A stretch of 64,000 nucleotides of DNA from Heptranchias perlo. Taxonomy: Eukaryota. Under the pieces are notes generated by a model. That model was given only the letters and a program-made list of their open reading frames with translations, did no database searches and had not been told where the DNA came from. Position 1 is the stretch's first letter. Every line of letters begins with the position of its first letter. The translations under genes were made by a program, and so were the position numbers. The DNA is taken from NCBI RefSeq assembly GCF_035084215.1, contig NC_090329.1, positions 29,388,001 to 29,452,000 of the forward strand, written 5' to 3'. Positions 1-64,000 of the stretch are shown here, piece after piece.

Positions 1-53
1 ATTTAAAATAAAATTGCTGGACTATAACTTGGTGTTGTAAAATTGTTTACAAT
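1..53 (+). mobile_element. 3' part of Penelope-like hammerhead mini-element, cut by the window edge
   Basis: Bases 1-53 are identical to 26602-26654, the segment following the hammerhead motif in the 26556-26653 element. Confidence 0.8.
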
Positions 54-475
54 TCCCCTAAGAGAGCAGAGTCTATCTAACACAAAACTGGAAATAAAGT
101 TCAAATGGAATTGTCTTCAACTCTCTATGCTAGCTATGCAATGAGGCCATAGTGTTGAACCTTAGCACAGAGATGGATGCCTTGAGCTGCCATGCAGTAT
201 CAGTTACCTCTGGATCTACATTAGGTTTATGATAATTTCTTCCGACTCCAATCCTGAGATGGGTTGGTAGTCATTGTTCGCTGGTTATAAACAGAGGTAC
301 TCAACTTCATATTGGATTTCCTTTCATTATTGATCACAAATCATTCGAAATCCTCTCTTGTAACATACAAAACACAACAGCTATAGTGGTCCTATACTCC
401 AAAGACAGGGAAAAGAACACATAATTACAAGCACCTACCATTAACACCTACACAAGATTCTGCAACACTCCAAAT

Positions 476-580
476 CATAGTAGGTACAGCAAATGAGGAG
501 GCCATTCGGCCCATTTTGCCTCTGCCGGCTCTTTGAAAGAGCTATCTAATTAGTCCCATTCCCCTGCTCTTTCCCCATGA
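476..580 (-). mobile_element. CR1 LINE 3' tail remnant
   Basis: Resembles the reverse-strand CR1 3' end at 37133-37240 (GGAGGCCATTCGGCCCAT...TAGTCCCA..CCCC.GC..T.TCCCC). Confidence 0.6.
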
Positions 581-1234
581 ATGAAGCTGATGGAATGAAG
601 TTCTGGTGAGATCTATTGGACCATGGGAAGAGTTCAGTTTTATTTGACCATCACTGCCTCCTATCTTCCCAGTGCAAAGCCTTGAGACCACTGTGGCCTA
701 ATTCAGGGAAGGGAGAAAACAATCAGCACAGTTTAATATTTATTGAGCTTGCTGGGCTTGCAAGTAACACTGCTTGAACGAGTTGCCAAAAGAGAGAATG
801 GTCTTTTGGTACCAATAAGTATTTGGGAGACAGATTTTAACATATGTAACTAATTAGGATGCAATGGACAAAATTATAAAATGAATCTGGAGGGGGCACA
901 AAAGAAATCCATACCAATTAATTCAATGTCAAGTAGTACGTCGAGTATACTGAACTGCAAAAAATATACTCAAGCTTACTGGGCTTGGCTTTCAATGAAC
1001 AAAGAATATTGATGTTATCAAGGTCATAGTTTCATCATACCTCAAATATATTGACTAGATGTACCAAAGAGAGAACCTCTATCCTTAATGTAACCTTCCT
1101 CTGAACCCAGATATAGATTTTGGGAGCAATTACTGGGGTCCCAGCACTATAATAAATCATTCTTCAACACAACAAAAATTTCTATTAAGTAAAAATTCAA
1201 TGAATATCATTAAAGGCAGACATTATTAAAGTCA

Positions 1235-1637
1235 AACTCTCACCTGAGTCAGTAGGTTGTGAGTCCAAGCCCATTCCAGAGACTTAAACACATAATCTAG
1301 GCTGACAGTGAGGAAGTGTTGCACTGTTAAAGGTATTGTCTTTCAGGTGAGATGTTTAACTATGATGTCTGTCCTTTAAGTTGGATGTAAAAGATCCCAT
1401 GGGGAGTTCTCTTGATGTCCTGGCCAACATTTATCTTTCAATCAACATAATTAAAAGCCAATTATCTGGTGAATTCTCTCATTGCTGTTTTTGGGAGCTA
1501 GCTGTCCGTAAATTGGCTGCCATGTTTGAATACGTTACAAGTGTCCACACCTCACAAGTACTTCATTGGCTGTGAAGCGCTTTGAGAAGACATAAGGACA
1601 TGAAAGGTGCTATATAAAATGTAAGTTCTTTCTTTCC
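1235..1637 (+). mobile_element. tRNA-derived Deu-domain SINE (SacSINE1/AmnSINE1-like)
   Basis: Degenerate B-box region (GTGAGTCCAAGCCC), Deu-like core TGGATGTAAAAGATCCCATGG...TGTCCTGGCCAACATTTATC, and 3' tail CTGTGAAGCGCTTTG...AAAGGTGCTATATAAA shared with the adjacent L2 3' end. Family name is from recognition. Confidence 0.7.
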
Positions 1638-1715
1638 ATTATGTAAACAACAGATTGATTTTTTTTTAGTATAGCCTAATATGAAAACTTACCATTTTAA
1701 AACCCAATAGACAAT

Positions 1716-1940
1716 TAGCTGCCTAGGCCATAAGGTCTGGAACTCCCTCCATAAACCTCTCCACTTCTCTCTCCTTCAAGATGCTCCTTAAAACCTACCT
1801 CTTTGACCAAGCTTTTGGTCACCTGACCTAATATCTCCTTATGTGGCTAGGTGTCAATTTTATTCTGATAACGCTTCTGTGAAGTGCCTTGGGATGTTTT
1901 ACTACATTAAAGGCGCTATATAAATGCAAGATTTTGTTGA
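1716..1940 (+). mobile_element. L2-clade LINE 3' end
   Basis: CTCCTTAAAACCTACCTCTTTGACCAAGCTTTTGGTCACC...AAAGGCGCTATATAAATGCAAG + (TTG) tail; reverse complement matches 2745-2960 and 28411-28615. Confidence 0.75.
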
Positions 1941-2744
1941 CATCCACTACAACAGTTTTTTCTCCAGAGTTAAGTATTGATGGAGTGTCAAACTACCAAT
2001 TTGGTTAGGGACATACACAGAGCTTTTCATGCATTTTATCTCAATATGTTGTCTGTAAACAGCACATACTTTTTGATGTCTCCGGTTATAAAGCAACGTT
2101 ATTTTGTGGCTAACCGAAGGTGGTGGTGGGGAATAAACAACATTTTAAAACTTTTATAAAATAACTAAAATTATATACCTAAGTACTATGCAATAACATG
2201 CAATATTTAAACAGGTGAAGGTTTTTGATATATGACTGGGTTGATCATAATGGACAATTAATGGGGAAAAAAATCAGATGCAAGGTTCCAATGGTAACGT
2301 AGACCATTACAGTACACTCTGTTCGGAAAACCAAATTCCATTTAAATAAGGTTGACTCAAAGAAATAATAACAAAAAATTTATGTGGAGAAAAATTGATA
2401 TTTAGCAAAACATGCCTGTGACACCAGGCAACTTTGTCTCGTTTTGGTCTGGTAGCTGTCCCTTTAAATCACAAGATAAATGAGATTTTAAAAAGACAGA
2501 TGTGCAGCCTCAACCTATTTTATTACATATATTGCAAAGTTTGTTATTATAGTTTCCCTGGTAACAGGTTTGGGAGGAGCTATAACACACAATTTTCAAA
2601 TATATGATAGAATTTGTGATTGGTTTAGTTATGAATGTGACAGCCTGTTATAATTTTCAATGAGATAGGAAATTATGAATTTTTAAATGAGCCTTGGCAA
2701 CAGGTCAAGAGCTATAAAAAGGAACAAATCATGAATCGTTCTCC

Positions 2745-4420
2745 CAACAACAACAACTTGCACTTGCATAGAACCTTTAAGATAGAAAAACATCCTAAGG
2801 TGCGTCACAGAAGCACGGTCAGACAAAAAATGAATGCCAAGCCAAAGATAGGGATATTAGGAGGGGTGACCAAAAACTTGGTAAAAGAAGCAGGTTTTAA
2901 GGAGGCTCTTAATGAAGGAGAGGGAGGTAGAGAGGCAGAAGGGTTTAGGGAGGAAATTTCAGAGTGCCTTTATTTATTTTTGGGATGTGGGCGTTACTCG
3001 CAAAGCCGGCATTTATTGCGCATCCCTAGTTGCCCAGATTAAATACAACCGACTGACTTGCTGGGCCACTTCAGAGGTCAGTTAAGAGTCGATCACATTG
3101 GTGTGGGACTGGAGTCACATATAGGCCAGACCAGGTAATGACGGCAGATTTCCTTCCCTAAAGGGCATTAATAAACTAGTTGGGTTTTTACGACAATCCT
3201 ACAGCTACTGATCACTTTTACTGATACCAGCTTTTTATTTCCAGATCGCAGCCTAGGCGGATGAATGCATGGCTGCCAATGCTGGGGTGAAGGGATGGAG
3301 GGATAAGCAAGAGGCCAGGAGTGATGGGTAAGCGCAACTTAATGTAGGAAAGGATTGAGAGAGCCGAATTTTGGATTACCTAAAGCTTACTAAGCGTGAA
3401 GGACGGCAGGATGGCCAGCAGAGCACTGGAAGATGGGAGGTGACAAAAGCACGAATAAGGGTGTCAGCAGCAGTTGGGCTAAGGTAACTGGTGTTGGCTC
3501 AGGGTCGAATAAGATGTCAAGGTTGCAAATAGTCTCGTTCAATCTGAGACAATGGCCGGGGAGGGGGATGGAATCAGCAGTGAGTGTACTGAGTTTTTAA
3601 AGAGGGGGCCAGAGACGGAGGCTTCATTCTTCCTAATATTTAGCGGAAGGAAATTGCGGCTCATCTAGGACTGGATGTCGGACAAATAGTTTAACAACAC
3701 AGAGGCAGTAGAGGTGTCGAGAGGTGATGGAGAAGTAGAGCTGGGTGTCATCAGCGTGTATGTGTAAGCTGATGTCACAAAAGGGTAACGTGTACACAAG
3801 GAAAAGGAAGGGGGGCCAAGGTTAGATCCTTGGAGGACAGTGGTAATGCTGCATGTGCAGGAAGAAAAGCCATTGCTGAAGAAGCAAGGCTACGATTGGA
3901 TAGACAACACTGGAATGAAGTGAGGGCAGTCCCACTCAGCTGGACAACGGAGGAGAGGCTTTGGATGAGGATGCTGTGGTCGACCACGTCAAAGGTTGCA
4001 AGGAGGACGAAAAGAGAAAATGCACCACCATCACAGTCACAAAAGGTGGTATTTGTTACTTTGATTAGGGCCATTTCAATGCTATGGAAGGAGTGGAAAC
4101 CTGCTTGGAGAAATTCAAATGTGGAGTTGCAGGAAATATTTTTCAGATTTGGGAAGCAAGAACACATTGAGTTGGCAAGGTCGAAGGGGTGGCTGTGAAA
4201 ACGAGAAGGAGAGTTTACATGGAGAGAGGGGTTTAGGAAGGACAGGAGGGCAGTGAACCAGAGGAGAGAAGGCAAGTTGAGTGAAGATGGAGATTGAAAT
4301 CATTACGGATGAGTCGCTCAGTGCAGAGGCAGATGGAGCATATCTTAGGAAGAAACTCGGGATGAAGTTTGGGGGGCAGTATTTTAAAAGGATTTTAAAA
4401 GGAGAGGCAAGAAAGTGGAA
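2745..4420 (-). mobile_element. L2-clade LINE fragment (degenerate RT region plus 3' end)
   Basis: ORF 3775-4275 contains LQAGFHSFHSIEMALIKVTN...LATFDVVDHSILIQSLS (L2 RT: QSGFR..HSTETAL.KV.ND...AFDTVDH.ILL..L); (CAA)n tail at 2745-2760. Confidence 0.85.
2968..3245 (-). mobile_element. SINE fragment nested in L2, sharing its 3' tail with the poly(A) CR1-group LINE family B
   Basis: 2968-3036 is the reverse complement of GGGCAA.TAGGGATG.GCAATAAATGC.GGC...GCCCACATCCC..(A)n, the tail at 34961-35032; the rest of the body is unrelated to the LINE. The L2 sequence resumes at ~3246. Confidence 0.65.
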
Positions 4421-4444
4421 CAAGATATTGAACAAACTGAGATC

Positions 4445-4577
4445 TTCTTAGAGTGGGAAAAATTTGCAAGGCTATGGGGAAACAGCAGGGGAGTAGGATT
4501 ATTTGGATAGCTTTTTCAAAGAGCTAGCACAGACATGATGGGCCGAATGACCTCCTTCTGTGCTATATGATTCTAGG
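4445..4577 (+). mobile_element. CR1 3' end fragment
   Basis: GCAAGGCTATGGGGAAA...ATGGGCCGAATGACCTCCTTCTGTGCT...ATGATTCTA tail, same family as 37133-39180. Confidence 0.65.
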
Positions 4578-4884
4578 TAGATTTTAGCTAGTTCACACAG
4601 CTCATAAGGAGATACAGCTGTATAGTTTGCAAAAATCTAGAGTGAAAAAGTGTAGAAAGGACCCAAAAACAAAAGTGTTCTTAAGTAGGGTAGTTGTTAT
4701 GTACAAACTGTGGAAAAAAAGTTGTGCATGTAGAATATGGTGCTCTTGATTGATTTATCACAAAAAAACCCTCCAAGTTATAATTAGTGCACTTGAAAAG
4801 TTGTACTGGATTGGAATGAGTTACATGATGGCAGGTAACGAAAGGACATTGGTTCACAGAAAATTAAATGTTTAGTGCTAACAG

Positions 4885-5480
4885 CATAAGAAATAGTAGC
4901 AGGAGTAGGCTAAACGGCCCCTCGAGCCTTTTCTGCCATTCTTCGACCTCAACTCCACTTTCCTGCCCAATCCCCATATCCCTTGACCCCCCTAGAGTCC
5001 AAAAATCTATCTATCTTAGCCTTGAACATATTCAACGACTAAGCATCCATAGCCCTCTGGGGTAGAGAATTCCAAAGATTCACAACCCTATGAATGAAGA
5101 AATTCCTCCTCATCTCAGTCTTAAATCCCTTATCCTGCAACTATGCCTCCTAGTTCTAGACTCTCCAGGCTGGAGAAACAACCTCTCAGCATCTACCCTG
5201 TCAAGCCCCCTCAGTATCTTATATGTTTCAATGAGATGACCTCACATTCTTCTAAACTCCAGAGAGTATAGGCCCATTCCACCCAATCTCTCCTCATAGG
5301 ACAACCCTCTCATCCCGGGAATTAATTTAGTGAACCTTTGTTGCACCACCTGAGGCTAGTATATCCTTCCTTAGATAAGTAGAACAAAACTATACACAGT
5401 ATTCCAGGTGAGGTCTCACCAAAGCCCTGTACAATTGCAGTAAGACTTCCTTACTCTTGTACTCCAACCTCCTTGCAAGA
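4885..5480 (-). mobile_element. CR1 LINE 3' fragment
   Basis: Reverse complement encodes the CR1 ORF2 C-terminus (LYRALVRPHLEYCV...GLYSLEFRRM); the CATAAGAAATAG tail matches 56693-56720. Confidence 0.85.
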
Positions 5481-6574
5481 ACTCACAAGTGACGCAGCCT
5501 CTGTGATAATTCATGCTTTAAAAGTATTGTTTTCTCTTTTAATGGTTGTGCAGTACTGCCTCCCCCATGTGAAATATGAAAGGTATATCTTACACATTCT
5601 ATTCTTAAAGGTTACATGCCCACTCTGATGATTCACCCACTGCAATCAAATTAATACTGACTTTGCCATCGGCACATCCAATGCTTCCAGATACTGCACT
5701 GACAGATAGTTAGCCTGAAAACATTTTGATAGTGTAAGATTGCTATAATATTTATTTCAAACATGGAAGGATGCAGAAATTAAATAAGCATTCATATTAG
5801 AACAGATCAAATACTACAGAACACAAAGCAATATTCTCACACAGACAGCACTGAAAGTCCATTAAAGTACCAATTTGCTTAATACAGCTCCTCTCCAGCA
5901 GAAAAGGTTTTCCAAGTTTCCTGGAGAATACTTTTAGAATACCACGCTTCAGGATTCAGCAGGATCTACAAGAGGGCCTCTCCCTTACAGAAAACACCTT
6001 AGTTTAGAAGCACAAATTCTCTTTGATGTTGTATTTCAAATTAACCTTAAATGAAACTGTCCACAAAGAGCACAATGGTCGCGTTCAAGAATCTGTTGAT
6101 CAATTCTGGAGGCATGGCTCAGCAAGTCACACAAAATACAATGATATAAACAATAATCATGATATGAATCCTTTTTAAAAAGTAGTGAGTTCAAAATGCT
6201 GAAATATACTAATGACTCAATGATGCCTTAGCGGGTGTCATCCCATACATAGCTTCATACTGTCTTTAGATTCAAGGCAACAAACTTCTTGAAAATTGAT
6301 CAAAGGATAAACTTCCAGACAGTGGGGAGCCCACCAGTCAGCTTGAATGTTACAAAAAAACATGACAACATATATCTTAACTTCAATTGCGTAAGATGTT
6401 AAAAATATATCCAATCATTGCATGACAAAATTTTGAACTTTCATCACAATCCCCAATACATATTCAAATTATAACATTTCTATTCACTCTTAAATATGTT
6501 GTTAGTTAATCTCATTTTTTTTTTTAAAAGTGGACTTAATGTTTGCTTATGCCAATGTTTGCTATTTTTGACAG

Positions 6575-7045
6575 CTTCTACCCTTATCCTCCATATTTCA
6601 AAAAACTACTCTGCCCAGCTTCCTCACCAGAATCTTCTCCTCTGGACCTCCACCTAGCATGATATTACTCCCACCACTAACCTGGTCAAAGTCACCAGTG
6701 ATATCCTGTATGACTGTGACCACAGTGTGTTATTCCTCAAAGATCATTCTGCAGGCTTTGATAAGCTCAACTATGCCCTCCCCATCCACCACTTCTGCTC
6801 TGTGGTCCTCTCCCATTGTTCCGGTTCTATCACCAGATAATGTCACCAGCATTATCTCTTGGAATGGCTTTCCATTCTGTGTCTGCACGGTGCCCTCTGA
6901 CATGTCCCAAGGATATATTTATTCTCCTTGTGTATGGATTTCAAAACCTTCATCTACAACTCCCTCCATAACCTCATTCCTTATTAGCATTGCAACTTCC
7001 CACATCCCAGATAGCATCCACTGCTCTTCTAACTCTGGACCACTG
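6575..7045 (+). mobile_element. Highly degenerate L2 RT fragment
   Basis: CTGGTCAAAGTCACCAGTGATATCCTGTATGACTGTGACCA matches the L2 LIKVTNDIL.DCD segment, homologous to the reverse complement of ~4030-4070. Confidence 0.55.
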
Positions 7046-8195
7046 TTGTGATTTATAATTGTATTTTGTATTGTTTTGGATCACTTAATGTAGTTGTGTT
7101 CTGTATTCGGTTAAAATAATTATATTACTTAAAGCTAGTTGTGAACTGCAAGAACAAGTGCTTGATCTCTGTGATCGATCATTCATAAGGGGATTATTTT
7201 CTCTTATGCTGCAAATCATATGAGTAGCACCTTTGAACTGTCAGACAAGAATCTATGAAATTGGTAACCCTAACAATATAGAAAGCTGTTTAGAAGCATC
7301 CTTGGAGAAAAAACAATTAACATTGAAAAAAATCATAAAAGGAACCTTGAGAAGGCTAACAATGAGGGAAGATAGATCACTCCTGAATGCCTGGGTTAAA
7401 CTGAGTCCCAATGCTGAAACTATGAGAATTGGAATATAAACGTCTGCTCGAAGAAAGAATAGATAATGACTGTCTGCATTGGAAGATTGTTGTTATAAAC
7501 AAATGGGACAGAAGGGGGCAACCAAGCCTCTTGGTGTTTGTTTAACTTAGTCGAGATAAGTAAAAGAACCTTGAGGAGGATTAAAACAGGACATAGAAGA
7601 AAACTGGTAATAAGTAAAAGGACCCAGGAGGATGGTTAAAAATAAGATGAGGAAAAAAAATCAGTAGTAAACAAGTGAGTTATAAAAGTCCAAGCAGAAA
7701 AGGGAAAATTGCTGTCATCAGACAAGATGAGCCAGCAGCAGGCCAGAAATGTTGATAGGTAAACTAGTCAGCCTGGACGTGGAGGAGCAGGACCAAGCCA
7801 TCATTAGGGCGTATGTGCCCAGATCACATATTAGTCATGTAAGAAATAATATTATATTATGAATTGGAGAAACAATATATAAACTAAGTAGAGAATTTAA
7901 AATCAAATATCCAAACTATACCATGATGAACTTTACTGAATGAATTGCATGAATTGGCAGTACTAAAGGTTATAGTGTGAAGTCAAAAGATTACAGTCAC
8001 AGGTTACGCTAGACGTACATAATTTACTTTGCCAGCTGCAGCCCTGTCCCACAGTGAAACAACTAAAATCAGAAACTCGGCTGTGTGAGTATGAACCTGT
8101 CATGACGGCTTCCTGACACTGCCAACATAAATGCTACTTTTGTTCTTTAACCAATTAAATTTAGTTTTGCGCTAAAGTTACTATATAGTAAAATA

Positions 8196-8565
8196 TACTG
8201 TACCAACTCAAGTACAAGACTAGAAATTTAGGCTATTCACTGGGAGTTGAAAATAGGGCCATCGTCTTGTACACGAGTCATTGTGGTGGATAGTAATGTC
8301 CTATTTTGGGGCGTGCACCCACTGGATGCTGGCCATATTTTAGACAGTCCAGCGTCACTCCCCTCTCTCCAGCTTCTGCTTCCTATGCAGCAGTAGAAAC
8401 ATATGGAACAGTCAGCACACATTCAAGTAAACTTTCCTGCTCACTGCGGGGGGCCACAGTGACCGATTGAACTTTTATACATCGTAGATTTTTTCAAGAT
8501 TTTAGGCTGGAAAGATGGGACGTCATTTTATACACGGGTCACCTTACATGCAAGGATATATGGTA
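8196..8565. mobile_element. Degenerate non-autonomous Tc1/mariner-pogo (Tigger-like) element
   Basis: Imperfect terminal inverted repeats TACTGTACCAACTCAAGTACAAGAC / CCTTACATGCAAGGATATATGGTA with internal TTGTACACGAG / TTATACACGGG subrepeats; TA at both ends. Confidence 0.45.
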
Positions 8566-11500
8566 ATTTACATGTATTCTTCATACAACAATAGCTCATT
8601 AATTTTATACTCAAAAAACTAGTTAGTAAAGATGATAGTCACTTATTGTAATCTTTCTTTGTACTTAACTGTTCTCAAATAAAATGTAGAAAAATCTTAA
8701 CTTGTTAAAAGACCACAGTACATTGAAGCAAATAATCAGTTCTGATTTGACACTAATTAGCTATGCCTCGTAAGTTCTCAAAGGTCCATCATATCTTTAA
8801 GAATGCAAGAGTTAAAAGATAACAAATCTTAGAATAATTTTTAGTATTTTAAGCTGGAATTTGGTTAATGGAGCAATACAATTAAAAATATATTTTCCAT
8901 GAGATTTTTTCTTTATTTTCTTCCTTTGCAAGCAGCTCATAAACATCCATCCTCATCCAGTCGGTATCTGAAATCCGACAGGACAGTGGACCTTCATCAC
9001 TGCTCATGCTCTTCCATTGCTTAGATTGTTATCTGCTGACCAATGCCATTATCCCTACCAGATGGAATATCTTAAAGCATTCCATCTGGCAGCCTGGTTG
9101 AAAATTGTCGCAATTCACCTAGTCAAGTGGGAGTAACACGCAGCCTAGAGACTCTTGTTTGATCTGATTGGTAGTCAAATGATCAGCTGCTTCAGCCATA
9201 AAGCTGTCCAATAAATGCATATGATCTATTTAACTGGGGTACACAGTATATGTGGAGGAGGTCAACAAATCATCATTAAAGATTCAGACTATCAACCATG
9301 TGACATTGTAAGTACAGGACCATTGGGGCTCTCAAACAGTTATGTTGAAGAGCAAATCTATCCAGTCCTTTCTTTAAAAAATATTTTTTTAAAAACACAA
9401 AAAGAATTATGATCAACTTTAAAATCCTGTTTTTAAATATATTTTTCATATTGTTTGTTTCAATAGATCCCCTACTATGGCATTAAAGGGAAATTTGAAT
9501 GAGAGGCGTTACTGATCCAGACAGTGTGAGGGAGCTGAATTAGCACCAAAGCAAAGAAAGTCATTAACTCAAGATGATTCAGCAACTGGGGGTGTTTCAA
9601 TTCTCCATGTTAATTCACTTCCCTCAATGTCAGGGACAGCAATTCTTCTAAATCCCACATCACTGTTCAAATAAAAAGACTAAAATAAAGTATGTTAATT
9701 CTTTTTCTAAAAGGTGGTGAAACTCATACTTTATCAGGTAAATGAATTTTTTATTTTGATTCATCATTTTTATAAACCATAATGATTACATTTATGCAAT
9801 CTGAGTACTATTTCAGGCTACAGATTAGCATCCAGCACAGAATAAATGCTATTTACAGGGCTTGCAAGTTTCAAAGCAAAAAGTTATACATTTGTACACA
9901 AACATAGTTCTTCTACCATGCTTATATGGAGTTTGCCATTTTACCAGAGGCTATATGCACACAAGATTGTAAATTCATGTTACATTACAGCATAAATGAA
10001 AAATATTTGATGCTTCAAGATATTGTTTAACAATCTGTAGCAATTTTCTGGAATTCATAAACAATCAGAATGGAAAATTAAAAAACAAATTAAAAGTATG
10101 CATTTAGGCATGTATTTTAAATTTGATGAATTTTCTGTTTGAAGTCAACAAGAAAGCAAACAGCCTCTCTTATCTTGGTGCAACCACATCAAGAGCACTT
10201 GTGCTGAAGTGAGACATTTTAAGCTAGACATCTGAAAGGGTATAATCCTTTGCATGTCTGGGATGTCCTCCAGCTGGAAGGACAGGATGTGGATAGCAGC
10301 TTTGGAGACTTTTCCATGGCTGCTGTCGGCACTAGCAGAACAGCGCACAATATGCTGTTCCCAAGGTGGCATATACTACTTTCAACAATTATAATCCTCT
10401 TAAAGCACCACTGCTTTCATAAAAATGCATTTGGCAATTTTGCTTTTGACATTTTTTTTATTTGGCAAGGCAGAACAGTCAGAATTTTTTTATCACCACA
10501 ATGATTTGCCTGCATGTGACATGCTGATGATGTGTTAACACACAGGTCCATTTATATCACTAATCTTTGCATTTCCAAACAAATGAAAAATTGTTTCTCC
10601 AACACTTTTTCAAGACACTGTCCTTTAAATTGGTATGAATCTTCAAAGGGCAAAACTCCTAACCATGCTCCAGAAATGAAAAAAAATACAGAAAGTCATT
10701 GCAAGAAGTGCTTCAAATGCAATCTTCATTTTATAGTACATTGTTGAATGCTAAATATCACTGTGATACTCTTAGGTGCATATTGCACTGTATTGCTCAT
10801 TAAAATTCGGGTCTTTACTATTTGTAATCTTACAATAATTTGCTCCATCCATTCATCGATGTAATTGCTTCAAAATCTACTTATTCGATGTAAAACAAGC
10901 CGAAAATCAAGAGGTAAAAAAATGAGCGTGCAATAACTTTATGCTGAATGTGAAAAAATATTTTCGGCAAACAAAATACATAAGAAACTGGATGTAAACA
11001 AAATTTCAAACCAAGAATGGATTTATACAACTGAAATAGCCAGCTCTGTTTGATAAGATTTTCTCAAAGAAATGTAATGTAAACACATAGGTAATAATAT
11101 AACTGCTCCTCTATAACTGTGAAAAAAGTTAATTTTCACACATGTAAATGACAGTCCACTGAATGTTTAATCATTACAAGCAAAATGTATAAGGAACTCT
11201 TAAATGACAAAAGGAGTCCTCCTGAAGAAGTGTATTAACATCCCCCCCACCAAAATAAAATACAAGGACACTTAAACTTCATAACAAGAGAAATGGACCC
11301 ATAAGGCCGTTTTCATTTATGCAAAAGGAAAGACTTTTTAAAAACGAATTCCCAATTCCACCTATTTTTGTAATTCAACATTATAAATATCGCAAAAGTC
11401 AGATGTTTTATAATCCATATGTTTCTTGACATGCAGTAAAATCAGTTTTCAAAACAATCAAAGAGCAGTTCCTCAAAATGAGAAACAGATAAGCTAGAAT

Positions 11501-11849
11501 GTTTCAGTCAAGAAAAGAACCTATGGCTTGGTAACTAGAAGGACTGGTGGCTTAAAAGAATAAGCATTAACTAAACAAAATTGCAACTTGATATAAATTT
11601 CAAAACATGCTAAGTTCAGTAACATAAGAAAAGATTCTGCATAATACACGGATGAGGTAGTCAAGACGCTAAGACCGATGAGGGAGGTGGCAAAAGAAAC
11701 ATTGGGGCTGATTTAATACTGTACTGAACGCTGGCATCATCTTGGCACAGACACTGCAAATGCTGTAGAAGATGGGCTTGTTTTGCAGTGCCTCAGGATT
11801 TCCGAGGCATTAAATACATAGGCCCAGACCAGCAACAGATGCCAGTTGC

Positions 11850-12000
11850 AAATAAAAAGAAAAAAACCTCTAAAATGCTGAAAATCTGAAATAAAACAAA
11901 ATGGTCTATACCTAAAGCATTAATCAGTCTTTTCTCTTTACAGATGCTGATGAACCTCATGTGTACTTACAGCATTTTCTGTTTTTATTTCAGATGCTGA
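11850..12000. mobile_element. Old Penelope-like short inverted repeat remnant (second family)
   Basis: AAATGCTGAAAATCTGAAATAAAACA versus CAGCATTTTCTGTTTTTATTTCAGAT form inverted arms around TCTCTTTACAGATGCTG; resembles a common shark PLE-derived repeat. The hammerhead core is no longer recognisable. Confidence 0.45.
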
Positions 12001-13834
12001 AGTCACATTTGCTTGCATTGTGTTAGGGAGAAACAGCCAAGGGTTGTGATTGTTTTTGTATCAGGATCATTATCTTTTTCCTTAAAAATAATGGGGTAAA
12101 GCCTGTCCAGTTAGGAGCTAAAAAATGCTATGTTGTAAAAAAAATTAATTTTTATTGCTGGACAAAACTAATGAATTCCTCGAGGATGTGGAAGGCAGTT
12201 TTTTTTAAAAAAACGAAAAGAAAAATCCAGTTATCTCAATTTCAGTATTCCATAGATGTTACAGTGACACAAAAGCTGAATGTATCAATGAGCTTCAGCA
12301 CAGAGTACCACACTTCCTACTTCCACGTTGCAAATTCCAAATTATAGCCAGAGGAGACACAAAGCAAAGACAACATGCTTCTACTCCAGAAGGAGAGGTG
12401 GAAAAAATTTAGATAACTCAGAGTTTCAGTCAATTCTGAACTTCTTGTAGACCACCCAGCAGTAGATTTATAGCAGCAAATATCCCTCGGCTGGAAAAAG
12501 TGCAAGGGATCCAAAAGAGGGACAGGAATTCATCCAAAAAAAGGATAGTTTTATTAAGGTGGAAAATCAATACATTAAAATGCTCAATCCCTCCCAATCT
12601 GACAACACTGCTGCAAACTCATTAACAAGAATTGCCATATTTGCCACTGCAGAAACAAAATTGTAACAGCAAACTACTCAGTTTGGCTATGCTGATAACA
12701 GAAACATTAAAGATAGAGCAAAAAATCTGTGAAATCAAGAGACAGCAAGATGCTGCAATGGAACACCATTGATATCTATCAAAGGATGAGCAAGATGAGG
12801 CAAAATGGCCTCCCCAATTTGTACTCAACCTTTATGTCTCAACCTCAGAAATTGTGTCTTTTATGACTTCCAAAAGACAAGATTTTCAGCAAAACAAAGT
12901 GTACTATTACTGAAATAAACAAAATATCAAAGAACATTATTTTGTATGTACAGTATGCATCACCCAAGCCCTTTGGTTACTATATTCAACCAGTGCATGA
13001 AGCAGGAGTATGATGCAGTGACTTAAATGGAAAACGACTGTACACAAAATCATAGAATCGTTACAGCACAGAAAGACACCATAACGATTCTATGATTCCC
13101 TTTTGCTTTCCTTTAGCAGGTTTTGATGCAGTCTTCAAGACTAACGTACTCAAGGACTGTGGACTAAATGGATTTTGGCTGGCACTCAAAGCTGTTCTGT
13201 TAACAGAACATTTTCTCCAGGCTCAACCAAACTTTAACTTATTGATCTCTTTGGATGCAGGCTCTGTTTTATGCTTACCGTGCAGCCACTTCAGGTTTTC
13301 AAAAGATTAGTAACCAACCAAGCTTTTATACTTCATCTACTGCAGAGCATGTTTGTGAAAGTACCATTATACACATGGCATAAACAATCTACCAGGTACG
13401 ACTGCAAATCATTGGAACTAACAATGTAATTTTGACTGCACCGCTCGAAGACTCTAGATTCAACAAAACTGGATTTTAAAATGCCTACCAGCTTTGACAA
13501 ATACTTATAGTGATGTCGCATTTCACTAGCTTTACAGCAATAAATAGACCAAAACAAAAAAAGCAATATGTCAGGATTTATCAAAGGTAAAATCTAGTTT
13601 ATTCATTGAAGAATACACAGGAAATATAAACATTTTCCTAAGATACTAACATTTCACCAAAGCGAATGAGTTGGTGCCCAATATTTGTTACAAAAACTAG
13701 ATCTGGATTTGTTTTTGTTTTTAAATTGATTTATTAATAAATGAACTGCACATTATTGGATTTCATTTTTTTTTAAATGAGCCTCTTTCACAGACAGACT
13801 TTGGAAGATACCTAGTACGCATTATTACATTTGT

Positions 13835-14150
13835 TGATACAAAGCTACGTGGACAGGTAACAAGTAGAAAGGAAACAGGTCATCTTCATTAAAGCTTGAA
13901 CCAAATGTAGATAGGGTGAGATATGGCAGATGGATTTTAATATGGATAAATGCAGGGTAATGTATATAGGAACAAGTAACAGTAAACATGTCTATAACAT
14001 GAAACGGTCCTACTGTACACTCTATTGGCAGGGGATGAAAAGGATTTGGGAATGATCACTGATCACATCCTGCTCAGTGTGAAGCACTTATTAACAAGGC
14101 AAATCAGGTACTGGATGGCATTGAATTCCAAGTCAGAACAAGGTTTACTG
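13835..14150 (+). mobile_element. Degenerate CR1 RT fragment
   Basis: Reads F(VD)TKLRG...WQMDFNMDKCRVMYIG...EKDLG, colinear with 16660-16890. Confidence 0.6.
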
Positions 14151-14899
14151 AAGGACGCTGTTATACCGATCAATGATGAGGGGAAGAGGTTAGTCCTCTA
14201 AAATAACGACTTCTGACCATGCCTACCTTTTTACTCTTCTACTGCATGGAGTCAGTTTAGCTCAAGTCTAATAATTAAACGCTATCATGGTAAATTACTT
14301 ACCGGAGAACAGATAGGATGCCCGATACATCTGCTATTAATTCAGAAAGCAGATAATATTCACAGTGCTAGGCCTTTGTGCAAGCTGAACTACGGTCTAG
14401 ACTTATTTATACAATTAAATGATTCAGAGATACAAACAATAGGCAAAATAGAAGATAGCACAATTGGCCATTTGCAATACATAAAACTGGGATGGCTATT
14501 TAAAAGTCCATTGTTCTCCAGCAACTCTTCGATACAGACAGACTCTGGTGCTACTTGCAGAGCTCTACACACTTTCTATTATACACCAAACAGCAACAAT
14601 GATCAGAAATAGTTGAACAGACGTTTCCACTATTAAGTATATTTCCCCTTTAGAATGTTAAGCAATTTCTTTGAAATAGTACATGCCAAATCTACTCAGT
14701 TCTTCCTCCACCCTGACATCACTGCCCTAACAAACACTCCCTTTTCTTCAGCCAATTCCATATCCATTTCCAGATTTTACCTTGAATTCCCACTGTTTTC
14801 AGTTTCAGTAGCTGTCTTTCATGAAGAACTTTAAGTCGAAGGCTTTTGAGAAATCTAAATGTACCAAGTCATATGGTTTTCCACTGTTTTCTTGGAATG

Positions 14900-17586
14900 T
14901 TGTTAATAAAGGAGGAAATCAATGCAATAGTGAGGAAGGATATTGGCTTGGAAAATCACGATGTGGAATCTGTATGGGTGGAGCTAAGAAACACCAAGGG
15001 GTAGAAAACGTTGGTGGGGGTTGTTTATAGGCCCCCAAACAGTAGTGGAGATATAGGGGAGGGCATTAAACAGGAAATTGGAGATGCATGCATGAAGGGT
15101 ACAACTATAATCATGGGTGACTTTAATCTACATATAGAATGGTCAAACAAATTAGCAATAACACTGTGGGGGAGGAATTCTGGAGTGTGTAAGTGATGGC
15201 TTTCTAGACCAATACGTTGAGGAACCAACTAGAGAACAGGCGATTCTAGTCTGGGTATTGTGCAATGAGAAAGGATTAATTAACAATCTTGTTGTGCGGG
15301 GTCCCTTAGGGAAGAGCGACCATAACATGATAGAATTCCTCATTAAGATGGAGAGTGAAGTAGTTGAATCCGAAACTAGGGTCCTGAATCTAAATAAAGG
15401 AAATTACGAAAGTATGAGGTGCGAGTTGGCTATGATAGATTGGGGAACTTTACTAAAATGGATGACGGTGGATAGGCAATGGCTAATATTTAAAGAATGT
15501 GTGCAGGAATTACAACAATTATTCATTCCTGTCTGGCGCAAAAATAAAACAAGAAAGGTGGCTCAACCGTGGCTTACAAAAGAAATTAGGGATAGAATTA
15601 GATCCAAAGAGGAGACATAAAATTGCCAGAAAAAGCGGCAAGCCTGAGGATTAGGAGCAGTTCAGAATTCAGCAAAGGAGGTCAAAGAGATTGATTAAAA
15701 GGGGAAAAATAGAGTATGAGAGTAAACTAGCAGGGAACATAAAAACTGACCGTAAAAGCTTCTATAAATATGTCAAGAGAAAAAGATTAGTGAAAACAAA
15801 TGTAGGTCCCTTACTGTCAAAAATGGGGGAAATTATAATGGGGAACAAAGAAATGGCAGAACAATTAAACACATACTTTGCTTGTGTCTTCACAAAGGAG
15901 GACACAAATAACCTCCCAGAAATGTTAGGGAAGCAAGGGTCTAGTGAGAGGGAGGAACTGAAGGAAACCAGCATTAGTAAAAGAATAGTGCTAGGGAAAT
16001 TAATGGGGCAAAAGACTGACAAATCCCCAGGGCCTGATAATCTACATCCCAGAGTACTAAAGGAAGTGGCCCTGGGAATAGTGGATGCATTGGTCATCAT
16101 CTTCCAAAATTCTATAGACTCTAGAACAGTTCCTACAGTTTGGAGGGAGGCAAATGTAACCCCACTATTTTAAAAAGGAGGAAGAGAAAAAACAGGGAAT
16201 TACAGAGTAGTTAGCCAATCAGTAGTGGGGAAAATGCTAGAGTCTATTATAAAACATGTGATAACAGAACACTTGGAAGGCATTAGCGGGATTGGACAAA
16301 GTCAGCATGGGTTTATGAAAGGGAAATCATGCTCAACATACTGGAGTTTTTTTGAGGATGTAACTAGTAGGATAGGGGAGAACCAGTGGATGTGGTGTAT
16401 TTGAATTTTCTGAAGGCTTTTGATAAGGTCCCACACATGAGGTTAGTGTGCAAAATTAAAGCACATGGGATTGGGGGGAATATACTGGCATGGATTGAGA
16501 ATTGGTTGACAGACAGGAAACAGAGAGTAGGAATAAACAGGTCTTTTTCCGGGTGGCAGGCAGTGACCAGTGGAGCACCGCAGGGATCAGTGCTTGGGCC
16601 CCAGCTACTCACAATATATATCAATGATTTGGATGAGGGAACTAAATGTAACATTTCCAAGTTTGCAGACGACACAAAGCTGGGGTGGAATGTGAGCTGT
16701 GAGGAGGATGCAAAGAGGCTCCAATGTGGTTGAGACAAGTTGGGCGAGTGGGCAAGAACATGGCAGATGCAGTATAACGTGGATAAATGTGAGGTTATCC
16801 ACTTTGGTTGTAAAAACAGAAAGGCAAATTATCTGAATGGTGATAGATTGGGAAAAGGGGAGATGCAACGAGACCTGGGTGTCCTTGTACATCAGGCGCT
16901 GAAAGCAAGCATTCAGGTGCAGCAAGCAGTTCGGAAGGCGAATGGTATGTTGGCCTTCATTGCAAGAGGATTTAAGTACAGGAGCAGGGATGTCTTACTG
17001 CAGTTATACAGGGCCTTGGTGAGACCACATCTGGAGTATTGTGTGCAGTTTTGGTCTCCTTATCTGAGGAAGGATGTCCTTGCCCTGGAGGGAGTGTAAC
17101 GAAGGTTTACCAGACTGATTCCTGGGATGGCAGGACTGACGTATGAGGAGAGATTGGGTCGACGAGGCCTATATTCACTAGAGTTTAGAAGAATGAGAGG
17201 TGATCTCATCGAAACAGATAAAATTCTAACAGGACTAGACAGACTAGATGCTGGGAGGATGTTCCCGATGGCTGGGGAGTCCAGAACCAGGGGTCACAGT
17301 CTCAGGATGCGGGGTATGTCATTTAGAACCGAGATGAGGAGAAATTTCTTCACTCAGTGGGTGGTGAACCTGTGGAATTCTCTACCACAGAAGGCAGTGG
17401 AGGCCAAGTCATTAGATGTATTCAAGAAGAAGATAGATATATTTCTTAATGCTAAAGGGATCAAGGGATATGGGGAAAAAGCAGGAACAGGGTACTGAGT
17501 TAGACGATCAGCCACGATCATTTGAATGGCGGAGCAGGCCCAAAGGGCCGACTCTTGCTCCTATTTTCTATGTATGTTTTCTATGT
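14900..17586 (+). mobile_element. 5'-truncated CR1 LINE (ORF2 endonuclease-RT), inactivated
   Basis: Consecutive ORF pieces: VVYRPPNS, IMGDFN, SDHNMIEF (APE endonuclease); KSPGPDNLHPRVLKE; [26 protein letters not shown] (RT); microsatellite-like TATGT tail; multiple stops and frameshifts. Confidence 0.95.
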
Positions 17587-17703
17587 CATTTCCTCAAAAA
17601 AGTTAGAGGTTAGTTTCTATTAACAATTCTCTGCTCACCCAGCATATATAGTCAGAGAACAATGCCTGGTGATTACATGCTGTGCCTATATGCATCTCTT
17701 CAC

Positions 17704-17829
17704 TTCACCTGACGAAGGAGCAAAGCTCCGAAAGCTTATGATTTCAAATAAAGCTGTTGGACTATAACCTGGTGTCGTGCGACTCCTTACATTTGTCCAC
17801 CCCAGTCCATCACCGACATCTCCACATCA
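17704..17829 (+). mobile_element. Penelope-like mini-element with minimal hammerhead ribozyme motif
   Basis: TTCAC-CTGACGA-A-GGAGC-AAA-GCTCC-GAAA-GCT-T-ATGA (17704-17741), followed by the AAATAAA..GTTGGACTATAACCTGGTGT tail shared with 26556-26653 and 59584-59773; one mismatch in stem I. Confidence 0.8.
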
Positions 17830-17894
17830 AGAAATGAGTGGCCATAGTTATGAGACACCAAAGGAACTGGGGCTCATTTTATTAGAACAGCAAA

Positions 17895-18272
17895 GATCAG
17901 GAGGAAATCTGATGCAGTTTTTTCAAAATTAAGGCAAATAGGGAAAACTGTTTCCATTGGTTTGTGTCAGTGACTAGAAAGCATAAAGTTAAGCTCAGCA
18001 CCAGAACAAAGGAAGAGGTTAGCAGCATTTTAAAAAAAAAAACTGTAGCCAGTTGTTGGGATATGGAATGCCCTACCACAAAACTGTGGTGGAAGCAGAA
18101 TTTGTGTTTGGTTCTAAAAGGGGAGCGGGTAAATATTTAAAAAAGGAAAATATAAAAGGTTTTTTTTAAGTTGGCGGTGGGGGGGTGGGTGGGAAAGAGA
18201 GCAAGTGAATAGCTCTTTCAGAGAGCTGGAACAGGTGTGATAGCCAAATGGCCTCCTCCTGTGTTGCAACAT
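17895..18272 (+). mobile_element. Degenerate CR1 3' fragment
   Basis: Colinear with CR1 3' ends in the window (GGGAAAACTGTTTCCATTGG...GTGGTGGAAGCAGA...CCAAATGGCCTCCTCCTGTG). Confidence 0.55.
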
Positions 18273-18429
18273 TGTGACAATTTACTGGATGAAATATAAA
18301 AAATGGGTGTACTACATTACAGACATGCAGTCTCTCTCTCTCACTCACACACACAATTTTCCTCTATATGCTGCAGCCAGGCAATCATGTGCATCCAAAA
18401 CAAGAGGAAAATCTGCCCCAGTAACTACA

Positions 18430-20050
18430 AGGTGTTTTTATCCTCAGAGCTCAAAATTCAGTTCAATCTTCTGCTAGTCAGCCTGGTAATGGTGTGGTCA
18501 CAGGGTCTTACCTTTGAGCTAGTTTATTAACCTGCCAAAACTTGCATGAAGGTACTTTCTCTCCTATACCCTGATGGCCCTTATGGATTCGACCACAAAT
18601 CTTGTTCCTCATTCCACCCGGAATATTGGTCCTATTCCAGTATACTTTTAAAAAGTCATTACTCAAGAGATCTTCATGTACACAATAATACTCTCAATTC
18701 ATTAAGGACACCTTGAATATACTTTTGCCATCCTTTTCCACTTCACCCTATAGCCTTTTGAAATTTTCTGTTTGCAATTGTTGCCTCTCAAGTTTAACTC
18801 TCTGCCCAGACATCCAATTTCTGGTCTTAATTGCTTCAACATAGGTTTGTACCTTATTATCAGTATCTGATGCACATATATATTGAAATAGGATTCCTCG
18901 ATAGTGCATCGACTATCTTTTTCTCTGGGACGTACCAATATTCCAGTGACGTTTCATCAAAATCTCAGTTAATTATTGGTACCAAAAGTTTATGGTTGGT
19001 AAATAACCTTAAAGTTGTATGTGTTTGACTATATCAAGCAAATCTCTCACCTTCAAGATACCTTTTCTTCAATTTGCCTGTAGCATCTTTCCATTTCCAT
19101 CAACGTTCAGAAGCAAAATGCAACTGGTGAAAGCTTATTTCCATACTGTTGGAACAATGCATTTCACAAGTAGTAACTACTCACCACTCTGTTTGCTTGC
19201 GTTAATGAAACATTAACACTGGTGGTATTGATGATACAATGTTCTTAACTTGCTCAAAAAATTATTTTTGGCATGTTTGCAAATCCATTGTGTCTTTAAA
19301 ATGCTTTTAGTAAGTCATTGGTTGCAAAACAGATGACAATTCTGACAGAACCCTAAGTAGTTGAAATCATCTCTAAAACTTGTCATAATTAATTTGACTT
19401 CCCTGCAGGCATGAAATTCCCCAATAGCCTTGACTTTGCCTGGATCAAGTTTAATTGAGGTGTCCAAAATACTCCAGCCTCTGCTTATATAGTTGGCATC
19501 TGTTTTTGTTCAATTTCAATCCAGACTCCAAAAAGAGTGTTCAATACCATCTCCAGACTTACTGAGGACTCCATTCGATGCTCCAAAGATAAGTTTGTCA
19601 TGCATAATAGATACATTCCTTTTGAAAGGAAAGTCATTTTTTCCTGAAATATTTCTGGCACTGATATAATTCTAAATGGCATTTGGTAGAAACGTAACCT
19701 ACCGAGAAGGCTAAAAAAAAAATGACAAGGGCCTTATCTGGATGCAATAGTAGCTGCCAAATCCTGGAAGATGCATCTAATGAGGAAAATATGTGTACTT
19801 CAGCCAGTATGGAGGCAATATTTGCTGGTGTAAGAAGTATGAATCTTTTCTATTTCACAGCTTCATTTAACCTTTTCAGATCTGGACTGTACCATTTATT
19901 TTTACAATTGGAACCATCAGTGCACACCATTCTGTAGGTTCAATGATGCCAGCATCTTTAATATTTTTTAGTTCCACTTCTATTCTAGAAAACACTTAGG
20001 ATGAAACCCCACCCTGACTACAGTGATAACTTTTTTCAGATTATAATGAG
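18430..20050 (-). mobile_element. Degenerate Ty3/Gypsy LTR-retrotransposon pol (RT-RNase H, start of integrase Zn domain)
   Basis: Manual minus-strand translation across frameshifts: IIEPTEWCALMVPIVK, DLKRLNEAVK, IFSSLDASSRIWQLLLHP, RFYQMPFRIISVPEIFQEKM, KLDPGKVKAI, FTNHKLLVPIIN, YVPEKKIVDALSR. Confidence 0.85.
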
Positions 20051-20072
20051 ACATGCTACATGAATTCTATAA

Positions 20073-20706
20073 AAAGCAATCACAAATGCTAATGGGATGT
20101 TGGCCTTTATCTCAAGGGGCTGGAATACAAGGGGGAGGAAGTTATGTTTCAGTTGTACAAAGCCTTGGTCAGACCCCATCTGGAGTACTGCATTCAGTTT
20201 TGAGCACCACAGCTCAGGAAGGATATATTGGCCTTGGAGGGGGTGCAGGACAGATTCACCAGGAAAGAGGGCTAAATTATGAGGACAGGTTGCAAAAACT
20301 TGGCGTGTATTCCCTCGAGTATAGAAGATTGCGGGGTGATCCGATCAAGGTCTTTAAAATGTTAAAAGAATTTGATAAGGTAGATACGGAGAAACTATTT
20401 CCTCTGCTAGGGGAATCAAGAACAAGGGGATATAATATTAAAATTAGACCTAGGCCATTCAGGAGCGAAATCACTTTTTCCACAAAGGATAGTAGAAATC
20501 TGGAAGTCTCTTCCTCCAAAAGGCTATGGATGCTAAGATAAATGGATCTTTCAAGACTGAGATAGATTGTTGTTAGATAAGAATATCAAGGGATATAGAG
20601 CAAAGGCATTAAATGGTGTTAAGGTGCAGATCAGCCATGATCTAAACGAATGATGGAGCTCGCTCTAGGGGCTGAATGGCCTACTCCTATTCTTAATGTT
20701 CTTATG
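20073..20706 (+). mobile_element. CR1 3' fragment
   Basis: ANGMLAFISRG, LGVYSLEYRRLRGDPIKVFKM, ESRTRGYNIKIR; CR1 3' UTR ending TTCTTAATGTTCTTATG. Confidence 0.9.
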
Positions 20707-23700
20707 CTTTGTAGGGCGTACTTTGTCTCTGATGCCAAGTTAGAGAAAAGACTGATATTTGCCTTGGTTTTGAACTGATTTATTAATAAATAAAACTACT
20801 TCCAATTTTTTTTTAAAAATTGCTCTTAGAGTGACTCTGGAAGACGATCACATACTTTTGTCAGTCACCTGAATCAATTAAATCTGATTCTTTCAAATGA
20901 GAAGTAGCCAGTCTTATAAGATGACAAAAACTTCTCACCAAGAGGAACTGTACCAATTATTCATCAAAACCCATATTTGCTATTACAACAATTCTTTTTC
21001 CTTTCCATGTGCCAGCTCAGATCCCACAATTTTCTGAGTTTACTATTGAAAAACTGAGGCCTTTTGCAGTATAAACACTGGGCAGAGTTTAATGATATAT
21101 TGATTATTGCCTTTGGAATGAAATGATGTGTCAGGTTACAGGTTAAAAAAAAATATGGGTAGTCAGGCTCTAGGTTTTCATGAATGCATAGCTAACAGCA
21201 ATATTACAAACAAACAAAATCAATTGTTAATTATACAATTGAAAGGCTGGACAAATGTATACACTGTAGGTGAATGAAAGGTGGCTAGTTCAGTAAATTC
21301 AGGACAATATTTTGTGAATGTGTCAGTGTATTTAAGATTTCACCAATACATTGTGAATTTTACAGTAAATAGAATACTGCAGTCAATTCTCCCCATACAA
21401 AATCAATGATTCAAATCATCCAATACCTTATGGTTTACAATGACATTAGAAGAAGCAGAAGGCCCCTCTATAAATCTGTGAAATAAACTTTAAAAACAAA
21501 CAATCTCTGAGAATGAATCACTTGTACTATACCACGGCAGCTATAATAGATTGCACACTGGCAAAAAGAAAAAACTGGAATTTGTCAAACGTGTTTATTA
21601 TAGTGGCTGCACACATCAAAACATAGGAAGTGAACTGTATAAAGTTACTCAACTAAAATCAAAAAAAACTAAATTAAAAGCAAGAACGAGAGTGTGGGGC
21701 TTCAGTAATAATTTTTTTTAAATTTAAAAATCAATCACAGTACACCAGAACTTACTTCTGGGATCAGGCAAACCAATTATTCAACTGAAATATGAGACAC
21801 TAAAGCACACAGTAATTGTGAGCTCTTTACTGGAAAATGAAACAGACAAGTCTCAATTTTCATCACTGCTTATGTGTAATCTGAAACAAAAAAATTAAAA
21901 CTTATGGGCTTTCTGGAGTCTAAAGAAATCAACTGAGTATTACATTCTCATATAAAAGCAATGTGTGTATTGCAGCATGATCTAAGGACATGATTAACTG
22001 GCTGGACAAAGGAACAAGTCAAATCACCATGATTTTGCTGAAGATTATTTTCCTGTTGTTAAGTGCAGACAATTCTTCTTGCAGGACTTCTGTTCATAGA
22101 TAGGACAGGAACCAACACCCAGTATTATCCCTGGTTTATATGTAAACAGAATCTGTACATATCCAAGAGTCACACAGCTTCATCCTGCTATTCACTTCAA
22201 TACAATGAACCACAATTTTACCACACAAAAAGGTGGTAGGGAGTAAAGAACATTAAAAAGATATTGAACAATACTCAAAATTAGAAGTTTGATTTTAGTC
22301 ATGATTGAGATTATACTAAATATCCAAAGTAAAATGGATTTGACACCAAGCCAACTCCCAGCACAAAACTGCCATCAAACTGAGCATGAATTCTAAGCTC
22401 ACATTCACTTTGAGATTATAAGGATGGTGTGAGAAACACAAGTCACTCTGGTACAGGAGGTTATATTTCTGCTAAGGAGAAAGTAAATTGTCACAATTAC
22501 ATACAACAGGAAGAATGCAATTACAAATGGCCCATCTCGTACTTTGGAAGCACATGACCAGGTGTTGCGGTAAAATAAAAATGAAATAACCTATGTTGCA
22601 TCATAATTTAAGCTATATAGCAACTAAATGTTTACAACACAAGGGAGTTTTATGATATACAATATGGGGCAAGAAACAAAAAGTATAGAATCTAGAATCA
22701 CATGGTTCCGGCTGACTTCAGTGAACTCAGCTAGAATTAGTGAGTTAGAGATTGATGTTTGTTTACTTCTGGGGTGCAGCAGAATAGCAAACCCTCTACT
22801 TACAAGTCACACAACAGACCAAAGGATTCTCTGCTTGGCATGCAAATAACAGAGGAGTCTGATGATGTAGACATCCTGATTGCATTACTGTAATCCAGAG
22901 TTAAATCATAAATTGTCCTACTTACAGATCAGCTAAACTTGTTTCAAACCAACATGTTCGAATTCTGAGAACAGACATTACCTTACTGGATTGGTGAAAC
23001 AGAACATTAGAAGAACAAGCAGGTGACTGCTATAGAGAACACCACGCAATAATTTCCACAGAGAACACCAAACTAATAGCAATAATCAATGATATTGAAA
23101 CATATTTAATAGGATAAAAACTTTCAGGTATCAGGAATCCCAGAATAGATCCAATAGGGTTTTAATTTTATTCCCCTTATGTATAAACAGAACATTAATT
23201 TCACTCCCCAGCACTCTTCCTTCCATTCACCCCAATCAATCAGGCAGATGTAGGCAGGGAGAAAACATTGTCAAAAAATGTCATATATGAAGGTCATATC
23301 ATGGGGTTTTGCACAAATCTTGAAAGCCACCAGGGTTATAGTGCAGCTTAAGTGGTTCTATCAGAAAACCAATGTGCAAGGAGGAGTCTGCTGTTGCTAA
23401 AAAATTTAAGTATAAATATAGGAAGTTATAACCGGCCCAGCTTCAATTGTCTGTAGGATAAAGACACAAACTCCAGAGACATTCAAGTCTTTGCTATAAA
23501 ACTACTTGCAATTGTAGCAGATGAGGAAGAAATCCAGTAGCTGACCCTTAAGGTTTTGTTATGTTTTGAATTTAGATAAAAAAGATTTGGAAGCCCGAGT
23601 TGGCATGACTTTTCAGTCTTAAGAGAGTTGGTTATCCAAGAATAGTAGTGAAAGCAGGAGCAATGACTAGGTGGAGAAATAATGCACACATCTGTCCGTA

Positions 23701-23994
23701 CATAGACGTGAGCTGGTTTCTAACAAAAGCTACTGATATAATTTCTCTGCTACCACTTTGGAATGAACTCTATTAGCTCAGTTTTAATTTTCCCTTAAGG
23801 CATAGCTGCTTAAATACTTGCTGTATCCGAGTCCCGAAGAATGTTTTAATTCTTAACTATTTGCTAACACAATGGAAACCTGTTTAGATTTAGAAAGTCA
23901 AGAATATATTTTTACTAGTCATTAAGATTTAATCATACTGTAAAATGCATAAAATAAGGTTTGACTATTGTTGGCAAAGAGGGAATTCCCTTAA

Positions 23995-25050
23995 CTGGAT
24001 GTCCTTAAGCGGTCAAGGACAGAATCTATTTGGTTAGAGTTAAGGAACAATAGAGGCGCCATTATACTACTGGGTGTATTCTATAGGTCGCCAACTAGTG
24101 GGAAGGATATAGAGGAGCAAATTTGCAGGGAAATTACAGAGATGCGCAAGAACTACAGATAATGGGGGACTTCAACTATCCTAATATAGACTGGGATAGT
24201 GATAGTGTAAAGGGCAAAGAGAGGGAGGAATTTCCGAAGTATGTTCAGGAGAACTTTCTTGATCAGTATGTTTCCGGCCAATGAGGAAGGAGGCGTTGCT
24301 GGATATAGTTCTGGGGAATGAGGTGGGTCAAGTGGAGCAAGTGTCAGTGGGGGAACTTTTAGGGAACAGTGATCATAGTATCATAATGTTTAGATTAGTT
24401 ATGGAAAAGGACAAGGAGCAATCTAAAGTAAAAATACTTAATTGGAGGAAGGCCAATTTCAGTGGGTTGAGAACGGATCTGGCCCAAGTAAATTGGAATC
24501 AAAGATTGGCAGGTAAAACTGTAATTGAGCTATGTGTGGCTTTTAAAGAGGAGATGGTTCAGCTACAGTCTAGGCACATTCCCTCAAGGGGGAAAGGTAG
24601 GGCAAAGCCAGAGCTCCCCAGATGATAAGAGAGAGAAAGATGAAGCAGAAAAAGGGGGCGCATGACAGATGTCAGGTCGATAATACAAGTGAGAACCAGG
24701 CTGAATATAGAAAGTACAGAGAAGTGAAAAAGAAAATGAGGGGCAAAGAGAGAGTATGAGAATAGACTGGCAGCTAACACAAAAGGGAATCCAAAAGTCT
24801 TCTATAGGCATATAAATAGTAAACTGGTAGTAAGAGGAGGGGTGGGCCGATTAGGGATCAAAAAGGAGATCTACACATGGAGGCAGAGGGCATGGCTGAG
24901 GTACCAAATGAGTACTTTGCATCTGTCTTTACCATGGAAGATGCGGCCAAAGTCAAAGTAAAAGGAGGTAGTTGAGATACTGGATGGGCTAAAAATTTAT
25001 ACAAAGGAGATACTAGAAAGGCTGGCTGTACTTAAAGTAGATAAGTCAAC
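23995..25050 (+). mobile_element. CR1 ORF2 internal fragment (endonuclease-linker)
   Basis: GVFYRSP, MGDFNYPNIDW, LDIVLGNEVGQV, LGNSDHSIIMF; homologous to the reverse complement of 38700-39170. Confidence 0.9.
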
Positions 25051-25420
25051 CTAATGGTGTTATGATCACTGTACCCCAAATGCTCCCCCACTGAAACATG
25101 CTCCACTTGATTCCCCAGAACTAGATCTAGCACTGCTTCCTTCCTTGTTGGACTGGAAACACACTGATCAAGAAAGTTCTCTTGTAAACATTTCAGGAAT
25201 TCCTCTCTTTGCCCTTTACATGGTTACTGTCCTAGTCTATACTGGGATAATTGAAGCCCTCCATTATTACTCTATAGGTCTAGCATCTTTCTGTAATTTG
25301 CTCCTCTATCTGCTTCCCACTATTTGGTGGCTTATAGTATACACCCAGTAGGGTAATAGCTCCTCTACTGTTCCTTAATTCTAACCAAATAGATTCTCTG
25401 TCTTTGACCCCTCAACTGTA
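25051..25420 (-). mobile_element. CR1 endonuclease fragment, inverted relative to its neighbour
   Basis: Reverse complement aligns to 24010-24390 (ESIWLELRN..GAITLLGVYYKPP...LDLVLGNQVEHVSVGEHLGYSDHN) but is a diverged copy. Confidence 0.85.
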
Positions 25421-25577
25421 TTATAAAAAGACTAGAGAGTAATTGTACTCATCCACAAGGACCTGAACATTAAGGACAATAAGTGAGATATGTTAACTTA
25501 AAAACATGAGAGCAGTCAAGGTGAAGAACAGGCCAGCCATCGAAGCTCATCCTTCTCCTGAGCGAGGCTCAGGCAGA

Positions 25578-26228
25578 TTACTGTAAGCAAGATGTCCAAG
25601 CCCTGTGCCAATCAGCTTGAACTCTTCTCTCACTCCGGTTCTCAGACAGGGCTGTCCTGGGCAGAGTGAGAGGGGTCGGGGCCAGCGTCGTAGCCATCCG
25701 GCTGCCTGAAGTACCGCTGGCTTGCGGAGCTTTTGGCCTCTGCTGCAGGGACGCTCGGCCCGGGCTGCTCGGCGTTGCTCGGGCCGGAGTCTGGTCTCGC
25801 CTGGCCGGCGTCTGGTCCTCCATAGCGGACAGGTGTCGGTGAGGTTCCTTCGACGTAACCCGGCTTCCCAATATTCCTTGGTGTGACTTTATCTCCAGCT
25901 GATGTTTCTCCCGACTCAGGTGGTCCAGGTATTCCTTCAGGAGCCGTGCGTCGGTGCTTGGGGCCCTGTCGAGAACCAGCCTGCTCCTGTCCCGCAGAGT
26001 CAGCAGGAGTCGGCTCTGCTGCTTCTTCTCCTCCGAGGGGCAGATTCTCACCGCCTCCACATTGTGGCTCAGCTGGAAGGTCGTGGTGGGACCTCCGGAC
26101 CTGAAGTGCACGACCAGAGAGACGAGGTTATCCTTTTCCACGATTTCAAAGCTGCCTTCTCTCCACTTTGTGGTCCCGGTCTGTGTGCTGCCGATCCGCA
26201 TTCGGCCGGAAACTTTCATCGGCGCCAT
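25578..26228 (-). CDS. USP37: Intronless USP37-derived retrocopy (retrogene or processed pseudogene): N-terminal PH-like domain plus linker, 216 aa, no USP catalytic domain
   Basis: MAPMKVSGRMRIGSTQTGTTKWREGSFEIVEKDNLVSLVVHF...FQLSHNV...QSRLLLTLRD...DRAPSTDA matches the recalled vertebrate USP37 N-terminus (MSPLKIHGPIRIRSMQTGITKWKEGSFEIVEKENKVSLVVHY...FQLSHNI...QSRLMLTLQD...DKVPSKDA); ILGSR and SENRSERR also align. Strong Kozak ACGATGG at 26228. The frame is open upstream to a TAG at 26333-26331. This is a copy, not the parental locus. Confidence 0.85.
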   Translation of the reverse strand: MAPMKVSGRMRIGSTQTGTTKWREGSFEIVEKDNLVSLVVHFRSGGPTTTFQLSHNVEAVRICPSEEKKQQSRLLLTLRDRSRLVLDRAPSTDARLLKEYLDHLSREKHQLEIKSHQGILGSRVTSKEPHRHLSAMEDQTPARRDQTPARATPSSPGRASLQQRPKAPQASGTSGSRMATTLAPTPLTLPRTALSENRSERRVQADWHRAWTSCLQ

Positions 26229-26555
26229 CGTGGACAGGATTGATCGGTCTCTCAACCCCGCAAACCTCCACGTTTCCATAGAAACCGTTCCCGCTCGAGC
26301 TTCCGCCACCGCGAGATGGCGGCAACCAAGCTAAATGGCAGTTTGTTTTTCCCCTCCCCCGCACCCCTGTAAAAAGCACTTCAATTAATTGAGCTTGTAC
26401 CATTACTGGATAAATCAGTGGTATTCAGTGAGATAGATTGGCTTGTTGAACATGTGGTGGTTGGAAAGCCCCGTACAATGGGACTATTTTTTTCTTTCAT
26501 TTGTTCCTTTGTTATTGGCTTTTTGTAAGTGGTAAACTCACTTAATAAACCTAGT

Positions 26556-26653
26556 TCACATCGTTCACCTGAGGAAGGAGGTAGCCTCCGAAAGCTTGTG
26601 AATTTAAAATAAAATTGCTGGACTATAACTTGGTGTTGTAAAATTGTTTACAA
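26556..26653 (+). mobile_element. 98-bp Penelope-like mini-element with 14-bp target-site duplication
   Basis: TTAATAAACCTAGT at 26542-26555 and 26654-26667 flanks the insert; the tail is identical to bases 1-53. Confidence 0.85.
26564..26602 (+). ncRNA. Minimal type I hammerhead ribozyme motif
   Basis: Stem I TTCAC/GTGAA, core CTGAGGA plus an extra A, stem II GGAGG-TAG-CCTCC, GAAA, palindromic stem III AGCT, predicted cleavage after CUU (26597). Confidence 0.75.
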
Positions 26654-27959
26654 TTAATAAACCTAGTGACAGGGGCAGCTGCTGCCACTACCTCAATCTT
26701 TGAATCCGTGGACCTTTCAACTGAATAGACCCAAGCCGTATTGAACCCTCTGTTGCAAAGCTTTTTGACGCTTCAAGTTCAACATTAGTTCTGTAACAGG
26801 TAAAATTGTACTCAAGGCCTTCAGAGAAGCAAGATTATTGTATATATGTCAGGGAGGGAATAAACTAAGTTATTTTGCTTGAACAAAGCACTAAATTGGA
26901 ACAATGCATGCATTGAATGGTGACCAATAGATTTGCAATTGGTATATATTTAATGCTCTGATGGCATTTTAGGCTCAGATCCACTATTACAAACATAATG
27001 AGAAAGGAGGATCTTTCTTGCCATATGTGCTAACAAAAGTTGAAATGAAATAATTGGAAATGCCAGTTGGATCAATTATCAATGGCATATTTGCTCACTT
27101 TTATACTAAAATTATATAGGGCAGACCAACTTAAGTTTAGTTGAGAAATTTACAGCATAGAAGAAGTCTGCTCCTTTTTCTCCAGAAGCCATTAAACTCA
27201 TTGTGTCTGCTGGCTCTTTGCTAAAGCAATCAAAAACTAATCCCACTACACCATTCTCACCCAATAGTCCTGGAACTGGGAGCTTCAAGCCACTGTTTGG
27301 AGGTAACAGAATATCCTTGAAAAGCCACTGGAACTTGACAAAGTTTATAATTCTTTCAGTTCATGAAGAATAAGACTTAGTTTTACCTGTAATTATGTAA
27401 ATGTGCTTCAATATAGCGTAACACTGGAGGTAAACAGTGTTCTTTCCTGGATGAATGGATGGCAGGATAAACATTGGGAGGTATATTCGAGGGAGTCTAT
27501 TTAAATAGGTTACTAGTGTATTAGATGTTGCCTGTGTTATTGGAATCACAGAAATATCATTTGTGGCAAGGATCTGGACCAGTTCACAGTTTTAAATTAA
27601 TAAAAATTCTAAATTACAAAAATAGGATATAAGACAAATCAAGGTGATTTCCCCCCCCCCCCTCCATTACAATTTCAAGTGCTTACTACAGTGTACCACG
27701 TCATTTCACAACAAAAATATGACAGTACCTTGTCTACGCCACATGCATTTATACACAAGTCATCTTGTTAGAATATTGTAAACTTTTCTATATATAAAAT
27801 TCTTACCGTCTGCACGAACTTACATCAACTTTTTTCATTATAAATTTCTATGTCAATATTTATAATGGAAACTGCCTATGTACACTTGTCACACTGTAAT
27901 TATACTCTCCTGCCACTACATCACCGCCACTGGAGGCTGTAATTATACGCTTACATAAT

Positions 27960-28885
27960 GGGCCTGATTTTGCTGCAAAAATAACAGTGAGGCTAACCGC
28001 GCTCACCGTTATTCATGTGCAAATCGGACAGCAACTTCCACCAACTGCACATGCGCAGTTAAATGTGGAAAACCGAAAGTTGCTGTACGGGATGCGATAC
28101 TCCTCCAAAAGCAGTGCGAATATGGCATCGCACCGTCTGGATCCCCATTCAAATATATTGAACAGTGTGAAGTTCCTATACTTACTTGATAGATACAAAC
28201 TAATCGCGCCAAAAAAAGTTGCCAAGTCATTTCAAAGTCTAAGTACTCTTTTAACTGCGTGGTAAGTCTTAATTACTGCCAAACAACCTCTTTGGCGCTG
28301 AAAATTAATTTTTACAAGTGTGGTGTCTCATTGCTTCAGATTTTAACTGCTGTTGGACATTTTTTTTTTAAATTATACTTTTTAACTTTTTCTTTCTGTC
28401 TCTTGATTAAATCAACAACAACAACTTGCATTTATATAGCGCTTAAACGTAGTAAAACATACCAGGAGCGTTATCAAACAAAATTTGACATCGAGCCACA
28501 TAAAGGAGATATTAGGACAGGAGAGGTATTTTTTAAAGGAGCGTCTTAAAGCAGGATAGACACGTTGAGAGGTTTAGGTCAGGAATTCCAGAGCTTACGG
28601 CCTAGCCAGCTTAATCTTCCTTACCCTCTTTATTTCACTTTCTGTACCTGATTTGACATGGAATTCACTATTCCAACTTACACTTCCTGGTCTGACTCTG
28701 TGCTGCTCATTAACAATGCTTCAATTTGATTGGTTAAGGAGATACACAGCCGCTTGCCCTATTCACGCAGGTCCCAGATGCCCTGTAGAAGGTGCCGTGC
28801 TTTTTGGTTTTCTAATTTAGAGAAACATGCTGTGCAAAAGCTCATGGAAAGTCTATGGACAATTACAAGTCCAATGAACGTTAAA
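27960..28885. mobile_element. Putative old non-autonomous DNA-transposon-like repeat, interrupted by an L2 3' end
   Basis: CpG-containing block beginning GGGCCTGATTTTGC that resembles common shark non-autonomous elements; only a weak match to an inverted end near 28860-28875. Confidence 0.3.
28411..28615 (-). mobile_element. L2 LINE 3' end
   Basis: (CAA)n-CTTGCATTTATATAGCGC...GGAATTCCAGAGCTTACGGCCTAG, reverse complement of 1716-1940. Confidence 0.8.
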
Positions 28886-29609
28886 ATGGGGGCTGAATTA
28901 TGTCTATGCAGCCTAGTCCAATTATCCCATGCCTTCTAAACACGCTTCACCGGAAGACTACACTTGGTCTTGACTTCCCATGTGCAACACCACAGGAGAT
29001 TGACTAGTATTGAATACTTTTATATAGATCTGAAAAGGTCACGTGCTGTCTTTCCTCTACCCTCTGGAGATTTCATAAAGATAGGGTATACAGACCTTGT
29101 ATTAGAAAGGAAAATACAACTTGTAAATAGTAATTTGTATGTACAAACTATCCCATTACAATACACCACAACTTACACATCATCTTTAACAAAGCAAAAC
29201 ATCACAAGGAGCTTCACCAGGAAAGGGGAAAGGGACACTGAGCAGCAGATAGAATAGTTGGGGGAAGGGAGATGAATCTTGAGAAGGTTGTTGAAAATGG
29301 GAGAAATTAGTATGGAGGACAGGTTTACAAAGAGAATTTCAGAATCTAGGTTCAGAATGAGTGAAGGGTCTGCTATCAACGGTAGAGCCGAGGAAGGGAG
29401 AAAATGTGTTGTAGAGAACAATCAGAAAAGTTGAGTGTGCGAGCTGGGACGCAAGCCTAGAGATCATGTGGTCATTTAAATGCAATCAATACATATTTAA
29501 TAGACTGGAAAATTCAAGAATTGTGATCTGTTCATATACTTAGATTCTGTACAGTAGCTGTTATTTCTTAACTTGAGAATACTGTATAATGTTATCCCTG
29601 ATAGCATGC

Positions 29610-30390
29610 CGGAAGAAAGGCAAGAGTAGCTGTCTTTGACATTAAGGCAGCATTCAACCTAGTAAAACTGAGGTCAATGGTGGTCAAGGGAAAAACCTTC
29701 CAGTGGCTGTAGTCATACCTGATACAAGAAGCCCGTGGTTGTTGGAAGCCAATCATCATAGCATCAGGACATCGCTGCAGAAGTTCCACAAAGCAGCTTC
29801 ACTTGGCCTAACTATCTTCAGCTGCTTTATCAATGACTTCCCTCCATCATAAGGTCAAAAGTGGGGCTGTTCACTGACAATTCCATAGTATGCAGCTCCA
29901 TTCACAACTCCTCTGATAATGAAGCAGTCTATACCAGCCTACTGCAGGACCAGGACAATATTCAAGCTTGTCCTGACAAGTGGCAGGTAATGTTTGCACC
30001 ACCAGACAGTGACCATTCCAAAAAGAAAAGGCCAAACCACCTCTCCTGACCTTCGACCGTACCATCACAGAACCCTCCACCATCAGCATCCTAGGGATAA
30101 CTAGTGACCAGAAGCTGAACTGGACCAGCAATATCAACAATATGGCTAGAAGAGTAGGGCAGAGGCTGGGTACTCTGCAATAAGTGACTCACTTCCTGAC
30201 CCATCTCTCCACAAGGCTCAAGTCAAGGAATACTTACCACTCAGGAAGCTTGACACCATCCAGAACAGAAGGTCCAGTTGATCCAATATCCAGAAGGCAG
30301 CAGACCACCACCACCTCAGGGCAACTAGGGATGATCAATAAATGTGGCCTTGCTAGCCTCGCCCATACCCAAAGAACAAATTTAAGAAAA
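29610..30390 (+). mobile_element. Old, internally deleted copy of LINE family B
   Basis: Colinear with 33920-35030 (DIKAAF, GLFTDNSIV for GMFADDCTV, QKLNWTS) and has the GGGCAACTAGGGATG..AATAAATG tail. Confidence 0.8.
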
Positions 30391-30899
30391 TTATTAGACC
30401 AGCTATGCTTTGGACAAAAATTAAAAGAATTGCATTTTTTATCAGGAACATTTAATGAACAACATTTGAATATGCAAATTGAGTCAGATTAACCATTTTA
30501 ACGTTATCCCTAATAGCTTAACAAGGGATATTATTAGGAATAGCAATACCATCCAAATTTTACGAACAGCAGATTTATGTTTTTGCTTTTTAGGCATGTC
30601 TGGCTGCATAAAGTTTGGTAAATTAATAAAGGTGAGCAATATATTTGCCCTAATACCATATTAAAGCATCTTGTTCAATTGTTAACACAACATAATCCTT
30701 GAAGGACACAATGCACATTTATGTACCATAGCTATCATCTTTCACCCCGAAACACTATAAACACACACATACACAATAAATTAGGCCATAACATAGCATA
30801 AACGCTTTCAACACGATTAGCTTTAGCTAGTTGATTTATAACTAAGTCTATTCTGCTTATCTTACATTACCATTCCTTTCCACCACAATAAAACTTTGA

Positions 30900-33800
30900 G
30901 AAAGAGGATGGACGGACAGTGGAGAAAGTGAGAGATCAGTTGGCAAGCGGCGGGAAACAGCGAGATCAGAGCGGGGATATAAACAGCGCGGAGAAAGCAG
31001 GAGTTCAGTCGCTGCCAGTCATAACCCACCCATCACGTTCTGAGAAAAATCAAGTGTGACAATCGCATAAATGATTGGTTGGTGAATAATTGACTCGTTT
31101 AATTTCAAAGCGAGTGTAACTTAGTAATTGTACGGTTTTAGTCGTAGTAGAAGGTTTACTAGCAGTTGTAAAGTTTATTGGGAGTAGTAGGGTTTATAAA
31201 TTATAAATTTAATTAATAATAATAATAATAAATTAATTAACACATAATAAAGATGACAGGGCAGGTGATGTGTAGCGATTGCAGAATATGGGAGCTCCTG
31301 GACGCCAGTGAGATCCAGGGCAAACACGTCTGCAGTAAGTGTCTGCGGTTTGAGGAGCTTCGGCTCAGAGTCATTGAACTGGAGGTCGACTGCAGACACT
31401 GCGACACATCAGGGAGGGGGAATGACGTTCGGTTCCAGGAGGCAGTCACACCCCTTAGGATAAGGTCGCCTAAATTGGTCAGTGTTCAGAGACAGGAGGG
31501 TGTGACTGCGAGCGAGACAGGTTAGGGGATCGAGAAGGTAGAAGTGGAGGAGTCTCTGCCTTTGCAATTGTCCAACAGGTTTGAGGTGCTTGCAGTCTGT
31601 AGAGGCGAAAGTGGTGGCTGCAGGGTGGATGAGCAAACTGACCGTGGCACCACAGTACAGGAAGCCATTCAAGCAGGGGGAGTTAGTAGGAAGGTAGTGG
31701 TAGTAGGGGACAGTATAGTCAGGGGATAGACACATTTCTCTGCAGCCAAGAACAAGAGTCCAGAATGCTGTGTTGCCTGCCCGGTGCCAGGATTCGGGAT
31801 ATCCGCTCTGGGCTGGAGAGCAATTTGAAGTGGGAGGGGGAGCATCAAGTTGTTGTGGTCCACGTAGGTACCAACGACTTAGGTAGGACAAGGGAAGCAG
31901 TTCTGCTTAGGGAGTATGAGCAGCTAGGGGCTAAATTAAAAAGCAGAACCTCAAAAGGTAATAATCTCTGGATTATTACCTGAGCCACGAGCAAATTGGC
32001 ATAGGGTAAATGAGATTAGAGAGAGTCAAATTCGTGGCTCAAAGATTGGTGTGGGAGCAATGGGTTTTGATTCATGGGGCACTGGCACCAGTACTGGGAA
32101 AAGTGGGAGCTGTACCGTTGGGACGGGCTTCATCTGAACCGTACTGGGGCCAGTGTTCTAGCGAATTGTATAACTAGGGCGGTAGAGAAGGCTTTAAACT
32201 AAATAGTGGGGGTGAGAAATCAATTAAGGGAAGATGTGATAAATTAAAGAAAAAAGACAAGGTAAGAGAGCAAGGTAGCAATAATGGAAATGATAATCAG
32301 AGAGTGGCAGGAAGAGACAGAGCATGTAAACTTAAGAGTGCGCCAGCAGATAGGCTAGAGGGTGCAAAAATAGTAAAAAGACAGCACTAAAGGCTTTGTA
32401 TCTGAATGCGTCTAGCATTTGTAACAAAATGGATGAACTGACAGCTCAAATAGAAATAAATATGTACGATCTGATAGCCATTACAGAGACATGGCTGCAA
32501 GATGACACAGGCTGGAACCTGAATATTCAAGGGCACTTGACATTTCAGAAGGACAGGAAGCGAGGAAAAGGTGAAGGGGTAGCTCTGTTAAATAAGGATG
32601 ACATGAGTATAATAGAGAGAAATTATCTTAGTTCTAAAGCACTCTGGGTGGGGGACTTCAATGTCCATTACCAAGACTGGCTCGGTAGCACCACTACTGA
32701 CTGAGCTGGCCGAGAAATGAAGGACATAGCTGCCAGACTGGGCCTGCGGCAGGTGGTGAGTGAACCAACACGAGGGAAAAACCTACTTGACCTCGTCCTC
32801 ACCAACGACCTGTCGCAGATCCATCTGTCCGTGACAGTATTGGTAGGAGTGACCATCGCACAGTCCCCGTGGAGACGAAGTCCCGTCTTCGCACTGAGGA
32901 TACCATCCAACATGTTGTGGCACTACCACTGTGCTAAATGGGATAGAGTCAGAACAGATCTAGCAGCTCAAAACTGGGCATCCATGAGGTGCTGTGTGCC
33001 ATCAGTAGCAGCAGAATTGTATTCCAGCACAATCTGTAACCTAATGGCCCGGCATATTCCTCGCTCTACCATTACCAACAAGCCAGGGGATCAACCCTGG
33101 TTCAATGAGGAGTGTAGAAGAGCATGCCAGGAGCAGCATCAGACATACCTAAAAATGAGGTGCCAAACTGGTGAATCTACAACTCAGGACTACATACATG
33201 CTAAACAGCGGAAGCAACATGCTATAGACAGAGCTAAGCGATTCCACAACCAACGGATCAGATCAAACCTCTGCAGTCCTGCTACATCCAGTCGTGAATG
33301 GTGGTGGACAATTAAACAACTAACGGGAGGAGGAGGAGGCTCTGTAAACATCCCCATCCTCAATGATGGCGGAGTCCAGCACGTGAGTGCAAAAAACAAG
33401 GCTGAAGCGTTTGTAACCATCTTCAGCCAGAAGTGCCGAGTGGATGATCTATCTTGGCCTCCTCCCGATGTCCCCACCATCACAGAAGCCAGTCTTCAGC
33501 CAATTCAATTCACTCCACGTGATATCAAGAAACGGCTGAGTGCACTGGATACAGCAAAGGCTATGGGCCCTGACAACATCCCGGCTGTAGTGCTGAAGAC
33601 TTGTGTTCCAGAACTAGCTGTGCCTCTAGCCAAGCTGTTCCAGTACAGCTACAACACTGGCATCTACCTGACAATGTGGAAAATCACTCAGGTATTTCCT
33701 GTCCACAAAAAGCAGGATAAATCCAATCCGGCCAATTACCGCCCCATCAGTCTACTCTCAATCATCAGCAAAGTGATGGAAGGTGTCGTCGACAGTGATA

Positions 33801-36800
33801 TCAAGCGGCATTTACTCACCAATAACCTGCTCACCGATGCTCAGTTTGGGTTCCGCCAGGACCACTCGGCTCCAGACCTCATTACAGGACAAAAGAGCTG
33901 AATTCCAGAGGTCAGGTGAGAGTGACTGCCCTTGACATCAAGGCAGCATTTGATCGAGTGTGGCACCAAGGAGCCCTAGTAAAATTGAAGTTAATGGGAA
34001 TCAGGGGGAAAACTCTCCAGTGGCTGGAGTCATACTAGCACAAAGGAAGATGGTAGTGGTTGTTGGAGGCCAATCATCTTAGCCCCAGGACATTGCTGCA
34101 GGAGTTCCTCAGGGCAATGTCCTTGGCCCAACCATCTTCAGCTGCTTCATCAATGACCTTCCCTCCATCATAAGGTCAGAAATGGGGATGTTCGCTGACG
34201 ATTGCACAGTGTTCAGTTCCATTCGCAACCCCTCAAATAATGAAGCAGTCCGAGCCCGCGTGCAGCAAGACCTGGACAACATCCAGGCTTGGGCTCATAA
34301 GTGGCAAATAATATTAACGCCAGGCAATGTCCATCTCCCCTTGTCATTCAACGGCGTTACCATCGCCGAATCCCCCACCATCAACATGCTGGGGGTCACC
34401 ATTGACCAGAAACTTAACTGGACCAGCCATATAAATACTGTGGCTACAAGAGCAGGTCCGAGGCTGGGTATTCTGCGGCCAGTGAGTCATCTCCTGACTC
34501 CTCGAAGCCTTTCCACCATCTACAAGGCACAAGTCAGGAGTGTGATGGAAGACTCTCCACTTGCCTGGATGAGTGCAGCTCCATCAACACTCAAGAAGCT
34601 CGACACCATCCAAGACAAAGCAGCCCGCTAAACATTCACTCCCTTCACCACCGGCGCACAGTGGCTGCAGTGTGTACCATCCACAGGATGCACTGCAGCA
34701 ACTCACCAAGGCTTCTTTGACAGCACCTCCCAAACTCATGACCTCTACCACCTAGAAGGACAAGAGCAGCAGGCACATGGGAACAACACCACCTGCACAT
34801 TGCCCCCCACGTCACACCATCCCGACTTGGAAATATATCGCCGTTCCTTCACCGTCACTGGGTCAAAATCCTGGAACTCCCTTCCTAACAGCACTGTGGG
34901 AGAACCTTCATCACACGGACTGCAGCGGTTCAAGGCGGCGGCTCACCACCACCTTCTCAAGGGCAATTAGGGATGGGCAATAAGTGCTGGCCTCGCCAGC
35001 GATGCCCACATCCCATGAACGAATAAAAAAAAAGTTCTAACGACCAAAATGTAGAATCAGTTTGGGTAGAGATAAGAAATAGTAAAGGCAAGAAATCACT
35101 TGTGGGAGTAGTTTATTGGCCCCCTAACAGTAACCACGCTGTAGGACAGAGTATACAGGAAGAAATAATGGGGGCTTGTGAGAAAGGAACAGCGATAATC
35201 ATGGGTGATTTTAATCTACATATAGATTGGAAGAATCTGATTGGCAAAGGTAGGCTGGAAGATGAGTTCATAGACTGCTTTCGGGACAGTTTCTTGGAGC
35301 AGCACGTTCTAGAGCCAGCCAGAGAGCAGGCTATTCTGGATCTGGTAATGTGTAATGAGACAGGATTAATTAATGACCTCGTTGCAAAGGAGCCTCTCGG
35401 TAGCAGTGATCACAATATGATTGAATTTTACATTCAGTTTGAGTGAGAGAACAGTAAGTCTAAGAATAGTGTTCTTAACTTAAATAAGGCCAATTATGAG
35501 GGCATGAAAACAGCTGGCTATGGTGAACTGGGAAATTAGGTTAAGGGATATGTCAGTAGAAATACAGTGGCAGACATTTAATGAGATATTTCACAACACT
35601 CAGCAAAGACACATTCCAGTGAGAAAGAAAGACTCCAGGGGAAGGATGTACCATCCATGGCTAACTAAGGAAGTTAAAGATAGTATCAAATTGAAAGAAA
35701 AAGCATGCAATTCCGTGAAGATTAGTGGCAGGTCAGAATATAAAAAACAGCAAAGAATGACGAAAACAATAATTAGGAGGGAGAAATTAGAGTACGAGAG
35801 AAAGCTAGCTAGAAATATAAAAACAGACAGTAAGAGTTTCTACAGGTATTTAAAAAGGAAAAGAGTAAGTAAAGTGAGCATTGGTCCTCTAAGGAGTGAA
35901 TCTGGGGAATTAATAATGGAGAATAAGGAAATGGCAGATGAATTGAACAGATATTTTGCGTCCGTCTTCACTGTAGAGGATACAAATAACATGCCAGAAA
36001 TAATTGTGAATCAAGAGGTGAAAGGGAGGGAGGAACTTAAAACATTTACAATCACCAGGGAAAGGGTTCTGAAAAAAATATTAGAACTAAAATCTGGCAA
36101 GTCCCCAGTCCTGACGGACTTCATTCTAGGGTCTTAGAAGTGGCTGCAGAGATAGTAGATGCATTGGTATTAATTTTCCAAAATTCCCTAGATTCTAGAA
36201 GGGTCCCATCAGATTGGAAAATAGCGAATGTAACTCCTCTATTCAAGAGGGAAACAGAAAGCAGGAAACTACAGGCCAGTTAGCTTAACATCTGTCATAG
36301 GGAAAATGCTAGAATCTATTATTAAGGTGGTTATGGCAGGGGACATGGAAAATCTCAATGCAATCAGGCAGAGTCAACACGGCTTTGTGAAAGGGAAATC
36401 ATGTTTGACTAATTTATTTGTTCTTTAAGGAAGTAACAAGCAACGTGGATAAAGGGAATCCTGTGGATATAGTGTACTTGGATTTCCAGAAGGCTTTTGA
36501 CAAGGTGCCACATCAAAGGCTACTACACAAAATAAGAGCTCATGGTGTAGTGGGTAACATATTAGCATGGATAAAGGATTGGCTAGCTAACAGGAAAGAG
36601 AGAGTAGGCATAAATGAGTCATTTTCAGGTTGGCAAGGTGTAACGAGTGGAGTGCCACAGGGATCAGTGCTTGGGCCTCAACTATTTATAATCTATATCA
36701 ATGACTTGGATGAAGGGACCAAACGTATGGTTGCTAAATTTGCTGATGACACAAAGATAGGTAGGAAAGTAAGTTGTGAAGAGGACATAAGGAGTCTACA

Positions 36801-37135
36801 AAGGGATATAGATAGGTTAAGTGAGTGGGCAAATATTTGGCAGATGGAGTATAACGTGGGAAAACGTGAACTTGTCCACTTTGGCAGGAGGAATAGAAAA
36901 GCAGTATATTATTTAAATGGAGAGAGATTGCAGAATTCTGAGGTACAGAGGGATCTAGGGGTCCTAGTACGTGAATCACAAAAAGTTAGTATGCAGCTAC
37001 AGCAAGTGATCAGGAAGGCAAATGGAATGTTGTCATTTATTGCAAGGGGAATGGAATATAAAAATAGAGATGTTTTGCTACAGTTGTACAGGGCATTGGT
37101 GAGACCACATCTTGAATACTGTGTGCAGTTTTCAT
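30900..37135 (+). mobile_element. Near full-length CR1 LINE: 5' UTR, ORF1 (Zn finger, coiled coil, SGNH esterase), ORF2 (APE + RT); inactivated and interrupted
   Basis: ORF1 at 31253: MCSDC...HVCSKC...LRLRVIELE, VVVVGDSIVRG, HVGTND, DGLHL. ORF2: [47 protein letters not shown]. Nested insertion at 32638-35032; a CR1 tail remnant at 39181-39260 may belong to it. Confidence 0.95.
32638..35032 (+). mobile_element. Poly(A)-tailed CR1-group LINE (family B), 5'-truncated, nested in CR1 ORF2
   Basis: WVGDFNVH, PTRGKNLLDLVLTN, KAMGPDNIP, PANYRPISLL, QFGFR, MFADDCTV; ends AATAAAAAAAAA; TSD AGTTCTAA at 32630-32637 and 35033-35040. Confidence 0.92.
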
Positions 37136-39180
37136 AGAATCAAAGAATGTTACAGCACGGAAGGAGGCCAAACGGCCCATCGCCTGCTCTATGCATGAGC
37201 AATCCAGCTAGTCCCACTGCCCCGCCCTATCCCCGTAGCCCTGCACATTTTTTCGTTTCAAGTACTTATCCAGTTCCCTTTTGAAGGCCATGATCGAATC
37301 TGCCTCCACCACTCCCTCAGGCAGTGAATTCCAGATCTTAACCACTCGCTGTGTAAAAATGTTTTTCCTCATATCACCTTTGGCGAAAGAACCAATCACC
37401 TTAAATCTATGCCCTCTGGTTCTTGACCATTCTGCCAATGGGAACAGTTTCTCTCTATCTACTGTCTAGACCCTTCATGATTTTGAACACCTCTATCAAA
37501 TCTCCTCTCAACCTTCTCTGTTCCAAGGAGAACAATCCTAGCCTCTCCACTCGAGCCACGTAATTTAAGTCCTTCATCCTGGAATCATTCTAGTAAATCT
37601 CCTCCGCACCCTCTTAAGGCCTTCACGTCCTTCCTAAAGTGCGGTGCCCAGATCTGGACACAATACTCCAGTTGTGGCCGAACCAGTGTTTTATAAAGGT
37701 TCATCATGACTTCCTTGCTTTTGTACTCTATGCCTCTACTTAAAGCCTAGGACCCCAAATGCTTTTTTAAATTGCTTTCTCAACCTGCCCTGCCACCTTC
37801 AATGATTTATGCACATTCACCCCCAGATGCCTCTGTTACTCCAGCCCTTTTAGAATTGAGCCCTCTGGTTTGTATTGCCTCTCGTCATTTTTCCTACCGA
37901 AATGCATCACCTCGCATTTTTCCGCGTTAAACTTCATCTGCCATGTGTCCGCCCACGCCACCGGAGGGTCTATATCCTATTGAAGTCTATCGCTATCCTC
38001 CTCACTGTTCACTACCCTTCCAAGTTTTGTGTCATCCGCTGATTTTGAAATTGTGCCCTGTACACCCAAGTCCAAGTCATTAATATATATCAAGAAAAGC
38101 AGTGGTCCCAGCACCGACCCCTGGGGAACACCACTGCACACCTCCCTCCAGTCCGAAAAACAACCATTCACCACTGCTCTCTGTTTCTTGTTATTTAGCC
38201 AATTCTGTATCCATATTGCTTTTGTCCCCTTTATTCCATGGGCCGCAATCTTAATAGCAAGCCTACCACGTGGCACTTTATCAAACGCTTTTTGAAAATC
38301 CATTTACACCACATCAACTGCATTGCCCTCATCTACTTTCTCCATTACCTCATCAAAAATCTCTATCAAGTTGGTTAAACAGGATTTACCTTTAGCAAAT
38401 CCGTGCTGGCTTTCTCTAATCAATCCACACTTGTCCAAGTGACTGTTAATTCTGTCCCAGCTTATCGTTTCCAAAAGTTTCCCCACCACTGTCATTAAAC
38501 TGGCCTATAGTTGCTGCATTTTTCTTTACACGCTTTTTTGAACAAGGGTGTTACAGTTGCAATTTTCCAGTCCTCTTGCACCACCCCAGTATCTAAGGAT
38601 GTCTGGAAGATTATGGCCAGTACCTCTGCAATTTCCCCCCTTACTTCCCTCAGCATCCTAGGGTGCATCCCATCCGGACCAGGTGACTTATCTATTTTAA
38701 TTACAGCTAGCCTTTCTACTACCTCTATCAATTTTTAGCCCATCCAGTATCTTAACTATATCTTCCTTTACAGAGACTCTGGCAGCATCTTCTTCCTTGG
38801 TAAAGACAGGTGCAAAGTGCTCATTTAATACCTTAGCCATGCCCACTGCCTCAATGAGCAGATCTCCTTTATGATCCCTAATCGGCCCCACCCCTCCTCT
38901 TACTACCCGTTTACTGTTAACTTGTCTGTAGAAGACTTTTGGATTCCCTTTTGTGTTGGCTGCTAGTCTATTCTCATACTCTCTCTTTGCCCCTCTTATT
39001 TCCTTTTTCACTTCTCCTCTGAACTTTCTATATTCTGCCTGGTTCTCACTTGTGTTATCAACCTGACACCTGTCACGTGCCATTTTTTTCCCGCTTCATC
39101 TTATTCTCTATCTCCTTTGTCATCCAGGGTGCTCTTGCTTTGTTGCCCTACCTTTCTCCCTCGTTGGAATGTACCTTGTC
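37133..39180 (-). mobile_element. 5'-truncated CR1 LINE in opposite orientation to the preceding CR1
   Basis: [59 protein letters not shown]; TTCTATGA-type tail at 37133-37150. Confidence 0.92.
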
Positions 39181-39299
39181 ATGGATAATCTTATCAAATG
39201 GCAGAGCAGGGTCGAGGGGCCAAATGGCCTACTCCTGCTCTTAATTCGTATGTCCGTACAATAGAATCTTCCACAGCTGACAATATCATTGCTTTGTTT

Positions 39300-40000
39300 T
39301 CATCTCACTGTTGTTGCTGCATAAATCCTTTAAACACATCAGCATCCACCTTGGACATGACCACAAATAAAACCACTTTACCTAAACAGAAATAAAATAA
39401 GTTTTTTTTCTCTTTATGCATTGTATGATATTTTCTTAAACCCTTTTTAGTTATTTTGTCTTCTTTTAAGTCCCGCACACCCACGTTTGATCCTGCAGCC
39501 TCTACCAATTCCGCTCTATAACTGGCCACCGGGAACTAAGCAAATAGCTCGGGGTAATTGGACTACCAATTTTCTCTCTCTCACTCTTACAAAGCTGTAA
39601 ACATTTGCTCAGAATTTCCTCTACCAGTACAAAGCATGGGTACACTAATACATTGCTCCACCATGTTAACAAGATCTGTGGCCACCATAGGGGCTATAGT
39701 GTTGTATCTAATCATCACACATGGTTCAAGAAGCAATGGATTTTCTTTCAGACTGGACCATTTTCATGGTTCTGGTCTGAACCTCTCACATCTAAAGCAG
39801 ACCAATTTCTGTCACATCACTTTAGTTCTCTCAGTTGCCTGCATATCCCTAGTCATTGCCAATTTCTCTATCATGCTGATCCCGGTTTTCTTACCAGCCT
39901 TGTTGCCATGTTCACCAAATCTTCGTTCACCAGATTTCTCCCTCTCCAGGTGTCCTTCCTCAAACTTCCTCACCTGTCTGTCCACCAACCCCAATCCAGA
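39300..40000 (-). mobile_element. Very degenerate Gypsy-like remnant (gag knuckle / integrase Zn region)
   Basis: Minus-strand LVCFRC (knuckle-like) near 39800 and PVASYRAELVEAA..NVGVRDLKE.KI near 39450-39535, resembling VVP..YR..IL..AH..GH.GV.KT..KI. Confidence 0.4.
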
Positions 40001-43000
40001 GCTGCCACGATAAGACTAAAAACTGACATTGAGTATAATATTCCACAGTTGCTTCAGACATCAGTCCTCTGCTACCATGCAGTCTACTTTCTTCCACACC
40101 AATAGATGAAACATTTTTAAAACTGAAAGCTACACATTGTGACATAAAAAAACAGAAGGAACAGACCAGTTCAGATTAACTATCTAATCTACTTAGCTCT
40201 GTGCTTTATGAGTTCTTAAATAGACCAGTTACCACTACTCAGTGTAAAGACATCGTACGGATTAACACATTGAACATAATCTTTCAATGTCACTTTTAAA
40301 AAAAAAAATACTCATGAAAAAGTACAACTGAAATCAATCTAATTAAAATGTTTTTCAAAATGACTACTAAAAAGGAGAGTATTTCAATGTAAAATATTCC
40401 CCTAGATATAATTAAATTTGAAGAAAAATTGAAAGTTCCTGCTAGAAGATATTCTCAATTTTGCAAGTAATTTCTCTCCACCACACCCCACAAAGACTCA
40501 CTATTTCAGATCTTTATTGGCACCCAGACCAATGGTCACATAAATTACCAGGACCGTCCTTCAGTGCCCTAGGACTGCTTCAGGATGATTTGAAGGTATC
40601 TGATTCAGAAAAAATTAGTATGAGCTGGAGACTACATGTACCACTGTGACTTTTTATAGCTTTATATAGGTGTAAACAAAATACACAAAATAAAGCTTTA
40701 ACTACAGTGAAAGTATGCATTTACACTTTATGTAATAGTGCATACCCAGGGGTTTCTAGTCTAATTGAGAGGTTCATCATAAACCATAAGAGTTGATCTC
40801 AGATTGTTTGAAATTGCATCTGATCCTCAAGATTAGACCGTGGTCTTAATCTCACTCTTGCTTATCTTACAGTATGTACTTTATCTGATCATTTGATAAA
40901 CTCGTAGTGAAAGCATTACAATTATCAGTGCCCGAGTGGGGATACCACTTATCAACTACACGGAGCACAGCCATTGGTAGCGGCCAGTCATATCTAACAA
41001 AGAAAAAGAAACTCACATAGGCTCAAGAAAACTAATACACAGCAGATACTTTATGGTTATAATTCTAACTAAATTGAGGTAAATTTTACATGATTTGTGG
41101 AGAGGGTGAGCTTAATGAATCAAATTGCTTTTCATATTCTAGGCTTTACAATGTTTCCTAAGTTTCAGTTATAAACTGTTTGAGGTTTCCTGTTGTGGTT
41201 CTATCAGAATGCTGCCTTGTAATCGTGCCCTGATTTATTTATATGTACACATACAGTATTTTCTTTAGAGTTAGAAATCATATTGTCTATTTTTAATGTC
41301 AGTATAGTTTTAACATCTCAATGCTATTATCCTCAAAAGTGCATTATTCTTAATAGTATTACAAGGGCACCATTTACATGTAAAAATAAATGCTGTAATA
41401 TGTCAAAGTATTACTATACCCTGCATAACTACTGTTCATCCTTGAAACTTCCAACTACAGTGGAGGTCATTGCACAGAAACAAAATTTCTAAGCTGTTAA
41501 TTTTTGGGTAATTTCCCTTGAGAGAACTTTGATTGTGCAGAGTATTCACATTTCAGTAGTTTTCAGTGGTGCTGCAATCATTTTACTGCCCTACTTCCAA
41601 TCTTCAGAGCAACAGACTACAACCAAGCAGCAATTCTTTTAGAATGGGTCATTAGCAACTTTAAAAATCCCTTTCCAAATTATACACCAGTATATTGCTG
41701 CTTCAGGACACAATGGGCCATGTTGTCAGCAATCAAAAAGGGAAACTGTGTAAGTGAATGGAATTTTAAATATTCAGTTTCAACCATCTAGTTTTAAAGA
41801 CAGCCAATAATATTGCAAAAGCTGATAACATCTCATATTGCCAGGATACAAATGTAGATATAAGATCACAAAGTGGGATGAATGTAGATTAGCATTTTCC
41901 TTTGGGTTTCAAGCAAGGTAACCAACCGTCTGCTGCTGTGGGGAATCTGGGACACTAACCAGTGGCCATAATTCTTAAGTGTCCCAAACACTGTTAGTGT
42001 AATAGAGAGATGTCACTCCTGGACCACTTCATTAACACTAAATTTCTCTGCAATTAGTTGATGCAGCAGTTCCTCCAGCAAAATAATTCTTGCTCTGCCC
42101 TAGCTCTTGCACTCTACTTTGGCCCATCCTATGCTAATGTGTTTGACTGGTAATACTTGTGGGTAATGGCCCCATGCTAATGTGTTCAATCCTTGGTCAG
42201 ACAAGACTGGCCTCTGCTGTGTTCTGCCCATGGATGCACAGCATTCTGTTTTGAGCCAGGCCACCCTGCACTGATGGTATCACATCCACACCACTTTGTG
42301 TTAATGCCTTAGGTGGTCTGTTCCCTTCTAGAACTCTACTTCTACTATGGCATCAATATTAGAAAGCACCACCTTTAGTAGGCCAGCAACCCATAGTCAG
42401 ATAGCCCTAAATACAAGCTATCACCCAAGGCCAATGTGATCTACTCTCAATGCAAGATACAGCACACTATGCTTTTGATAAGGCACACCATGTTAGTGCA
42501 CTCCTCAAGCAGATGGCATGTGCCACCGTGCTCTGACCTCAGCTGGGCTGCCTCATTAATGCGTTCAGTCTTCAGCACTCAGTCAGACGATCCCTCAGTC
42601 AATGCTATGCCTTTTAGTTTAGTATTCTCTACCGCTATTTCTCCAATGTGTGCTGCCCCTCCCCATGTGCCATCCCACTCTTAACGTGCTCCTCCCCACT
42701 TGCCTCCACAGGTTTGTCCAAGGTTTAGTCAGTTCACCCCGACGCTGACCCTCCCTCGGATGCCCCATTCTAACACATCCCAAGGTACCACAGCTCCTGT
42801 CCTGGAGCCCTGCCCTGAACCTCTTGCCGACACACCCGTCCCCTTCTCCAGTTGCTCCGCCCCGGAGGCTGACCATCGCTTCCGCGCTCCGCCCTCAAAC
42901 CCACACCGCGCAGCTGGCCGCTGTGGAGTCGAGCAGTCACTCTCACCTGCAGCCGATAGTGAGCGGAGCAAACAATTTGGAAGATAACACAAAACACACC

Positions 43001-43205
43001 GGCAGCCCCAGCAATGCAACCCACCCCCGGCTCTACCCTCAGCCACTAACCATCTATTGCTAACAGCCACCCTCCCAAGTCCAAGCTCAACAGCATATAA
43101 TTGCCAGATACATAATAAGTGGTGTCTGAGCCCTGTAATCACAGAGACCAACCTCCGGAGTTAGCAGCGCGCAGCACATTCAAAAACAAGACCCGGAATA
43201 TTTAC

Positions 43206-43223
43206 CTTCTTCAACGCTGACAT
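43206..43223 (-). CDS. DLGAP2: DLGAP2 (SAPAP2) first coding exon, MSALKK
   Basis: AATACC-ATG TCA GCG TTG AAG AAG|GTAAAT: good Kozak and a phase-0 donor after 18 nt. Matches the recalled mammalian long-isoform start MSALRK, and lies head-to-head with ERICH1 as in human 8p23. The match is short, so synteny carries the call. Confidence 0.78.
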
Positions 43224-43678
43224 GGTATTTTTTCCCTTTCAGCACGCCATGCATGACACTGTGAGGACGGTACGTGAGAGCCACGCTTGCAATTCTGTCT
43301 GCAGCTACACAGACTTTTATTTTCCTCCTCTATTCCCAGGCACTAACCGTCACTCTGGCTCGCACCCACCCCGCGTGCACCAGATCCGCTGCCCCAGAAA
43401 CATCAACCGCGCATGCGCGCCGGCGGGAGGCCCGGGCGAGTGCCGTCAGACGGAACCACGACGACGCATGCGCGGTGCCTGGACATTTCCCTTCTTTCCC
43501 CCCGCCCGGCCGGCCGCAGTGGGAAGGCGGGGAACCCGCTAGCCCGGCACAGCCAATTAGAGGATTCGAATTCCGTCAGGCCACGCCTCCTTTTTTTTCG
43601 TGATCGACGTGTGGCCGCGCGGCGGATGTCCGTTAAACCGAAAAGGAACGAGCTGGAGATTGGAATTAAATCAGTGTG
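43224..43678. promoter_or_regulatory. Bidirectional CpG-island promoter (island extends ~42800-44300)
   Basis: CpG-dense; NRF1-type GCGCATGCGC 43409-43418 and ACGCATGCGC 43464-43473, GC-box-like motifs, CCAAT 43553-43557; lies between two divergent ATGs. Confidence 0.85.
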
Positions 43679-43697
43679 ATGGTGGATAGGAAGCAGG
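43679..43697 (+). CDS. ERICH1: ERICH1 coding exon 1 (MVDRKQ, phase 1)
   Basis: ATG GTG GAT AGG AAG CAG G|GTAAGG; joins in frame to 51125 giving MVDRKQAFKQKVLKKLY (recalled human MAAHRKHVFVEKVLQRLF). Confidence 0.8.
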
Positions 43698-44921
43698 GTA
43701 AGGGACGGCGGCGGCGGCGGCGGCTAAGGGGTGTTTTGTTTTTAAAATTGCGGGGCTGGGATGTGTTTACTTGCCCCGACCTCGGATTGGTGGCAGCGGC
43801 CTCCTGGCTGCGATTAATCACTGTCACCGAGGCCCCCCGGGGGGGGGGGGGGGCAGCGGACAGGTGTTAACACACGAGGGAGCCCGCGACTCTCAAACGA
43901 GGAGCGGAAAGAAATTTGCTCAGACGCTGCAAATCTGAGTCAAAAGAAAACTGCTGAGACAACCCTGAGCAAGCCGGTCAGCAGCTGTAGAGACAACAGG
44001 CCTGGCAACGGTTGGACGAAGAGCCCCGCCCGAATCGGTAACGCCCGCTGTTCTCTCCACAGGACCAGCCGAGCCCCGCGCTTCCGGCGGTTTCTGGTTT
44101 TGCCTTTGACTCGGAGTCGGTTTAAAGTTAACTAACAGTTTACCCACAGCTTTAACGTGAAGAGACAGGCGGACAGGAAGTGAACAAAGGACTGTGGTCT
44201 GTCTGTCTGTGTGTGTGTGTGTGTATAGATTTTGTGTGTCAGGCCTTGTGGGGAGATTGCATTTATAGAGAGCGCCTTTCGCCTCCTCGGGATGTCTCAA
44301 AAGTGCTCCACGGCCAATTCACACATTTTGAAGTGTGGTCACTGTTTTAGTGTAGTCAGAGGACCAACCTCAGTGAAATCCTCAGCTGTTAAGAAGTTGT
44401 GACATATTTCTCCTCAATCCTTCGGGAACTTTATAAACAGTTTTGAAGTGGCAATTCTAGAAGTGAGTATACTGCACATTAGCTAAATGGAAATTTTTTT
44501 CTTGGATAGAGGTTTAGGGGCTTGCATCCCCCTCCCCAGAGTTTTTTTAAACAATTTTTTTAGTTATAATTTTTCCATTATTATCTATATATTTTAATAT
44601 GTGGAAAATATACCCCACTAAGCTCAGAACAAATGTAAAAGTATGTATGTTGTAGCAATCTCTTGTAAAGCCACTGAGAGTCTGGAATGTACTCTTGACA
44701 ATATTAGCACACAAATGCTAAATCAGTTTGTTTGATATTCTTTGGTCATTATTTTAATGCAGGTATTAAACCTTTTTAAGCAGGCTAACACCACCATTAA
44801 AGTATCTATAGAATTTTAAAAATGTTGTAGCACAGATGTAAGCTATTTAGAACATTTTACCTATGCCAGCTCTCTGAAAGAGTTATCCACTTAATCTCAT
44901 TCATGTATATAAGTTTTTTTT

Positions 44922-45070
44922 CAGATGCTGCCAAGCCTTTATTCACAGAGCTCCACATTACACCCACACCCGAGATCAGCTCTTATAAATGGATATGAGA
45001 GTTCCCAATTGATACGCACTCCTGAATACAATTAACACTAATTCATATAAATCATAAGGATACAATTAAC
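44922..45070 (-). mobile_element. Partial short solo-LTR-like element
   Basis: Reverse complement begins TGTTAATTGTA, has TTTATAAG and CTCTGTGAATAAAGG; homologous to 62277-62458. Confidence 0.6.
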
Positions 45071-45754
45071 ACCATTCCCTTGCTATTGCCCTTTCATTTT
45101 GCCCTTTTAATATATTACCTTTTCAAATACTTATCCACTTCCTTTTAAAAAGTTATTATGAATTTTGTTTCCTCCTATTTCTAAAATTTCTCATAATCTT
45201 GCCCTTTTAATTTTTTTGGTGATTTAAAATTTATGCCCTCTAGTTACCAACTAGTGGAAATATTTTTTTTCCAATTTACCTCGTAATTTTGAGCTCCTCT
45301 ATCGGATCTCGCCTTATCCCGTATTGCTCTAATTTTTTTTAAAAAGCCACGGTTTTTCTAGTCTCTTATAACTGAATCCTCTCATCCTTGATATCAATGA
45401 ATGCATCAACTTTTGCTCTGCTAATATCGCCGACGGTCATTTCTGGGCTATAATTGATATAACTTATCTGCTGTGCAGCTGTACAATTTTCATCAGATGA
45501 TGGCTGCATAGAACACCCTGACCTTTTCTCATTTGCTGCCCTGTGCTTTTGGAGTCAGGATATAATATACTTATTTGGGCCATCTCTTTCTCTGCAAGAT
45601 CCATTCAGGTCCACAATGTAGAACTTGCTATTTTTAAAGGAGTGAATAAATATTTGAAAGAGAAAAGCGAGCAGGGCAGTAGAATTGGTTTGGGATTATT
45701 CTAGCAAAGACCTGGCATAGACACAATGAAGAGAATGGCTTTCTGTGCTATAAA

Positions 45755-46165
45755 ATTGGAGTTGTATTCTTTGGAGTTTGAAGGTTAAGGGGAGATCTGA
45801 TCGAAGTTTATAAGATATTATGGGGAACAGAAAGGGTGGATAGAGTGAAACTATTTCCGCTGGTTGGGGATTCTAGGAGTAGGGGGCACAGTCTAAAAAT
45901 TAGAGCCAGACCTTTCAGGAGTGAGATTAGAAAACATTTCTACACACAAAGGGTGGTAGAAGTTTGGAACTCTCTTCCGCAAACGACAATTGATACTAGC
46001 TCAGTTGCTAAATTTAAATCTGAGAGAGATAGCTTTTTGGCAACCAAAGGTATTAAGGGATATGGGCCAAAGGCAGGGATATGGAGTTAGATCACAGATC
46101 AGCCATGATCTTATCAAATGGCGGAGCAGGCACGAGGGGCTGAATGGCCTACTCCTGTTCCTAAA
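45755..46165 (+). mobile_element. CR1 3' fragment
   Basis: LFPLVGDSRSRGHSLKIR...FYTQRVVEVWNSLP...GIKGYG plus 3' UTR hairpin region. Confidence 0.9.
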
Positions 46166-47373
46166 TATCTATGGTTCTATGGAATATATATAAATGAGAA
46201 TATAACATAACTTAATGGGGATAAGGTATAAATAAAAATTAAATTAAGTGCACAAGATGTATATGGAAGATAAGTTGCTGAGGCTAAGCATAACACTGTT
46301 TAATTTTTAAAAATAGATTAGCCTCCAAAAATAGTGAGTATACTCAGTACACCCAAGTGTAGCCTTGATTACATGCTAACAAAAAGTGAGCATACTTTTG
46401 CCTCTGAAGTAAAGTATGCATTTCACTACACCACTTATCAGTCTACTTCCATGCTGCTTGTCCTTCACACTTTCTCTTTTCTTGAAATCTTAACATCCCT
46501 ACAGATTTTTTTAAATGCACCTTGAGGCTGTTTCTGTGCTAACTATAAATTTTGTCATGAAAGCCAGACTTTTGGCAGTTTGAAGTTTTTTTTAAAAGAA
46601 GGCTCAAAAGATAGATTCCAAATGTATGGGAAGTACCATTGTTTAGATAAATGGAGTTTCTATAGCAGAACCCCATTTAATTTATTCGACTACCTTGTAA
46701 AGTGAACAACTGATGCTAGCGCAAAAGTTGAGGCACCAGAAATTTCCTTGGAAGAGAATTTCTTGGGATGCTGTCAACTACTGAAGCACCAAAAATTATC
46801 AGCTGCCGCCAGTGGCTCTTGCATTTGGAAGCCTGATGAAAGGGTTCCAATGCAAGTATACAAAATGCCCACTGGGAGAAGTCCGATATAAAACTACAAG
46901 TTGCACCTATTTCTCTCTCTAGGATCATTATTTAGCAATGAGTTCATTAGAATCATTGTTCTTCAGACAACTTGCTAGTTCAAAACATTTGTGAACAAAA
47001 TTAAGTGGAAAGGGAGAAAAATAAAGAAATGCAAAAGAGAGAAGGAAAGCTAACAACAAAAATGGGGAAGTGAAAAGAATTGAAAAAAATGAAGCACAAG
47101 ATAAGCGAGAGAGAAAATGAAGTTGGGGACAGGCAAAAGACTAAAGTTATGGAGGAGTGGGCAGAGAGAAAGAAACAAGTGAAGAAGAAGGAAAGAACAG
47201 CAGAAATGGGGGAAGAGAGAGAACGGGAGAAAGAAACATCAGGCAGGAGCAGGACAAAGAGAGGAGAAAAAGAAACAGGAGTGGGGAGAGTTAGAAAGTG
47301 AGACAGACAAAAAAAGAAACAGTGTGGGGAAGACAGAAACCAGAGAAGGCAAACTTTTTTTTTGGAGATTTAC

Positions 47374-49372
47374 ATTTTTTTTTATTCGTTCATGGGATGT
47401 GGGCGTATCTGGCGAGGCCAGCATTTATTGCCCATCCCTAATTGCCCTTGAGAAGGTGGTGGTGAGCCGCCGTCTTGAACCGCTGCATTACATGTGGTGA
47501 AGGTTCTCCCACAGTGCTGTTAGGAAGGAAGTTCCAGGATTTTGACCCAGTGACGATGAAGGAACGGCGATATATTTCCAAGTCGGGATGGTGTGTGACT
47601 TGGAGGGGAACATGCAGGTGGTGGTGTTCCCATGTGCCTGCTGCTCTTGCCCTTCCAGGTGGTAGAGGTGCTGTCGAAGAAGCCTTGGCGAGTTGCTGCA
47701 GTGCATCCTGTGGATGGTACACACTGCAGCCACTGTGCGCCGGTGGTGATGGGAGTGAATGTTTAGGGTGGTGGATGGGGTGCCAATCAAGCAGGCTGCT
47801 TTGTCCTGGATGGTGTTGAGCTTCTTGAGTGTTGTTGGAGCTGCACTCATCCAGGCAAATGGAGAGTATTCCATCACACTCCTGACTTGTGCCTTGTAGA
47901 TGGTAGAAAGGCTTTGGGGAGTCAGGAGGTGACTCACTGGCCGCAGAATACCCAACCTCTGACCTGCTCTTGTAGCCACAGTATTTATATGGCTGGTCCA
48001 GTTAAGTTTCTGGTCAATGGTGACCCCCAGGATGTTGATGGTGGGGAATTCGGCGATGGTAATGCCATTGAATGTCAAGGGGAGGTGGTTAGACTCTTGT
48101 TGGAGATGGTCATTGCCTGGGACTTGTCTGGCGCAATTGTTACTTGCCACTTATGAGCCCAAGCCTGGATGTTGTCTGGGTCTTGCTGCATGCGGGCTTG
48201 GACTGCATCGTTATTTGAGGGGTTGCGAATGGAACTGAACACTGTGCAGTCATCAGCGAACATCCCCATTTCTGACCTTATGATGGAGGGAAGGTCATTG
48301 ATGAAGCAGCTGAAGATGGTTGGGCCTCGGACACTGCCCTGAGGAACTCTTGCGGCAATGTCCTGGGGCTGAGATGATTGGCCTCCAACAACCACTACCA
48401 TCTTCCTTTGTACTAGGTATGACTGCAGCCACTGGAGAGTTTTCCCCCTGATTCCTATTGACTTCAATTTTACTAGGGCTCCTTGGTGTCAAATGCTGCC
48501 TTGATGTCAAGGGCAGTCACTCTCACCTCACCTCTGGAATTCAGCTGTTTTGTCCATGTTTGGACCAAGGCTGTAATGAGGTCTGGAGCTGAGCGGTCCT
48601 GGCAGAACCCAAACTGAGCCTCAGTGAGCAGGTTATTGGTGAGTAAGTGCCGCTTGATAGCACTGTCGATGACACCTTCCGTCACTTTGCTGATGATTGA
48701 GAGTAGACTGACGGGGCGGTAATTGGCCGGATTGGATTTGTCCTGCGTTTTGTGGACAGGACATATCTGGGCAATTTTCCACATTGTCAGGTAGATGCCA
48801 GTGTTGTAGCTGTACTGGAACAGCTTGGCTAGAGGCGCAGCTAGTTCTGGAGCACAAGTCTTCAGCACTACAGCCGGGATGTTGTCAGGGCCCATAGCCT
48901 TTGCTGTATCCAGTGCACTTAGCCGTTTCTTGATATCACGTGGAGTGAATTGAATTGGCTGAAAACTGGCTTCTGTGATGGTGGGGATATCGGGAGGAGG
49001 CCGAGATGGATCATCCACTCGGCACTTCTGGCTGAAGATGGTTGCAAACGCTTCAGCCTTGTCTTTTGCACTCACGTGCTGGACTCCGCATCATTGAGGA
49101 TGGGGATGTTTACAGAGCCTCCTCCTCCCGTTAGTTGTTTAATTGTCCACCACCATTCACGACTGGATGTGGCAGGACTGCAGAGCTTTGATCTGATCCG
49201 TTGGTTGTGGAATCGCTTGGCTCTGTCTATAGCATGTTGCTTCTGCTGTTTAGTATGCATGTAGTCCTGAGTTGTAGCTTCACCAGGTTGGCACCTCATT
49301 TTTAGGTAAGTGTGGTGCTGCTCCTGGCATGCTCTTCTACACTCCTCATTGAATCAGGGTTGATCCCTTGGC
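47374..49372 (-). mobile_element. LINE family B copy, 5'-truncated
   Basis: Poly(T) at 47374-47382; ORFs 48473-49075, 48075-48467 and 47488-48150 are near-identical to the 32638-35032 copy. Confidence 0.92.
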
Positions 49373-49815
49373 TCAACTGAACTCCAACTAATCCAAAACT
49401 CTGCCACCTATTTCCAATCCCAAATAAATCTTGTTCACTTATCACTCTGATCCTTGCTTCCTGTTCCCCAGTGCATCAAATTCAAAATTCTCATCCTGAA
49501 AACATCCTCCATTGTGTCTTTGCAATCTCCTACAGCCCTTTCTCCTCTGCTCTTTTAGTTCTAGTCTGCTGCACGTTCTCCCCTATCTTCACTCTACTAC
49601 CATTGGCAGAGCTTTCAGCCACCTCGCTCTCACAGTCTGGACCACTCTCTATCCACTCCCTCAACTTGCTGCATGTTCCTAATCCTCCTTACAACCTAAA
49701 AAATCGGCACAGAGCCTTTGGCCATCTCTCTTAGTTCACCTGCTGCGGGTGCTTTATCTGACTACTCCCCTCTTTCCCCCCCCCCCCCCCCCCCAGGTAA
49801 AACGCTTTGGGATGC
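49373..49815 (+). mobile_element. Degenerate L2 3' region
   Basis: CAACTAATCCAAAACTCTGC (QLIQNSA), TTCAAAATTCTCATCCT, ACCATTGGCAGAGCTTTCAGC, GTAAAACGCTTTGGGATG tail. Confidence 0.6.
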
Positions 49816-51124
49816 TTTGCTCTGTTAAAGGCAGAGGAAGGGTGACATTCCCAAGGGGAGGTAGGGGAATAAAGAAAATAGTGAAGACTTCTTTGGAACT
49901 GGTTGGTGGCAGCAGAGACCCTGTTGAAGTGGCAGCAGGTGGTGTGGGAACAAGGAACAAGTAAGGAATAGACACCTTGTATGGGTGTATGACTGACATT
50001 GGCACAATATAAGGTTACTGAGAAGCTCATACAAGTCAACAGATGGTCAAACTCTGCATCTAGTTTCATAAAAACTGTAGAAACCAGAGTCTGTCAGATT
50101 GTTTCTATCTCGTTAGTGTAGATCTATTGATCCAGACAGGGCAGAAGGGTTATTGCTGTTATTCCAAAAGGACAATCTGTCAGGAGAAAAAGCTATAAAT
50201 AATAGACAAGTTGGAACTATTGGTCAGTTTCTCTAGAAGCAAACTTGCTGCTGGCTTAGTTTTGTGGGGTCTATGGGTTGCTAGATAGAAGGGGAATGGT
50301 TTCAGAGTTATTATCTATCGGTGCTGCCATTGAACCTCTTGTGGATAGTAGATGCAAAGGTGAAACACATTCGTGCACTCCAGGCATCTTGTTGCTTTTA
50401 ACACTGTATAATCCATAAAACTGGAAGAAAAAGGGATGTAACTATGCTTAATTTACATTAGATGTAGTGAAGCAATGCTCATTTTTTGACTTGCTGCAAT
50501 ATGGAAAATGTGATCAAAGCACACCTGTATTCCAATGACATCAAACACTTAAGTGCTGCTTATTTAAAATTCAAAGAAGGTTATGGCTATATTTTAGCTA
50601 GTGATCTGAGATCGAGATCTACAGTATCAATTTGCAACCGGCAGTTATTTTTTATACTACTTGATTGCAAATCCAACTCTCCTGATTAATAGCGAGCTTT
50701 AGACTGGTAAATTTTAAATGTATGTAAACGTAGGAATGCCTGTATACTCAACATTTTAAATAAATTCTGCTTAAGTTTATAATGTGCCCAGGAGATCCAA
50801 TAGACCCTGTGGCAGCTTTTAAAACTTGGTTTGACACTGCACTGGAGTTATATTTTGAAACACCTTTTTAGAACAATCCCAATTGGCTCATAACCCTGAA
50901 CTATTTTTGTTTGGGCCTGACACCCAACTGTTAAACTCCTTGGGATGACTTGCTATGTAGAAACGGCTCTATAAATCTAAGTTTGTTATATGTAGTAGTT
51001 GGCATTTGGATTGGCTTAGAAGCTGATCTGGGGGCTCCCAATTTGTTAAAAGATTAGCTTCTGATCTGAATAAATTTGTACGTCATGCTGTGTAATTAAT
51101 CATTTTAACTTTTTTTCCCTACAG

Positions 51125-51265
51125 CATTTAAACAAAAGGTGTTAAAGAAATTATATTCTTCGCCACCTCTCGAAGAAAAGATCCATGAAGCTCCTACAAA
51201 AAATTCAAGGGCAAAACTAGAACAGAGGGAAGTGGAAAGGAACAAAATCAATGGTGACGCAGTAG
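51125..51265 (+). CDS. ERICH1: ERICH1 coding exon 2 (141 nt, phase 1-1)
   Basis: Polypyrimidine tract TTTTTTTCCCTACAG|; open frame (A)FKQKVLKKLYSSPPLEEKIHEAPTKNSRAKLEQREVERNKINGDAV; donor G|GTAACT. Confidence 0.85.
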
Positions 51266-51899
51266 GTAACTGGTGTAAAACATATCTGCACTGCAACAAA
51301 TGAACTATAGACCCTTTTGTATATAGTAAATACAGTACTATGAATCTATTTTGGCATTCTACAACTGAAATTGACTTGACAGCACTGCTGAATCACCATG
51401 TCCCCTTGTATGCAAGCTGTCGTGACCCCCAGCAGTCTTACAATTTAATTGTATGGCTTCCACCAAGTATAATACATCTATCTTGATGGAAATATTGATT
51501 ATTATTTTCATCCTGCTGTTTTAACTTTAGAAAAATAGCTATACACAAAACTTCAGTATCATCAAGACAAGAACTCAAGAAATGTATATAGTTAGACTTG
51601 CTTTGTTTAGACTTTTATACTGTGTACTAGAAGTTTAAATTTTATACATTAGATATAGCATTAGTTAGATAAAGTTTAGAAGTGTCGCAATGGCAGCATA
51701 ACAGTGACCTATGTTGTGCTAATCTTGCTGGGTTTAGGATTATTTGGATGGTTTGAGCATCTAGAGTCATCACACTTGCACAAAGTGTTTCAAGCTTCAT
51801 TCGCTCAAGCTTAAAGTTACATTTGGGAAGTGGGAGTGGTTTCTGGAACAAATGTTCCAAGACGTGGTCAGCATCAGACTGACCAGTAGTAGAGGATAA

Positions 51900-54800
51900 A
51901 AATTGGAAGCACGTCGCCATCTGTTGAGGTCAGAAGAGGAAGAAGGAGGAAGTGCAAGGGACTCCTGAGGGTGTTACCTTAATGTATAAGTACTAAATAC
52001 TTATTCCAAGGAGACCAATTTGTGACGGGTAGCCACAAGCTAGGCCATGGTGCTGTATAAAAACTGGTTGCTCAAGGGAGAGAAATCCAGGAACACAGTG
52101 ATAGTGGAAGATTCAATAGTGAGAGGAGTAGATGGTCACCTCTTCTGTACCCATAAATGTGAGCCCTGAATGGTCTGTTGCCTCCCAAGTATCAGGGTGA
52201 GGACAGAACTGAGTGGGTGCAGAAGCTTTTAGAGAGCAAGGGAGATCAGCCAGAAGTTGTAGTTCATGTCAGAACCAACAGTATAGAGAAGACTAAGATT
52301 AAGATCCTGAAAAAATAGTTCAAGAAATTAGGTAATTGGATAAGCAGCAGGATGTCAATGGTAGTAATCTCAGGATTAGTACCAATGCCACATGTTAGCC
52401 AGTACAGGGCCAGCCAGATTAGGAAGGTAAATATGCGGCTAGAAGAAAAGGGCTCAGATTCCTGGGGCATTGTGACCAATATACCTGAACAGAGCCAGTA
52501 TTCTTGCAGAGAAGTTAACTAGAGCTGTGGAGGAGGCTTTAAATTAATCTAGTGGAGAAAAGCAGGAAAACAAAGTTGGCAGCCTGAAAGGGAAAGTAAG
52601 CTTTAAGTGTGTAGGTAATAAGGAGGTAGAAAAGTTGAAAGACACTAAACGGGATAAGAATGTTGTTTTAAAAAAAAAATTGGAGTGTGTAAGAATAAAA
52701 AAATAAGATTGACGTGGGAGTTCAAACTAAATGCAAAAAGAGTATAAGAAACAACATCAGGCAACTAGAGTCATCTATTAAAATAGAAAATTATGATCTA
52801 ACAGTACCTGGTATGTGGCTGCAGCTGGTCAGGGTTGGCATTAAAATATCCCTAGGTATAAAACTTCCAAAGGAATACAGAAGGAAGAAAGGGATGTGTG
52901 GTAGTGCTATTAGGTAGAGAAATATCATGGGACGAGAGCATAAGAATTTAAATATTCAGTCCAAATTGAATCCCTTTGGATTGATCTGAAGAATGCTAAA
53001 GTGTCAATCACATTATTTGGAGTACATTATAGACCATTGAACAGTGGAAAGAAAATTAAGGGTGAAATTTGTAGACAAATTAGCTCAGTATATATTAACA
53101 ATAGAATTATAATTGTCAAATTTTAACGATCCAAATATAGACCGGGTCAGGTAAAATGTTTATGGTGAACAAAGGTAGATTTTTTTTTTTTTGCAATGTC
53201 TTCAGATCTATGTTGCTCCAGAAAGGAAAGAAGCAATAGTTGACCTGGTTCTGAGTAATGAAACAGTACAAGTAGACCATTTAAAAGTAGGGGAACATTT
53301 GGGAAACAGTGATCACGATATAATTAGGTTCAGTGTTGGAACAGAAAAGGACAAGGGTATTTGGGAAAAAATTGAATTTTGCTGAGAAAAGCAAATTATA
53401 GTGAGATAAGGGACCTTAGACTAAATAGAGGGTAAAATTGGGAAATAGAACTATAGGTCATCAATAGAAAATATTTATACAGACAATGGAAAGGATAGAA
53501 ATCAGGTACATTCAATGAGGGAAGAAATGGGAGTGTTTCAAAGGCTGAGTTCCATAGCTAAATCAAGGCACTGGATCAAATTTGAAACTTTTTTTTAAAA
53601 AGCAGTTAGCACTTTTTTATTCGTTCACGGGATGTGGGCGTCGCTGGCGAGGCCAGCATTTATTGCCCATCCCTAATTGCCCTCGAGAAGGTGGTGGTGA
53701 GCCGCCTTCTTGAACCGCTGCAGTCCGTGTGGTGACGGTTCTCCCACAGTGCTGTTAGGAAGGGAGTTCCAGGATTTTGACCCAGCGACAATGAAGGAAC
53801 GGCGATATATTTTCAAGTCGGGATGGTGTGTGACTTGGAGGGGAACGTGCAGGTGGTGTTGTTCCCATGTGCCTGCTGCTCTTGTCCTTCTAGGTGGTAG
53901 AGGTCGCGGGTTTGTGAGGTGCTGTCGAAGAAGCCTTGGCGAGTTGCTGCAGTGCATCCTGTGGATGGTGCACACTGCAGCCACAGTGCGCTGGTGGTGA
54001 AGGGAGTGAATGGGGTGCCAATCAAGCGGGCTGCTTTATCTTGGATGGTGTCGAGCTTCTTGAGTGTTGTTGGAGCTGCACTCATCCAGGCAAGTGGAGA
54101 GTATTCCATCACACTCCTGACTTGTGCCTTGTAGATGGTGGAAAGGCTTTGGGGAGTCAGGAGGTGAGTCACTGGCCGCAGAATACCCAGCCTCTGACCT
54201 GCTCTAGTAACCACAGTATTTATATGGCTGGTCCAGTTAAGTTTCTGGTCAATGGTGACCCCCAGGATGTTGATGGTGGGGGATTCGGCGATGGTAATGC
54301 CATTGAATGTCAAGGGGATGTGTTTAGACTCTCTCTTGTTGGAGATGGTCATTGCCTGGCACTTATCTGGCGTGAATGTTACTTGCCACTTATGAGCCCA
54401 AGCCTGGATGTTGTCCAGGTCTTGCTGCATGCGGGCTCGGACTGCTTCATTATTTGAGGGGTTGCGAATGGAACTGAACACTGTGCAGTCATCAGCGAAC
54501 ATCCCCATTTCTGACCTTATGATGGAGGGAAGGTCATTGATGAAGCAGCTGAAGATGGTTGGGCCTAGGACACTGCCCTGAGGAACTCCTGCAGCAATGT
54601 CCTGGGGCTGAGATGATTGGCCTCCAACAACCACTACCATCTTCCTTTGTGCTAGGTATGACTCCAGCCACTGGAGAGTTTTCCCCCTGATTCCCATTGA
54701 CTTCAATTTTACTAGGGCTCCTTGGTGCCACACTCGGTCAAATGCTGCCTTGATGTCAAGGGCAGTCACTCTCACCTCACCTCTGGAATTCAGCTGTTTT

Positions 54801-56300
54801 GTCCATGTTTGGACCAAGGCTGTAATGAGGTCTGGAGCCGAGTGGTCCTGGCGGAACCCAAACTGAGCATCGGTGAGCAGGTTATTGGTGAGTAAGTGCC
54901 GCTTGATAGCACTTAGTAGATAATGGAAAAGTAAGCCAGGATAAAATATAGTACGGCTATGAAAAGGAAGAATGGAAAAGCTAAGAGGCACTATGAAAGA
55001 AAACTGGTAAAAACCAAGAAAGGCAATTTTTTAAAAAAAAACTTTCAATGGACACGAGTAATAAGAGGAAAGTCAAGGTGGGGTAGAGTCGCTACAAAGT
55101 GAAGGGAACAAGCTCATGGCGGAAAGTAAGGGAACTGCAGAAATACTAAATAAATTATTTTCCTCTGTTTTCAGAGGAGACGAATATTGGTATTTTAGAA
55201 CCACCAGAGATGATATAGGGCACTTGGTGGAGGTTGTTATTGAAAGAAAGATGGTACTAAAGATGTTACTCAAGCTTAAGGTAGACAAATCACTCGGATC
55301 TGATCATTTACATCTGAGAATCTTGAGGGGAGCTGGGGATAAAATTCTGTGAAAAGCAAAGTGCCAGAGAACTGAAGGACGGCCAATGTGACTTCCCGCC
55401 ACAAAATAGGAGACTGGATAAGCCAGTTAGTCTTACTTCAGTTGTTGGTAAACTACTAGAGTCCATAATACAGGATGAAGCTGCAAAGTACTTGCACTGT
55501 CATGAGTTCATCCTGGTCAGTCAGCACAGATTTCTAAAGGGTAAGCCATGCTTGATTAACCCTATAGAGCTCTGAAGAAATAATTGATAGGTAAAGGAAA
55601 TGTTATGGTTTGTGATTTTCAAAATTTGATAAGATACCACATAAGAGACTTTTGGCAAAGATAATACACGTGGAATTAGCAACATGGCTAAAGAGATAGT
55701 TGGAGGGCAAAAACACAAAGAGTAGGAATAAAAGGAAGGTTCTGATTGGAAAGATGTGAATTGCATTCTGCATTTGAGCCACTTTTATCTTCTACATAGT
55801 GAAATGATCGAGATATAGGAATTGAGAGAACAATATCAAAATTTACTGAATACCCCAAATTGGGGATGGTGATACTGAAAGACTCCACAAAGATGGAATA
55901 GGCAGGCAGCTGGCTGATACAGCTGATTGTAGAGAAAGAGACTGGGAAAAGAAAGTACACTTTAAGTGGTAAAATTTTAGATGGAGTAGAGCGATTTTAG
56001 TGTACATATACACAGGCCATTAAAAGTAGAAATCCATAAAAATGCGAACAATTGATGGATTTCGTACGGTTTTAGGCACCCCACCATAGGGTGGATATAA
56101 AAGCAGAAGAGGTGCAGAGTAGATACTGTATATTACTGGGAATGAAGCACCTTTATGAATAGACACTTAAGAAGTTAGAGCTTTTATCACTAGAACTGAG
56201 TAGATTAAGGAGTGACTTGAAGGAGGCTTTCAAAATTATGTAGGATTATGATCAATTAAATAGCAATGAATTATTTCCACATTGCTAGTTCTAGTTCAAA
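51900..56300 (+). mobile_element. Old, heavily decayed long CR1 (ORF1 esterase and ORF2 remnants)
   Basis: VIVEDSIVRG, MVCCLP, HVRTNS, VDLVLSNE...HLGNSDH, DKSLGSDHLHLRIL; interrupted by family B at 53613-54913. Confidence 0.8.
53613..54913 (-). mobile_element. LINE family B copy, 5'-truncated, nested in old CR1
   Basis: Open RT frame ([29 protein letters not shown]); poly(T) at 53613; TAGCACTT at 53607-53614 and 54907-54914. Confidence 0.92.
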
Positions 56301-56692
56301 AATCTGCAAAGGAAGGTACAGTGCCATTTTTTTAAAACTGATGACTCATAATTAGGGTTCCCTGTTTTTGAGTTTAACTGATTTAAAACCGTATAGAACA
56401 AAAAACGTTGAAGTCTGTTTGGAGGAGGGGGAAAATGCACATTTGGACCACAGAAGCCTATTAACTTACTAGTTATTGGGTAGTCGAGGTAGCAGGACAC
56501 AAATTTGTCTACCTAATGTTTTTAAATTGAAACTTTGGAAAAAGCTGCCAACTTAGTGGTTGAGTTAGAGTGGGTGATCAACTTGAGACATTTCTGTACA
56601 GAGCACACTGTGGTTATGGTGGAATTCTACCCAGAATACATTACTAGAGAAGAAGTCATGACAGTCCCAGTGGTGGAAAGCATTCAATGATG

Positions 56693-57755
56693 CATAAGAA
56701 CATAAGAAATAGGAGCAGGAGTAGGCCAATCGGCCCCTCGAGCCTGCTCCGCCATTCAATAAGATCATGGCTGATCTGATCCTAACCTCAAATCTAAATT
56801 CATGTCCAATTTCCTGCCCGCTCCCCGTAACCCCTAATTCCCTTTATTTCTAGGAAACTGTCTATTTCTGTTTTAAATTTATTTAATGATGTAGCTTCCA
56901 CAGACCTACTACCCTCTGAGTGAAGAAGTTTCTCCGCATCTCAGTTTTGAAAGAGCAGCCCCTTATTCTAAGATTATGCCCCCTAGTTCTAGTTTCACCC
57001 ATCCTTGGGAACATCCTTACCGCATCCACCCGATCAAGCCCCTTCACAATCTTATATGTTTCAATAAGATCGCCTCTCATTCTTCTGAACTCCAATGAGT
57101 AGAGTCCCAATCTACTCAACCTCTCCTCATATGTCCGCCCCCTCATCCCCGGGATTAGCCGAGTGAACCTTCTTTGTACTGCCTCGAGAGCAAGTATGTC
57201 TTTTCTTAAGTATGGACACCAAAACTGAATGCAGTATTCCAGGTGCGGTCTCACCAATACCTTATATAACTGCAGCAATACCTCCCTGTTTTTATATTCT
57301 ATCCCCCTAGCAATAAAAGCCAACATTCTGTTGGCCTTCTTGATCACCTGCTGCACCTGCATACTAGCTTTTTGATTTTCTTGCACTAGGACCCCCAGAT
57401 CCCTTTGTACTGCAGTACTTTCCAGTTTCTCGCCATTAAGATAATAACTTGCTCTCTGATTTTTCCTGCCATAGTGCATAACCTCACATTTTCCAATATT
57501 ATTGCATCTGCCAAATCTCCGCCCACTCACCCAGCCTGTCTAAATCCCCCTGTAGGTTTTTTATGTCCTCCTCACTCTCCACTTTCCCTCCCATCTTTGT
57601 ATCATCTGCAAACTTTGATACGTTACACTCAGTCCCCTCCTCCAAATCGTTAATATAGATTGTAAAGAGTTGGGGACCCAGCACCGACCCCTGCGGAACA
57701 CCACTGGCTACTGGTTGCCAGTCCGAGAATGAACCATTTATCCCAACTCTCTGTT
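56693..57755 (-). mobile_element. CR1 3' fragment
   Basis: [37 protein letters not shown]; (CATAAGAA)2 tail. Confidence 0.92.
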
Positions 57756-57784
57756 GCAGGCTAGAATTCTTCATAAAATAGTAG

Positions 57785-58152
57785 AACATACAAGATTCTG
57801 AGGGGTCTTGACGACAGGGTAGATGCTGAGAGGTTGTTTCCCCTGGCTGGAGAGTCGAGAACTAGGGGGCATTGTCGCAGGATAAGGGGTCAGCCATTTA
57901 AGACTGAGATGGAGGAGGAATTTCTTCACTCAGGGTTGTGAATCTTTGGAATTCTCTACCCCAGAGGGCTGTGGATGCTGAGTCGTGGAATATATTCAAG
58001 GCTGAGATAGATTGGACTCTAGGGGAATCAAGGGATATGGGGATCAGGTGGGAAAATGGAGTTGAGGTCGAAGATCAGCCATGATCTGATTGAATGGCAG
58101 AGCCGGCTCAAGAGGCCGTATGGCCTACTCCTGCTCCTATTTCTTATGTTTC
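57785..58152 (+). mobile_element. CR1 3' fragment
   Basis: [22 protein letters not shown]; 3' UTR ending TTTCTTATGTTT. Confidence 0.88.
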
Positions 58153-58779
58153 CAAACACTTGGCAAGAGGATTTTATCTGTGAATACACTACTGATATCT
58201 TCCTGGGTTTTTTAAGGGGGAGTTTTCTTTTAATTTTTATATTTCCACATTTTGGCCTTTAAAATCAGTCTAATGTCAACAATTGTATATGACAAGAAAA
58301 AGATAATTTCATGTCAGTTATACATGAAGTTTCTCAGTTATACTGCAAAATGCCATTTCCAGTTTACAAACCAATTAGTTGCAACAGTAGTAAGGAAAAT
58401 TTTAAGATACTGAGTTTAATTGTGGATCTGAATTTGTTCCCAAATTTAGAGGATGTACATCTCTAGTAATTAGTGAGGGAAAGGAATCTTCTCAGGGCTG
58501 GGAAGAGCGAGGGATATGCAGTTACACTGCTGACCTCACCATGACCTCACTAGAGGAGCAAATGGTTAACCTGCTGTTTAATAAAAGCATAGGCAGCCCA
58601 ATGTTTACTAATTGCATTTAGCACACAACAAAAAGCCAATGCTTTTCTTTTGTATTTAATTATTAACTGTGGCACTTGTATTGTGGTTGCTGTAAACACT
58701 CTGATTTTTTTTTAAAAATTCATTTAAGATACTAAATGTAATATCTTTTGTACATGATTTCTTTACATCTTCTCTACAG

Positions 58780-58911
58780 ATGATGCCCAAATTATTCCAG
58801 TATGCAGGAAAGTCTATACAGTGAGCCTGCCCCCTTCTGGATATGAAGTGTGCTCAACTAGACCAAATGAGCAGCTTGAGTCTCAAGATTCAAGTGATGA
58901 AGAGCCAGATG
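58780..58911 (+). CDS. ERICH1: ERICH1 coding exon 3 (132 nt, phase 1-1)
   Basis: CTTCTCTACAG|; (D)DAQIIPVCRKVYTVSLPPSGYEVCSTRPNEQLESQDSSDEEPD matches the recalled ERICH1 motif RRLYTASGPPEGY; donor G|GTAAGA. The gene continues beyond the window. Confidence 0.88.
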
Positions 58912-58989
58912 GTAAGAATAGCATAATTTTGTTCCTTTTTAAATCTTTTTTCTAAAACAAAAAGGGGCAATAGTGATGTCAAACATCAG

Positions 58990-59900
58990 TTATATACTCA
59001 TAACACACATTTTATATCTCCAAAGATGGGTTCCAGTGTACATCCGTCGCCCTATTTGATCTCACCGTTCGTGAATACCAACCCTTCTGCCTTCCCATTA
59101 CAGCATGTAGTTGTTTCTTCCGTGAGTCTAGGGTCCTGCCCCCAACCATTCTTCCTGACAACCTGTTCCAGCTGTTGAACACCTGTGTAAAGAAATACTC
59201 ATATTTAGCCTAAATTGGCTCTTCACAGTGCTGAAGCTGTGTCCGCTTGTCCTGCTGCCCTGGTATATCTATATTGTTTTAGGTTTAATTTATCCTGTTA
59301 AGTATCTTGTATATCTCTAAAAAGTTATATTGGCTGTTACTTTTCACAGCTTAAGAGCTCTAGATTATCAAGTTATTCATCATAGCTCCTCCCTCTGATC
59401 CCAATGATTAAGATTGTTGCTCTCCTCTAGACTGCCTTCAAGGTTGTGATGGCCCCATTATGTTTCACGAACCAGAACAGTACACTATGGCATGAAGAGG
59501 ACACAGTGTAGCTTCAGTAGGACTCTGGCAAATCTAGGAAATGATTTGCTTTGTACATTACTACCTCACACTGTTTAGACATGATGTGGAGATGCCGGTG
59601 ATGGACTGGGGTGGACAAATGTAAGGAATCTTACAACACCAGGTTATAGTCCAACAATTTTATTTTAAAATCACAAGCTTTCAGGTGACGAAGGGGATAA
59701 TCTCCGAAAGCTTGTGATTTTAAAATAAAATTGTTGGACTATAACCTGGTGTTGTAAGATTCCTTACATTTGTTTAGACATGGTGAGCACTGAGTCAACT
59801 AATGCCTTGCCCTGTGTTTCAATGTTTCTGTAAGTAAGTTCTACCCCACGTAGTAAATGTGTCTCCTATTTTTATTTCTATATATTCATTCCCCATAAGC
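58990..59900 (-). mobile_element. Very old CR1-like 3' fragment hosting the palindromic insertion
   Basis: Reverse complement shows RTSGHSFSTV and FFTQVFNSWNRL, CR1 C-terminal motifs. Confidence 0.5.
59584..59770. mobile_element. Inverted (palindromic) Penelope-like mini-element with 12-bp TSD
   Basis: Perfect 68-bp inverted repeat 59615-59682 / 59706-59773; TGTTTAGACATG at 59572-59583 and 59771-59782; damaged hammerhead cores at the centre. Confidence 0.85.
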
Positions 59901-59961
59901 TAATTGAAAATTGCTTAAGAAACAAAAATCCTGTTCAAACATGCGGTGTTCCTGTATTTAC

Positions 59962-62075
59962 ATCAAGTTACATCAGGTCTGTAGCACAGAAACAAGCCAT
60001 TCGGCCCAACTGGTCCATGCCGGCGTTTATGCACCACACGAGCCTCCTCCCTCCCTACTTCATCGATCCCTACCAGCGTACCCTTTTATTCCTTTCTCCC
60101 TTGTATGCTTTTCTAGCTTTCCCTTAAATGCATCTATGCTATTTGCTTCAACTATTCCTTGTGGAAGCGAGTTCTACATTCTTACCGCTCTTCGGGTAAA
60201 GACGTTTCTCCTGAATTCCCTATTGGAATTATTAGTGACTTATCTTATATTTATGACCTCTAGTTTTGGACCCCCCCCGACAAGTGGGAACATTTTCTCT
60301 GTCTTCCCTATCAAACCCTTTCATTATCTTAGACCTCTATCAGGTCACCCCTCAGCCTTCTCTTTTCTAGAGAAAAGAACCCCAGCCTGTTCAGCCTTTC
60401 CTGATTGAAAAATTTCCTCTCAGTTCTGGTATCATCCTTGTGAATTTTTTTTGCACCTTCTCCAATGCCTCTACATCCTTTTTATAATATGGGGACCAGA
60501 ACTGCTCACAGTACTCCCAAGAGTGGTCTAAACAAGGATCTATACAAGTTTAACATCCCTGCTTTTCAATTCTATCCCTGGAGAAATGAACCCCACTGCT
60601 TGGTTTGCCTTTTTCATGGCCTTATTAACCTACATTGCTACATTTAGTGACATGTAGAGATATTATCCAAGCAATATATGGCCTCCTTATTCTTCCTACC
60701 AAAATGCACCACCTCACTTATCTATATTGAAATTCATTTGCCAATTACATGCCCATTCTGCAAGTTTATTAATGTCTTCTTCCACTTTATCGCATTCTTC
60801 CTTTGCAATAACTACATCCCCCCCACCCTCCTCCCACCCGATTTGGTGTCGCTCGAAAATTTTGAAATTGTATTTCCGATTCCCGAGTCCAAATTATTAA
60901 TGTAAATTGTGAACAACAGTGGTCCTAGTACTGATCCCTGTGGAACATCACTTCCCACTTGTTGCCACTGAGTAGCTACCCTTAACCCCTACTCTCTGTT
61001 TTGTAGCCAGCTTGCTATCCATTCTACTACTTGTCCCCTGACTCCACATGCTCTGACCTTAGTCATGAGTCTACTATGTGGTACTTTAATGAAGGCCTTT
61101 TGAAAATCCAAATGTATTACACCTATTGCATCACCCTTGTCTACTCTTTTTGTGTTACTTCTTCAAAGAATTCATTAAGGTTGGTCAAGCATGACTTTCC
61201 CTTCTGAAATCTGTTGCTCACTACTCTTTATTATATATTTGTTTTCTAAATGGTTTTCTATTACACCTTTGAATAAAAATTCCATTATCTTTCCTACCAC
61301 CAACGTTAAGCTAACTGGTCTATAGTTTCCTGGACTTATTCTAACTCCCTCTTTAAATATAAGAATAACATTAGCTGTCTGCCAGTCCCCTGGCGCTATT
61401 CCCTATTCTAATAAATTTTTGTATACATGTAATAGTGCCTCTGCTATCTTTTCCCTAACTTCTTTTACTATGCGTGGACGCAATCCATCCGGACCGGGGT
61501 TTTATCCTCTAAGTTTAATTAGTTTATCAATTATCTTTCTCGCCCACCCCTCACCCTCCCCACTGTTCTATTTTAAATGTCTTTTATATCTTTTTTGATC
61601 TCTTCTACCTTGTTAGTCTCCCTAGTAAATACTGAGGCAAAGTAATTATTCAATATTTCTGCCATTTCGCTGTCATCACCTGTGAGTTTATCTTGTGCAT
61701 CCCTTAGTGGCCCTGTCCCTATCCTGGTTTTTCTTTTGTTATTTATGTATCTGTAGAATATTTTACTATTTTTATATTCCTGGATAATTTAATTTAATCA
61801 TTCCTCTTTGCTTTCCTAATTTATTTTTTACTTCTTTCCAAACTCTTCGTATTCCCTTTTGTCATCCTCCTTTATTGTTTATGTACTTAAGAGTATGCCT
61901 TTTTCTTTAGTTTCAGTTTTACCCTTGTCTCGTTATTCATCCATGGGTGCTTCATTATTGGCGAGTTTGTGCTTGTTTCTTAGAGGAATATATTTCTCCT
62001 GATCACCTCTTGATTACCGTTTTAAATATTTCCCATGGCTGTTCTATCTCTTTGTCAAGTTTAAACATTTTTAAA
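59962..62075 (-). mobile_element. Degenerate CR1 LINE
   Basis: Reverse complement carries [33 protein letters not shown] and the ..GGCCGAATGGCTTGTTTCTGTGCT tail. Confidence 0.85.
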
Positions 62076-62276
62076 ATAAGGAATGAGCAACATGGCAACA
62101 TCAACAGTCCAGTTAAAGAATATGGTGGGTTTATGGCTGTTCTGATTCCGTCTCGTTAAATTTGTGAACATCTAATCCAACCATATACAGTATAGCTATA
62201 ATAGATCCTGTGGACCACGACTTTTTAATTATTTGTTCTCCGATGTGGGCGATGCTGACAAGGCTGCATTATTGCC

Positions 62277-62458
62277 TATTAATTGTATGATTTATATCAA
62301 TTAGTGTTAATTGTATTCAGGTGGTGGGTATCAATTGGGGACTCTTGTATTTTTATAGGAGAGCTTAGCTAGGGTATGTTGTGTGTAAGGGGAATCTCTG
62401 TGAATAAAGGTTGGAAGCAACTAAATACCAGGCTCGAGTATTCTATCCTTCACTACAT
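62277..62458 (+). mobile_element. Short solo-LTR-like element
   Basis: Homologous to the reverse complement of 44922-45070; TATA-like TTTTATAG, AATAAA, ends ..CTACA. Confidence 0.6.
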
Positions 62459-62469
62459 AGCTATCCAAT

Positions 62470-64000
62470 TTTATCATTGCCTACCCTAGATCTCCTGCAT
62501 TCCTTGTGGTGATGGTGCTCCCATGATGTAGGGAATTCCAGGATATTGGAACAGTAACACACGTTCGGTGAGGTGGTCACACCGCAGGTAAAGATTACGC
62601 AGGCAGAAAGGAAATGGGTGACCGCCAGGCAGAGTAAAAGAACTAGGCTGTTAGAGCAGGAGTCCCCTGGGGCCATCTCCCTCTCAAACAGATATTCCGC
62701 TTTGGATATTGTTGGGGGAGATGGCATCTCAGGGGAATGCAGCAAGAGCCAAGACCGTGGCACCATGAGTGACTCAGCTGCACAGGAGGGGAGGAAAAAG
62801 AATGGGAGAGCAACAGTGATAGGGGATTTCATCATAAGGGAAACAGATAGGCGTTTCTGCAGCCGCAGATGTGACTCCAGGATGGTATGTTGCCTCCCTG
62901 GTGCTAGGGTCAAGGATGGCACGGAGCGGCTGCAGGACATTCAGAAAGGGGAGGGTGAACAGGCAGAGATCGCGGTCCATATCGGTACCAATGACATCGG
63001 TTTTTTAAAAAAAAGGATGAGGTCCTGCAAGCAGAATATAGGGAATTAGGAAATAAATTAAAAAGCAGGACCTCTAAGGTAGTAATCTCAGGATTACTCC
63101 CAGTGCCACGTGCTAGAGAGAGCAGAAATAGGAGAATAGACCAGATGAACGTGTGGCTTGAGAGATGGTGTAGGAGGGAGGAGTTTAAATTCCTGAGGCA
63201 TTGGGACCGATTCTGGGAAAGGCGAGACCTGTACAAGCTGAACGGGTTGCACCCAAGCAGAACCAGGACCAATATCCTCACAGGGGCATTTGCTAGTTCT
63301 GTTGAGGAGGGTTTAAACTAGTGTGGCAGGGGGATGGGAACCAAAGAGCAGGTACAGATAGGACAAATTCAGACCAGGAAACCGGGAAATAGAAAAGCAG
63401 TTAGTGACGTAGTTAGCGACTCAAAGGCAAAAGAAGCAAAGATTAAATAGTATTCAGCACAGGAATTTGACGGGGTTAAAGGGTATATACTTCAATGCAA
63501 GGAGTATCACAAACAAAGCAGATGAGCTAAGGGCACCGATAGACACATGGCAGCATGATATCACTGCTATAGCGGAAACCTAGCTTAAAGTGGGGGATAA
63601 CTGGCAGCTCAATATCCCTGGATAGAGTTTACAGGCAGGATAGAGCGGGTGATTTTTTTTTTTAAAAAAAAGGAGGGGTAGCATTATTGGTTAAAGAATC
63701 AATTACAGTTGTAAGAAGGGATGATATGCTAAATGGATCATCAATCGAGGCCATATGGGTTGAGCTAAGAAATAAAAAAAAAAGGGTAGTCACACTACTA
63801 GGAGTGTACTATAGACCCCCGAATAGCGAAAGGGAGATAGAAGAACAAATATGAAGACAAATTTCTGAGTGCAAAATTAAGAGGGCAATTATAGTAGGGG
63901 ACTCAACTACCCTAACATCAACTGGGATTCAAACAGTGTGAGGGGCACAGAGGACGCAAAATTCTTCATCGGTGTCCAGGAGAACTCTTTTAGCCAATAC
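62470..64000 (+). mobile_element. CR1 LINE 5' half (ORF1 esterase and start of ORF2 endonuclease), runs off the window
   Basis: LSNRYSAL, VIGDFIIR, MVCCLPGARVKD, HIGTNDIG, NGLHP; then YFNARSI, GVYYRPPNS, IVGD; frameshifted. Confidence 0.92.

What the first reader, a model, noticed from the sequence alone, without database searches (positions are those of the whole stretch)
25578..26366. Frame-preserved, catalytically truncated USP37 retrocopy nested in sense in DLGAP2 intron 1
Seen: a 216-codon uninterrupted ORF with strong Kozak, far more GC- and CpG-rich than its flanks, in a window where nearly every old TE is riddled with stops. Against the recalled USP37 sequence it has many substitutions, yet each apparent indel keeps frame (EEKKQQSR insertion, deletion before ILGSR, 21-nt duplication). 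Known: USP37 is multi-exonic across this region, and mammalian USP26 and USP29 are USP37-related genes with intronless coding regions. Inference: this may be an independent chondrichthyan USP37 retrogene encoding only the PH-like domain plus a disordered tail, possibly a decoy or adaptor without deubiquitinase activity.
Basis: partly seen in the sequence, partly recalled or inferred. Interest (0 to 1): 0.8.

Follow-up and report, generated by a model that had tools for sequence, protein, structure and literature searches.

The report
Truncated USP37 retrogene in a shark
An old, intron-free partial copy of the DNA-replication enzyme gene USP37 sits inside the DLGAP2 gene of a shark; it has kept an open reading frame for the part that docks onto the replication machinery but lacks the enzyme part, and its changes avoid the conserved positions, which suggests it is or was a working gene.

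Summary
Confirmed: window 26228-25578 (-) is a 216-codon ORF made of spliced USP37 exons 1-5 plus about 14 nt of exon 6 (five introns lost). The parent is a multi-exon gene on another contig; the copy lies in sense in DLGAP2 intron 1. It encodes the PH domain and part of the linker, and no catalytic domain. It is old: dS about 0.28, roughly 125-230 My at a published shark rate. Amino-acid changes on its branch spare deeply conserved sites (4 of 56, against 19 of 51 shark-only sites; p=0.0003), and all its indels keep frame, so the protein was under purifying selection. That selection was relaxed (35 of 50 changes on the copy's branch) and substitutions are GC-biased. Contigs of three runs guessed to be RNA, all from one sample, cover the ORF. 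The '21-nt duplication' is not an indel. No orthologue was found. Whether selection acted on the truncated form or on an earlier full-length copy is open. Best reading: a PH-only retrogene whose product could compete with USP37 for CDC45; the decoy step is inferred.

The parts
26229..26333 (-). 5' UTR copied from parent non-coding exon 1 and the UTR of exon 2; 37 bp at 86% identity to exon 1 (26327-26291)
25578..26228 (-). 216-codon ORF (P0001), with inherited strong start context
25914..26228 (-). PH domain, residues 1-105 (Pfam UCH_N); the single-sequence model's best match is the USP37 PH domain 3u12
25622..25913 (-). USP37 linker, residues 106-201, low-confidence/disordered in the model; holds the +12 and -18 nt length changes
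26072..26073 (-). exon 2/3 junction (intron lost); further junctions near 25900 (3/4), 25812/25811 (4/5), 25636/25635 (5/6) and in the 5' UTR (1/2)
25578..25621 (-). non-USP37 end of the ORF (about 15 codons and the stop), after homology ends in a purine-rich tract about 14 nt into exon 6; cuts the parent's KRKR motif; no poly(A) tail seen
25621..26370 (.). CpG island matching the insert; 20 CpG only in the copy, 5 only in the parent, 21 shared
25606..25619 (.). 14-bp arm (12 of 14 match) of an inverted repeat at the 3' boundary; partner at 26327-26340
   Evidence: 19 of 5000 shuffles reached the score
26327..26340 (.). 14-bp arm of the inverted repeat at the 5' boundary; may overlap parent-derived letters
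26146..26403 (-). out-of-frame upstream ORF (85 aa) that overlaps the main start; an in-frame ATG at 26279 would add 17 aa
23600..24040 (-). laid end of 2.6-2.9 kb contigs in runs X5 and X6; possibly a long 3' UTR reaching about 21150-21500 if colinear (inferred; only 440 nt were laid)
43206..43223 (-). DLGAP2 first coding exon (MSALKK, GT donor) in the CpG island 42800-44100

Best explanation
An old processed copy of USP37 mRNA (transcription start to early exon 6) integrated in sense into DLGAP2 intron 1 of a hexanchiform-like shark. It became a single-exon gene with its own CpG island and has been kept as a protein under relaxed purifying selection, with GC-biased substitution. Its product is a folded PH domain with a disordered tail and no deubiquitinase. 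Because the USP37 PH domain alone binds the CMG helicase through CDC45, the most likely action is a dose-dependent competitor: it occupies the CDC45 docking site without removing ubiquitin, and so favours replisome ubiquitylation and unloading. Shown here: retroposition, truncation, host position, sparing of conserved residues, frame-keeping indels, predicted fold, and cover by contigs of RNA-guessed runs. Inferred: own promoter, translation, present-day selection on the truncated form, and CDC45 binding. The decoy step alone I put at about 0.25.
For: Five introns lost. No 3' remainder in the genome or in the intron. At sites where the parent agrees with at least 7 of 8 other elasmobranchs, the copy changed 4 of 56 sites also conserved in amniotes, against 19 of 51 shark-only sites: Fisher p=0.0003; PH 3/43 vs 8/26, p=0.015; tail 1/13 vs 11/25, p=0.03. 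pS is equal in both site classes (0.22, 0.24) while pN is 0.065 vs 0.173. Neutral simulation expects 13-16 hits at conserved sites, 4 were seen, and 0 of 600 runs went that low in each of three models, including the observed GC-biased spectrum. In 37 local repeat pairs 54 of 321 gaps are multiples of 3, so three in-frame indels have P about 0.005 (two: 0.03) and 3-4 frameshifts were expected. Pairwise dN/dS 0.51-0.56. Contigs of 3 of 3 RNA-guessed runs laid cover the ORF (one sample, one study). The fold matches 3u12, E 3e-10. Of the eight Xenopus residues whose mutation cut replisome binding (10.1101/2024.09.03.611025, passage), five are identical in the copy and one is K to R. The PH domain alone binds CMG (PMC12084625, passage; 10.1101/2024.09.03.610971, passage).
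Against: The copy carries 35 of 50 amino-acid differences (parent 9, unclear 6), so its own dN/dS is well above the pairwise 0.55, probably 0.7-0.9 outside conserved sites; pN/pS there is 0.72. The tail alone gives 0.75 (CI 0.35-1.56). Lack of stops is weak evidence: P 0.06-0.51, and 0.51 under the observed GC bias (58 weak-to-strong differences vs 17). Two of the eight interface positions differ non-conservatively (13 N to G; 63, where sharks already have S), no better than the protein's average. The conserved SxxFGG stretch and the KRKR motif are lost. A strong-context 85-aa upstream ORF overlaps the start if transcription begins above 26403. The protein is not in the 15-billion collection and no orthologue was found. 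The tests cannot say when selection acted. The runs are only guessed to be RNA, and contigs show neither strand nor start.
Confidence: 0.5

Rival explanations
1. The copy worked for a time, possibly as a full-length USP26/USP29-like retro-deubiquitinase. It later lost its 3' three-quarters and is now a transcribed relic whose frame has survived slow shark mutation and GC bias. The selection signal is historical.
For: Sparing extends to conserved linker residues (1/13 vs 11/25), as expected if the whole enzyme was once under selection. There is no poly(A) tail, and LINE fragments begin about 200 bp past the break. A conserved motif is deleted and most changes lie on the copy's branch. USP37 has given full-length retrogenes before (PMC4538816, passage).
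Against: No 3' remnant anywhere. The break lies in a purine-rich tract and a short inverted repeat marks both ends, which fits truncation at insertion. No frameshift, though 3-4 were expected over the whole branch. RNA-guessed contigs still cover it.
Confidence: 0.33
2. A never-functional processed pseudogene. GC-biased conversion at its CpG island avoids stops, and the in-frame indels are luck among many retrocopies in a 3.2-Gb genome.
For: P(no stop) is 0.51 under the observed spectrum; strong weak-to-strong bias; the +6 lies in a triplet-like run and the +12 may be ancestral; the locus was picked because its frame is open.
Against: The sparing of conserved sites holds under the GC-biased model (0 of 600; p=0.0003) and does not depend on how the locus was picked.
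Confidence: 0.09
3. The useful product is the RNA or the CpG island: an intronic promoter or poly(A) site that cuts DLGAP2 transcripts short, or a long 3' UTR with an edited hairpin. Protein constraint is secondary.
For: Sense position 17 kb below DLGAP2 exon 1; CpG island exactly over the insert; an inverted CR1 pair downstream folds into a long stem.
Against: Selection is seen at amino-acid level. The donor-like site near 25634 would be out of phase with DLGAP2 exon 2 (sequence). Contigs run unspliced through the stop.
Confidence: 0.08

Closest known systems
USP26 and USP29 (mammalian retrogenes of USP37; PMC4538816, passage seen)
   Same: Same parent, processed copy, faster protein evolution than the parent, N-terminal PH domain.
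   Different: Those are 794-945 aa proteins, taken from recall to be active enzymes. This copy arose separately in an elasmobranch and stops at parent residue about 199, with no catalytic domain.
Engineered USP37 PH-only fragment (PMC12084625, passage; 10.1101/2024.09.03.610971, passage)
   Same: The PH domain alone binds CMG/CDC45; this ORF is a natural version of that construct plus about 95 linker residues.
   Different: Natural, about 20% diverged on its own branch, binding not tested. The word 'dominant' did not occur in the two papers searched for it.
Processed pseudogenes and retrogenes of non-mammalian vertebrates (PMC13320880, passages and a search of 3 supplements)
   Same: Exon-junction-spanning copy far from its parent; open-frame copies are a known minority (about 10-50%).
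   Different: Keeps the 5' end and lacks the 3' end and poly(A) tail, the reverse of the usual pattern (recalled). Pairwise dN/dS 0.51-0.56 just misses that paper's 0.5 cut-off for purifying selection.
Intronic CpG-island retrogenes of mammals such as Mcts2 and Nap1l5 (recalled, no call)
   Same: A retrocopy forms a CpG island inside a host intron.
   Different: Those are imprinted mammalian loci; methylation and allelic expression were not tested here.
LTR-mediated retrocopies in sharks (scan notes e1-8025847, e1-8020819)
   Same: Spliced host fragment without poly(A); short TG...CA inverted ends.
   Different: Only 14 bp of inverted repeat, no target duplication seen, unique flanks. LTR origin is not supported.

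Membership tests
processed retrocopy | exon-exon junctions of a parent elsewhere in the genome | tested here: met
   five junctions; parent on G000:C7
processed retrocopy | poly(A) tail and target-site duplication | tested here: not met
   no poly(A); only a weak 110-128 bp direct similarity that depends on scoring (0 of 386 to 249 of 383 random windows reached it); age may have erased both
functional retrogene | intact frame with purifying selection on the protein | tested here: met
   relaxed, and timing unknown
functional retrogene | transcription | tested here: inconclusive
   contigs of 3 of 3 RNA-guessed runs laid cover the ORF; one sample, one study, no strand or start
functional retrogene | conserved orthologues in related species | tested here: inconclusive
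   none among predicted proteins, but this locus is itself unannotated there and no other shark genome could be searched
functional retrogene | translation | not testable with these tools
   needs ribosome profiling or proteomics
USP37/USP26/USP29 deubiquitinases | N-terminal UCH_N PH domain | tested here: met
USP37/USP26/USP29 deubiquitinases | USP catalytic domain with Cys and His boxes, and UIMs | tested here: not met
   homology ends at parent residue about 199; no other piece in the genome or intron
CMG-binding USP37 PH domain (decoy reading) | CDC45-contact residues kept | tested here: inconclusive
   5 of 8 identical, 1 conservative, 2 changed
CMG-binding USP37 PH domain (decoy reading) | binding to CDC45 | not tested
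LTR-mediated retrocopy | flanking LTRs repeated elsewhere in the genome | tested here: not met
   both flanks matched only themselves; the joined palindrome had 0 matches; these searches skip common words

The most novel reading that the evidence does not exclude
A PH-only USP37 retrogene, truncated from birth and kept for over 100 My, encodes a natural competitor of USP37 at the CDC45 site of the CMG helicase. It would tune replisome unloading in a slow-mutating deep-sea shark lineage, and would be a third independent USP37 retrogene and the first without an enzyme domain.
Probability: 0.22. Interest if true: 0.8.

Novelty: new variant of a known kind. Interest (0 to 1): 0.55.

Why it matters
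USP37 protects replisomes by docking on CDC45 through its PH domain. A natural, selected PH-only paralogue would be a ready-made regulator of that step, and a direct test of whether the PH fragment can act against the full enzyme. It would also show that USP37 has been retro-duplicated and kept outside mammals, and that annotation misses such genes: this ORF is absent from the protein collection although its parent is there. If it is only a relic, it is still a dated example of an open frame and a CpG island built up under GC bias in a slowly evolving genome.

Tried and rejected
Sequencing runs: no RNA holder is listed on record; 8 runs were listed, 4 DNA-guessed and 4 RNA-guessed, one sample, 2 studies; 4 of the 8 were laid. 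Silent-stretch control: X5 and X6 have depth 0 in all 6 bins from 39608 to 43599, X8 has 0 in 5 of 6, while DNA run X1 covers all 6. This fits RNA, but a hole proves nothing. It also means DLGAP2 exon 1 was not seen and no exon 1-to-copy joint appeared among the joints shown (740 were not shown). Orthologue hunt: near-length search 12 hits of 365 candidates, best identity 50%; longer search best 67%, the parent's protein; 50 representatives, none closer than shark USP37 over the full length; scan look-ups by sequence, relatives and place were empty. Spliced exon of a full paralogue: rejected. A 12-nt microexon in parent intron 3 as source of the +12 nt: best ungapped match 11 of 19, not found. 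Origin of the 3' tail and the 5' flank: no second match in G000. Homology to the parent promoter above exon 1: 104 of 200 shuffles reached the score. Long direct repeat or LTR pair: scoring-dependent, not accepted. Palindromic empty site elsewhere: 0. Tree: the copy sits next to the parent in the elasmobranch group, but the root falls between them with weak support (80/81); holding them together is not rejected (p-AU 0.175), so the branch of origin is unresolved. Selection tests left out 12 of 191 aligned codons around the exon 3/4 junction. Literature: 'USP37' with 'shark' 0 papers; 'retrogene', 'truncated', 'DLGAP2' 0; 'USP37' 0 times in 3 supplements of PMC13320880, whose per-locus retrocopy tables were not among the files seen and may list this locus. 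No complex prediction was run.

Full report
The observation. A 216-codon ORF runs from 26228 to 25578 on the minus strand. Residues 1-105 match Pfam UCH_N and the solved USP37 PH domain 3u12 by sequence. A single-sequence model (mean pLDDT 56.8; about 57-80 over the first 110 residues, below 50 in most of the tail) has 3u12 as its best structural match. The insert is a sharply bounded CpG island: GC 0.59-0.64 and CpG o/e 0.73-1.07 inside, 0.35-0.43 and 0.16-0.24 outside.

It is a processed copy. The genome holds one multi-exon USP37 on contig C7. Its exons match protein P0014, labelled Heptranchias perlo, nearly letter for letter. The window joins parent exon 1 (non-coding) and exons 2, 3, 4 and 5 without introns, then about 14 nt of exon 6, and homology stops in a purine-rich tract. 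No other USP37 piece was found in the genome (a stricter first look) or in 114 kb spanning the whole host intron. No poly(A) tail is seen. A 14-bp inverted repeat (12 of 14) marks both boundaries, and 19 of 5000 shuffles reached its score. A longer direct similarity between the flanks depends on scoring. The insertion mechanism is open. Internal priming or capture at a break in a short palindrome fits the anatomy (inference). An LTR origin, suggested by two scan notes, was not supported.

Host. An MSALKK exon with a GT donor lies at 43223-43206 in a second CpG island; 11 of 120 DLGAP2-like hits begin with MSAL. Exon 2 is at C5:29341593, and the later exons, whose best shark hits are named DLGAP2, lie down to C5:28464416. 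The copy is in sense in a 90-kb intron 1, 17 kb below exon 1.

The 21-nt 'duplication' has the same length in the parent and other sharks. The true differences are +6, +12 and -18 nt. The +12 restores the length found in bony vertebrates and lamprey and may be ancestral. Part of the GC and CpG is inherited, but 20 CpG are found only in the copy against 5 only in the parent.

Age. dS is 0.28-0.30 by four methods. Whale and zebra shark differ by dS 0.061-0.111 over about 50 My (PMC13100897, passages), which gives about 126-229 My. This is rough: the parent lies 5 Mb from a contig end and the copy is GC-biased. The protein tree puts the copy beside the parent with an uncertain root. A 2026 preprint finds the position of Hexanchiformes itself unsettled and dates their split at about 230-340 Ma (10.64898/2026.02.13.705779, passages). 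An origin on the hexanchiform stem is likeliest; an older origin is not excluded.

Selection. Pairwise dN/dS is 0.55 (bootstrap 0.34-0.92; PH 0.42, tail 0.75) over 179 of 191 aligned codons. Of 50 amino-acid differences, 35 map to the copy, 9 to the parent and 6 are unclear, so much of the pairwise signal could be the parent's. Differences run weak-to-strong 58 to 17, which raises dN and avoids stops: P(no stop) is 0.06-0.51. The stronger test asks where the copy's changes fall. Among sites where the parent agrees with at least 7 of 8 other elasmobranchs, it changed 4 of 56 that are also at least 90% conserved in 111 amniote sequences, and 19 of 51 that are not (p=0.0003; PH p=0.015; tail p=0.03), with equal synonymous change in the two classes. 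Neutral simulation expects 13-16 conserved hits against 4 seen, and 0 of 600 runs went that low under each of three mutation models. Local repeat pairs show 54 of 321 gaps in multiples of three, so 3-4 frameshifts were expected and three in-frame indels have P about 0.005. The protein was therefore under purifying selection for a good part of the branch, more weakly than the parent. One genome cannot tell whether this acted on the truncated form or on an earlier full-length copy.

Expression. No run is on record as RNA. Three small runs guessed to be RNA, from one sample and one study, were laid with one DNA run. Their contigs cover 25266-26420, 25395-26578 and 25451-26386, the whole ORF, unspliced through the stop. 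Two also hold 2.6-2.9 kb contigs that end at about 24040 and may be a long 3' UTR. The silent-stretch control is told under Tried and rejected. Contigs give no strand, start or level. An 85-aa out-of-frame upstream ORF from 26403 overlaps the start and would lower translation if transcription begins above it.

Mechanism. Three papers (passages seen) show that the USP37 PH domain binds CDC45 in the CMG helicase, that the PH domain alone suffices, and that binding is needed to stop premature ubiquitin-driven replisome unloading (10.1101/2024.09.03.611025; PMC12084625; 10.1101/2024.09.03.610971). Of the eight Xenopus interface residues mutated in the first paper, the copy keeps R11, K21, W22 and the equivalents of R71 and D85; it has R for K86, G for N13, and C at 63 where sharks have S. 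A PH-only product would most simply compete for that site without deubiquitylating. This is inference: binding and translation are untested, and the KRKR motif is cut by the truncation.

Comparison and novelty. USP26 and USP29 are retrogenes of USP37 (PMC4538816, passage; PMC5381560, passages on DUB retrogenes) and are long proteins. This copy is independent and has no enzyme domain, so it is not a member of the deubiquitinase family, though it may dock like one. Searches for USP37 with shark and for a truncated retrogene with DLGAP2 gave 0 papers. Three supplements of the VGP preprint do not name USP37, but its locus tables were not seen. No orthologue was found among predicted proteins.

Verdict. 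Real, old and shaped by protein-level selection: a new variant of a known kind. Living PH-only retrogene 0.50 (decoy at CDC45 about 0.22-0.25 overall), once-functional relic 0.33, neutral pseudogene 0.09, RNA or cis role 0.08. Interest 0.55.

Noticed in passing
window 24005-24390 and 25048-25415: Inverted pair of CR1-like fragments (76% identical) just downstream of the stop; the minus strand folds into a long stem. Run X5 shows 22 T>C places against 8 in the DNA run and 18 differences in the contig over 25266-25941, which could be A-to-I editing of a minus-strand RNA or another repeat copy.
   Followed up: partly
window 25529: C>T in the contigs of X6 and X8 but not X5 or X1: possibly a heterozygous site in the 3' UTR.
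   Followed up: no
window 25912-25944: A 33-nt stretch identical to the parent; contigs of all four runs break there, so assemblies split this ORF, which may help explain why it is missing from protein collections.
   Followed up: partly
G000:C7:5275600-5275700 (L005): The parent's exon 1 donor region appears as a tandem duplication of about 47 bp.
   Followed up: no
L035 (G000:C2:139288924-139289223): A 300-nt CDC45-like match with one stop, on a different contig from the CDC45 exon at C28; possibly a CDC45 retrocopy or a chance hit. One frame was translated without result.
   Followed up: partly
USP37 protein tree: The Heptranchias-labelled USP37 falls outside all other sharks and rays (97/95), as in the ultraconserved-element tree of 10.64898/2026.02.13.705779; 210 columns only, and long branches may pull.
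   Followed up: partly
P0275, P0278: Short USP37-like proteins from frogs (200 aa, Bombina; 341 aa, Hyperolius 'USP26-like') may be assembly fragments or other truncated copies.
   Followed up: no
window 42800-44100: DLGAP2 promoter CpG island (98 CpG, o/e 0.88); the gene spans about 967 kb on C5 from this exon to the last GKAP exon.
   Followed up: partly
window 26564-26655: Short high-copy repeat 230 bp above the insert, with copies elsewhere in the window and near the parent, and very high depth in all runs; Penelope-like end by recall.
   Followed up: no
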